This document shows, one piece after another, positions 1 to 64,000 of a DNA stretch of 64,000 nt (position 1 is its first letter; the number at the start of each line of letters is the position of its first letter). The notes below the pieces were generated by a model. That model was not told the DNA's origin. It saw only the letters and a program-made list of their open reading frames with translations, and made no database searches. The stretch lies in contig OZ024752.1 in the NCBI GenBank assembly GCA_964016885.1, positions 5,022,001-5,086,000 of the forward strand. The letters run 5' to 3'. Origin of the DNA: Eledone cirrhosa (taxonomy: Eukaryota). A program made the position numbers and the translations under genes.

Positions 1-485
1 AGAGACAAGTGAGCCCTACACAGCAAAAATAATAAATATCCCACCAGCACCACTGCCAACTCTTCATCTTAGATTTTCTTTTATGTAAGACATGATACAA
101 CTGCATTAACTGTATGAATTAACCTAAGGGCAGAATATAAAATAACCAAGGTAGCCTTTATCGTTAATTTAATTGGTGTATTGATTTGTAAGTTTGGCAT
201 GGCAGAGAGCTAAACGTTTAGAAAGGAAGGGTGTAGTCAATTTAAATGAACTACTCCAGTACTTAACTGGTACTCATTTTATCAACTTTAGTAGCAAGAA
301 AAGCTAAGTCAGTATGAAATATAAAGGAAGCTGTCGATAACTAAAGATTACAAGACATTTAGTCTGAGTGCTGCTCTCTTATTCCTGACATTCTCCTGTC
401 CTCCCATAAGTATAATGTATCCTTCTTGTTAACAGTTCCCTGGCCATAGTTTTATAGAAATACGCTGTTTATGTGCTCCAGTTGT

Positions 486-822
486 GAAGGTGTATGACTT
501 AGTGGTTAGAGTGATGGGCTTGCAATTGAGAGGCTGTGAGTTCGATTCTCAGACTGGGTGATGCCTTGTGTTCTTGAGCAAGACACTTTATTTCATGTTG
601 CTCCAGTTCACTCAGCTGTAGAAATGAGTTGTGACATCACTGGTGTCAAGCTGTATCGGCCATTGCCTTTTCCTTGGACAACATCGGTGGTGTGAAGAAG
701 GGAGACTGGTATGCATGGGCGACTGCTGGTCTTCCACAAACACACCTTGCTCAGGCTTGAGCCTCGGAGAGAAACTTTCTAGGTGCAAAACCCTGGTCAT
801 TAGTGACTGATGGGGGACCTTC
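486..822 (+). mobile_element. Older tRNA-derived CORE-type SINE
   Basis: A-box-like TGACTTAGTGG, B-box GAGTTCGATTC, then CORE-like GTGTTCTTGAGCAAGACACTTTA; 3' body differs from the young family. Confidence 0.8.
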
Positions 823-1595
823 AAAAATGTGTTCCAGTTAATTAAAAATTTATTTAGAATTTAGAGGGATTTTTTTTCATTATTAAACTGGTGTTTGAAA
901 ATAACTAAACAGAAACATTTCATTAAGTTATGGTGGAACGTTTTGATTTAAACATAAGCACTTTAAAGAAAGATTTGTATCTTAGAATTAGTAGCAATCT
1001 CAGACAAGTTAGTATCAAAAGGTTAAAGATGGTAAGAAGTAATTTGAGGGAGATTTTGCTACTATTTCTAATGGCACTACACACTAGATTTTATCCCAGG
1101 CTTTAACTATTTTTTCTTCACCCAAGACAGTTATCCTTATGATAGAAGACATATTAATATAACATTTTCCTAACACTGAAACACATAAAATCCCTAATTA
1201 TTTTTTTTATGTATCTAAAAATCTCAAGCAATTCATCCCACATTTGTTTAGTTTTATTATTATTGCAGTGTGTATGATTGAAGAGGAAATAAAAGCTAGG
1301 AGTTGAGGAAGTGGGTTATAAATGGGAAAGTGGGTTATAAGTGGGAAAATGGAGAAGCTTGTCATGAGACTCACAAAGCTAACCCCTACTTTAGCAGGCG
1401 AAATAGCTTTAAAACACTTTTTCTTCGTGTAGAAGTGTATAAAAGTAAATGAATCTCCATTGGTGTTCATGATGAAGGTTCTGGTTATTGGATCAATGGT
1501 ATGGGTTGACTTATTATTGTGAAGAAGGTGGCTGGGTATTCCACAGACACATGTACCTTTACCTTACATTAGTTTTCAGAGTGATTCAGCATAGC

Positions 1596-1675
1596 ATAGT
1601 TTTCAGGGAGATTCAGTATGAAATAGTTCTCAGGGAGATTCAGTATGAAATAGTTCTCAGGGAGATTCAGTATGA
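1596..1675. repeat. 27-bp tandem triplication of a SINE-body fragment
   Basis: ATAGTTCTCAGGGAGATTCAGTATGAA x3; the same motif occurs in SINE bodies near 9825 (-) and 11930. Confidence 0.8.
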
Positions 1676-1903
1676 TATAATGATATGTTGTGTATGTTGT
1701 TTTATTGAGTGAAATGTATAAATTATATGTTGCATAATAACATTGTCTGGTGATTCTGTAAAAGTGATGTTATAATACCTTATATGGTCTGTGTGTGGCT
1801 GGAGATGATGTAGAATATATGTTGTGCAGATTGTGTACTGAGTCAGTTGTGATGTGGGCAATACCTAGGAAGAGCTAGTCTTTGGACAATACAGAGGTGT
1901 TAG

Positions 1904-2125
1904 ACCCTTTAGCATTTAAACCGGATGTATCCAGCCAGAATTCTCTCACCTCTTTCAGTTCAAACTGGTTATAACTGGCTACTCATACTGATGTTAAGGT
2001 ATTGTTCTCAAAATAAATAATATCAAAATCTCATTGATTCGACATTAAATGAGATAGTTATGTGAGATAAAACCTTTATCACAAAAATACAATAGTGAAT
2101 ATAGAGTAATGTAAATGCTAAAGGG
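1904..2125. mobile_element. piggyBac-type MITE (~220 bp), copy 1
   Basis: CCCTTTTAGCATT...AATGCTAAAGGG inverted termini; homologous to the copies at 12743, 26215, 27130 and 29721. Confidence 0.75.
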
Positions 2126-2199
2126 TTGAGTCATGTTTTTCTTTTGTTGATATTCATGTTTTGTTTATTTTGTTAATTGTTAAATTTGTTAACTTTCAG

Positions 2200-2250
2200 A
2201 ATATCATGAAAATACATTAAGACTATGTCATGATCCAATATACCAAAAAA
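2200..2250 (+). CDS. robo: Internal 51-nt exon (phase 1-1) of Robo-like receptor: xYHENTLRLCHDPIYQK
   Basis: T-rich tract + TTTCAG acceptor, GTAAGT donor at 2251, open frame that joins the next exon in phase. Confidence 0.6.
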
Positions 2251-2328
2251 GTAAGTATAACTTTACTATTCTGCTAGAGTTATCACCACCAGCATTTTTA
2301 TACATATCACCACTGCCCCTACTACTAT

Positions 2329-2366
<38 letters not shown>

Positions 2367-3080
2367 GTAATACCCACATCACCTTTGACAGGAGAGAGGT
2401 ATCAATTGACAAGATCCAAGACCTGATTAGCTCGCCAAGTAGGTGGAACTAATCTAATCAGACCAAGGAAACAATGTTTTCATTGATCTTACCATTGCTG
2501 CTACTACCTAGTGGTTGTTACTTCTGGCTGAAAGAGCAGCATCAAATAAAGTGTCTTGCTCAAAGACATAACACATGACCTAGTCTGGGAAGCAAACTCA
2601 TGGTTGTGAATCCAATTCTCTAACCACTAAGCCATGTGTTTCACATCTACTATAATGGCTAATTCAATAAGACAAGATAATGAACAACCAGCTAATTGCT
2701 CAGTATTTCATCATTAACTATCAGCTCAGTTTGTTAAGATCTTGGACAAGGGACTTAACTCTAAATAGCCAAACCCACTGTATTTTAAGTTATTGTTTAC
2801 CTCCAAGTCAATCTTGATTAATCAATGGTGTTCTAGTGCTGGTGAATACGTCAGTTGTTTTGGGAGAATGTGATTTGAGGGGATGATATAGCTACTATCT
2901 CATCAGGCCGGTGCTCAGTCCTGGTTTTATTGGCGTTGTAGGCACATAAAAACCCATAGCGAAAGAATAGAACATACTACTAAGTCATACTCAATTGTAG
3001 TTTTTAGGTTATACTAGATTTGATAAATGACTGGTTGAGCTGATATGAGATTTTTACATTTATTATATCATAAAAGATTA

Positions 3081-3302
3081 TAGGGCAGTAGATTGGCAGT
3101 ATCGGTAGAGTATTGGACACCATGCTTCATAGAATAGAGTTATGGCCCTTTATGTTCTGAGTTCAAATCCCGCCGAGGTTAGCTTTGCTTTTCATCTTTA
3201 AGAGGTCGATAAAATAAAGTACCAGTAAGCACTGGCGTTGATTTAATCAGCTTTCCCCTCCCTCCAAAATTGTTGGCATTGTGCCTAAATCAGAAATCAT
3301 TA
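3081..3302 (+). mobile_element. SINE family 2 (tRNA-like head, GCCTTTCATCC..GGTCGATAAAATAAAGTACCAG body)
   Basis: Homologous to the copies at 13255, 17918, 25143 and 27450. Confidence 0.8.
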
Positions 3303-3366
3303 TCTCATAAAAGATTGTATTTCTTTCTATATATTACCTGCATAATCATGTGCTCTGTAATTTCAG

Positions 3367-3566
3367 CTTTGGGTGGTGTTCAACCTGACCTTACCAACAT
3401 CATGGATCAAAATGAGCTGAAAGATCAAAACTTGTATAACCGAATCAGCATGAATGTCCCTCAGATGAAGACTTTCTACCAAAAACCAAACCCAGTAGCT
3501 GCTGTTGCACCATACGCAACCACCACCTTGATCAACACTTCTAACCTTCTGGCTAAACCTCTGCAG
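3367..3566 (+). CDS. robo: 200-nt exon (phase 1-0) encoding Robo cytoplasmic CC0-adjacent and CC1 motifs
   Basis: TTTCAG acceptor and CAG|GTAATC donor. Translation LGGVQPDLTNIMDQNELKDQNLYNRISMNVPQMKTFYQKPNPVAAVAPYATTTLINTSNLLAKPLQ: PYATTTLI matches Robo CC1 (PYATTQLI in ROBO1) and QMKTF resembles the EMKTF that follows CC0. Confidence 0.72.
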
Positions 3567-4099
3567 GTAATCATATTTATCATATTTATTTGCTTTTTCT
3601 ATCTTAATATTTTACTCATTCTTTTTAGTACCATTGTGTATACATATCTATATATATGTATATCTATATTTTCATATATATGTATATGTTTGTTTTGTTT
3701 GTTGCTGTTGTTTCTTTTGTCCTAATATTTCGGGACTTAAAATTTCCTTCTTCAGAATATAAGGAACTCTCAGAGAAAAATCTTCCAGTTTCTTCTCTTT
3801 GGAATTAAATGTAGCTTAATTAAATCTAAGTTTAAGTCCTGAAATATTACGATATATGTATATATAAAAAGTAAACAAGATCGAAGTCAAAGTTGCAGCA
3901 TATATGGACACTTTATTGGCATTTTACTATCATTTTGATAATGATCAGTTGAAGGTATAATCATAATGAATCATCAGCTATGCAAGTTTATATGTGCAAA
4001 GACATATTTTAACTTAAAACTGCAAACTGTGGTTACACATTTACCTAACATACACACGTACACATACACACGTACACATACATACATACATACATACAT

Positions 4100-4157
<58 letters not shown>

Positions 4158-4345
4158 TTTTTTATTTTTGTTTTGTTTTTTAAAAGGAAAAGAATGATTT
4201 CACTTGTAGTTCTAGGAAAAAGAAGTTGAAAATTCAGAAAATTTTTCAAAATGTTTATTAACAGTAATTTATAACATAACCAGTTTCACAAGTTTTAGGA
4301 TTTTCAAAAGTTAAGAGAGATGGAGAACACTTTTATTCTCTGTTG

Positions 4346-4400
<55 letters not shown>

Positions 4401-4402
<2 letters not shown>

Positions 4403-4695
4403 CGTTTCTGAATTTGTTTAGCAAGATTCTTTATCTGAAAACGTGTGTTGAAACCGATATTGTTATACTTTGGGAGGGTCATGTTGCCAATAAGAAACAC
4501 ACACACCAGTTGCTTTCACTTCAATTTATTATAATAAATTTATAAATTTCCGGTTGGTTGGTTGGTTCCACAACCAGATGATTGTTTATATATTGTCAAA
4601 GTTCTTTTGACACACATTGTGACCTCTTCAGTGACTGGGGATTCTTTTCTTTGTTTTTGTGCCTCTCCTTTGTTCTGTCCTATGCCATCTTGTTT
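4401..4695 (-). mobile_element. Dispersed repeat, probable Penelope-like terminal (pLTR) fragment with hammerhead-like core
   Basis: Related copies at 39255-39410, 40303-40345 and 41255-41420; sits in (TA)n; minus strand has CTGAAGA...GAAA. Confidence 0.5.
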
Positions 4696-4890
4696 ATATA
4701 TATATATATAAGATAGGGTGTGGCAAAAACCAGCTGGACCATAACCCACCAGAGTACTCGATACTTGGGGTAGTAGTTCGGACCAAGCTGTCGAAACAGC
4801 CGGAGCTTATAAATGTTTATTTATAAACATACCTTATTTCTTTAGAAATACGAAATTCAAATACATATATGTAAATATATATATATATAT

Positions 4891-5231
4891 GGAGGCACAT
4901 GGCTTAGTGGTTAGAGCATTGGCCTTGCAATCGAAAGGTTGTGAGTTCAATTCTCAGACAGGGTAATGTGTTGTTTCCTTGAGCAAGCCACTTTATTTCA
5001 CATTGCTCCAGTTTACTCAGCTGTAGAAATGAGATGATAGGGACTGGGGTCCATATCATTCCACTGTAAACTGGTCGTGGAGGTGCCACGGCAAAAAAGC
5101 ACCCAGCACTCACTGTAAATGAGGTTGGTGTTAGGAAGGGCATCCAGCTGTAGAAATCAAGCCAGAATCAGTTCCCGTCCCACCCTTGCAAGCAGCGAAA
5201 AGCGGACGTAAAATGAAATGATGATGATGAT
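4891..5231 (+). mobile_element. Young CORE-SINE family 1, full length
   Basis: tRNA-like head with A box TGGCTTAGTGG and B box GAGTTCAATTC, CORE-like segment, RTE-like tail ending in (ATG)n. Confidence 0.92.
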
Positions 5232-5351
5232 ATAGGGAGTCGTAACTTGGAGTTACTGTAGGTTAACTCGGGTGAGCACTCGATGTTTAGGTTCACTTCT
5301 GTGTCGAGGTGTAGAGCTATACAGAGTGTATTATATTGATGCATGTATGTA

Positions 5352-5421
<70 letters not shown>

Positions 5422-5518
5422 TTTATTAAAATAACAGATTAAAGTTTAACCAAAGAGTCGCTGCTTTCACCCTTAACGGAATCTTCTGAAACTAAAAAAT
5501 CAATCTATTATATATATA

Positions 5519-5856
5519 GGAGGCACATGGCTTAGTGGTTAGAGCATTGGCCTTGCAATCAAAAGGTTGTGGGTTCAATTCTCAGACCGGGTGATGTGTT
5601 GTGTCCTTGAGCAAGACACTTTATTTCACATTGCTCCAGTTTACTCAGCTGTAGAAATGAGATGATAGGGACTGGGGGTCCATATCACTCCACTGCAAAG
5701 TGGTCGTGGAGGTGCCACGGCAAAAAAAAAGCACCCAGCACTCACTGTAAATGAGGTTGGTGTTAGAAAGGGCATACAGCTGTAGAAATCAAGCCAGAAT
5801 CAGTTCCCGTCCCACCCTTGCAAGCAGGGAAAAAGCGGACGTAAAATGAAATGAAA
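5519..5856 (+). mobile_element. CORE-SINE family 1, full length
   Basis: Near-identical to 4891-5231. Confidence 0.92.
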
Positions 5857-5970
5857 AAAATTAATGAAATGATATATATATATGTATATGTATATATGCT
5901 TGTGTGTGTGTATCCTGTACTAGGCATAGTCGTAATTATTTATAAATATATATATGTATATATACATACA

Positions 5971-6013
<43 letters not shown>

Positions 6014-6346
6014 ATACAGATATACTTCCACGTATTCTCTAAGAAAAAAATAATCTTTTCTGAGTGATGTATGGTACATTCACAGTTTGTTGTCTAAGAT
6101 TTTCTCCAAGTGAATATACAAACCATGCTGACTGTAATTTTCTGCTATCTATTTATACTTTATCCCTTTGTATTTCTTGTGGATAGACTGATATATTCTT
6201 ATTCAGAATCATGTTCAATGGCAAATGATCTCAATATCGTTAAAACGTGTTTCTCAAACACATATTTGTATACCATAGTGTGTGTGGGAGTATATGTCCA
6301 TAGAAATATATATGTTTATACACTTGTACATGTGTGAATATATATA

Positions 6347-6473
6347 TTTCTGAGGAAGACGGCCAATTGGACAGGGATTTCGAGACTAGAAATAGGTAGT
6401 AACTTAACGACTACCTTGCTAGTCGATACATCGATCCCCATCGATCAATCAACCCTCTGAAATGATCGTAAAA
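6347..6473 (+). ncRNA. Type I hammerhead ribozyme motif with ~102-nt stem II
   Basis: TTT-CTGAGGA-[AGA...TCT]-GAAA-TGATCG-TA-AAA; the insert has nested complementary arms GGGAT/ATCCC, GACTAG/CTAGTC and AGGTAGT/ACTACCT; stem I is only ~3 bp. Confidence 0.6.
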
Positions 6474-7175
6474 CAATGAACTGTCTACCTATGCCTGACT
6501 TCTGTTTTTTTTTATTTTTTGTTTTTTTTTATATTTCTATGTGCACGCAGACACACACACACACTCAGACACACACACACTCACACATGGAATGTAGAAA
6601 AGTAACACACGAGTTGATATATCATCATCGTCGTTTAATGTCCATCTTCCATGCTAGCATGGGTTAGATATATATAAAAACAAATAGTAGAGAGGAAAAA
6701 GATTTTTTCAGTAGAAATTGATGAAGAGATTCTTTCAGTGTAATATCAAAACATTTATTTATAAAGTGCATATTTTCGCATTTAATAATACCAGTTTCAG
6801 CATTATGTGCTTTTTCAACTGCGGAATATGCATAATGTAGTTATGTTGCATATTTATACAAATAATAAAAAGAAGAAAAAGTTATTAGATTTTTCATACA
6901 TATTTAGAGAGAAGAGTTCATATCTCTGTCCATGTTTGTCCTTCATGCTCTGTTAGTTGAACTAACAGAGAATGAAGGACAAACATAGAATTCTGCTAGA
7001 AATAACTGCCAAATCTGCCTCAAATTAAAGTCTATCATAGTAAAAAAAGGAAGGAAACCTTGGATTGTAGTTGCACAATTTCTGAAAGAATGATGTAGTT
7101 ATGGCTGAAATACTTTGATCATAGATTTGTTCTGTCTGGACAGACCTACAGTTAGAATACAACAATAACATTATA

Positions 7176-7479
7176 CAAGGGAGGGCTGGAAAGTTCCTGG
7201 TTTTAGGTAAAAGAAAATATAGGAGGATCAGTTAACCTTTAGCATGCTAGAAATCTATATGAATTGCTTCCCTTGACACTGCATTATGTATTAAGGGGAG
7301 ATTACTCTATCAGTGATTTAATGCACCTGGAGCATCCAGAAGATTAATTATGATTTTATTCAACATAATACCCTCTCAGATTTACACACTTATTGCAGCA
7401 GTTCTACCTCCCCTGTAAAGGGAACAGCTCTACCCTTTCGCGATGCCCTTACAGCCAGGAATTTTTCAGCACCCCCTTG
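7176..7479. mobile_element. Tc1/mariner-type MITE
   Basis: Imperfect TIRs CAAGGGAGGGCTGGAAAGTTCCTGG / CCAGGAATTTTTCAGCACCCCCTTG with TA on both flanks. Confidence 0.75.
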
Positions 7480-8303
7480 TACATTTATTTGTACTGCAAC
7501 AGTCATAAACACTGTATATTGCCAAGGCAATGATGAGCTTGTAAACTGTTGCCGAGTCTGTTAGAAATATCAGCCTAGGTCTACTTCAACGCCACAGCAA
7601 TATTATATACACTACAGCATTTCTAAACACATATATATATGTGTGTGTGTGTGAGTGCGTATGTGTGTATGGATATGTATGTATGTATATATATATATAT
7701 ATATATATGTGTGTGAGTGCATGTGTGTGTATGTATATATATATATAAATGTATGTATACTTATACATATATATGTGTGTGCGTATATGTATATGTGTGC
7801 ATATGTACATGTATATATGTGTGTATATATATATAGACGTATATATATGTGTATGTGTGTGTGTACTGTCATTTAATTGGTTGATATTTACCTATAAAAC
7901 AATGTTCAATTTTACCTTGTTCATCGAAACATCTGTTATTTCCACTCTTTATTTATGGGATCTACAGAACAGGAAGGAAAAACTAAACCACCTTATTATA
8001 TGTTAGATCTTTTTGTTGTTCTTCTTCTTTTGTTTTGTATTGATTTTTTCTTTTTTTTTACTAATATTATTGACTTAGTTGTTTCTCATATAAAGTTTCC
8101 TTTATAGTATTTTTCGGCTTTTATGGCATGGCACAATCTCTTCATATATACATATATATATAAATATGTGTGTATGTGTGTGCATATATTTATATATATA
8201 TATACATACATATATATATATATATATCTATTATATATATATATATATATACATACATATATATATTCATACATATATATATTCATACATATATATATAT
8301 ATT

Positions 8304-8347
<44 letters not shown>

Positions 8348-8599
8348 CATACACACGTGTGTGTTTGTGTGCTAATGTCAATTCTCTTCGAGATTATGCT
8401 TCTAAAGTGTAATTTAGTGCAGTTGTTTTGGGGTTTATTGATTTATATTGTTTTTATTTTTCATTCATTTTTTTTTTTTATGGCTTTTTATGAGCTCCAT
8501 CAATATGTTGCCTTTATTGGTATTATAATAATAATAATAGTAATAATGATGATGATGATGATGATGATGATATCGACAAACCCAATGATCTGTTCTATT

Positions 8600-9583
8600 C
8601 AGTAGCAGTAGTAGTATTGAAGGGAACCAGGCTTGATCTTATCAGAGGTAGACCCTCAGCCAAACACAACCTACAATAAAAATAAGAAAAATGGAAAGAA
8701 CATATAATACTCTTTACTTAGCAAACTAGAAATGGTGGGATGCAACACAAAGAAACCAAAATGGGTGCCAATAATAAGAAAAAATATGCCATATCAAAAA
8801 AAAAAAAAAAAAAAAAAACAAGATGGTACTTTGGAAGCAAAAGAAAAGTTAAACAGACGATAACAGCAAAATCATGCCAAATAAGACACTGAAAAATATG
8901 AATGCTACTTCAAGTAGATAGAATAAAGTATCTCACCAAAATACTAATAGATTCTACAGAGACATTGACTAAGAAAGTCATAACACTAAAAGCGAACTAA
9001 CACCAGGGAGTGAGACATGCTAGAATGGTTCTCCTAGCACGTCTCGCTCACCTTCCTCTGGAGAAAAGCCTTCTCTATTCTGGCCAGCGCATGGACCCCC
9101 ATTTACTCACAATAGTGAGAGATAGGGTGAGCAGGAGAGACGGAGGCAGTGAGAGTTTGGTTCTTTTGAGTTAGGACCTGGTGTATATGTGTGTATAAGA
9201 GACAATCATGGTAGCCAAAATTTAAATATTGTAGGGAAAAAAAATATTTTTAAAATAGTTTGATATACTTATTTTTGATTTGTTGTTGTGAACCAGCAGA
9301 AAGTAAAGGTGTACTGGATGAGAACATGGAGCAAAGATAACACTATAAAAATGCTCAAGGAAAGAGAAAAAAATATATAATAGCACTATGGTCCACTATG
9401 ACGGACAAAGATTTCAGCAACACATGGAAAACTACTAGTTGGAAAGTAGGATTGATAAGATCTCCATTTCTAGCTGAAGCAGCAGATTGGCTGTTGGAGA
9501 GGAAAACAACCTTAATTCTTTAAAATATAATACCAAAGACACAAAATTATAGGCCTGTAAAATGCTTGCCAATATTATATAAA
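8600..9583 (+). pseudogene. Degenerate R4/Dong-like non-LTR retrotransposon ORF fragment
   Basis: Broken translation ...DWLLERKTTLIL...NYRPVKCLPILYK resembles the start of a non-LTR RT domain; many stops and frameshifts; another repeat is nested at ~9060-9195. Confidence 0.55.
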
Positions 9584-9584
9584 T

Positions 9585-10045
9585 CGGTGGTGGATTGGCA
9601 ATATCAGTGGAGCTTTCTGGCATAGAGTTATGGCTCTTTACGATCTAAGTTCAAATCCTGCTGAGATTAGCTTTGCCTTTCATCCTTACAAGGTCAATTC
9701 CGTGTGATGTGTTGTGTCCTTGAGCAAGACACTTTATTTCACATTGCTCCAGTCCGCTCAGCTGCCAAAAATGAGTTGTACCTGTAATTTGAAGGGCCAG
9801 CCTTGTCACATTCTGTGTCACGCTGAATCTCCCTGAGAAATTTGTTAAAGGTATGCGTGCTTGTAGGATGCTCAGCTATTTGAATGTTAATTTCATGAGC
9901 AGGCTGTTCTGTGGAGCATATCAACTGGAACACTTGTCGTAACCAACAGGGTGCCTCTATATAATCATAGAATGATCAGTGGAGCATATCAACTGGAACA
10001 CTCGTCGTAACCAACAGGGTGCCTCTATATAATCATAGAATGATC
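9585..10045 (+). mobile_element. Partial SINE family 2 fused to an older CORE-SINE, ending in a 66-bp tandem duplication
   Basis: GGTGGTGGATTGGCAATATC head; CORE motif at ~9714; GTGGAGCATATCAACTGGAAC... repeated at 9912 and 9979. Confidence 0.75.
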
Positions 10046-11512
10046 ATCTAGCTTTAAAAAATAAAAAAAAACAGCAACAGCAAAACAAAAAACAAAACAA
10101 TTCCTCTATCACAGAAGAAAACAAAAACATCCCAGCCATCATCATAATCATCATCTAATATATATTTTCCTTGCTAGCAAGGGTTGGGCATGACATCACA
10201 AACCAGCTAATACTCAGTAGAGCCCCTGACTTCCATGTGGGCCAGGGGCGTGACATAAAATTATTTACTCTACTCTGTGCATTTTATTGTAACACCAGCA
10301 CTAAGGAAGTTATATCCTTAGCTTAACTGAAGAGTGCTCCTGACCCTTTGTTTGGAAGGTTTTCTATGGCTGGATGCTCTTCCATTAACCATTTTACAGA
10401 GTGTACTAGGTGCATTTATCATGTAAATCACCAACACTAGGGAGGCTGTCATGTCTATGGCACAACTGAAGCTTCTCCTAACCTTTTGTACAGTAAGTTT
10501 TCTACTGCTGGATGCCCTTCCTATCACCAACCACTTTACATAGTTTACTTTGTGTTTATATATTCATATTTTAAAAAATTGGATGTAAAACATAGGTGTA
10601 GAAGTGGGGGAGATTGTTCATTATAGTAAGGTGTGAAGAGTAATGTTAAATCATTACTATATGATGATGTTTAGTTGAACGCTGTATAAAACCAAAAACA
10701 GAAATCAATAAAATATGTATACGAAAGCTAATGGGATATGTTTGAGTGGGGAAAAGAAATTAAATTCAAATAAAAAGTATTTTAGCTTTCAAAAAAAAAA
10801 AGGAAAAATATTCAAAAATAAATAATAATAATAATAATAATTTATAAGAAATGATAGAATGATTCTTTGTTTTTTGTTTATTACTGTCGTTTGTTTGTGA
10901 ATGAATATATAACAATAAATTTCCTTTGGTAATAACAGGGAAAAGATGATTAAATAACAACAATAATGACAATATTAATGGTTAATTCTTTCCATATTGA
11001 AATGTTGTCAACAATATGATGATGATGACAAAAATAATAATAATAATAATTTGAGCAAAATAACAACAGTAATGACAATAATAATAATAATAAGAAGAAG
11101 AATAGTAATGATGATGAGGATGATAATTTAAGCAAAATAACAACAGTAATGACAATAATAGTTAACTCATTTAGATTCCAAAGTTATCAACAATGCAACA
11201 ACAACAACAATACTACTACTACCACTATTGCTATTACTTCTTTAACAACAATGGTTTGAGTCTTCCATGTTTTAGAGCTGTCAAGAATCAAATTAGAAAT
11301 TTCAATAAATAAAGCGCGATATTAGAATAAGGACTCTACAGGAGGGATAAAAAAATATTGTGTTGGTTTTCTTATAGATTTTTTGTTTAATGAATGTAAA
11401 ATTTAATGAGCTGATCCAAAATGTAAGATTTCAAGAATAAAATTATGAATCTGAAATTATGATCATAAAATGTATGCTACCATCCATAATTTCTGGTTAA
11501 TCTTTGGCACAG

Positions 11513-11593
11513 GTGACCTCCACCTTAGCACCTCGTGTTAGACCTGCACCATATGAACAGGCACCTCAAAAATATTCTACAATAGAAATATAA
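11513..11593 (+). CDS. Candidate terminal exon (phase 0): VTSTLAPRVRPAPYEQAPQKYSTIEI*
   Basis: TCTTTGGCACAG acceptor, phase compatible with exon 3367-3566, non-repetitive and locally GC-richer, AATAAA at 11616; no homology support. Confidence 0.33.
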   Translation: MTSTLAPRVRPAPYEQAPQKYSTIEI

Positions 11594-11849
11594 GCTAGTC
11601 TCCCTCTAAAAAAGCAATAAATGATTAAAAAACATATTTTTAAAACCTTGTTTTCTATCACACTTTGCTTTCAACTGCGCTAACATGTAATTACTACCCA
11701 TATCAAAGAAATAGTTTTCTAATGCACACTGCCTTCAACAACAACAACACATATGACTTAGGTTATTAGTAGTGACATAAACCATTGACTCTTCATCACA
11801 TTTACAGCACTATAGACTGGCGATCAGGATGATGATGGAAGGTACGCCG

Positions 11850-12060
11850 ATCCAATCAACGGAGCAGCCTACTCGTGAAATTAATGTGCAAGTGGCTGAA
11901 CATTCCACAAACACACATACCCTTAACATAGTTCTCAGGGAGATGCGGCATGACAAGGCTGGCCCTTTGAATTACAAGTTCAACTCATTTTTGCAAGCTG
12001 AGTGAACTGGAGCAATTTGAAATAGTGTTATGCTCAAGGACACAACACATCGCCAAGTTG
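11850..12060 (-). mobile_element. Older CORE-SINE fragment
   Basis: Reverse complement of the 9700-9930 element. Confidence 0.75.
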
Positions 12061-12742
12061 AATGTGATCTGTATGGACATGCTGGTACTGATGAAACTTC
12101 CAAAGACCACAAAGCTATTCTGGAGTTGTGTTCCAGATGTGTTTGGGAAGTTTTCTGTGGATGTTCTTCCTATAATCAATCACATTATTGGATGTGTTGG
12201 GTACATTTATTGTGTAGATCACCAACACCAGACATGTTGTCATACACTTGGTACAACTGGAGAGCCTCCTTGTCCCTTCATTTGCTTTCTACAGCCGGAT
12301 GCCTTCTTTATTGCCAACAAACCACCTCAAAAGGTTTAATAGATGCATTTTTCATGGCACCAAAACTGGAGAGACCGTTGGTCATAGAACACAATTGAAG
12401 AGCCCTCTCTACTCTATTAGAGGGAATAGGTTGGCAGAGGTAAGAAGAATGATAAGTATGCTATCATGGGTGTATGACAACTGTGGAAGGATTTGACAGG
12501 GTGGTGAGTAGGAGAGCAGGGGGGTAATATCCATTAGATTTTACTGGGAGTTACTATGATAATGAGAAAAATTACTAAGGAGTGACAATGGAGAGAGATT
12601 GGGTAAAAGAAAATAGAAGGTACTTATTTACAGCTAGGTCAATGTAGCCATTTGTTAGTTAAGGGCCATGCTCATAGACATAATTCAGTGATGGTGATAG
12701 GATATATCTCTTTACTAAGTGTATACTACCTAAACCACTTAA

Positions 12743-12947
12743 CCCTTTAGCATTTAAACTGGTCATATCTGGCCAGAATTCTCTCCCCTCTTTCTGTTCA
12801 AACTGGCCATATCTGGTCACTTATACCGCCGTTAAGGTATTGTTCTCAAAATAAATAATATAATCAAAATCTCCTAGATTCGATATTATATGAAATAAAG
12901 CCTTTACCACAAAAATACAATAGTTGAGTAATGTAAATACTAAAAGG
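12743..12947. mobile_element. piggyBac-type MITE, copy 2
   Basis: TTAA on both flanks; CCCTTTAGCATT terminus. Confidence 0.8.
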
Positions 12948-13254
12948 TTAAAGATGCATGATCCCAGAAGACTGTATGAAAGGTTTGCATTCTCTGTGGA
13001 ATTGTGAACATTTCAAGATTGGATAACATTTCTAAGATAAGTGGTAAGTTAATGAAGGTTTGAAGATTGGTTAATGTTCATTTGCGCTATGTATGTTACA
13101 GTAAAACAATACATTCCAAAGTAATTTGAGATCTGCATCATTAAGTAAGAACTCTTTGTATTGAAATTTAATCTTTCATAATATATACTCCTGGAATGAG
13201 AAACAGATCTTTGTTATTGTTGAAAATAGAAGCAAAAACACAAACAGTAATAAT

Positions 13255-13445
13255 AACTGTTTCTACTTTAGGTACAAGGCCAGCAATTACCCAGTGCATT
13301 ACTGGTACTTTATTTTATCGACCCCGTAAGGATGAAAGGCAAAGTCAACCTCGGCGGGATTTGAACTCAGATCGTAAAGGGCCGTAACTCTATGCTGGAA
13401 AGCATGGCGTCCGACCCTCTACCGATACTACCAATCCACCGCCTT
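13255..13445 (-). mobile_element. SINE family 2, full length
   Basis: Reverse complement of the 17918 and 27450 copies. Confidence 0.88.
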
Positions 13446-13759
13446 TAATAATAATACACCACAATCATATAAAATTGTAAATTGTATATATATATATGTT
13501 GCAGAAACCCTTTACTGGATTTTATCATCTTTTCCAGGGGTCCAGGTTAATATTCTATTCTTTTGTTTGACCCGTTTGGCTTGTCTCGTCTTTTTGGATT
13601 AAGGGTTGATGGCTTCTTGACCGCCATCTCAGTTTGTTTGGCCTTTATAACCTATGCTTATTGCTCTGGTCTTTATTTAATCCATGGAGCGCTTGCCAAC
13701 ATAACTCAGATATTGCGTTTCGCTTTGTTTTCGACCACAGCCAAAATTCAATCTCGCTG

Positions 13760-13808
<49 letters not shown>

Positions 13809-13900
13809 AAATGAGCGGAGCAAGCAATTATCAAACAATCTTTTTAAATATACATATACAAATGTATTAACATATATATATACATATACACATGTATATA

Positions 13901-14207
13901 CATCATCATCATCATTTTACGTCCACTTTTCTCTGCTTGCAAGGGTTGGACAGGAACTGATTCTGGCTTGATTTCTACAGCTGGATGCCCTTCCTAACAC
14001 CAACCTCATTTACAGTGAGTGCTGGGTGCTTTTTTGCAGTGGAATGATATGGACCCCAGTCCCTATCATCTCATTTCTACAGCTGAGTAAACTGGAGCAA
14101 TGTGAAATAAAGTGTCTTGCTCAAGGAAACAACACATCACCCGGTCTGAGAATTGAACTCACAACCTTTCGATTGCAAGGCCAATGCTCTAACCACTAAG
14201 CCATGAC
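13901..14207 (-). mobile_element. CORE-SINE family 1 (small internal deletion)
   Basis: (CAT)n tail then reverse complement of the family consensus. Confidence 0.9.
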
Positions 14208-14960
14208 TTCTATTTCTAATTCTTAATTTTTATATATATCCTATTTGCAACAACACAGCTCGCTATTTTTCATTCATAGATGCTTTTCCCTTCGCTGTGA
14301 CCTGTCTTTTTCTCTTCCCTTACTGCTATCCTCTTTCTCTCCCCTTCTCTCTCCTTCTCCCCCTTACTTTCACTCACCCCCTCTGCTAGTCACCCTCTCC
14401 CGGCTAGCCTCTTCCTCACACTTTCACTCACTCACTCTCTGCTACTCACCCTCTCTCTCCCTTCCTCCATCATCCTACACCATACAAAATTCTTTCCTCG
14501 CTCACATTTGCATGGCCAAGATGTGTCTTTCGTCAATATTCGCACGTTCTTATGTTCAAAATAAATCATTGACTTGATTTTCTCATTTTTTCCTCTCTTT
14601 ACGTTGCCTCACCCTTCGTGTTTGTTTACCTGTCTCTCTTTCTCCACCCAACTCTTTTTATCCCAATAACTTATTTTAGTTATTGCATTGCCCTAGCCTG
14701 AGGTATATGGTCTGTGATGCAAAGAAATGTCTTATTTTTTCCTAAAAATTAATTTACAAGTATTACTCTAAGAATAATTACATGTAATCTTTATAAGAAA
14801 TGTTAGCTGCAGCTGTGGATTGGAAATAATTAATTAAGGGAAGGATTGAAATTTTAAACCTTTTTCCCTTTATTTTTCCAATTTTTATTTTCCAAAACTG
14901 TTTCATTATCTTCATTAAGAAGAAAATATAAATATTTAACCTGAAAATTTGAACCTAGTT

Positions 14961-15010
<50 letters not shown>

Positions 15011-15233
15011 CTCATCTATATAGTTCAAGGTTAGAGGTAGGAGTGTTTAAAACTGTTTTATGTTTATCCTCCTCCTCCTCATCATCATCATCATACCATC
15101 ACCCTCATTATCATTATTTTACCATCATCTTCAATGTCATTTTACCACTACCAGCATCATCACCAGCACCACCATCATCATCATCATTTTCATCATCATC
15201 ATTATCATATACATGTGTATATCTATCTATCTA

Positions 15234-15292
<59 letters not shown>

Positions 15293-15764
15293 CAGTATAA
15301 GTCAACATTTCATAATTTACTTCTTTCATTGATATATTTCTGTGATAGCCACAATTTAACAGCTATGACCTCTTCAGGCAGTTAGAAGCAACAAATAGAA
15401 AAAATGTGGACTTCGTTAAGTGCCCTACCCTGCATACTGAAGTGTTGGTGTTAAACTAACACATAATCTGATTAATATAGATATATATATTTAGGGATTG
15501 TAATGTCCAGTTACTGTCAGTTCACCAGAGAGAGCACTCTATGCATTTCCAGTAGGTATATTTGTGTAGTACTAAGAAGAGTGTAATACTAATAATGAAA
15601 AGGACGAAGTGTTATGTTTTCATTACGTTTATTGAGTAGTGATGCGTGTTTTGCAATTGATCAGCTCAAGGTTCAATTTGTATTGATCTGACCCGACTGG
15701 AAGCAAAAGCTTATCGGACTTCTGTTATAGTAATGACGGAATGAACCTCTTAGGGCTTGAAAAC

Positions 15765-16093
15765 ATCATCATCATCATCATTTCATTTTACGTCCACTTT
15801 TTCCCTGCTTGCAAGGGTGGGACGGGAACTAATTCTGGCTTGATTTCTACAGCTGGATGCCCTTCCTAACACCAACCTCATTTACAGTGAGTGCTGGGTG
15901 CCTTTTTTCCGTGGAGTGGAGTGGAATGATAGGGACCCCAGTCCCTATCAGCTCATTTCTACAGCTGAGTAAACTGGAGCAACGTGAAATAAAGTGTCTT
16001 GCTCAAGGAAGCAACACATCACCCGGTCTGAGAATTGAACTCACAACCTTTCGATTGCAAGGACAATGCTCTAACCACTAAGCCATGTGCCTC
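15765..16093 (-). mobile_element. CORE-SINE family 1
   Basis: Reverse complement of the family consensus. Confidence 0.9.
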
Positions 16094-16414
16094 CATAGTA
16101 TATAACAATTATCATTCATTTATAGTGGTCAGTTTCACTTCATTTTCATTGGCTAGAAAGAATGTTTGGGTATGTGTGATAGGTGAGGGAAAGAATTATA
16201 ATGGCGACGTGTCCACCACCATCTCTGTGTCTACTGTCAGTTGGTTTTGCCTGTAAAATCTGTTCAGTGATTCTTTCCTGAGACATTGCTTAGATTTCCC
16301 TGTGATACTTTATTTACAGCTAGGTGAACTTAACAATTCCCACCTCTTTGCTCACATGGAAATATTGAAAGCAGTTGGAATCATAAAAACAAAAGACAAT
16401 TATCATTTCGTAAA

Positions 16415-16980
16415 CATTATTATTGGTTTACATTTAATAAAAGTGTGTGTGTATTTTGTGAGTGTGTGTACATGTATCTGTGCGTGTCCTATAGTTATTA
16501 TTATTGGTTTTCATTTAATAAATGTGTGTGTATGTACATATGTGTGTGTGTGCATGTTTGTGTGTCCTACATATTTATTATTATTGGTTTACATTTAATA
16601 AAAATGTGTGTGTGTGTTTGTGTGTCCATATCCTACACAGTTATTATTGGTTTACAATTAATAAGTGTGTGTATATATGTGTGTATGTCCTACACAGTTA
16701 TTATTGGTTTACAATTAATAAGTGTGTGTATATATGTGTGTATGTCCTACACAGTTATTATTGGTTTACAATTAATGTGTGTATATATGTGTGTATGTCC
16801 TACACAGTTATTATTGGTTTACAATTAATAAGTGTGTGTATATATGTGTGTATGTCCTACACAGTTATTATTGGTTTACAATTAATGTGTGTATATATGT
16901 GTGTATGTCCTACATAGTTATTATTGGTTTACAATTAATAAGTGTGTGTATATATGTGTGTATGTCCTACACAGTTATAA
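16415..16980. repeat. Minisatellite, alternating longer and shorter ~54-59 bp units
   Basis: GTGTATGTCCTACACAGTTATTATTGGTTTACAATTAAT(AAGTG)GTGTATATAT repeated ~9-10 times; 5' units are more diverged. Confidence 0.9.
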
Positions 16981-17498
16981 TTCTTTTAATAAGTTCAAGA
17001 AACAAAGTCAGCCATTTAAATATTGTGAATATATATTGTCATGGATGTACGCACACACTCATATACACACATACACACACACACTCACATGCACGTACAT
17101 TTAAATACACACATCTGTGTATAGATGCATACACACACGCACATGCACACATACATTTACACACGTTAGATGTCATTATCAAACAGAATTTATGGCATTG
17201 ATTTCTAATATTTCATGCAAAAAGAAAATCAATGAAGTTTTCCTTTTGTTACTTTTAAAGGAAATGGTGAGAAAATATTAAACCAAACACACACACATAT
17301 ATAGACCCACACATATACACCCACACACACACGTATGCACACACATACACATACAGACAAAGACACACACATACACAGACAAACACACACAAATGAGCAC
17401 TCCACATTTTAATGGAAAACGTTCAACACAATACAAGCTGGATAGAATACTACACACACACACATACATACAGACATGCACACACATATATATATATA

Positions 17499-17599
17499 CA
17501 GGGTGTCCCCCAAAAATGTATACACAATCAACAGCATTCTAATGAGTATTGCCTGTATAGGTAATCAAAGTGTGTATGCGTTTTTTATTGTGGGACACC

Positions 17600-17602
<3 letters not shown>
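17499..17602. mobile_element. Very small Tc1/mariner-type MITE
   Basis: CAGGGTGTCCC...GGGACACCGTG termini; an inverted partial copy lies at 45530-45622. Confidence 0.65.
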
Positions 17603-17686
<84 letters not shown>

Positions 17687-17762
17687 ACTCGGTATGTAAA
17701 TGAGGCTACTCAGCTAATGTGAATTAAGAAAATACTATATATTTTCAACCATTCAACGGACT

Positions 17763-17807
17763 GGCAGTCCTGATGAAGGGTAATGACCCAGAAACATGTT
17801 GATTGTT
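17763..17807 (+). ncRNA. Minimal type I hammerhead ribozyme motif
   Basis: GGCAGTC-CTGATGA-A GGGT AATG ACCC A-GAAA-CATG-TT-GATTGTT; palindromic CATG in stem III, as in minimal PLE hammerheads. Confidence 0.72.
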
Positions 17808-17917
17808 CCTCAAAACCAGTGTTGAACAAACAGGTGACGACATGTCACCGGCATGATACAGCTTCAAATCGGGCTGTTTGTTTACAAACGAATCGAAGAT
17901 CATTATTAGTGTTGTAA

Positions 17918-18112
17918 GGGGCGGTGGATTGGCAGTATCGGTAGAGGGTCGGACACCATGCTTTGTAGCATAGAGTTACGGCCCCTGCCATTCCGAATTC
18001 AAATCCCACCGAGGTTAACTTTGCCTTTCATCCTTACGGGGTCGATAAAATAAAGTACCAGTAATGCACTGGGATAATTGCTGGCCTTGTGCCAAAAGTA
18101 GAAACAATTATT
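17918..18112 (+). mobile_element. SINE family 2 with target-site duplication
   Basis: ATTATTAGTGTT on both sides (17902, 18107). Confidence 0.9.
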
Positions 18113-18535
18113 AGTGTTTGATATAACCCAAACGTACATGTGTGTGTATGTATAGGATTAAATCTCTCTTAATGCCGTGCATGCACACCTGACTGGCTTG
18201 GCATCCTCAGGTCAGTCTGCCTTCTTACCCCTTCCCCTTTTTTTCAGGCCTTCCTAGCCCCCTGTCGCTATGAAGGAATTTAACTATGTACACAACATCC
18301 CAGATCATTGACCACTGCCTGTGATAAACAAGAAAAACAACAAACTTTGAGGCTCTTTTGCTTAGATATTTTTGTTTTTTTTTGCTTTGACTGCTTGCCC
18401 ATATATGGACTGTACCCCTTGATAAGTTCAGCCAGATTCCTGCCGTTCTAATACTGGTGGCTTACTTCGGATCTAACTATTGAAACGCCCGAAGCTCAGC
18501 CATCAGGATCCTGACTCTTTTCCTATATATATATA

Positions 18536-19210
18536 TCATCATCATCGTTTAACGTCCATCTGGAATGGTCAGGAGACCATGTCTCACTCACACGGAAGTG
18601 TCTCTGGCAGGATTTTTACAGCTGGATGCCCTTCCTCACACCAACCACATTTACAGTGTGGACTGGGAGCCTTTTAACCGTGTCTCCTACACGGCCACCT
18701 TACAGCGTGGACTGTTGTGTCATCGACACAGTGGACAGAATGGGAACGGGGGAGTGGGGTAGGGTTTGGGGTGGAGTGTACATTGGGTTAAGAAGTGCTT
18801 ACTGACTGTAGGTTTGTATGCAATGGCAGTCGGGTCTTCTGTACAACTGCATGGTGCCAAAGGTCTTGATCCATTGTCATTGTCTTAGAGAGGTGTAAGT
18901 GGGCAAGGTCAGTTTTTATCACCTTCTCCCAGGTTTTTCTTGGTCTACCCACTCAGTAGCTTCCATCAATTTTCATTGCCCTGCACGATTTTATACAGCT
19001 GTCGTCCTTCATACATATCACATGTCCATACCAATGCAATTTCCCTCCAGAACACAACATTTGATACCTCTTATGCTTAGTCTCTCTCTCAATTTGTTTA
19101 TGCTTGGTCGTTCGCGCACATTACTATTACACATCCATCGGAGCATGAAAGCTTCATTTATTTCTAATCTATGTAGGTCTTCAGCACACAATGCCCAAGT
19201 CTCACTACCC
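18536..19210 (-). mobile_element. RTE-clade LINE 3' fragment (ORF end + 3' UTR)
   Basis: Minus strand encodes GSETWALCAEDLHRLEINEAFMLRWMC...WYGHVICMKDD...GRPRKTW; (CAT)n tail. Confidence 0.88.
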
Positions 19211-19264
19211 TATATATATATATAAATAAAAATTTATATATATATATATATATATATGTATATG

Positions 19265-19606
19265 GTGGCACATGGCTTAATGGTTAGAGTATTGGCCTTG
19301 CAATCGAAAGGTTGTGGGTTCAATTCTCAGACCGGGTGATGTGTTGTGTCCTTGAGCAAGACACTTTATTTCACATTGCTCCAGTTTACTCAGCTGTAGA
19401 AATGAGATGATAGGGACTGGGGTCCCTATCATTCCACTGCAAGGTGGTCGTGGAGGTGCCATGGCAAAAAAGCACCCAGCACTCACTGTAAATGGGGTTG
19501 GTGTTAGGAAGGGCATCCAGCTGTAGAAATCAAGCCAGAATCAGTTCCCGTCCCACCCTTGCAAGCAGGGAAAAGCGGACGTAAAATGATGATGATGATG
19601 ATGATG
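19265..19606 (+). mobile_element. CORE-SINE family 1, full length
   Basis: Family consensus with (ATG)n tail. Confidence 0.92.
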
Positions 19607-19706
19607 AGTATATAATCATCATTTTATGTCCAATTTGTGCTGGCATGGATTGGATGGGTTGACATTGTTTGAGACTAGAGAGATTGGAGAACCTTGCTTC
19701 ACTCAT

Positions 19707-21400
19707 ATGTCAGTGTGTTATACTCCTACACACACTGACACATATCTGTCACATGCCACAACATGGTAATGTGTCAGTGTGTTATACTCCTACACACACT
19801 GACACATATCTGTCACATGCCACAACATGGTAATGTGTCAGTGTGTTATACTCCTACACACACTGACACATATCTGTCACATGCCACAACATGGTAGTAT
19901 GTCAGTGTGTTATACTCCTACACACACTGACACATATCTGTCACATGCCACAACATGGTAATATGTCAGTGTGTTATACTCCTACACACACTGACACATA
20001 TCTGTCACATGCCACAACATGGTAGTATGTCAGTGTGTTATACTCCTACACACACTGACACATATCTGTCACATGCCACAACATGGTAATATGTCAGTGT
20101 GTTATACTCCTACACACACTGACACATATCTGTCACATGCCACAACATGGTAATGTGTCAGTGTGTTATACTCCTACACACACTGACACATATCTGTCAC
20201 ATGCCACAACATGGTAATGTGTCAGTGTGTTATACTCCTACACACACTGACACATATCTGTCACATGCCACAACATGGTAGTATGTCAGTGTGTTATACT
20301 CCTACACACACTGACACATATCTGTCACATGCCACAACATGGTAATATGTCAGTGTGTTATACTCCTACACACACTGACACATATCTGTCACATGCCACA
20401 ACATGGTAATATGTCAGTGTGTTATACTCCTACACACACTGACACATATCTGTCACATGCCACAACATGGTAGTATGTCAGTGTGTTATACTCCTACACA
20501 CACTGACACATATCTGTCACATGCCACAACATGGTAATATGTCAGTGTGTTATACTCCTACACACACTGACACATATCTGTCACATGCCACAACATGGTA
20601 GTATGTCAGTGTGTTATACTCCTACACACACTGACACATATCTGTCACATGCCACAACATGGTAGTATGTCAGTGTGTTATACTCCTACACACACTGACA
20701 CATATCTGTCACATGCCACAACATGGTAATATGTCAGTGTGTTATACTCCTACACACACTGACACATATCTGTCACATGCCACAACATGGTAGTATGTCA
20801 GTGTGTTATACTCCTACACACACTGACACATATCTGTCACATGCCACAACATGGTAATATGTCAGTGTGTTATACTCCTACACACACTGACACATATCTG
20901 TCACATGCCACAACATGGTAATATGTCAGTGTGTTATACTCCTACACACACTGACACATATCTGTCACATGCCACAACATGGTAGTATGTCAGTGTGTTA
21001 TACTCCTACACACACTGACACATATCTGTCACATGCCACAACATGGTAGTATGTCAGTGTGTTATACTCCTACACACACTGACACATATCTGTCACATGC
21101 CACAACATGGTAGTATGTCAGTGTGTTATACTCCTACACACACTGACACATATCTGTCACATGCCACAACATGGTAATATGTCAGTGTGTTATACTCCTA
21201 CACACACTGACACATATCTGTCACATGCCACAACATGGTAGTATGTCAGTGTGTTATACTCCTACACACACTGACACATATCTGTCACATGCCACAACAT
21301 GGTAGTATGTCAGTGTGTTATACTCCTACACACACTGACACATATCTGTCACATGCCACAACATGGTAGTATGTCAGTGTGTTATACTCCTACACACACT
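19707..21400. repeat. 64-bp minisatellite, ~26 near-identical copies, each with an 11-bp inverted repeat
   Basis: Unit GTCAGTGTGTTATACTCCTACACACACTGACACATATCTGTCACATGCCACAACATGGTA(A/G)T(A/G)T; period 64 (19901 to 19965). Confidence 0.97.
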
Positions 21401-21499
21401 AAGACAACAAAGCAGGAAGTGTATCCATTTTATATCAATAATTTACTACAACAGATTCCAAAACAAAGAATATGTTGCTATGGTAACTAGAATAGCATA

Positions 21500-23380
21500 T
21501 CACCACCATCACCATTGCCACCACCATCACCACCATTGCCACCACCACCACCATTGCCACCACCATCACCATCATTGCCACCACCATTGCCACCACCATC
21601 ACCACCATTGCCACCACCACCACCATTGCCACCACCATCACCATCATTGCCACCACCATCACCATTGCCACCACCATCACCATCATTGCCACCACCATCA
21701 CCATTGCCACCACCATCACCACCATTGCCACCACCATCACCATCATTGCCACCACCATCACCATTGCCACCACCATCACCACCATTGCCACCACCATTGC
21801 CACCACCATCACCACCATTGCCACCACCATTACCATTGCCACCACCATCACCATTGCCACCACCATCACCACCATTGCCACCACCATCACCATCATTGCC
21901 ACCACCATCACCATTGCCACCACCATCACCACCATTGCCACCACCATCACCATCATTGCCACCACCATCACCATTGCCACCACCATCACCACCATTGCCA
22001 CCACCATCACCATCATTGCCACCACCATCACCACCATTGCCACCACCATTGCCACCACCATCACCATCATTGCCATCACCATTGCCACCACCATCACCAC
22101 CATTGCCACCACCATCACCACCATTGCCACCACCATCACCATCATTGCCACCACCATCACCACCATTGCCACCACCATTGCCACCACCATTGCCACCACC
22201 ATTGCCACCACCATCACCATCATTGCCACCACCATCACCATTGCCACCACCATCACCACCATTGCCACCACCATTGCCACCACCATCATTGCCATCACCA
22301 TTGCCACCACCATCACCACCATTGCCACCACCATCACCATTGCCACCACCATCACCATTGCCACCACCATCACCATCATTGCCACCACCATCACCATCAT
22401 TGCCACCACCATCACCATTGCCACCACCATCACCACCATTGCCACCATCACCACCATTGCCACCACCATCACCACCATTGCCACCATCATCACCATTGCC
22501 ACCACCATCACCATCATTGCCACCACCATCACCATCATTGCCACCACCATCATTGCCACCACCATCACCACCATTGCCACCACCATCACCACCATTGCCA
22601 CCACCATCACCATCATTGCCACCACCATCACCATTGCCACCATCACCACCATTGCCACCACCATCACCATTGCCACCACCATCACCACCATTGCCACCAT
22701 CACCACCATTGCCACCATCACCACCATTGCCACCACCATCACCATCATTGCCACCACCATCACCATTGCCACCATCACCACCATTGCCACCACCATCACC
22801 ATTGCCACCACCATCACCACCATTGCCACCATCACCACCATTGCCACCATCACCACCATTGCCACCACCATCACCACCATTGCCACCACCATTGCCACCA
22901 TCACCACCATTGCCACCACCATCACCACCATTGCCACCACCATCACCACCATCACCATCATTGCCACCATTGCCACCACCATCACCATCATTGCCACCAC
23001 CATCACCATTGCCACCACCATCACCACCATTGCCACCACCATTGCCACCACCATCACCACCATTGCCACCACCATCACCATCATTGCCACCACCATCACC
23101 ACCATTGCCACCACCATCACCACCATCACCACCATTGCCACCACCATTGCCACCACCATCACCATCATTGCCACCATCACCACCATTGCCACCACCATCA
23201 CCACCATTGCCACCACCATCACCACCATTGCCACCACCATCACCACCATTGCCACCACCATCACCACCATTGCCACCACCATCACCATCATTGCCACCAC
23301 CATCACCACCATTGCCACCACCATCACCACCATCACCACCATCACCACCATTGCCACCACCATCACCACCATTATCATTG
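21500..23380. repeat. 1.9-kb cryptic trinucleotide satellite (CAC/CAT/TGC)
   Basis: Variable ATTGCCACCACCATCACC(ACC/ATC) units; stop-free in several frames. Confidence 0.95.
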
Positions 23381-24062
23381 TCATCTACTCTTCACATTTC
23401 CGGTTTCTCTCTTGGCTCATCCTTCTCTTCCTCTCATAATATCTCAATCTTTTAACTACTTCCTCTCTCTCCCCCTCTCTCTCTCTCTCTCTTTCTCTCT
23501 CTCACACTCTCACACTCTCCCTCTCTCACACTCTCACACTCTCCCTCTCTCTCTTTCTCTCTCTTTCTCTCTCTTTCTCTCTCTCTCTCTCACTCTCTCT
23601 CTCTCTCACACTTTTTTGCTTCCCTCTTACATAACCTCGGAATCTTTCAACTCCTTCCTCATTCTCTCCTTCACTACTATTTTTACGCCTCTTTCATCAT
23701 TTCTGTATATTTCCCCACCCATTCCTCATCTCTCCCCACCTTCTTTCTTTTTCCATTTTCTTTCTTTCACTAGCTTTTCTTCATGTGTCATTTGTAAGGT
23801 CCTAATATAACACTATCACCACCTTCTCTTCCTTTTTACCATTTCCCTTCAATTATTTCCTTATGGTTCAATTCTTTCTCTCTTTATCCCAGCTTCTCTC
23901 CTTAATTTTAAATATTTCATTATGAAATTTAAAACACAGATATACTATAATATTTATTCACTTTTATTTTAATTTTATATTTCATATTAGTATTATTTCA
24001 TATGGATTATCTATGGAAGTGTTTCATCATGTATGTATGTCCTAGACACTGATATCCTATAC

Positions 24063-24222
24063 CAGTCATGGGCAAACTGTGGCCCATGAGCCACATGCAA
24101 ACCGTTTGGTTTTCTGAATGGCACGCCTCATTTCAAAATTGTTTTGCATTTCTTAGTAGTGTGGCATGCCTTATGATAAGCCACATCCAATGCAACCCAC
24201 CCCTAATGTTGCCCTATGCCTG
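24063..24222. mobile_element. hAT/Charlie-like MITE remnant
   Basis: CAGTCATGGGCAA...TTGCCCTATGCCTG termini. Confidence 0.5.
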
Positions 24223-24611
24223 ACCCATATTAACATAAAAATGGTCTCATACACATACGTGTGAGGCAGCCAGCCTGCCGGGACCGTGGGGTGGCCAGTG
24301 TGTAGGCCCCCATTTGCTCATAATAGTGAGAGATGGGGGTAGCGAGAGAAATGGAGGCAGTGGGAGTTTGGTTCTTTTGTGTTTGTACCTGGTGTATATA
24401 TTATGTTTCATCGACACACTTACTACACCTACAGCAATAAAACCATTATACCAACGTAAACCTGTTCCTCCTTCATTCAGGTGGCATCATCTTCCTTCTT
24501 TAACTATTCAAGATTTACTTCTCTGTACATGTTAGGAAACACTCTGTCTTGATTCACTTTTGTTTTGAAAGGTTTCTTTCAAGATATGACTTTTGTAGGT
24601 AAAATAATGTA

Positions 24612-24780
24612 GTCCAAAGTTTCCCAAACTTTTTTAAACGCGGAACCCCTTTTGGTTCAGAAATTTTATGGAGAACCCCAAAGTCTAATACTGTATATGG
24701 TCGTAATATAAATATACTGCTTTACCTTTTTTCACAGACCCCCAGGCACTCCTTTGTGGAACCCACTTTGGGAACCACTG
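24612..24780. mobile_element. hAT/Charlie-like MITE remnant
   Basis: ...GTTTCCCAAAC start and TTTGGGAACCACTG end; GGAACCCC subterminal motifs. Confidence 0.5.
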
Positions 24781-25142
24781 CTGTAGTCTGTAGCAACATT
24801 TCTTACCATTACATATTAGTACTAGTAATGAAAATGCCAACTGAAGAAGCTGTTGAATAAGAGGCCAGAAATGACTTAGATTTTGAAGAAGACTGAGACT
24901 TGCTGTAACATATTTGCAGACACAGAGTTGAACACAACCAGTAGCCACCAGATCCTGGAACAAAATTATACTAAATTTTAGGGAAGCAATTTAAATGATT
25001 ACAATTCTGAACTCTTGTTTTTTCACCTAACCCCTATTTAGTGATGTCATTGCTGTGAGGAGAAAACATGTTTAGCACAGGTATTCAAGTTGAACATACA
25101 CTGTTCACTTTCCTGACATTTGTACATTATTCTATGTACTAT

Positions 25143-25330
25143 TGGCGAGGAATTGGCAGTATTGGTACAGCGTCGGACGCCATGCTGTCCAGCATAGTTA
25201 CGTCCCTTTACGATCTGTGTTCAAATCCCGTCGAGGTTAACTTTGCCTTTCATCCTTACGGGGTCGATAAAATAAAGTACCAGTAATGCACTGGGTAATT
25301 GCTGGCCTTGTGCCAAAAGTAGAAACAATT
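25143..25330 (+). mobile_element. SINE family 2 with 17-bp TSD
   Basis: ATTATTCTATGTACTAT at 25126 and 25328. Confidence 0.9.
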
Positions 25331-26100
25331 ATTCTATGTACTATACATGCACCTTTGATGAGTTGTAGTGCCCCTGTACACAATAATTTTCCGTTCATAC
25401 CATTCAGAACAATTTTTTAAGCCAATGAAGGCTTAACCATAGCTGTTGAAATCTTATGATAGAAAAAACTACCTCTGGACAACTGCAATCTCTGAGCTTG
25501 GTTAATTTGCTTGCGATGTTGTGGAGTGTCTGATTAGAACTGACTCTATCCATTTTGGGTGAATGGTGACACATGTATTAATAAGTAAATACTTTTGATT
25601 TATTTTATAATAGTATCATAGACTCCGAGCAAGATGGTTGGATAAAATCCATGAGCTTGGCTGGTCTCGTTTGGGGATCTGGCCAGATCAGTTGGGGACA
25701 GTTGCTTCTGACAGGACCTGCTGGACGGAGTGTTTGACCCTCTCAGGAATAAGTTGGTTGGCAACTAAACTGACCAACCCCACCTAGTTTACAGACTGAG
25801 GAGGATATGTGGGTACTCAGCAAGATTAAAAATAAAACCTGCCAATGAGTAGTTGAACCTCCCATAGAGAATACAACAGTCAAACAAACCTGGAGAGATG
25901 ATAGGGACCATCAGGTTATCTGCCTACTGAAAGACATCATGATTGGTCAATATGATAGAAAGGAGAAAAGTGCATCTTTTACTATTAATTTATCACCTTT
26001 CTAAGTTATTGATTTCAATTGATTGATTGATCTTATACTATAAAGTATCAAAGAATATCACTACACATCTTCCATATCACTGAGATATAGTGGAATAGTA

Positions 26101-26518
26101 CAGGGTGAGCATAAAGTCTTTCCTTTTTTGTTTCATAGATGCCATTTTGTTACTGAAAATTACAGTTAATTCCTATAGAAAAGAAAATGTAAAACTTGTT
26201 CAGAGAAACTTTAACCCTTTAAACATTTATATTACTCTATATATATTATTGTACTTTTGTGGTAAATACTTTATCTCACATAATGTGGAATCTATGAGAT
26301 TTTGATATTATTTATTTTGAGAACAATACCTTAACGTCAGTATGAGTGGCCAGTTTGAACAGAAAGAGATGAGAGAATTCTGGCCTGATATGGCCGGTTT
26401 AAATGCTAAAGCGTTGAACTTGAAATTTATAATTTAAGACAATGTAAAAGTAAAATCTCAAGTAGTATCCGAGATATGGTGTTTTATAATCAGGGAGTTA
26501 CTTTATGCTCACCTTCTA
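26101..26518. mobile_element. Tc1/mariner-type MITE with nested piggyBac-type MITE (26215-26413)
   Basis: Outer TIRs CAGGGTGAGCATAAAGT / ACTTTATGCTCACCTT; the inner element starts TTAA|CCCTTT and is the reverse of the 29721 copy. Confidence 0.7.
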
Positions 26519-27334
26519 CATAAGTGACAAGGTTGCAGATGTTTGCCAAAAACCCTCACACTGAATAATATGTACAACTACAAAAATATAAAACAACATA
26601 GATATAATGGTGCATGTGTATTTTGAAATAGGTATTATGTTTCAACATACAATCTCATATCAAATCACTCACCAAACAAATACAACTTTGAAAATAATGA
26701 AAATATTTGCAGTTAACTGTTGTAATAGTATAATATACATTTATATTATGTGTTGTGTAAGTTATGGTGTTTCAAAGTAGATTTTGTTTGCTAATTCACT
26801 TATTTTATTTATTTTATATCACATTTTGTGAATAATAACATCAGTGGTTATAGTGGTTTCCAATAAACCAATCACAAGTTCATTGTATTTACGATGGTGA
26901 GAATGATCAGTGGTTGTCTGTGAAACTTTGGCAGGACAAATATCTAAAGTTTAAAAGTATCAGTATTTCTTGGTTTTGCTCATGAGGTACTTTATTTATC
27001 AACCAAAAGTGACTAAGAAGCTTGCTTCTCAATCATGGGGTCCCTGACTTGATCCCACTGCATAGTGCTAGCATTGGACAGTGCTATAAGCTATAGTTTA
27101 GAGCACACACCCTCATGGGCCTCATTTTTTAACCATTTAGCATTTATCTTACATAATTATCTGACATAATCTCGAATCTACAAGATTTTGATGTTATTTA
27201 TTTTGAGAACAATACCATAATATTAGTATGAGCCACCAGTTTCAGCCAGTTTAAATGCTAAATAGTTAAATTTATTTTTTATTTTATCATTAGTTTTTAC
27301 TATTTAACACTAAATCACCTAAAATTAAGAATAT

Positions 27335-27380
<46 letters not shown>

Positions 27381-27449
27381 ATATTATAAGGAATAAATGA
27401 TTTATGTAACATCAGCATCTTTATTAATGTTATTATTATTATATATATA

Positions 27450-27645
27450 GAGGGCGGTGGATTGGCAGTATCGGTAGAGAGTCGGACGCCATGCTTTCCA
27501 GCATAGTTACGTCCCTTTACGGTCTGAGTTCAAATCCCGCTGAGGTTAACTTTGCCTTTCATCCTTACGGGGTCGATAAAATAAAGTACCAGTAATGTAC
27601 TGGATAATTGCTGGCCTTGTGCCAAAAGTAGAAACAATTATTATT
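27450..27645 (+). mobile_element. SINE family 2, full length (3' partial copy also at 27918-28025)
   Basis: Family consensus. Confidence 0.9.
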
Positions 27646-27875
27646 ATATATATATGTATATGTGTGCGTGTGTGTGTGTGAAGGCATGTGGCTGAGTGGT
27701 TAGAGGATTGGATTCACAATCGTGAGGTTGTGAGTTCAATTCCTGAACCGGGTGATGCAAGACACTTTACTTCATGTTGCTCCTTCTACCTGGATTTACA
27801 ACCAATAGGTAGTATTAGCAATTGGAAAGAACATTGTTTCCTTGGTCTGATTTGATGAAAGTCGATAGACTGTCA

Positions 27876-27907
<32 letters not shown>

Positions 27908-28598
27908 GGAAGACATTATCCCGCTGAGGTTAACTTTGCCTTTCATCCTTACGGGGTCGATAAAATAAAGTACCAGTAATGCACTGGGTTATTGCTGGCC
28001 TTTTGCCAAAAGTAGAAACAATTATTTACTGTACTAACTTCCTAATAGCATCCATCACAGTCATTCAATCATGTGTTCAATTGATATTAGATGTATTAGA
28101 TACATCTGCTCTACTCTTGTTATCCCTCCTCTCCTTCCTCCTTATGATCAACAAATCAAGAAACTATAACAGAAAAATTAAACTAAATACCATCTTTACT
28201 GCTTGACAACAATGACACCATATTAGGGAAACTTGCAGCAGTAGCAGTCTTTAAAATTCAACCATTTCACTTCTCTTTCAATATTTTTTTTTCCTTTCTC
28301 TCGATATCCAATATTTTTTTTGTGTTTGTGTGTTGTTGTCCACCCCACCCCACCCCCCTCTTCTCATATTATTGAATATCTGTGTTATTGATTAGTTTTT
28401 GATATCGATTTGGTTTTCAGTTCAAATTTCTTTCATTGAAATACCGGAGAAGAAAGGATTACTGAAAATATTTTCATTGGCATATTTTTTTTTATATAAT
28501 TTTTATTTATTTTGTTTTTAGTATTGAAGGTTAAAACATTTGAAAGATGAAAGACATATTCATATAAAATATAGATATTTGCGATACATTCACATGCA

Positions 28599-28649
<51 letters not shown>

Positions 28650-29189
28650 TTATATATTTATGCACACGCACACATACATACGTACATGTATATATATATA
28701 TTGTTTGCACATTTGTCTCCATATGTCTGTGTATTCATGTGTTTACACGTCTTAATCAACATTGTTGCATTAAATTACCTAATATATTATTACATTATCT
28801 AGAGCACTTATATTTCAAGACATTAGATGCTGTCCTTATTATAGCCAGTTACACAACTTCAGTGTTATGTGTTAGGTCATTATAGTTCATCATTGCTGGC
28901 ATCTTTAAATGAAACATTCACATCTGCCTGCCAGATGCCCTCTATCCACTATAATTCATGTTTGTTTTTTTATGTTCTTTGTAGTCTTAGAGAACAATAT
29001 CAGCGCCATGGTTGTTTGCGCTAAGTAAATATTCTTATCAGAATGTTCAAATAAATGTTTCATTTTTTGGTCTTTAAATTGTCTATATATTTATGGCCAT
29101 TTTGGAATTTAAATATATACATACGTTCCAACATCATCATCATCATCAACATCACTGTTTAACATCTATTTTTGTATGATTACATGGGT

Positions 29190-29220
<31 letters not shown>

Positions 29221-29224
<4 letters not shown>

Positions 29225-29455
29225 AGTTTAAAATAGAAATAGAACTTAAGAGCCAACTCCATCGAAGAAAAATTCAAGTCAGTCGACCAACAGATAGAAA
29301 CAGAAATCTGAAGGCACTCGGAAGGCCTACTTTATGGAAAACCTTTAATACTTTGGAAAGAAAATTGTGAGAATAAAAAACTAACATCCCTCCAACGATG
29401 GGAAAAAAACACCACCTGGTTCAACAACTACGAAATGGATTTAAAAAACAAACAT
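29221..29455 (+). pseudogene. Fragment of a diverged Penelope-like ORF1 homologue
   Basis: ANSIEEKFKSVDQQIETEI*RHSEG...LWKENCE...RWEKNTTWFNNYE aligns by eye with KAKYEAIDDQIEVEISK...LWIRDISKEE...FWEQKQLFLDEY at 60440-60615. Confidence 0.6.
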
Positions 29456-29720
29456 CATACAGATAATCCATTTTTCATTCCAAGTCTTCCCACTTTATCT
29501 TTGCACTGACAATACAACAGACCAAATACAAATAAATAAGGAAAATATGTATATTCAAAAATATATACCAGCATTAAATATAGTTTAATATACATTAATA
29601 TGTTAACACCATAACATGCTAACCATCCACACAGACACATACATACATACACACACACATACACACATAACACCCTCTTCTATATTCAAAAATAAATACA
29701 TTAATATTTTAACACCTTAA

Positions 29721-29941
29721 CCCTTTAGCATTGAAACTGGCCGTATCCGGCCAGAAATGTCCCACCTCTTTCTGTTCAAACTGGCTGTAACTGGCCACTC
29801 ATACTGATGTTGAGGTGTTGTTCTCAAAATAAATAACATCAAAATCTCATAGATTCGATATTATGTGAGATGATTATATAAGATAAAGTGTTTACTACAA
29901 AAATACAATAGTATATATAGAGTAATGTGAATGCTAAAGGG
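29721..29941. mobile_element. piggyBac-type MITE, best-preserved copy (221 bp)
   Basis: TTAA|CCCTTTAGCATT...AATGCTAAAGGG|TTAA. Confidence 0.88.
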
Positions 29942-30989
29942 TTAACATGCTAACCATACATACACACACATAACATGCTTCTCCATTTCTACTAATGGAA
30001 TTATTTTCCTACACACACACATCCACACACAAATAAAAAAAATATGTTTCTATTTTCTACCCTGCCACTGTCACCACCACCAATATTGACACAAACATTC
30101 AATTTATATCAATAGAAAGTCTGAATTCTGACATTTCAGCACACTAGCCATACTCACTGAACCAGAACGATTTCTCCCCCTCCCATTTCTTGACCATTAT
30201 CTTTTGTTTGGCACAAAATTCTCTGACAAATCATGTGACTGTGAAAACAGCTATAAAGAACCCCCAAATAGGAACTGGCACAAAATTTCTAAAATGAAAA
30301 TGGCAATAAAGAACCCTCAAACAGGAACTGGTGCGAAAGTTGATGTACTTATTCATGTGACAGTAATCAACCAACCAAATTATGCTTATAAATAAACAAC
30401 AATTTGAGCCAGATTTAAATGCAATAAGAACTTTGTAAAGCGAACTGGCGCAAAATTTATTATACTTATTCACGTCACAGACATCAACCAACCAAATTAT
30501 TTTTAAAAACCCAGCAATTCGAGCCACTCTTTCCACATAAAACAGAAATAACTTCCGAACACCAACCAGATGCGAGAAAAACCACAAACCCTCCATCTCA
30601 ATTCTACTTTTGAAAGAACTGTGAAACCGGTAAAGGAAACAAATAAATATTCTTAAAAAGACTCCAGTTGCATTTTCAAATTCTTTTCCTTATACCTTCA
30701 CTCGTGTAGGACACCTTTTTTTGCATTTAAAAAAAGCCTAATTTTCTTATATTATATATATAAATTGAATCTGCCAGCCAAACAACAACTCACCTCTGAC
30801 TGGTCCTTTAAGACATTCACACAGATCCTCTTCTGATAAAGGATTTTTAAACCTGAAAATATTTGGAATAATTAAATTTGCTTAGGTAAAATTCTATCGC
30901 TATCCTGCTACCTTTAATTTTCAATGCATTGTATGGCTTTTAAACTCATATTTCCTATTCAACAATGCTTCAAGCAAACTACAACACAA

Positions 30990-31273
<284 letters not shown>

Positions 31274-31536
31274 CCAGGTGGTGCTATTAAGTTAGACATG
31301 GCCTGGGAAAATACTGGCCGAAACCTATCAAAGTTATATATATGCATTAAGATTTAAATGACACCAAAGATTAAAACAATGTTTTAATCTTTGGTGTCAT
31401 TTAACCTTTAATGTATAACAACTCTGCATGACCCCTACTTCATTGAACTACAATATTCCCTTATAATCAAATAAGCACAAGGAAGAAATTCTGAGCTCTG
31501 TATAGCACAGTAAAGAGAGAAATACACACACATATG

Positions 31537-32415
31537 CAGGGTGCGAACGATATTTGTTCGCAAGATTACTGTCTAGGAAAAAATAACAGTAGTTTTATTT
31601 TTTAAGATTTATTTATCAAACTTGGGTCAGTTTGTCTTCATGACTTGTTCTTTCGATCTCACTCGATAAACTCGCCATTGGCTTTGCTGATGGCCTCAAG
31701 GCCTCGGAACCGGCTACAGGCCTTCGTCACTGTCCCCCGACTTAGGCCCCTAAAGGCACTTGTGATCCTGGCCTTTAGATCGTCTTTCGTATTGCAGCTA
31801 GATCTGTTGGTGTCTCGTTCCACTGCGCCCCACACAAAGAAGTCGAGGGGGTTGCAGTCAGGCGAACTGGGAGGCCAGATGTCAGGTGAAGTGTGGTCAA
31901 CGAAGTTCTCTGACAGCCAGGCTTGGGTCTTTCGGCTGGTATGGCAGGGCACTGAGTCTTGCTGCCACATGTACGGCCTACCTGCAGCTACCTGGTCGAT
32001 CCAGGGATTTACTACCTCGCTCAGAACGCGGATGTAGCCATCGGTGTTCAGCTTGAGGCCCTCAGGGAAGAAGTGAGGTGGCATGACGTCACCTTGACTG
32101 CTGACGACACCTAAGACCAATGTTGTCACTGGAAACTTTGTCTGCATGACTCTGGGCACGTCTTTGGATGAGACAGCGAGCCACCTGTTGTTCTGGGAGT
32201 GGATCTTATTTGTCCTCCTGGTGCGGATTCCAAGAAGAACTCCATGTCTCTTCCACAAATTTGGAGGTTCAAAATTATTCATAATCAATTATTCTGAAAA
32301 TAAATAATGGAAATATAGTCACTGTTTTTATGAAGACAAGAGTGACAACGGAAGTAAAAATAATTTGCATAAAATTAGCAGTTGAAAATTACGAACAAAT
32401 ATTGTCCGCACCCCG
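31537..32415 (-). mobile_element. Internally deleted DD37D (maT) Tc1/mariner-superfamily transposon
   Basis: TIRs CAGGGTGCGAACGATATTTGTTCG / CGAACAAATATTGTCCGCACCCCG; transposase C-terminus WQQDSVPCH...WPPSSPDCNPLD with 37 residues between the 2nd and 3rd D; HTH and first D missing. Confidence 0.9.
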
Positions 32416-32493
32416 TATATGGTGGTTTTATATCCCTTATGATTTGAACACATATATATATATATAAAGATGTGTATTTCTCTCTTTACTGTG

Positions 32494-32581
<88 letters not shown>

Positions 32582-33134
32582 CTCCAATGAGAATTTTATA
32601 TCATAGAATTTTGTATTGTCTGACATCGTTTTTCAGAGGAAAATAATACGCTGTTTAGCCCCTGGTCAGCTTTAATTGAACAGACTAGGGTGACTGAGAC
32701 AGATGTCATTAACATTCTGTTTAAACTGTTGCATGTCAGCAAATGTTGAATGACATGTGTAAGGAATAATTTCAGAGGGATGGCATTCTGCGGTAAAATG
32801 ACTGGGTGTAGTGATTAGTGCTAGGCCTCAGGGGGGACTGGACACTATATGGGTGATGAGAGGGGGTGGTATGAGTCATGAGTGCTTGAATAAAGAGTTG
32901 ATACGAAATCAGCCAGATCTGAAAAGCAGAACCCATTTTAGTATCAAAAGAAAAGTCAGAGAAAGGAGACAGATGTCTGTATTACAAAGTTGTGTACACA
33001 ACAATCTGTCCACTACTAAAGATACTATAAACATTTGAATTAACAAACCAGTTTTTAGATAGGTTTTTGTAAGTGTCAGTTAACAGTCAAGCATATACAT
33101 TGTCTCTGTCTTTGTTTACGTTTCAAACCCTGAG

Positions 33135-33300
33135 ACATATACATATACACCAGGTCCGAGCACAAAGGAACCAAACTCCTACTGTCACTGCCTCCATCTC
33201 TCCCGCTCTCCCCATCTCTCACTATTATAAGCAAATGGTGGCCCAGAGGCTGACCGCTCTCTGGCCCCAGCAGACAGAGTAGAGGAGGCATTTCCCTGGA
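33135..33300 (-). repeat. Unclassified dispersed repeat (also 9060-9195 and 24300-24400 on +)
   Basis: Shared ATAGTGAGAGAT...GGAGGCAGT...GAGTTTGGTTC...ACCTGGTGTATAT. Confidence 0.7.
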
Positions 33301-34217
33301 GGATGGTGAAAGATACGCGGTGGAAGAGACATTCCAGCTCACGAGGCTAAGATGCAAATTTCTAGAGATTTTTAGTAACTTCATGTCAGTCAGCTGAATG
33401 TCATTTCTTTAGGTGCAATGTGAGATATCTGTGTGTATGTGTGTGAAGCTGTAGCACTATCCTAAATGTAGGAGTAGTATTCCATTTTAGGTTACACCTG
33501 AACTTTGTAAAACGTTTATAGTTCTCTCCTTCTCTCCTCTCTCAATCTCTTTCATTCTCTATCTCACTACTTCCTCACACTCTCTCATATAATATAGTTG
33601 CAATTTAGCTTAAATGCATAACTGGAATCTGATGGCTAGGCAGACAAACAGACATGGCTGAGGCCCCCCCCCCCCCCCCCCAAAAAAAAGGATCCTTTTT
33701 GTATAGCTTGTCAACCTGTTCAAAATAACAGCTAAATCTCCTTCAAATCACACCCTACAGTATTGTGAGAAAAAGTAGTCAGAGCTGGAACGTGTTTGAC
33801 CATTGAGGTAAACTGCAACAATAAACTTGATGATGTCATGTCCTTCCAAATTGGGCATAATATCTCTATCTGTTTGTTGGAAATTCATTAAAAGATAACC
33901 TCCTTTGGGTGACTTCCATTTTTAAATTTATAGTACAGGTCCAAATTATTTCCCAGATGAAGGTAACCATTTCTAAATCAGGATTTATATCAAGATTATA
34001 TCACTGTGATTTAGGATTATATCATCATAATCTTCGATTGTAACATGGTAATCCAGATTTATATCATGGTAATCCAGGATTAAATTTTGATAACATAGGA
34101 TAATAGAGGATTATATAAATCCAAATGTGTTGAACCCATATTTTATATCACAATAATCACACTTAACTTTGTTATTACTTAAATGCTTAGGGTATGTGTG
34201 GTAGCACAGCACACTTA

Positions 34218-35131
34218 CCGTTTATACTCAAATATAATACCTCTATTTTATGCCTGAGAAATGGGTAACAATTCTAACCCCATGTATAAACTGAGGCATC
34301 AGCAATTAGATATCACGGTTGGAAATTCTCATGAGTTGAAAATATATTTATATCTGAAGTGTTTCAAGTGTCATTAAGAGTGCAGTTTATGTTTCACAAT
34401 TCCATTATGTAGTGATTTTTTTACCAATTTCCAACCATTTGAAAGGTCATATTCACCTAAAACATACCAAACACAATACAAAATATGAATTTCAAGTTGA
34501 AAGTGAAACTGGTGTAATCTTTACCTCCAAAATGAAACTGGTGTAATCTTTACCTCCAAAATGAAACTGGTGTAATATTTACCTCCAAAGTGAAACTGGC
34601 GTAATATTCACCTCAAAAATGAAACCGGTATAATCTTTACCTCCAAAATTAAACCAGTGTAATCTTCACCACCAAAGTGAAACTGGTGTAATCTTCACCT
34701 AGAAATGAAACTGGTGTAATTTTTACCTCCAAAGTGAAACCGGTGTAATCTTTACCTCCAAAGTGAAGCCGGTGTAATCTTTACCACCAAAGTGAAACCG
34801 GTGTAATCTATACCTCCAAAGATAAACTGGTGCAATCTTTACCACCTAGAAAGTGAAACTGGTGTAATCTTTACCACCAAAGTGAAACTGGTGTAATCTT
34901 TACCTCCAAAGTGAAACTGGTGTAATCTTTACCTCCAAAGTGAAACCAGTGTAATCTACACCACCTAGAAAGTGAAACCAGTGTAATCTACACCACCTAG
35001 AAAGTGAAACCAGTGTAATCTACACCACCTAGAAAGTGAAACCAGTGTTGACCTCGGATATAAGCCAAACCCTTATTTTCCCTTCAAAATATTTGTCACA
35101 TATTTTTCAACTTATATTCAAGTATATACAG
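34218..35131. mobile_element. pogo/Tigger-type non-autonomous element carrying an internal minisatellite
   Basis: TA|CCGTTTATACTCAAATATAA ... TTATATTCAAGTATATACAG|TA. Confidence 0.65.
34500..35048. repeat. 29-33 bp minisatellite, ~18 copies
   Basis: AAGTGAAACTGGTGTAATCTTTACCTCCA variants. Confidence 0.93.
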
Positions 35132-35888
35132 TAATTCCTTCTATTCAAAAGCTGTTATGCAAAAGCGCTCATTGGCTCTGACCATCTTCATCTATGTCTA
35201 CTTTTCTGTTTTATATCATCTAAATATGTTACTTGGCTCTGATCCACTGTTTCAACTTCAGCTTGGTAAGTATCTTTGTTTATATTGTACAAACACACTC
35301 CAACAGCCGTGGGTGAAAATTTGCTATTTCTTATCACTAGCCACCTTGTTTGTTTTCAAACTTCTAGCAGTTTCTTTACAAATTTATACAAAGAGACAGC
35401 TACATGGATCTGAGTTTAGAGAAGGCTGGGGGGGGGGGGACTAGAAGGAGTGATATAAAACCAGAATAGAGAGAAAGAGAAATGTAACTAAATGAAAGGG
35501 AGGAAGAACAATGATGAAATATATGAGGAGGGTGTGATATATTTCATAGTACTTTGTCTGGTAGTTTCTCATTTTGTAGTTTTCTTAGTATTTTTCAAGA
35601 AAGTGGTTTTTCATCTGGCTTCTAGAGGTCTCAGTTCAGTGACATTTGGAACAGGTTGCTGAAGGTCTTGCCACAGAACTTAAGCTTCTTAAAACAGTAA
35701 CAGACAATTGATTTTCTGTCCTACTTTTTCTTTTGTTATTGCTGAATTTTTCATAAGTCTTGGAGGAATCAGTTGCCCATACACTATAACTCATATATAT
35801 ATATATATGTGTGTGTATATATATATATATATGTGTGTGTGTGTATGTATATATATAGTATATTTATATATATATATATAATTATATC

Positions 35889-36152
35889 GAGGCACATGGC
35901 TTAGTGGTTAGAGCATTGGCCTTGCAATCGAAAGGTTGTGAGTTCAATTCTCAGACTGGGTGATGTGTTGTTTCCTTGAGCAAGACACTTTATTTCACAT
36001 TGCTCCAGTTTACTCAGCTGTAGAAATGAGATGATATGACTGGGGTCCCTATCATTCCACTGCAAAGTGGTCGTGGGGGTGCTACGGCAATAAAAAGCAC
36101 CCACTCACTGTAAATGAGGTTGGTGTTAGCGGACGTAAAATGATAATGATGA
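35889..36152 (+). mobile_element. CORE-SINE family 1 with internal deletion, followed by an RTE 3' UTR piece (36175-36347)
   Basis: Family consensus; tail ends in ATG-like repeats. Confidence 0.88.
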
Positions 36153-36367
36153 TATATATATATATATATATACACAGCCCACACTGTAAATGTGGTTGGT
36201 GTTAGGAAGAGCATCCAGCTGTAAAATAAAACTGCCAGAGACGCTTCCATGCGAGCGAGACATGGTCTCCCGACCATTCCCACATCAAATGGAACAAAAC
36301 CATCTAACCCATGCTAGCGTGGAAGATAGACATTAAACGATGATGATATATAAAAAAAATTTTAATT

Positions 36368-36797
36368 TTCACTCTACATGGCTGAATACAATAAATGTAA
36401 TCTGAGTTTTTCAAATATTTATAATAATATTTGATTAGTTTGCAATTATGCAAACAGCCTCTTTTTTAAAGCCATGTCAGTAGAATGCGCCCCTCATTCT
36501 TGCTCTTTTGTTGGCATGTAAACAGAACTGCAGACACTAATGTTTCTGGGTATTGTCAGAGCTAGGAAACTGACTGGCCTATCTGCTGATATGCAAATCT
36601 GGCTGATCAGTAGATCTGCTAATATGCAGATCTGACTGATCAACCAATCTGTTGATATGCAAATCAGGCTGATCAGTCACTGTATATTTTAGAAAATATC
36701 ATATAATTTCACTAGCTCTGACAGTTGGCAGGTGAACAGTGAACTGTACTGATGAAGGATAATACCCAGAAACATTAGTGTCTGCAATTCTGTTTAT
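36368..36797. mobile_element. Hammerhead-bearing non-coding repeat in inverted (fold-back) arrangement
   Basis: 36368-36565 is colinear with 52862-53385; 36519-36554 is the reverse complement of 36761-36796. Confidence 0.7.
36741..36790 (+). ncRNA. Type I hammerhead ribozyme motif (GUC cleavage triplet)
   Basis: GAACTGTA-CTGATGA-AGGATAATACCCA-GAAA-CATTAGTG-TC-TGCAATTC; stem I pairs at 7 of 8 positions; stem II weakened. Confidence 0.68.
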
Positions 36798-36920
36798 ATA
36801 TATAGATAATACAAATACACATATGAAAGTACATACATATACATTCACATCTGTACAAATATATATATACTACCTTGATTAAATCTTAACCATTTAACAT
36901 CTCAGGGTATGTCATGTATC

Positions 36921-36983
36921 ATTATATTTTGTCTGATGAGGACGTACTGTTGTACATCCGAAATATGTATAATAAAATGTAAT
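36921..36983 (+). ncRNA. Type I hammerhead ribozyme motif, best-formed in the window
   Basis: ATTATATTTTGT-CTGATGA-GGACGTAC TGTT GTACATCC-GAAA-TATGTA-TA-ATAAAATGTAAT: 12-bp stem I (2 GU), G-C closed stem II, intact core. Confidence 0.85.
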
Positions 36984-37509
36984 TGATCAAAAGAACATCT
37001 ATTTTATTAATATTTGTATTTTAATATTATATATATATATAAACATCTATAAAAAAACACATTTACATATACAGTTGTAATATAAAATATCAGACACACC
37101 TTTACACGTGTCATAACACAAACAGATAAGAATATATTCATAAACTTTCTCACATACACTTATACACATGAACCTTAAATACATTTAAACATCCACATAC
37201 ATATAGTTTACACTATAGAATTTACATGTAGTTGTGGTTTAGGGTTAAGTCAGCCTGATTCAAAAGATCTGGGATCAAAAACATTCCATCCGTGACCAAG
37301 GGCATGGTTTCTAGAGAGACTTGGCTGCTATTTCTAGTATGTTAAGTGACTGCATAGAAGATATCTCGTTGGCTTCCATTGAAGGCTGAATTAAAAGAAA
37401 ATAGCAATTTTGAATAATCAAATTAAATTGTAGAATTGTATTTCAGACATTTTTTCCCCATGACAAAAAAAAAAAATGAAGAAAAGATCAACCATAGTTG
37501 AAAACACAT

Positions 37510-38052
37510 TCTCTCTCTCTCTCTCTCACCCCCTCTCTCTCTCCCTTCTCTCTCTATCACACACACTCCCCCCCTCTCTCTCTCTCTCTCTCACCCCCCT
37601 CTCTCTCTCCCTTCTCTCTCTATCACACACACTCCCCCCTCTCTCTCTCCCTTCTCTCTCTATCACACACACTACCCCCTTTCTCTCTCTCCCTTCTCTC
37701 TCTCTCTCTCACCCCCTCTCTCTCCCTTCTCTCTCTATCACACACACTCCCCCCTCTCTCTCTCCCTTCTCTCTCTCTCTCTCACCCCCTCTCTCTCCCT
37801 TCTCTCTCTATCACACACACTCCCCCCTCTCTCTCTCCCTTCTCTCTCTATCACACACACTACCCCCTCTCTCTCTCCCTTCTCTCTCTCTCTCACCCCC
37901 TCTCTCTCCCTTCTCTCTCTATCACATACACACTTCCCCAATACCTCTCTCTCTCTAACACACACACCTCTCTACCATATTTCTCACACACACACACTTC
38001 CCCTCCACATCTCTCTCTCTCTGTCTCTCTCTCACACACACTTCCCTTCCAC

Positions 38053-38087
<35 letters not shown>

Positions 38088-38154
38088 TTCCCCTCCACCT
38101 CTCTCTCCCTAACCACCTCTCTCTGTCTCTCTCTCACACACACACTTCCCTTCC

Positions 38155-38199
<45 letters not shown>

Positions 38200-38385
38200 T
38201 TCCCCTCCACCTCTCTCTCCCTAACCACCTCTCTCTGTCTCTCTCTCACACACACTTCCCTTCCACCTCTCTCTCTCTCTCTCTCACACACACACTTCCC
38301 CTCCACCTCTCTCTCCCTAACCACCTCTCTCTGTCTCTCTCACACACACACTTCCCCTCCACCTCTCTCCCCCACTCCTCTCTCT
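37510..38385. repeat. Polypyrimidine (CT)n/(CA)n compound minisatellite
   Basis: Recurring CCCTTCTCTCTCTATCACACACACTCCCCC and CTTCCCCTCCACCTCTCTCT units. Confidence 0.92.
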
Positions 38386-38699
38386 ATATCTATATTATTT
38401 ATCCATATTCCCACAGCTTCAGTAACAATATCTAAATATGTGAAACTGTTTGACACATCCAAATAAATGGAATTATTTCTTTATAGAAAGACCTCTTAGA
38501 AATTTTACTATAGAAAGTGGCTGTGTGTATAAACGCTGCTATATAATTGTATATGTGCCGATATATATGTGTGTGTGTGTGTGTGAATATATATATATCA
38601 TCATCACCGTTTTACGTCCGATCTTCCACGTTAGCATGGGTTAGACGGGTTGTCCTGTTTTGAGCAGTGTCCGGTCGGCTGACCTTGTCTTGCTCATAC

Positions 38700-39241
38700 G
38701 GGAACTGATGCTGGCTTGATTTCTACAGCTGGATGCCCTTCCTAACACCAACCTCATTTATTGTGAGTGCTGGGTGCTTTTTTGCAGTGGCACCTCCACA
38801 ACCACTTTGCAGTGGAATGATAGGGACTGAGGTCCCATCTCATTTCTACAGCTGAGTAAACTGGAGCAATGTGAAATAAAGTGCCTTGCTCAAGGAAATA
38901 TATATATATATAGAGGCACATGGCTTAGTGGTTAGAGCATTGGCCTTGCAATCGAAAGGTTGTGAGTTCAATTCTCAGACCGGGTGATGTGTTGTTTCCT
39001 TGAGCAAGACACTTTATTTCACATTGCTCCAGTTCACTCAGCTGTAGAAATGAGATGATAGGGACTGAGGTCCATATCATTCCACTGCAGTGGTCGTGCT
39101 GGTGCCACGGCAAAAAAGCACCCAGCACTCACAATAAATGAGGTTGGTGTTAGGAAGGGCATCCAGCTGTAGAAATCAAGCCAGCATCAGTTCCCATCCC
39201 ACCCTTGCAAGCAGGGAAAAGCGGACATAAAATGATGATGA
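38700..39241. mobile_element. Head-to-head inverted pair of CORE-SINE family 1 (38700-38897 minus, partial; 38913-39241 plus, full)
   Basis: Left copy is the reverse complement of ~38995-39195. Confidence 0.9.
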
Positions 39242-39409
39242 TATATATATATATATATTGTTATACTTTGGGAGGGTCATGTTTCCAATAAGAAACACAT
39301 GCACCAGTAGCTTTGACTTCAATTTATTATAAATTTCATAAATTTTATAAATTTCTGGTTGGTTGGTTCCACAACCGGATGGTTGTTCATATATTGTCAA
39401 AGTTCTTTC

Positions 39410-40265
39410 GTCCCACTTGAGGCAAGGTTGGTCGGGTGACCATGTCTCGCTCATATAGGACTATCTGGCAGGTTTTCTACGGCTGGATGCCCTTCCTAAC
39501 CCCAACCACATTTACAGTGTGGAACTGGGAACTTTTTACCGTGTTACCTACACGGCCACATTACAGCGTGGACTGTGTGTTTTTCTCGTGACAACTACAC
39601 GATCTCGATCTCATTATCTCATTTATTTGGACTGGATGTTGTGGTACCAACTTTATAGAGAGAGGGTGCTGTTGGTGGGAGTGGGAGGGTAGGGGAGTGG
39701 ATTGGGGTGTATATTTGGTTAAGAGGTGCCTACTGACTGTAGGTTTTGCTTTGTACATAGGCAAGGCGGGTCTTCTGTATTACTGTGTAGCGCCAAAGAT
39801 CTCGGTCCAGTGACATTGTCTTAGAGAGGTGCAAGTGTGTAAGGTTGGAATTTATCAGATCGTCCCAGGTTTTTCTGGGTCTGCCTACTCCGTAACTACC
39901 ATCAATTTTGATCGCCCTGCACTTTTTTATACAGCTGTCGTCTTTCATGCGCATCACGTGGCCATACCAACGCAGTCTTCTCTCGAGTAAACAGCATCTG
40001 ATCCCTCTTATTCCTAATTTCTCACTTAGTTCATTTATGCTTTGCCGTTCACGTATATTACTATTACACATCCAACGGAGCATGCATGCTTCGTTCCTTT
40101 CCAGTCTATGCAGGTCCTCTGCACGTAATGCCCATGTCTCACTGCCATGTACCATTGCTGTTCGTATACAAGCATCATACAATCTGCCTTTCATTTTTAG
40201 AGAGAAACCTTTTGTGGCCAACAGCGGTATAAGCTCTCTGAACTTTTTCCATCCCGTTCTGATTG
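39410..40265 (-). mobile_element. RTE-clade LINE 3' fragment
   Basis: ORF 39730-40338: IRTGWKKFRELIPLL...GSETWAL...[12 protein letters not shown]...GRPRKTW, plus 3' UTR. Confidence 0.92.
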
Positions 40266-40714
40266 TATATATAATATATATATACATACATATATATATA
40301 TATACTTTGGGAGGGTCATGTTGCCAATAAAAACACATGCACCGTTTGTTTTCACTTCAATCTATATAATACTAACAGTTTGTGATTGTGTGCTTGTCTG
40401 TAATGTAATACAGCCAAAAGGGGCGCATAATGGGAAATACTTTGAAAGGAAGTTGCCCCTGAAATGGGAATACAAATGGAATAAAACAAGTTTCACGTAA
40501 ATCTGACCACAGGTTCCCGAGGGTTTCTGGGTACTTTCATAAACAGAAAGAGAGAGAGAGAAAGATAGAGAGGAAGAGATAGTGGTTATGAGAGAGTAGA
40601 TTGAAAGAGAGAGAGAGAGAGAGAAGGAGAATGTAAGAGAGCTGGTGGTGTTGTGTATGTATATATCTGAGTGTGTGTGCGTGTCTATGACCAGTGTATA
40701 TAGATCAGACACCC

Positions 40715-40780
<66 letters not shown>

Positions 40781-41549
40781 GTATACACATGGTGTTAGGA
40801 AGGGCATCCAGCTGTAGAAATCAAGCCAGCATCAGTTCCCGTCCCACCCTTGCAAGCAGGGAAAAAGCGGACGTAAAATGAAATGATGATGATGATGATA
40901 ATGATGACACACACACACACTCATTTATATATATACATATACACACGTATTTATATATATACATATACACACGTATTTATATATATACATATACACACTC
41001 ATTTATATATATACATATACACACGTATTTATATATATACATATACACACGTATTTATATATATACATATACACCCTTGCAAGCTGGGAAAAGCAGACGT
41101 AAAATGATGATGAGGATGATGATGATGATGATGACACGTATATATATGGGCCTTCATTTCACATTATATACATGTCTGTGTATATTTTAATTATTTAAAA
41201 ATTATTTTTAAGTGAATATGATTTTTAAAAAATATTTTGAAGGGTGGTCTAGTTTATTATAAATTTCCGGTTCGCTGGCTGGTTGGTTCGATAACTGGAA
41301 GGTTGTTTATATATTGTCAAAGCTCTTTCATCACACATTTTGTGACCTCCTCAGTGACTAGCTTTTTATTTTGTGTCTCCTTTGTTCTGTCGTACATTAT
41401 CTTGTTTTTGTGTGTTGTGTGCTTAGTTTGCGCATGCGTTACATCTAGGTGTGTGTATATATATATCTGAGTGTGTATATGTGTATGTATGTGTGTGTGT
41501 GCATTTATATATAAATATATATATATATAGACACACACACACACAAATG

Positions 41550-41598
<49 letters not shown>

Positions 41599-42137
41599 CA
41601 CCCTTGCAAGCAGGGAAAAGCGGACGTAAAAGGATGATGATGATGATATATATATATATATATACCCCCATGTCCTAACTATTAGGCTATTAATTATACA
41701 TCTTGAAAAAATGACTGCATTATTATCTGAGAGAGAAAGAGGTTAAGTAGAATGAGACATAGAGATGGATAAGATACATAGAGAACTAAAAAGAAAGATA
41801 AAAACAGGTGAAGCTACAAGGATCTTGACGGAGAAATGAGTAGTAGAAAAATCCATAGAGAAAAATAGAACAGGAACAGGGAAAATACAAAGGGAGGTAA
41901 GATGGAAAGAAAGAAAGAAGGAACTGATAGAGAAAAAAATAGAACAGGAACAGGGAAAATACAAAGGGAGGTAAGATGGATAGAAAGAAGAAGGAACTGA
42001 TAGAGAAAAAAAGACTGATTGAAAGATATTAATTGAAGCTGAGAAAAAAAAAGAGGACAAATGCTGTTGGAAAAGTGTCTAAACATTTTGAATGCTGGTC
42101 TTTTATAAGAAAATAAAAAATAAGAGAATTAAAGAGG

Positions 42138-42460
42138 AAGGTGTGTAGATTAGTGGTAAGGTTGTTTCGATCATATTGTTGTGGGTTTGATTCCTGGAGT
42201 GAGTTATGTGTGGTGTTCTTGAGCAAAACACTTCATTTCAAGTTGTTTCCAATATACTCAGCTGAAAAGAAATTAGTACCAGCTTTAACTGGTGGGGTTA
42301 ACCTTGTAATGGACTGGTGTCCTCTCCAGGCAAAAGTCTTGTACTCCCAGTTACTTCTTGCCATGGAAACCGAGATAAGCACCAGTGCTGGTGCCAATTT
42401 AAATTGCACCCAGTATACTCTGTAAAGAACTTGGTGTTAGAAAGGCATCCAACTGTAGAA
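42138..42460 (+). mobile_element. Old diverged CORE-SINE
   Basis: Degenerate tRNA head, GGGTTTGATTCC B box, GTTCTTGAGCAAAACACTT. Confidence 0.65.
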
Positions 42461-42746
42461 GCATAGCAAAAATTAAACCTACAAGCAAGATGTGTTTTTT
42501 TTACCTGTCAGGAAGGGCTGTCTGACTTGAACCATGAAATCTTCTTCAAACCTATGCCGCAATTGAAAGCAGACATAAAATGATTTTGATGATGATGATA
42601 ACGTCTATACATTTGTATAAATACACACACACACATGTATATATATATATATATATATACCTTCTCAGAGTTAAATGCATAACTAGAGAGAATAAGAGAG
42701 AACAGGAAATCAAGAGTAACCTAGCTAGACAGATTATATGTATATA

Positions 42747-42792
<46 letters not shown>

Positions 42793-42819
42793 TTTATATA
42801 TATATATGCATATATATGC

Positions 42820-42888
<69 letters not shown>

Positions 42889-42903
42889 TTTATATATATA
42901 TGC

Positions 42904-42972
<69 letters not shown>

Positions 42973-43163
42973 GATACTTACATACATGCATACATATATA
43001 CATGCATATGTGTGTATACAAAATGTAAAGATGGTGGTGATGATGGGCGAAATAGAAGATGTGTAAGTGAGGAATGTGAGGATGGGGTAGGTAGAAACAA
43101 ACTAGAGAATATATGCTTACTATAAAGAAGGAATACACTCAACTCTAGAATCAATAGATTTAC

Positions 43164-43208
43164 CTTGTTTATCCTTTGATAAAGTGCATCCCCAGTGACT
43201 TCACTGTA
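43164..43208 (-). CDS. Candidate 45-nt symmetric exon: YSEVTGDALYQRINK
   Basis: Minus-strand ACACAG acceptor with a long pyrimidine tract further upstream; AAG|GTAAAT donor; open in phase 0; no homology support. Confidence 0.27.
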
Positions 43209-43379
43209 CTGTGTATATCAATAAGTAGCAACTTAGTTTATCTCAGCAAGGAAAGTCAAGATAATGAAAGCAGAGTGGAAAATCCAAAACAAAACAATAA
43301 AAAAATACAACAAAAGATAGAAAAAAAAGAGAAAGTAACACCATTACTGCCATTGCCAATGCTGTACTACTGTAGCATA

Positions 43380-44495
43380 GCATACCATACAATATCATAC
43401 CATACTATACCATACCACACCATACCATATTACACAATACCATACAATTCCATACCACATTACACGATACTATACCATATCATTCCATACCACACCATAC
43501 CATATCATACCATAATATACCATACCGTATTACACCATACCATATACCATACTATACCATACCATATTACACCATACCATATCATACCACACCATACCAT
43601 ATTACACCATACCATACCACACCATACCATATTACACCATACCATACCACACCATACCATATTACACCATACCATATCATACCATTCCATACCACACCAT
43701 ACCATATCATATTATACCATACTATATCATATCATCCCAAACCGTACCACACCATAACATACTGTTCAACACTATACCATACCATACCTACCACACCATA
43801 CCATACCACACCATATCATACCATACCTACCACACCATACCATACTATATCACACCATACCATACCATACCTACCATACCATACTATATCACACCATACC
43901 ATACCATACCATACCTACCACACCATACCATACTATATCACACCATACCATACTATATCACACCATACCATACCATACCTACCATACCATACTATATCAC
44001 ACCATACCATACCTACCACACCATACCATACTATATCACACCATACCATACTATATCACACCATACCATACCATACCATACTATATCACACCATACCATA
44101 CCTACCATACCATACCATACTATATCACACCATACCATACCATACCTACCACACCATACCATACTATATCACACCATACCATACCATACCTACCACACCA
44201 TACCATACTATATCACACCATACCATACCATACCATACTATATCACACCATACCATACTATATCACACCATATCATACCATACCTACCACACCATACCAT
44301 ACCATACTATATCACACCATACCATACCATACTATATCACACCATACCATACCATACTATATCACACCATATCATACCATACCTACCACACCATACCATA
44401 CTATATCACACCATACCATACCATACCTACCACACCATATCATACCATACTATACCATACCATATCATAACATACCATACTATACACATACCATA
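43380..44495. repeat. (CCATA)n-based pentamer satellite with higher-order variants
   Basis: CCATA/CCACA/CTATA/TCACA units over 1.1 kb. Confidence 0.95.
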
Positions 44496-44543
44496 CCCAC
44501 TTCTATCTGCTACACCATCTCCACTGGTCTCACTCTCTCTCTC

Positions 44544-44577
<34 letters not shown>

Positions 44578-44734
44578 ACCCTCTCTCACCCTCTCTCTCT
44601 CTCACTCTCTCTCACCCTCTCTCTCTCCCTCTCTCACCCTCTCACTCTCTCCACTGGGGTTTTTTTAATGGTCTCCATATAAAAGATATGTTCGCAAATA
44701 GTTTGAATGAGAAGTGGCAGTTGTGAGAAAACAT

Positions 44735-45425
44735 GTGTGTGTGTGTATCATGTGTGTGTGTGTGTGTGTGTGTATCAATGACTATCTATGTGTGTGTATC
44801 ATTGTGTGTAAGTGTGTTTGTGTGTGCAGGTGTGTAGGTGTGTTTGTGTGTTTGTGTGTGTAGGTGTGTTTGTGTGTGTAGGCGTGTTTGTGTGTGTTTG
44901 TGTGTGTAGGTGTGTAGGTGTGTTTGTGTGTGTAGGTGTGTTTGTGTGTTTGTGTGTGTTTGTGTGTGTAGGTGTGTGCAGGTGTATAGGTGTGTTTGTG
45001 TGTGTTTGTGTGTGTAGGCGTGTTTGTGTGTGTAGGTGTGTTTGTGTGTGTAGGTGTGTTTGTGTGTGTAGGTGTGTTTGTGTGTGTAGGTGTGTTTGTG
45101 TGTGTAGGTGTGTTTGTGTGTGTTTGTGTGTGTAGATGTGTTTGTGTGTGTAGGTGTGTTTGTGTGTTTGTGTGTGTTTGTGTGTTTGTGTGTGTAGGTG
45201 TGTGTAGGTGTGTTTGTGTGTGTAGATGTGTTTGTGTGTGTAGGTGTGTTTGTGTGTGTAGATGTGTTTGTGTGTGTAGGTGTGTTTGTGTGTGTTTGTG
45301 TGTGTAGGTGTGTTTGTGTGTTTGTGTGTGTTTGTGTGTGTAGGTGTGTTTGTGTGTGTAGGTGTGTTTGTGTGTGTAGGTGTGTTTGTGTGTGTTTGTG
45401 TGTGTAGGTGTGTTTGTGTGTGTAT
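44735..45425. repeat. GT-rich compound repeat
   Basis: GTAGGTGTGTTTGTGTGT units. Confidence 0.93.
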
Positions 45426-45621
45426 ACATCCAGTGCTGGTCTTATATCATCTGAAAATTGTCTGAGTTATTGGTAAGACATGAAGCCCTAAGTAACAATG
45501 TGTTTATATATCAACTAAATATATATATACAGGATGTCTCCCAAAAATGTATACACACTTTGATTACCTGTAGAGGCAATATTTATTAGAATGCTGTTTG
45601 AAGTGTGTCTACATTTTTTTG

Positions 45622-46148
45622 TCATTCACGCACATTGACATTGCACATCCAACAGAGCATGCTTGCTTCATTTCTCTCCAGCTATTGCAGATCCTCTGTA
45701 GTTGCTGCCCATGCCTCACTACCATGCAGCATCGCACATCTCACACAGTCTTCATATAACTGGCCTTTCGTATGCAGGGAGAAACCCTTCTTTGTCAACA
45801 GAGGAAGCAGCTCCTTAAACTTCTTCCAACCTGTCCTTATTCTAGATACTATGGCCACGGACCCCCCCCCCCCCTCCCATGCTAATCTGATCACCTGGGT
45901 ACCGGAAGCTATCAATCACTTCTATAGAACCCACCTTCATTGGACAAATGTGTCTATCACTGCGATTCTACTGTCAACTTTCCCTGTACATCTACTACAT
46001 ACGTAGTTTTCCCTACCTGTTAGTTTGCCTGCTATCCCACTACATCTCTTGTGTACCCAAGATCTGCATTGCGTACATTTTATAGTATTTATGCCAGTTC
46101 CTTTTCTACATATCGAACATGGCCATTTCCCTGATGGAATCAGAGTTT
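45622..46148 (-). mobile_element. RTE LINE fragment with Cys-rich PHD-like insert
   Basis: SGKWPCSICRKG...IKCTQCRSWVHKRCSG...YVCSRC, then RIRTGWKKFKELLPLL...GSEAWA. Confidence 0.88.
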
Positions 46149-46254
46149 TTATACACACACACACTCACTCAGACATATATGTGTATATATATATATATAT
46201 ACATACACACACACACACACATATATACACACATACACACACACACATATATAT

Positions 46255-46669
46255 GCAACTGCAGAAGATATGCGACGGCTGGAGAGAAATGAAGCAAGTA
46301 TGCTCCGTTGGATGTGCAAGGTCAATGTGCGTGAACGACCAAGCATAGACGTGTTGAGAAAGAAACTGGGTATAAGAGGGATAAGTTGTGGTGTGCAGGA
46401 GAGAAGGCTGAGATGGTATGGACAGGTGATGCACATGGAGGATGACCGAATGGGTGAAGAAATGCCAGGAAGTCCCAGTGGAGGGAAGACGCAGTAGAGG
46501 TAGACCACAAAAAACATGGGCGGAGGTGGTGAGGTCAGACCTCAGATCGCTGAAACTCACCGAGGAGATGACGAAGGACCGTGACAAGTGGAGAGATGCT
46601 GTGCTGAATAGGACCCGTCCAACCCTTGCAAGCAGGAAAAAGTGGACGTAAAATGATGATGATGATGAT
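46255..46669 (+). mobile_element. RTE LINE 3' end whose tail is shared with SINE family 1
   Basis: MRRLERNEASMLRWMC...RRLRWYG...GRPQKTW; ends CCCGTCCAACCCTTGCAAGCAGGAAAAAGTGGACGTAAAATGATGATG. Confidence 0.92.
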
Positions 46670-47159
46670 ATATACTTAGTGAGAGAGACAGGGGATTGTC
46701 ATTGGTATATATTGTTTTCTTGTTGTTGATGTTATTTTACTCATATTTTAAAAACTTAATCCCAGAGGAAACTATGCCACAATAATGGGTTGTGAATATA
46801 GAAGGAATAATTTAATATATCCTTGTTCCTGATATACAAACTCTCTAACTATTCATATTCTATTTAGCGTGAACCACAGGCAAACGGCCTTAAAACATAT
46901 ATCAGGAATATTTTGAAAAAGCAATGATAAATGTGATATTAAAAATTGAAATTATGAACAATTATATTTTTCTGCAATTTGCTGTCTATTAAACTGCAAT
47001 TTGCAGTCCATTTAACTACAGTCTTTCATGCACTCAACTGTTAATGAAAAGAATATTTTCTTCTCACTACAAAAAACAAATCATTTATATAAATTTTCTT
47101 TCTATTTAATTCAAAGAGGATGTTTATATATGTGTGATTCTTGAACTGTATATCTGTGT

Positions 47160-47712
47160 GTGCACAGTCGTTGGCGACTAAACTGGCAACCCCACCAAGG
47201 TTTCTTGGTGAGGAGAGTGACTTTGGACATCCTGCAGGACTAACAACAAAACCTGACAAAGGGCAAAGGAGCTCTTAAGAGTCAATGGCCATCCAAAATC
47301 ACCGGGAGAGATGACCCCTTAGCCTTTGTCAAGGCAGAATTCTAGGAGAAGGAAAACTCTGATATAACACCTGCAACCCTGATGGTATCCAATGATGTTG
47401 ACTTGTTCTTCTTTTTGGTAAATATCATCTTGGTTAAGAGAGTGGGACTGGCTTTGTGCAGTGCCTTTGCTCACTATAAAAGCTTCACGGCACAGGCATT
47501 ACTTTATATCTGGAGATCTCTCTGCACTTGTCGTCACATGGTACCATGGGCCCAGCACTATGTGTCAATATTTGTCACAAGTGTAGTGTTTGTACCAGAG
47601 TTTTCATGTCACAGGCTGGACTAAAATGTCATACTCATTCAGCGCATCGGTAGGAGTTCTCCTACATGGATATAATGTAGTGGCCGTACTCGAAAACGAG
47701 TTGGCAGCCACC
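47160..47712 (+). mobile_element. Probable LINE (RTE-like) 5' UTR-derived sequence
   Basis: GC-richer island between microsatellites containing CTAGGAGAAGGAAAACTCTG, recalled as typical of RTE 5' UTRs; no ORF. Confidence 0.35.
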
Positions 47713-47899
47713 ATGTATGTATATCTGTATGTATGATTGTATGATTGTATGTTTATATGTATGTATACATGTATGTATGTATGAATGTATATAGATGTGT
47801 AATTATGTATGAATGTTTATGTCTGTGTATGTTTGTGTATGTATGTTTTTATGTACATGTTTTTGAAATTAAATTACATTGTCTCTGTGTGCCTTTTGC

Positions 47900-48168
47900 T
47901 GGCTGGTTTTGCCCATAAAATCTGTCCAGCGACTCTTTTCTGAGACATGTGTTGGAGCTCTGATTTCTCAATTCAGAGAAGTAGCAGCTCTACTTAGAGT
48001 GACTCTCTGAACTTTGAGTTACATATTCTATCAATTAACATTACTCGAAAGACCCTTCCGAGGAACCCCATTTCCTCCACTTGTGTTCGCGATCATATTT
48101 TTTCACTCATTACCCAAGATTCATGACCATAGGTAAGGGTTGGAATGGAAACTGAATTGAATAAAACC
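47900..48168 (-). mobile_element. Degenerate RTE LINE fragment
   Basis: Minus strand LFNSVSIPTLTYGHESWVMSEK... Confidence 0.65.
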
Positions 48169-50455
48169 TGCAACCATATTAAATACCTAATAAGCTGATT
48201 CTGTTTTTTCCAACCACAAAATATAAACATGCTCTGTAGTGGAAGTCAGCTGCGCACATGACATCAAAGTGATAAGAAAATATAGAGAGGAAAAAGAGGT
48301 AATTTATGAATCATTGTTGAGGAATCTGCTTTATTATCTGGTTTATTTTTCCTCTCTCTGGAAGAAATCAGCTTGGAGAGGGATGGGCTCTGCTAGGCTT
48401 AAAATGCCCAAGAAACACTGTATGTCAATACAGCGGCCCTATGACTCTATCAGGAGTTACATACCCATTATTATTGAAGAAAAAGGATATCTATCTACCA
48501 ATTCACCTGGATCAAATTAAAGCTCAACTTGAACTCGTAGAGAACAAACAAAGCTCATTAATTCATGTTACAGTTGATTTCAATAACCGAGACAATAAAA
48601 TCTGCAAGACTATCTTAAAATTTAACAGGTGAATGGTTACAGAAATGATAACAAAGAGAACCTTTTCTTTAGAACCATGCCTCTGAGCAGGTGGCTGGTA
48701 AAACTCTAAGACAGCAATCAGGAAGAGACAAAAATGTACATACATATATACACCTACACGCCTGTCCTGAATATATGTTTAGAAATTTAGGACTTTAGAA
48801 TTTGAAAATGACCCTTTTGCACTTTCTTCCTCCCCCATAAAAATAAAAGAAAAAAAAAGATGTTTCCACCATTATTTTCTTTCATTGTAAATTGCATAAT
48901 TTCCGTTATCTTGTATCCTGGTAGTTTGAAGAGCGCAATAAATAGGTTCTCATGAATGAATGCTGAATGCATGGTATATAAGAAAAGGGGGAAGAAAAGC
49001 CAGAAGCCAAGGCATGAGAAGAATAAGTTGAATCTTACAGCTGTCCTTTATTATCTTGAGGATGGAGATGGGGAAAGAGGATGGTGCTGGGGAGGGAATT
49101 CTTTACTTGTCTGTGATCACATGATCTTAGCCTAGCCCTCTTGAGAGGAATTCTTGTTCCATTCTGACTCAAGATTGAAAACCATTTCTATAATCAATAG
49201 ACCAAGAGCTGTTCATCTAATTTTGTCAGTGTATACATACTTACGTACTTACATACATATACACACAAACACACACACACACACCCGTGTGTGTGTATAT
49301 ATAATTATATATATATATATAAGTGGACGTTAAATGATGATGATTATATATATGTGTGTATATATATATATGTACACATGCATATACATATATATAATTA
49401 ATACACACACACATATATATATATATAAAACCGTGTGTGTTGACTATAGCAAAGCTGTTGACATGGGCTCTTTTTTTTTACCTTAGCCACAGCTCTATGT
49501 TTCTACAATCACTTCTACTGCAGATTGCATCCATTGAGCTGTTATTGCTACCACCACTATCACCACCACCACTGCCACCACCATTACCACTAGCACCATC
49601 ACCACCACCACCACCACCATCACCACCAGCACCATCACCACTACCACGGCCATTACCAACATCACCATCACTGCCATCACCACCCCCATTACCACCCCCC
49701 CCACCACCATTACCATTACCATTACCAGCATCTACCACCACCACCACCTTTACCACCAGCACCATCACCACTACTACTACCAGTGCTACTATGTCTGCTG
49801 CCATCTTAAGAGCTGTTAAGCTGTCAATGAAATAAGTAGTAGATTTTCAGTTATATTGTTTGACCAATTATTGACAGATCTATTGTAATACTCCATCTTA
49901 ATACATTCTCCACTGCTGTGCTATTTTTTTGTTCTTTTTTCTTTATTACTCTTTGTGTGTGTGTGTGTGTGAGAGAGAGAGTGCCTGTGTTTGAGTGTGT
50001 ATGTGTGAGTTTGTATGAGTTTGTATGAGTGTGTGTGTCTGTGTGAGTGTGCTTGTGATTGTGTATGTGTGTGTATATGTTTGATATGGAGCAAAGTGAT
50101 TGATGAAAATAGTGAAGGAGTGAGAGAAAGAGAGAGAAACTAAAAGACATTTTGTAAAGAAAATGGAGAGTGAGAGGGGGCAATGATGAAGAAAGAGAGG
50201 AGGAGAAAGAAAGTGAAAATGTGAGAGCAGAATGAATATAAGAAAGAAATGGGGAGTTAAGGAAGTGTGAGAGGGGGGGGGGGGTGAGAAAGGGGCAAAG
50301 AGTGAGAGAAGGGACGAATAGAGAGAGAGAAGAGTGAGAGAGAGAGAGAGGGGGAGATGAGAGAAACCTACATTTAACTGAAACCATAAATGCATGATAC
50401 TATGATACTGGACATTGAATGGTCTTACCTGTAACTGAAATAAAACCATTGTCAG

Positions 50456-50812
50456 TGGTCAGTTGTAGCTACATACATACACACATTTATTGGTCAGTTG
50501 TAGCTACATACATACACACATTTATTGGTCAGTTATAGCTACATACATACACACATTTGTTGGTCAGTTATAGCTACATACATACACACATTTGTTGGTC
50601 AGTTATAGCTACATACATACACACATTTGTTGGTCAGTTATAGCTACATACATACACACATTTGTTGGTCAGTTATAGCTACATACATACACACATTTGT
50701 TGGTCAGTTATAGCTACATACATACACACATTTATTGGTCAGTTATAGCTACATACATACACACATTTGTTGGTCAGTTATAGCTACATACATACACACA
50801 TTTGTTGGTCAG
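50456..50812. repeat. 35-bp minisatellite, ~10 copies
   Basis: TGGTCAGTT(A/G)TAGCTACATACATACACACATTT(A/G)T; period 35 (50526 to 50561). Confidence 0.95.
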
Positions 50813-50900
50813 TGGTCAATTATAACTACACACATACACACTGTCTCTCACACTGTCTGACATTTATTTGTCATTGGTCAATTATAACTACACACAAATA

Positions 50901-50970
<70 letters not shown>

Positions 50971-51785
50971 CACATTCATTGTTCAATAAGTAACCATAGC
51001 TACCCACTTTCACATACACACACACAACCATACAACACCAGAGGTCAATAACTAACTATGATGATGATGAATCCTCTGTTGACTTGGACAATGTGCATTC
51101 ATTTGTTCAATCAACTGGACTATTTACTTGCTAACTTAATGTGAAAGTGGCTGAGTATTCCATAGATACAAGTGTCCTTAATATAATTCTCAGATTTAAT
51201 CATCATGGCATAATTTGTGTTACTTGGCAGGTCCTTTCAATTACAGATACAGATTGGCTTTCACAATTTCATTCCCAAAATTTGGATTGAGCTCAAGCTA
51301 GTGTCAAAATTCGTGTCCATGATATCACACAGTGGTATCTTTTAACAAATGTCTTTTACTGGGAGCAGTAAAATAATGTTTGCTTCCCTGGGCATGGGTA
51401 CATTATAGCTCCAACATCTGGCAACTGACTTGATAACCCCCCCCCCCCCCCCTAAAAAAAAATGATTAACCATCTTGCCAACAACAACCCTGAGCACCTT
51501 TTTGAATGTGAAGTGGTTTTCAATAAAAAATAGAATTTTTACACAAAATAGCAAAACTACTTCAGTTATACATTTGCATACATTGAAATCACGAGATCAA
51601 AATTTTGGTTCTCTCTGTGTGTGAGATTGTGTACACATGTGTATGTGTGTTTGTACATATACATATTATGTATATATACTGTATCCTGTGCATTATAAGA
51701 GTATTGGTAGAGCTTAGGAAGGGCGTCTAGTTGAAAAACATTCCAATTAATGCTGGCATGGAAATTGATGTAAAAACAATGATTA

Positions 51786-52471
51786 TCTGTATATATAAAG
51801 ATGAAGTTTTCTGTATGTGTGTGTTGGACAATTTTTAATGAGGGCTCATATATTCTAAACCATTCATGCGATTTCTTTGAAATTTTTTACAGAGCTTCTC
51901 CTTGCACAAAACCTATACATGATCTACAAAGGCTTTCAAAAATCGATATTGGGGCCTTTGGAGACATTAAAAAAAGTTTTGGTTATTTGTGTGAATTTTC
52001 GTGATTAAGTAAGACAAGAGTTATCTTTCATAATTCGGCTCATTCAGATTTTAATTTACTCTTTGTACTTGAAGCAAAAGGTACGCTTCCTTGAGACTAA
52101 CAATATCATTTTGTATATTTCACAACCAGCAATTTCTAACAGATTACTAAGTTAAGTTATAGATTTGACATTGTATAATTTATCGTTTCAAGCTTGATGT
52201 TCATACATTAAGTGATGTCATAACTTTCACAATATTATGCTTTGTACATAATAGTGTCTATTATTCACTTCACTTCTCTATTTCATGATGCGCTTTTACT
52301 GTTGTCAAAAAAGTCACCGAGCTCACATATTAATTATTTCGCTGGAATAGTGCCTAAGGTTTTCATGTTTACATAAAGTACGTTTTTCTTCTATGTATTC
52401 AAATTTACTTTGTTTAGTTTAATGAGCTACATCGAAAGCTACTTGAACCGTCCAAAGGACGGGTAGTTTAG

Positions 52472-52475
<4 letters not shown>
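51786..52475 (+). mobile_element. Non-autonomous Helitron-like element
   Basis: 5' A|TCTGTATATATAAAG; 3' GC hairpin CCGTCC-AAA-GGACGG ~10 nt before CTAA|T (CTRR consensus). Confidence 0.7.
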
Positions 52476-52518
<43 letters not shown>

Positions 52519-52629
52519 ATGTATATATATTATGTGTGTGTGTGTATGTATATATATTATGTGTATGTATGTATGTATATATATTATATATATATATGTA
52601 TGTCTGTATGTGTGTGTGTAAATTGAATT

Positions 52630-52855
52630 TGATAAATTTGATAGGTCTCAGCCAGTATTGGGCCAGGCCATGTCTAACTTAATAGCATCACCTGGCAAAG
52701 TCTTTCCAATCAGGATTTAAACACCATGGTCCACTCAAGTAGAGAGTTATTGTTTAATGAGACATATCCGGGTGTAGGAGGTTTATGCGGAATTTCTTGA
52801 AGGAATTTGTCCAAAGAGTTCTTGAACTTTATGGGGTCTGTTTCCATTAACAAAT
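52630..52855 (-). mobile_element. CR1/Jockey-group LINE 3' end
   Basis: Minus strand DPIKFKNSLDKFLQEIPHKPPTPGYVSLNNNSL; the same 3' UTR recurs on + at 31273-31335. Confidence 0.65.
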
Positions 52856-52910
52856 AGTTTTATCACTCTACATGGCTGAATACGATAAATGTAATCTGAG
52901 TTTTTCAAAT

Positions 52911-53253
52911 CATCATCATCATCATCATTTCATTTTACGTCCGCTTTTTCCTGCCTTGCAAGGGTGGGACGGGAACTGATGCTGGCTTGATTTCTACAGC
53001 TGGATGCCCTTCCTAACGCCAACCTCATTTACAGTGAGTGCTGGGTGTTTTTTTGCCGTGGCACCTCCACGACCACTTTGCAGTGGAATGATAGGGACCC
53101 CAGTCCCTATCATCTCATTTCTACAGCTGAGTAAACTGGAGCAATGTGAAATAAAGTGTCTTGCTCAAGGAAACAACACATCACCCGGTCTGAGAATTGA
53201 ACTCACAACCTTTCGATTGCAAGGCCAATGCTCTAACCACTAAGCCATGTACC
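52911..53253 (-). mobile_element. CORE-SINE family 1 inserted into the hammerhead-bearing repeat
   Basis: TCAAAT duplicated at both ends; the flanks join to match the uninterrupted 36368-36560 copy. Confidence 0.92.
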
Positions 53254-53359
53254 TCAAATATTAATAATAATATTCTACTCATTTGCAATTATGCAAACAG
53301 CCTCTTTAAACCATGTCAGTAGAATGAGCCCCATCATTCTTGCTCTTGGCATATAAACA

Positions 53360-53410
53360 GAACTGCAGATACTAATGTTTCTGGGTGCTTACCCTTCATC
53401 AGTACTGTAT
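53360..53410 (-). ncRNA. Type I hammerhead motif, same family as 36741
   Basis: Minus strand: GTA-CTGATGA-A GGGT AAGC ACCC A-GAAA-CATTAGTA-TC-TGC; stem I short in this copy. Confidence 0.6.
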
Positions 53411-54526
53411 ACTGCTTACCTTCCAACTGTCAGAGCCAGTGAAAATATATGATATTTTCTGAAATATACAGTGATATCTAGCACCACCACTACCACCAAC
53501 GCCACTACCACTACTTCGTTATTAACAACAACAACAGCAATGTCACCAACAGTTACAATCCCCTCCATAATCACTATAACCATTTTGTCTTTCATACTCC
53601 TGTTCTTTTTAAAATAAATATTAGTTATGTACTTGGGTTCATATAATTTTTGGACTGTATAAGAAATTGTGAAGGCACTTGGGTGAGTTAGACAATTGGA
53701 TTAGCAACCGTGAGGTTGTAAGCTCCACCACGCTCGTTAAGGTCTGGGATCTTGTCAATCTACTGTATAAAAAATGTTTGTCAACTTTGCATTATATCCT
53801 TTCGGAGTTGATAAAATAAAATACAAATTCAGTACTGGGTCGATTTAATCCACTTTCCACCCCGCAACCAACATTGCTGGCCTTGTACCTAAATTAGAAA
53901 CAGCTGTACTTCTGTCTACCTGAAGTTTTGTTGTATTAACTTTTGTCCATGTTGAATCGTGTTTCTATGAGAGTCGGCAGAAAAGTTCATAAACTGACTA
54001 TGAAGGAGTAATGCTAGAGCTGTGAAATCTTGAATGCACCGCTGAGGTTAACTTAGCCTTTCATCCATATGGGGTTGCGTGTTTTGTTCTTGAGCAAAAC
54101 ACTTCTTTCCACATTGCATCAGTATACTTGGCTGAAAATGAGTACCAACAATAGCTGGGGATTTAACCCTGCAATGGACTGGCCATGATACTGGCCAAAT
54201 GAGTCTTCTGGCTTAAGACAGACTTTTTAGAGTGATTTGTAGAGCATGTAGAGCATGTACTTTGGTGGGGAGGAGGTTTGTATTGTTATAATGATGGGTA
54301 GCAACTATATAGCAGGTGAGTTGTGTGAATTATTTGTGTTATAGTGTTGGGGTATTATGTTAGAATATGTGTGTTGTGTTTTATATATAATGTGTATGTG
54401 TATGAAGAGAGTGGGGTGATGAGAGTGATAATGAAAAATATATAAGAATGAGGAATATAAAATAACAACAGAGGGAAGTTTTAAATCAACACATAGTCAT
54501 ACGTACATATACACATGTGTATATAC

Positions 54527-54623
<97 letters not shown>

Positions 54624-54964
54624 ATCATTTCTGTCTAATTGTAATTGCTATATTATAGAGAAGAAAAAGAACTAAAGCCTTTAGCTATGATAATTATATA
54701 TAGCTAGCAATGTAGTGTTCAGTGTAGATTGTAGACACCAACAGTCTTATTGATGTACAGATATCACACTTCATTAGCAACAACCAACATATCAAAACAC
54801 AATTGTAATACTACATTTCTATGTATATATATATATGTGTGTGTATATATGTATATATATATATAAATATATATATGTGTGTATATATATGTGTGTGTGT
54901 GTGTATTTATGTATATATATGTATATTTATATATATATATACATATGTATATATATATATGTAC

Positions 54965-55128
54965 ATAAGGATAAGTTGTAGTGTGCAGGAGAGAAGACTG
55001 AGATGGTATGGACATGTGATGCGTATGGAGGATGACCGCTGGGTAAAGAAGTGCCAAGAAATGCCAGTAGAAGGAAGACACAGTAGAGGAAGACCACGAA
55101 AAACATGGGCGGAGGTGGTGAGAGCAGA
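54965..55128 (+). mobile_element. Short RTE LINE fragment
   Basis: [30 protein letters not shown]...[14 protein letters not shown]. Confidence 0.85.
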
Positions 55129-55270
55129 CTATATGTGTGTGTGTATATATGTATACATATATGTGTGTATACATATGTATATTTATATATGTACATATGT
55201 ATATATAGATATATGTGTATATATATATGTATATGTGTGTATATATATGTATATATATATATGTATATGT

Positions 55271-55315
<45 letters not shown>

Positions 55316-55797
55316 AACGTAAAAAAAACCATGAGTATACCACCAGTACATCAAACTAACCATAATATCTCCTCAGATACAGAATTCACGAAAAGTTGTA
55401 ACTGTAGAAACAAGGCAAACTGTCCATTAAAAGGAAATTGCCTTGTTAATAACATAGTATATAAATGTAAAGTTAACACTAAGGACTCTATTTATTCATA
55501 TATAGGAGCTACCTCTAACAATTTTAAGGTAAGATTTAATACCCACAAACATAGTTTTAAAAATGCCGCACTAGCTAATACAACATCTCTAGCTGAAATA
55601 ATTAATAGTTATAGAAAGAGGAATATAGAATATGACCTGACCTGGAGTGTGCTCAAAAGGGCCACCCCTTATCAAAATAGTAGAAATGAATGTAGATTAT
55701 GTTCCCAAGAACTTTTCGAAATAATGAAATCTAAGGATACCCTATTAAATAAGCGACAGGAATTAATAATATCGTGTAATCATAAACTGAGAAAAAC

Positions 55798-56697
55798 CTT
55801 TAAATATTATAAACCTAATTAATATACACTTTAGAAATTAATATATAAATTATTTTTAATTTAGTTAACCTATAATTAATATTCTACTACTGATGAACTA
55901 CATAATTCTGCTTTAAATATTATAAACCTAATTAATATACACTTTAGAAATTAATATATAAACTATTTTTAATTTAGTTAACCTATAATTAATATTCTAC
56001 TACTGATGAACTACATAATTCTGCTTTAAATATTATAAACCTAATTAATATACACTTTAGAAATTAATATATAAACTATTTTTAATTTAGTTAACCTATA
56101 ATTAATATTCTACTACTGATGAACTACATAATTCTGCTTTAAATATTATAAACCTAATTAATATACACTTTAGAAATTAATATATAAACTATTTTTAATT
56201 TAGTTAACCTATAATTAATATTCTACTACTGATGAACTACATAATTCTGCTTTAAATATTATAAACCTAATTAATATACACTTTAGAAATTAATATATAA
56301 ACTATTTTTAATTTAGTTAACCTATAATTAATATTCTACTACTGATGAACTACATAATTCTGCTTTAAATATTATAAACCTAATTAATATACACTTTAGA
56401 AATTAATATATAAATTATTTTTAATTTAGTTAACCTATAATTAATATTCTACTACTGATGAACTACATAATTCTGCTTTAAATATTATAAACCTAATTAA
56501 TATACACTTTAGAAATTAATATATAAATTATTTTTAATTTAGTTAACCTATAATTAATATTCTATACTGATGAACTACATAATTCTGCTTTAAATATTAT
56601 AAACCTAATTAATATACACTTTAGAAATTAATATATAAACTATTTTTAATTTAGTTAACCTATAATTAATATTCTACTACTGATGAACTACATAATT
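55798..56697. repeat. 113-bp AT-rich tandem repeat, 8 copies
   Basis: Unit starts at 55798, 55911, 56024...; includes the last codons and stop of the GIY-YIG ORF. Confidence 0.96.
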
Positions 56698-56905
56698 TGG
56701 CTTTCCTTCTTACAAATATCATTTGCTAAAACTGATACCATTAAGTAAACATATATAATGCTTTAACTTCAGGTTATGACTTGAAAACTATATATATTTA
56801 CTATTTCTCACTAATAAATTTAATCCCCCCCCCAATAATTATATGTATATATGAGTGTGTATGTGTGTGTATATATATGTGTATGTATGTATGTGTGTAT
56901 ATATG

Positions 56906-56940
<35 letters not shown>

Positions 56941-57745
56941 ATGTATATATATATATATGTATATGTGTGTGTGTGTATATATATGTACATATATATATAT
57001 ATATAAGTGTATATATGTGTGTATATATATATATATGTGTGTATGTGTATATATATGTATATATATATATATATAAGTATATATATATATAAGTATATAT
57101 ATATATATATATATATATTATTTTTATATTCTTTTAATCTCCCCTCATCTTTAACAGCACTTTTCAACTGCATCTAACTCTTATTTATCATATCTATATG
57201 TATTAGTATAATTTTATCAATATAAATATACCCATCAATTAAATTAATTTCATATTCTTTTCATAGATGTATTTTTTTCACTAACATTCTTATCTTAAAA
57301 CTTTGGTCACCTTAGATATTTGTATTGGCATTACTATTTTATAACAGCAACTGCTTGTATACCTTTTACTGACCACCTGACCTAGTTTCACCCCTAAAAT
57401 TACTACTATTTTACCATTTGGCCAATTATTAACTTTCTATTGGTTAATTCTAAACCTCTGACCAAACAGACAGAATATATTAGATCTTTGTTGGTTTTAT
57501 TCAATGAACAAATAAAATTATTTCTGAGGTCAGCATAAGACCTATTTCTTCCCTAAAATAATCCTTCATTCATAATATTCTTTTCCATCCAAAACTGAAA
57601 TCTACCTTCCTCTACCCATAATTTAAGGTTCTTCTACTACTATATTACTATCTTGACCCTCACTATCTCCTGATTGGTCAATTCAAAACCTGTTCCCAAA
57701 CAGACCTATTGTATTGAATCTTTGTTTTTATCAATAAACAAATAT

Positions 57746-57885
57746 CATTATTTCTGAAGACAGCATATATATGTGTAGGTATGTATATTCCCTCTGATAG
57801 TTTGTATAAATATTGTACATAGATCTATAGAATATGCATACCAACTCTAACACATATATATCCTAGAAACGATCGTAAAATGATG
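57746..57885 (+). ncRNA. Type I hammerhead motif with ~105-nt stem II
   Basis: CATTATTT-CTGAAGA-[...]-GAAA-CGATCG-TA-AAATGATG; 8-bp stem I; insert arms ATATATATGTGT/ACACATATATAT, GGTATGTATATTC/GAATATGCATACC, TGTATA/TGTACA; base of stem II mismatched. Confidence 0.72.
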
Positions 57886-58034
57886 AAATTTTTTTTAATA
57901 TAAGGAACTGTTTCTTTGTTTATTCATTATTTTATTAATTTATATATATACATATATATATATATATGTGTGTGTAAATATATAATTATAAAATAACAGG
58001 AAGCTGGACTGGTGTAATTCGTTAAAGATTTATT

Positions 58035-58092
58035 ATACTATGAACATTTCAATGACCGGGTTCAGTATGAATCCGGTGACATCATCAGGTAT
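58035..58092 (-). ncRNA. Type I hammerhead motif in another pLTR-like fragment (57980-58670)
   Basis: Minus strand: ATAC-CTGATGA-TGTC ACCGGATTCA TAC TGAACCCGGT CATT-GAAA-TGTTCA-TA-GTAT. Confidence 0.65.
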
Positions 58093-58693
58093 TCCGAAAT
58101 TTATCCAACAAAGGAATATAATAATAGACACAATCCAAGGGGCTGAAAAGCAGAGAGAAATGCCCAAGATGAGAAGGCGGCCAAAAATGAGCAGTTGCTA
58201 GTCTGGGTGGCTGCCTTCAAGTAAGGAATCTACTTAATCTTGTCTTGTTGGCCTGGTCCAGGGGGTCATACATTTATAGTGTATATTACTACTACTACCC
58301 CGTCGTGGACAGATGTTAGCGGTGAGATTAGGTTACATATAAGAAGTTAGTCAGAAGTGTTAAAAAGTACTAAGAAATATATTTAAAAATATATATACTG
58401 GACGGATGTACAATAGGTTTTTTAATGTAGAGTTAGAAATTACAATTAAATATTAGAAATGTAAAATTTATGTTTAGAATTAAAAGATATAATTTAAGAT
58501 GATAAGATTAAAGGTTAGAATAGTAAGATTTAGGTTTTAAATTGGGAGAATTTGCAGAAGGAAGCATTATGACAAAGGTTAAATGTATTATTGATAGTCA
58601 TAATAAAGTCTCAGGGTAGAATATAAAGTTAAGATTTAAAAAGTAAGATTAAGCCCAAATTTAAGATTATATGTGTGTGTGTGTGTATATATA

Positions 58694-58769
<76 letters not shown>

Positions 58770-58771
<2 letters not shown>

Positions 58772-59691
58772 AAATCATACATGGTTGTTTGTTCTGAGTT
58801 GCTGAAGTACAGTTCTTCATCGAATTTAGCCAAGCGTTCAGTGATATCATCTTTGAAATTAAGGATAATATCATTTGAATCTTTAATGCCCCAGCTAAGA
58901 TTTCTTAGTTTAGTCTTTAGTTTCTTCAGAACAGCATGATATAACCTGTTGGGTGGTAGGTTATTCAGTTCCTTGATGTTGTTGTACATTTGCTTAAGTT
59001 TGTCTGATTTAATGAGTTTTTTTATTCAGCCTTTGCTATTCTATCTATCTTGGCTAGTGAAATATCTCATGCCATCAAATATTTGAAGCGAGGAAAAAGC
59101 CCTGGACTGGACAACATATACTCAGAATTCATCAAAGCTGGAGGTGAACCAATTATCAAAGCACTTCAACATCTCTTTAACTGTATTATAAGTACAGGAA
59201 AAAAGCCGAGATATATTCAAGAAAGCATTAATAGTTGTACTCTACAAAAAAGGTAGCAGACTTAATTATGGGAACTATCGTTCTATCAGCTTACTGAGTT
59301 ACCTATGCATATCACCTTCATTCATTTCACAAAAGCTTTTGACAACGTGAAACTACCCAGCTTGTGGCAACTCTTAAACAAGACCTCAGTTAACCAAAAA
59401 TACATCAACCTATTGAAAGAAACTTACACCAACTTAATAGATATATCAAAACAGAATTGGGAACTACACGCTGTATAGACATATAGAAGGGAGTTAAGCA
59501 GTGGGATGTACTATCAGCACTTCTTCTGTATAGTTATAGCTGCACTTATTTACCAAACTGAAGAAGAATGCTCCTCTGGCTATCAAATAGGAGGTAAAAT
59601 CCTATCAAATCTTAGCTATACAGACGATCTGGCCATCATGAGTTACTCTAAAACTTATCTGCAACACTTTCTGAATGTACTGGCCAAACAT
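58770..59691. mobile_element. RTE-like LINE fragment with inverted 5' part (58770-59028 minus; 59030-59691 plus)
   Basis: Plus: EISHAIKYLKRGKSPGLDNIYSEFIK...NYRSISLLS...FTKAFDNV...GVKQWDVLS...LSYTDDL; minus: the EN-RT linker ...ITERLAKFDEELY. Confidence 0.82.
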
Positions 59692-59711
59692 TATATATAT
59701 GTATATATAAA

Positions 59712-59754
<43 letters not shown>

Positions 59755-59913
59755 AAAGGATTGTAAATAAAATTAGTAAATCAGACAAAGTTGGAATTCC
59801 TTTTATTAATATAATCTTCTATACACAATCATACACACCCGTGTATATTTACTTATATATCTATATATCTATATTCCTATTGTGTATATGCCAACATATC
59901 TGGAAAGCAACAA

Positions 59914-61222
59914 ATGAAACCAACAGAATCAGAAAGAATTCTAAAGGAGATATCATCAAAATTATCTACACTTATCATGATGACTGACACACAATCCTCT
60001 ATTTTAAAGGAAATAGAAAAACAATCTACAGATGGAAAACTTATAACTGAACATATAAACTCTGAAATTAAGAATTTAGCTGAAATTATACCAACAGTTA
60101 TCAAAGATACAAGAGAAAGCCTACCACAACCCCCCTGGATGTCAGAACTAAACGAAAGAAATTTGGAAAACGAAACACATCGAATAAGAAAAGAAATGTG
60201 GAAGACATGGAAAAAAAATTATTAACATAAGAAAACAAAACTTCTGGAAAGCATACAAATGTGAAAAATATGTCGAAACACATTCGAAATGGCATTCTCT
60301 AACAGCACCCATACTCCCTCGTAAATACCTAATTAAAGAAATTGCAGGAGAGCCAGAAGAAGAAACAAAACTCCTATGGGAACTTACATTGACAGAATTC
60401 AGGACTGACATCTCCATTACTCAATGTAAACAATCCCACTACAAAGCCAAATATGAAGCTATCGATGACCAAATTGAAGTCGAAATTTCAAAGCTAACGA
60501 CTGGTATTATAGCTGAAAAACTATGAGAACTATGGATCAGAGATATCTCAAAAGAAGAAAGCAAATCAAGAACGTTCTGGGAGCAGAAACAATTATTTCT
60601 CGACGAATATGCTGCAAATTACGGTAAAGACTCTGGAACTCTGAGAAAAAGCATTAAAAGTGGACAATCTCGCCAACACAAACACTCACCTTACCTTGAA
60701 TCAAAGAAGAACTACGTTAGGAACTCTTCGCTTTTTCTACAAAAACACCCTAATGCACACAACATGAATAAAAAGCACAAACACGATAGATATTCCTTTG
60801 ACCAGACCATGAGAAGTAGAAAATCCAGGAAATCATTCTCAAGATCTCAACAGAGACTACCCTCAAGGAACGGGGGAAAAAACCGTAGAATAACTAGATC
60901 ACTCTCAAGATCTCAACAGAGATTACCCACAAGAAACTGGGCAAAAAATCAATCTAAACCTGAAAGCAAACCTAGGTCATTTTCCCAGATTGTTAAAAAT
61001 AATGCTAACAAGAAATGCAAAAATAATATACATAATACCAAAAATAGGACAAAAATCATTACAAAACTAAGTATAATATCACGACCAAAAGTTCATCAAG
61101 CAAACACCAACAGGAATATAAATCCTGAACAAAGAAAAGTCCATTTTTTAATGTCAGGACAACAAAAACCGGAAAAAGAAAAGCTCCAGGAGGAAACATA
61201 CCCAAAACAATTGAACACGTAG
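59914..61222 (+). pseudogene. PLE ORF1 (~435 codons): helical/coiled-coil-like N-half, basic R/S/K/N-rich C-half
   Basis: Continuous frame once one extra A in the A8 run (60211-60218) and one TGA (~60524) are repaired. Confidence 0.72.
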
Positions 61223-63320
61223 ATCCTAAAATAATTAATTTATCCAAAAGAGATCTTGACAATGATGAAATGCAAATTCTGTCAAAAGGACTGAAATTCA
61301 CACCGACTCTAACAGTCAACCACCAAGAATTCTGACGTAAATTACGACTTGTAGAATTCTTTGCTGATAAAAGTAATGAGAGTGATGAATCACTAGTAAA
61401 GAATAAATCAAATTTCACTCCGCCAAAAGGAAGAAATATCTATCTCGACCAATACATTGATATCCTGTCTAAATTTCCTCTTAGACGTAATACTAATGTT
61501 AGGCCAAACATTAACAAATTGGAAATGTCTGCACTTAAACGTATACAAAATGATAAAACAATAATAATTAAACAAGCAGATAAAGGGGGTGTAATTGTTA
61601 TAATGGATGCTGAATACTACAAAGATTTGGTTGGGGAACAACTGAAAGACATAACATTCTACCATGAAATACTGTCAAATATAGACCACAACATCATGAA
61701 GAAGATCAACAACCTGGCTTCAAAATACTACAACTCACTTACTGATAATGAAAGAGACTACATCACCAATTTTGAGCCAAAACCCACCAACTTTTATGGC
61801 TTACCAAAAATTCATAACTCAAAAGAAATCCAACTGGCAGTAAAAGAACAAAAAAGTGAGTACATTAAATTACTACACCCAAAAGAATTAAAACTTAGAC
61901 CTATTATAGCTGGTCCAACATGCCCTACCCACCATCTAAGCAATTTTGTTGACATTATTTTGAAACCACTATGTATTCACATACCCAGTTTCATCCGGGA
62001 TGATATCGACTTCCTGTCCCATCTTCCCAAAACCACGGAAACGAATTCACTTCTACTTAGTTTTGATGTGGTAAGCCTTTACACCAATATTACACATGAT
62101 TTAGAAATAAAGGCGGTTAAATACTGGGTGGAAAAACATAGAGAAGTGATTCCCACCAGATTCACAGTGTCATTTATATTAGACGCAGTCAGACTTATTC
62201 TGGAAAACAACACATTCTTCTTCAATGGAAAGAATTACATCCAAATTAGAGGCACAGCGATGGGAACGAAGTTTGCTCCCATTTACGTGAACTCTGTAAT
62301 AGGATACTTAGAACAACAACTCTACGAAGAAATAGAGGAAAAATATAGTACTGAATTTAGAAAGTACATTGAAAAGTCTTGGAAGAGATACCTTGATGAC
62401 TGTTTCATCATCTGGATAGAATCTCTAGATACTCTGGATGAGTTCAATATCCTCCTGAATAACCTACACCCATCTCTCCAATTTACAAAAGAGATGAGTA
62501 GTACCAAATTACCATTCCTAGATATAATGGTAATCAAAAACGACACCACCATTACCGCGGATATATACTATAAACACACAGACGCCCATCAATATCTGAA
62601 TTTTAAGTCGTGCCATCCACCTCATACAAAACGCAACATCCCATACTGCCTAACCAGAAGAATTTGTACCATTGTAGAAGATACGAATACCAGGAACAAA
62701 CGCCTAACAGAACTGAGAGAATTTTTGCTCAAACAAAAATACCCATCTCTACTTATAGAAAATGGCATACAGCTGGCTATAAAAATACCTATACAAAAAC
62801 TTAGGACAACCCAAGGAAGAAGAAACCAAGAACTGGTCATACCATTTATAATGACACACAAACCATGTCACCAGAATATCTTCAATACGCCAAAGCAAAC
62901 CTACCGATCACTGCTCAAAGTAATGAATTAAAAGGTTTAATCACAGAGCGAGCTTTGATTCTTAGTAAAAGACAGCCGAAAAATTTGAAGCAATTACTAA
63001 CAAAGGCAAAGTTTGACCTTAACAACAAAGACCAGTCATTCACTGTATCTAAATGCAATGATAGTCGATGTGGCACATGTCAGTTCATACATACTGGTTA
63101 ATATATGAACACAAAAACTTGAAAAATATTCACAAATGCAAATATGAACTGCAAAAGCAGAAATCTAATTTACTGCATTAAATGCCCGAATTGTGAAGAA
63201 CTATATGTCAGTCAAACTGAAAATGCACTATCGGCACATGTACGGGTGCACTGACAGCAAATCAGAGACCCAAATGTCCGTCAGATACCCCTGAGTAACC
63301 ATCTAGCAACCCAAGCTAAA
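61144..63320 (+). pseudogene. PLE reverse transcriptase - GIY-YIG endonuclease ORF, inactivated
   Basis: IINLS...KGLKFTPT, IKQADKGG, FYGLPKIH, RPII, SFDVVSLYTNI, GTAMGT, RYLDDCF, LPFLD; then CNDSRCGTC and NLIYCIKC...YVSQT. Stop at 61333, frameshift near 62890, further stops in EN, C-terminus truncated. Confidence 0.93.
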
Positions 63321-63409
63321 TGAACAATAATAATGCTTAGGGGTATTACTTCTACTATGACTATGCCTACAACCATGTCAACCACTAACAACAACATTAA
63401 TAATAATAA

Positions 63410-63468
63410 AAGTGATGATTACTGAAGATTTTTTATAAAAACCCTAGAAAATGCTATTTTCATCATTT
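63410..63468 (+). ncRNA. Degenerate type I hammerhead motif
   Basis: AAGTGATGATTA-CTGAAGA-TTTTTTATAAAAACCCTA-GAAA-ATGC-TA-TTTTCATCATTT; stem II appears to have lost part of one arm. Confidence 0.45.
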
Positions 63469-63710
63469 CTAAAAATAGCAAAACAATTGATGCTTTGGAT
63501 AGGGTCAAATAGTTGATGTTAGACATGCTCAACCAACCATGACGCCTAAACCAATCAGCTTTAATAATCTAGTGAAACCACACACCAATTGGTCGAAATA
63601 CAGTTTGCCAAACTTAGCATTCTGTAGCCCCTTTTTACTGTATATAAGGCACAGATTTTAGCCATCTCATTACAGTTGAAAATTGCAAACTTGACTGTCA
63701 CCACTGAATA

Positions 63711-63749
63711 TGAACCTGAAGATTGTGAAAGCATGAAAGTACTTGTTCA
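63711..63749 (+). ncRNA. Minimal type I hammerhead in the PLE 3' terminal repeat region
   Basis: TGAAC-CTGAAGA-T TGT GAAA GCA T-GAAA-GTAC-TT-GTTCA; palindromic GTAC stem III. Confidence 0.78.
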
Positions 63750-63877
63750 ATTAACATTTAATATTCTACCATACTATTTCATTATAATATCCTTATCATT
63801 TTAAAGGATTGTAAATAAAACAAGTAAATCAGACAAAGTTGGAATTCCTTTTATTAATATATATATATATATATATA

Positions 63878-64000
63878 CAGGGTGTGGACAATATTTGTTC
63901 GCAAGATTACTGTCTAGGAAAAAATAACACAGTAGTTTTATTTTTTAAGATATATTTATCAAACTTGGGGCAGTTTGTCTTCATGACTTGTTCTTTCGAT
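63878..64000 (-). mobile_element. Second DD37D (maT) transposon copy, running off the window
   Basis: TA|CAGGGTGTGGACAATATTTGTTCGCAAGATTACTG... near-identical to 31537-31657. Confidence 0.9.

Follow-up and report, generated by a model that had tools for sequence, protein, structure and literature searches.

An in-phase U_UUU_UUA heptamer in the ORF1/pol overlap of endonuclease-bearing Penelope-like elements, a probable site of programmed -1 frameshifting

In a family of endonuclease-bearing (EN+) Penelope-like elements (PLEs) from the genome of Eledone cirrhosa, ORF1 and the pol frame for reverse transcriptase (RT) plus GIY-YIG endonuclease overlap at -1, and a slippery heptamer T TTT TTA lies in the overlap in phase with ORF1. 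Judged by comparison of the sequences, overlap and heptamer are a real, conserved feature within EN+ PLEs, which departs from the single-ORF layout described for this group. Probably, the RT is made by programmed -1 ribosomal frameshifting at U_UUU_UUA. Such frameshifting would account for the constant -1 offset, for the phase and the codons of the heptamer, for the tail that stays open and for the absence of an ATG. Most ribosomes would stop at the ORF1 TAG and release large amounts of a helical protein with a basic tail. A minority would slip, with re-pairing of tRNA-Phe and tRNA-Leu, and produce an ORF1-RT-endonuclease fusion of about 1,200 aa.

The element in the window and its copies in the genome

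The window, i.e. the whole analyzed stretch of 64,000 nucleotides (contig OZ024752.1), contains a decayed copy of this high-copy, Neptune-like element at about 59746-63860, between (TA)n tracts. The (TA)n-rich flank of the 5' end (59694..59750) and the (TA)n flank of the 3' end (63857..63878) were read from the sequence and have no strand assigned; all other parts lie on the plus strand. A short direct repeat of the 3' end, a pseudo-LTR remnant, is located at 59746..59812 and matches 63794-63860 by 95.5%. The 3' pseudo-LTR (63331..63860), repeated 5' of ORF1 in the intact copy L034, includes a hammerhead-like core with CTGAAGA at 63716-63722, a short stem and GAAA. This core was found by pattern; the Rfam search gave no hammerhead match and nothing above chance. 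Decayed fragments similar to LINE reverse transcriptases, recognized by eye, adjoin the element upstream (59030-59690 on the plus strand, 58636-58900 on the minus strand). Elsewhere the window carries a dispersed repeat of about 310 nt with 95% identity in both orientations (4892-5201, 19267-19574, 52946-53255), and from 21402 on, units of 9 and 12 nt form a long array.

ORF1 (59896..61222) and pol (61129..63330) are both broken in the window copy; in intact copies they comprise 449 aa and, from stop to stop, 775 codons. Their overlap is 94 nt long (61129..61222). The heptamer was localized at 61144..61150, where the ORF1 frame reads ...CAT TTT TTA ATG... with His-Phe-Leu at the site, and 23 sense codons separate it from the TAG ending at 61222. 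The first-pass annotation had described the heptamer, this reading of ORF1 and an RT frame at -1 whose first ATG follows only after the IINLS motif. All of this was found again, with the RT frame opening at 61129. For ORF1 it had given 59914 as the start; the stop at 61222 holds, but the start lies six codons earlier and 59914 is the second Met. The start codon itself is mutated to ATA (59896-59898) in the window copy. The copy is indeed dead, as had been proposed: indels near 60210 and 62888 change the frame, deletions near 60671 and 61322 keep it, 104 nt are lost near 63307 and several stops are present; over 4087 aligned bases it has 6.2% mismatch to an intact copy. Between heptamer and IINLS neither an indel nor a stop was detected in this copy.

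The identity of pol as RT with GIY-YIG, proposed from the window copy, was substantiated with an intact sister copy. Its pol matched Pfam RVT_1 with E 2.9e-6, short of the curated cut-off, and GIY-YIG with E 3.2e-6, which passes the cut-off. The motifs follow in the order IINLS, GLKF, DKG, RT core with RYLDD, linker finger of the type C-x4-C-x2-C (CNDNRCGTC at codon 650) and GIY-YIG with CCHH-type residues (residues 687-773 of 775). In the endonuclease, a CxxC is placed between the GIY and YIG equivalents, plus two His. An insert of about 20 residues was observed between YGLPK and LRPII (L034:2580-2660, pol codons ~236-260; ~61815-61890 in the window). In the accessible supplement of PMC8557442 the Nematis rows have a shorter insert at this point and the Neptune rows little or none.

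The AlphaFold model of ORF1 is all-helical for residues 11-241 and disordered thereafter, with a mean pLDDT of 59.6 and values below 50 in the tail. This tail is basic (25% K+R, 3% D+E). ORF1 likely oligomerises and binds the element RNA, and the ORF1 protein is presumably abundant relative to the fusion. The term Gag-pol-like, applied to the element at first, fits the expression logic but not the protein itself: no CCHC knuckle by sequence and no convincing Pfam family were found for ORF1, and the medium-confidence model gave no fold match, Gag included, in PDB and BFVD at E <= 0.001, only generic helical matches. The best score in the ESM Atlas was 0.83, which is a lead only. Named relatives are from bivalve molluscs.

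For the copies of the family, the genome (3.0 Gb) was searched with the junction (587 DNA candidates, 40 of them scored) and with ORF1 (1,804 protein candidates, 145 scored, many identical). From the top ORF1 matches 20 stretches with young copies were taken, holding 24 junctions; this choice favours copies with an intact ORF1, but no particular type of junction. ORF1 was intact in 22 of the 24, pol in 21 (one was cut by the stretch end) and both in 20, with a mean pairwise difference of 0.13%. The element family has recently multiplied. All 24 junctions are at -1 with an in-phase T TTT TTA. Because young, near-identical copies all keep the overlap, the two-ORF -1 layout is the replicating element's own. 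In older copies, including that of the window, TTTTTTA is kept in 26 of 30; four carry substitutions and none an indel in the T run. At the 3' ends of the young copies (TA)n was found in ten cases and a partial tandem copy in 11, while three were unscored. Copies also form a tandem array whose period is ~4.19 kb (L024, L027, L028, L029), tandem pairs (L038) and head-to-head inverted pairs (L043, L049, L050).

Conservation of the junction and alternative readings

Two other families of the same genome, B and C, are 28% identical to the window family in ORF1 and 46-48% in pol. In both, ORF1 and pol are intact and at -1, with T6A. Furthermore, 120 outside loci were examined, 75 from metagenome and 45 from genome collections. 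ORF1 homology was detected in six of them, among which L051 is closely related to L058 and L057 has decayed. All six are at -1 with an in-phase T6A (five) or T6G (one), and none has a Met ahead of the IINLS-like motif. The -1 frame of three of them opens at most one codon from the heptamer. The same -1 layout, in-phase heptamer and lack of an early Met were seen in L071 and L123, which are more distant and have no detectable ORF1 homology. In the RT tree (FastTree), from which L057 and L058 (too short or broken) and reference sequences were left out, eight T6 elements group together with support 100, and L123 joins weakly. An ORF1 scan of metagenome contigs, a single-protein scan of genome contigs and a viral-contig scan gave no relatives. 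The question raised at the outset, whether overlap and T6A are conserved, is thereby answered: intact young copies, the two other families and the six outside relatives keep the overlap and an in-phase heptamer, with T6G for T6A in one relative. On the same comparison a private indel in the T run and a fusion of the frames throughout the family were rejected, as the -1 frame and the in-phase heptamer are retained throughout.

When the codons of the ORF1 tail of the window family were shuffled, 0.2% of the trials had an in-phase T6N within the overlap, and values of 0.1-2% were obtained for nine elements shuffled individually. Some heptamer of the type XXXYYYZ arose in 47% of the trials with the window family. 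A single copy is therefore weak evidence, and what counts is that the heptamer is conserved from family to family.

This conservation is also visible at the protein level. The ORF1 profile search gave 568 clusters (50% identity) at E <= 0.001; from the best 150, the 94 of 300-500 aa were kept. Among these matches, which are not independent sequences, Phe-Leu occurs within the last 45 residues in 78 of 94 homologues, compared to three and nine of 94 in two upstream windows and to a mean of 7 and a maximum of 16 after shuffling. The other 16 are without Phe-Leu near the end; three have Phe-Phe and several look truncated. K, E, Q, M or W never precede Phe-Leu (0/78; background 21%). These are residues with codons that cannot end in U or C, and their absence is expected if the codon before Phe-Leu ends in U. 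We read the Phe-Leu pattern as the protein footprint of the phased U_UUU_UUA. At the DNA level, the codons are fixed as TTT TTA or TTT TTG in 11 of 11 T6 junctions. The ORF1 tails are otherwise unalignable, yet open and in phase up to the site.

As the main alternative, the T run could act as polypyrimidine tract at a 3' splice site. In that case a donor in ORF1 would be spliced to the RT frame, and the unspliced RNA would give ORF1. Eight of the 11 T6 junctions read TTTTTTAG, resembling a splice acceptor, and the window family reads TTTTTTAACGTCAG, with the AGs at the same codon phase of pol. The codon after Phe-Leu starts with G in 56 of the 78 ORF1 homologues; however, Y, W, F, P or L follows in 16, where no AG is possible. 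Introns are known to be kept by PLEs (PMC8557442), and the intact copy of the window family has one phase-compatible donor-like site, but its GT is AT in the window copy. With a crude pattern, no compatible donor-like site was found in family B and no donor position common to the three families. Moreover, a splice site does not need the fixed phase to ORF1 that is kept in 78 of 94 homologues. In view of these points, splicing is considered improbable as the origin of the RT.

The fixed phase and codons bear on two other proposals, polymerase slippage on T6, which would add a U in few transcripts and so fuse the frames, and a Phe-Leu that is merely a protein motif. A protein motif would neither fix the codons nor bar K, E, Q, M and W from the preceding position, and slippage does not require a codon phase. 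The lack of a visible RNA stimulator in the window family would suit slippage, as would a few genomic copies in which the T run has gained or lost length or the frames are fused (L181, L183, L208, L211, L200). Fused copies are rare, however, with one 1,183-codon frame in 103 rows, and we give these proposals very little probability. The fused frame belongs to a copy of family C (L200:584-4132), in which ORF1 and pol are joined by an indel just before the heptamer.

Frameshifting at the heptamer, the preferred reading, requires no start codon in pol. If the RT were instead a separate protein, made by re-initiation or internal initiation, the T run would serve something else. A start at the first Met would delete conserved N-terminal motifs of the RT: this Met follows IINLS in the window family and is codon 163 in family B (114 codons past GLKF), codon 70 in family C (also past GLKF) and codon 140 in L127. 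On the other hand, for 63 of 120 pol homologues, known as protein calls only, the called start is a Met upstream of IINLS. Separate initiation also has a parallel in a distant EN+ clade (L068, L072, L073, L076, L077, L079, L083) with an upstream ORF of up to 715 codons. There, the pol ATG either shares bases with the stop of the upstream ORF (ATGA, three loci) or lies shortly ahead of it (-5 to -8, four loci), which suggests that this clade may use termination-reinitiation. For the T6 elements the phased heptamer would be left unexplained, and a separately initiated RT appears highly unlikely.

Structure 3' of the heptamer and position of the ORF1 stop

At the frameshift site of HIV-1 a hairpin is located 3' of the heptamer. 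In contrast, the junction of the window family shows no stable 3' fold (z +0.3 to +0.8) and no H-type pseudoknot with both stems of at least 4 bp, in agreement with the first-pass annotation, which had seen no strong hairpin at this position. No stable 3' structure was found for families B and C either (z -0.8 and +0.7), and a clear one is present in two of the 11 T6 junctions (L052, L055). In the window family the heptamer by itself would likely give a low rate of shifting, with help from the basic nascent tail or from ribosomes that queue behind the nearby stop.

In 23 of 78 homologues the ORF1 stop follows Phe-Leu at a distance of exactly 10 codons; the distance is nine in one and less than nine in none. 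On a tree of 85 ORF1s the 10-codon state is clustered; 13 changes are needed and at least eight are forced by strong branches. Therefore, the 10-codon spacing was kept over deep divergence or reached repeatedly. A contig-end artefact as the source of the spike was rejected: the contigs that carry ten proteins checked for this range from 1.4 kb to 1.1 Mb, and in two clusters independent members terminate at one and the same residue, so that the stops are real. Four DNA junctions with the 10-codon spacing have no strong structure (z +0.7 to -1.8). A strong hairpin (z -4.6) was obtained for L055, the sole T6A junction with the stop one codon on.

Collided ribosomes are about 10 codons apart. A stop held one ribosome length (10 codons) downstream would thus leave the next ribosome waiting on U_UUU_UUA. 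It is conceivable, though rather unlikely, that frameshifting in a large clade of EN+ PLEs is stimulated by the ribosome terminating at the ORF1 stop and not by an RNA structure. The 23 codons of the window family do not fit a spacing of one ribosome. Among the ORF1 homologues P0128-P0274, stop distances of 20-23 and of 30-31 codons, close to multiples of ten, were noticed as loose clusters; this grouping was made post hoc and is partly due to kinship. In general, the 10-codon spacing offers a natural test of the terminating ribosome as a substitute for an RNA stimulator. For SARS-CoV-2 it was reported that the 0-frame stop, by its position, tunes frameshift efficiency (PMC8168617). In both systems the shift may be influenced by a 0-frame stop close by. 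According to the accessible text of PMC8168617, however, the viral stop is five codons on, inside the pseudoknot, and is proposed to allow refolding, whereas 10 codons are the commonest distance among the ORF1 homologues.

Relation to known elements

Canonical EN+ PLEs are described as single-ORF elements (PMC8557442), and PLEs in general as having either a single ORF with endonuclease or two ORFs without it (PMC6431247). The window family differs: in 20 of 24 young junctions both ORFs are intact, and they overlap. As an intact, recently multiplied EN+ family with two ORFs and a retrovirus-type signal, it cuts across this division as drawn in the accessible text of both papers.

The window element fits the Neptune/Nematis type as far as this is defined in the accessible parts of PMC8557442. 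With the Neptune clade described there it shares RT plus C-terminal GIY-YIG, the CX2-5CxxC linker finger (also present in Nematis), DKG and GxKF, as well as pseudo-LTRs, tandem and inverted insertions, (TA)n flanks and, by pattern, a putative hammerhead-like core. By eye, the contexts DKGG, AMG and HP-H-K-NIP are closer to Neptune than to Nematis in the supplement rows of that paper. In contrast to Neptune, the window family has an ORF1 of 400-450 aa that overlaps pol at -1, and pol is without an ATG ahead of IINLS. A killifish Neptune has an upstream ORF of 140 codons, which does not overlap, and the accessible text of PMC12602865 does not mention a frameshift. Naiad elements carry the GIY-YIG at the N-terminus, whereas that of the window family is C-terminal.

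The two-ORF layout with a coiled-coil ORF1 resembles Athena/Terminon and Coprina (PMC6431247, PMC13159263, accessible text). An upstream zinc-knuckle ORF was described for some algal Chlamys elements (PMC8557442). The window element differs from Athena and Coprina by its endonuclease, by its dispersed location at (TA)n instead of telomeres and by the lack of a pseudoknot, and the ORF1s are likened by layout only. A published legend on a frameshift-separated PLE ORF1 with pseudoknot reportedly refers to Athena. In this legend (PMC8557442, Fig. 1) a PLE ORF1 is said to be separable by a frameshift with a pseudoknot, and the accessible text does not name the clade.

U_UUU_UUA was named in the first-pass annotation as the shift site of HIV-1 gag-pol, which is stated in the accessible text of PMC5009743. 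Both systems have the same heptamer in the same phase, with a structural-type gene upstream and the polymerase downstream. The window element differs from HIV-1 in having no Gag homology, protease, integrase or stable 3' hairpin. Full-text searches of the literature retrieved no description of -1 frameshifting for an EN+ PLE, though an older one may exist. Nothing on this subject was contained in the accessible text of PMC3846280, PMC9004415, PMC4700185, PMC6515669, PMC5408684, PMC13159263 and bioRxiv 10.64898/2026.07.22.740005.

If the frameshift reading is true, a control of protein ratio similar to gag/pol would operate in telomerase-related retroelements, and many annotated PLE proteins without a proper start would be explained. 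ORF1 represents a protein family of 568 clusters for which there is no Pfam model. Near-identical intact copies and a junction of 100 nt make frameshifting directly testable.

The junction differs in neighbouring EN+ elements. In a separate clade from one assembly (L097, L100, L102, L104, L105, L106, L109, L110, L113, L118, L120) an upstream ORF at -1 ends at G GGT TTT or G GGT TTC, 0-2 codons before its stop. In single folds, a GAC...GTC hairpin with a varying upper stem then follows in most of them. RNAalifold did not recover this hairpin from the G_GGU_UUU junctions, for which the alignment was ungapped and out of register. In L098 and L112, members of the same clade, the heptamer is absent. 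With joins by G_GGU_UUU plus hairpin, by stop-start and by one long ORF in the neighbourhood of the T6 elements, this group is a good model for changes of recoding strategy. PLE contigs and proteins filed under bacterial genomes and symbionts were also observed (L126-L170; P0014, P0040, P0059, P0119), which are likely host contamination.
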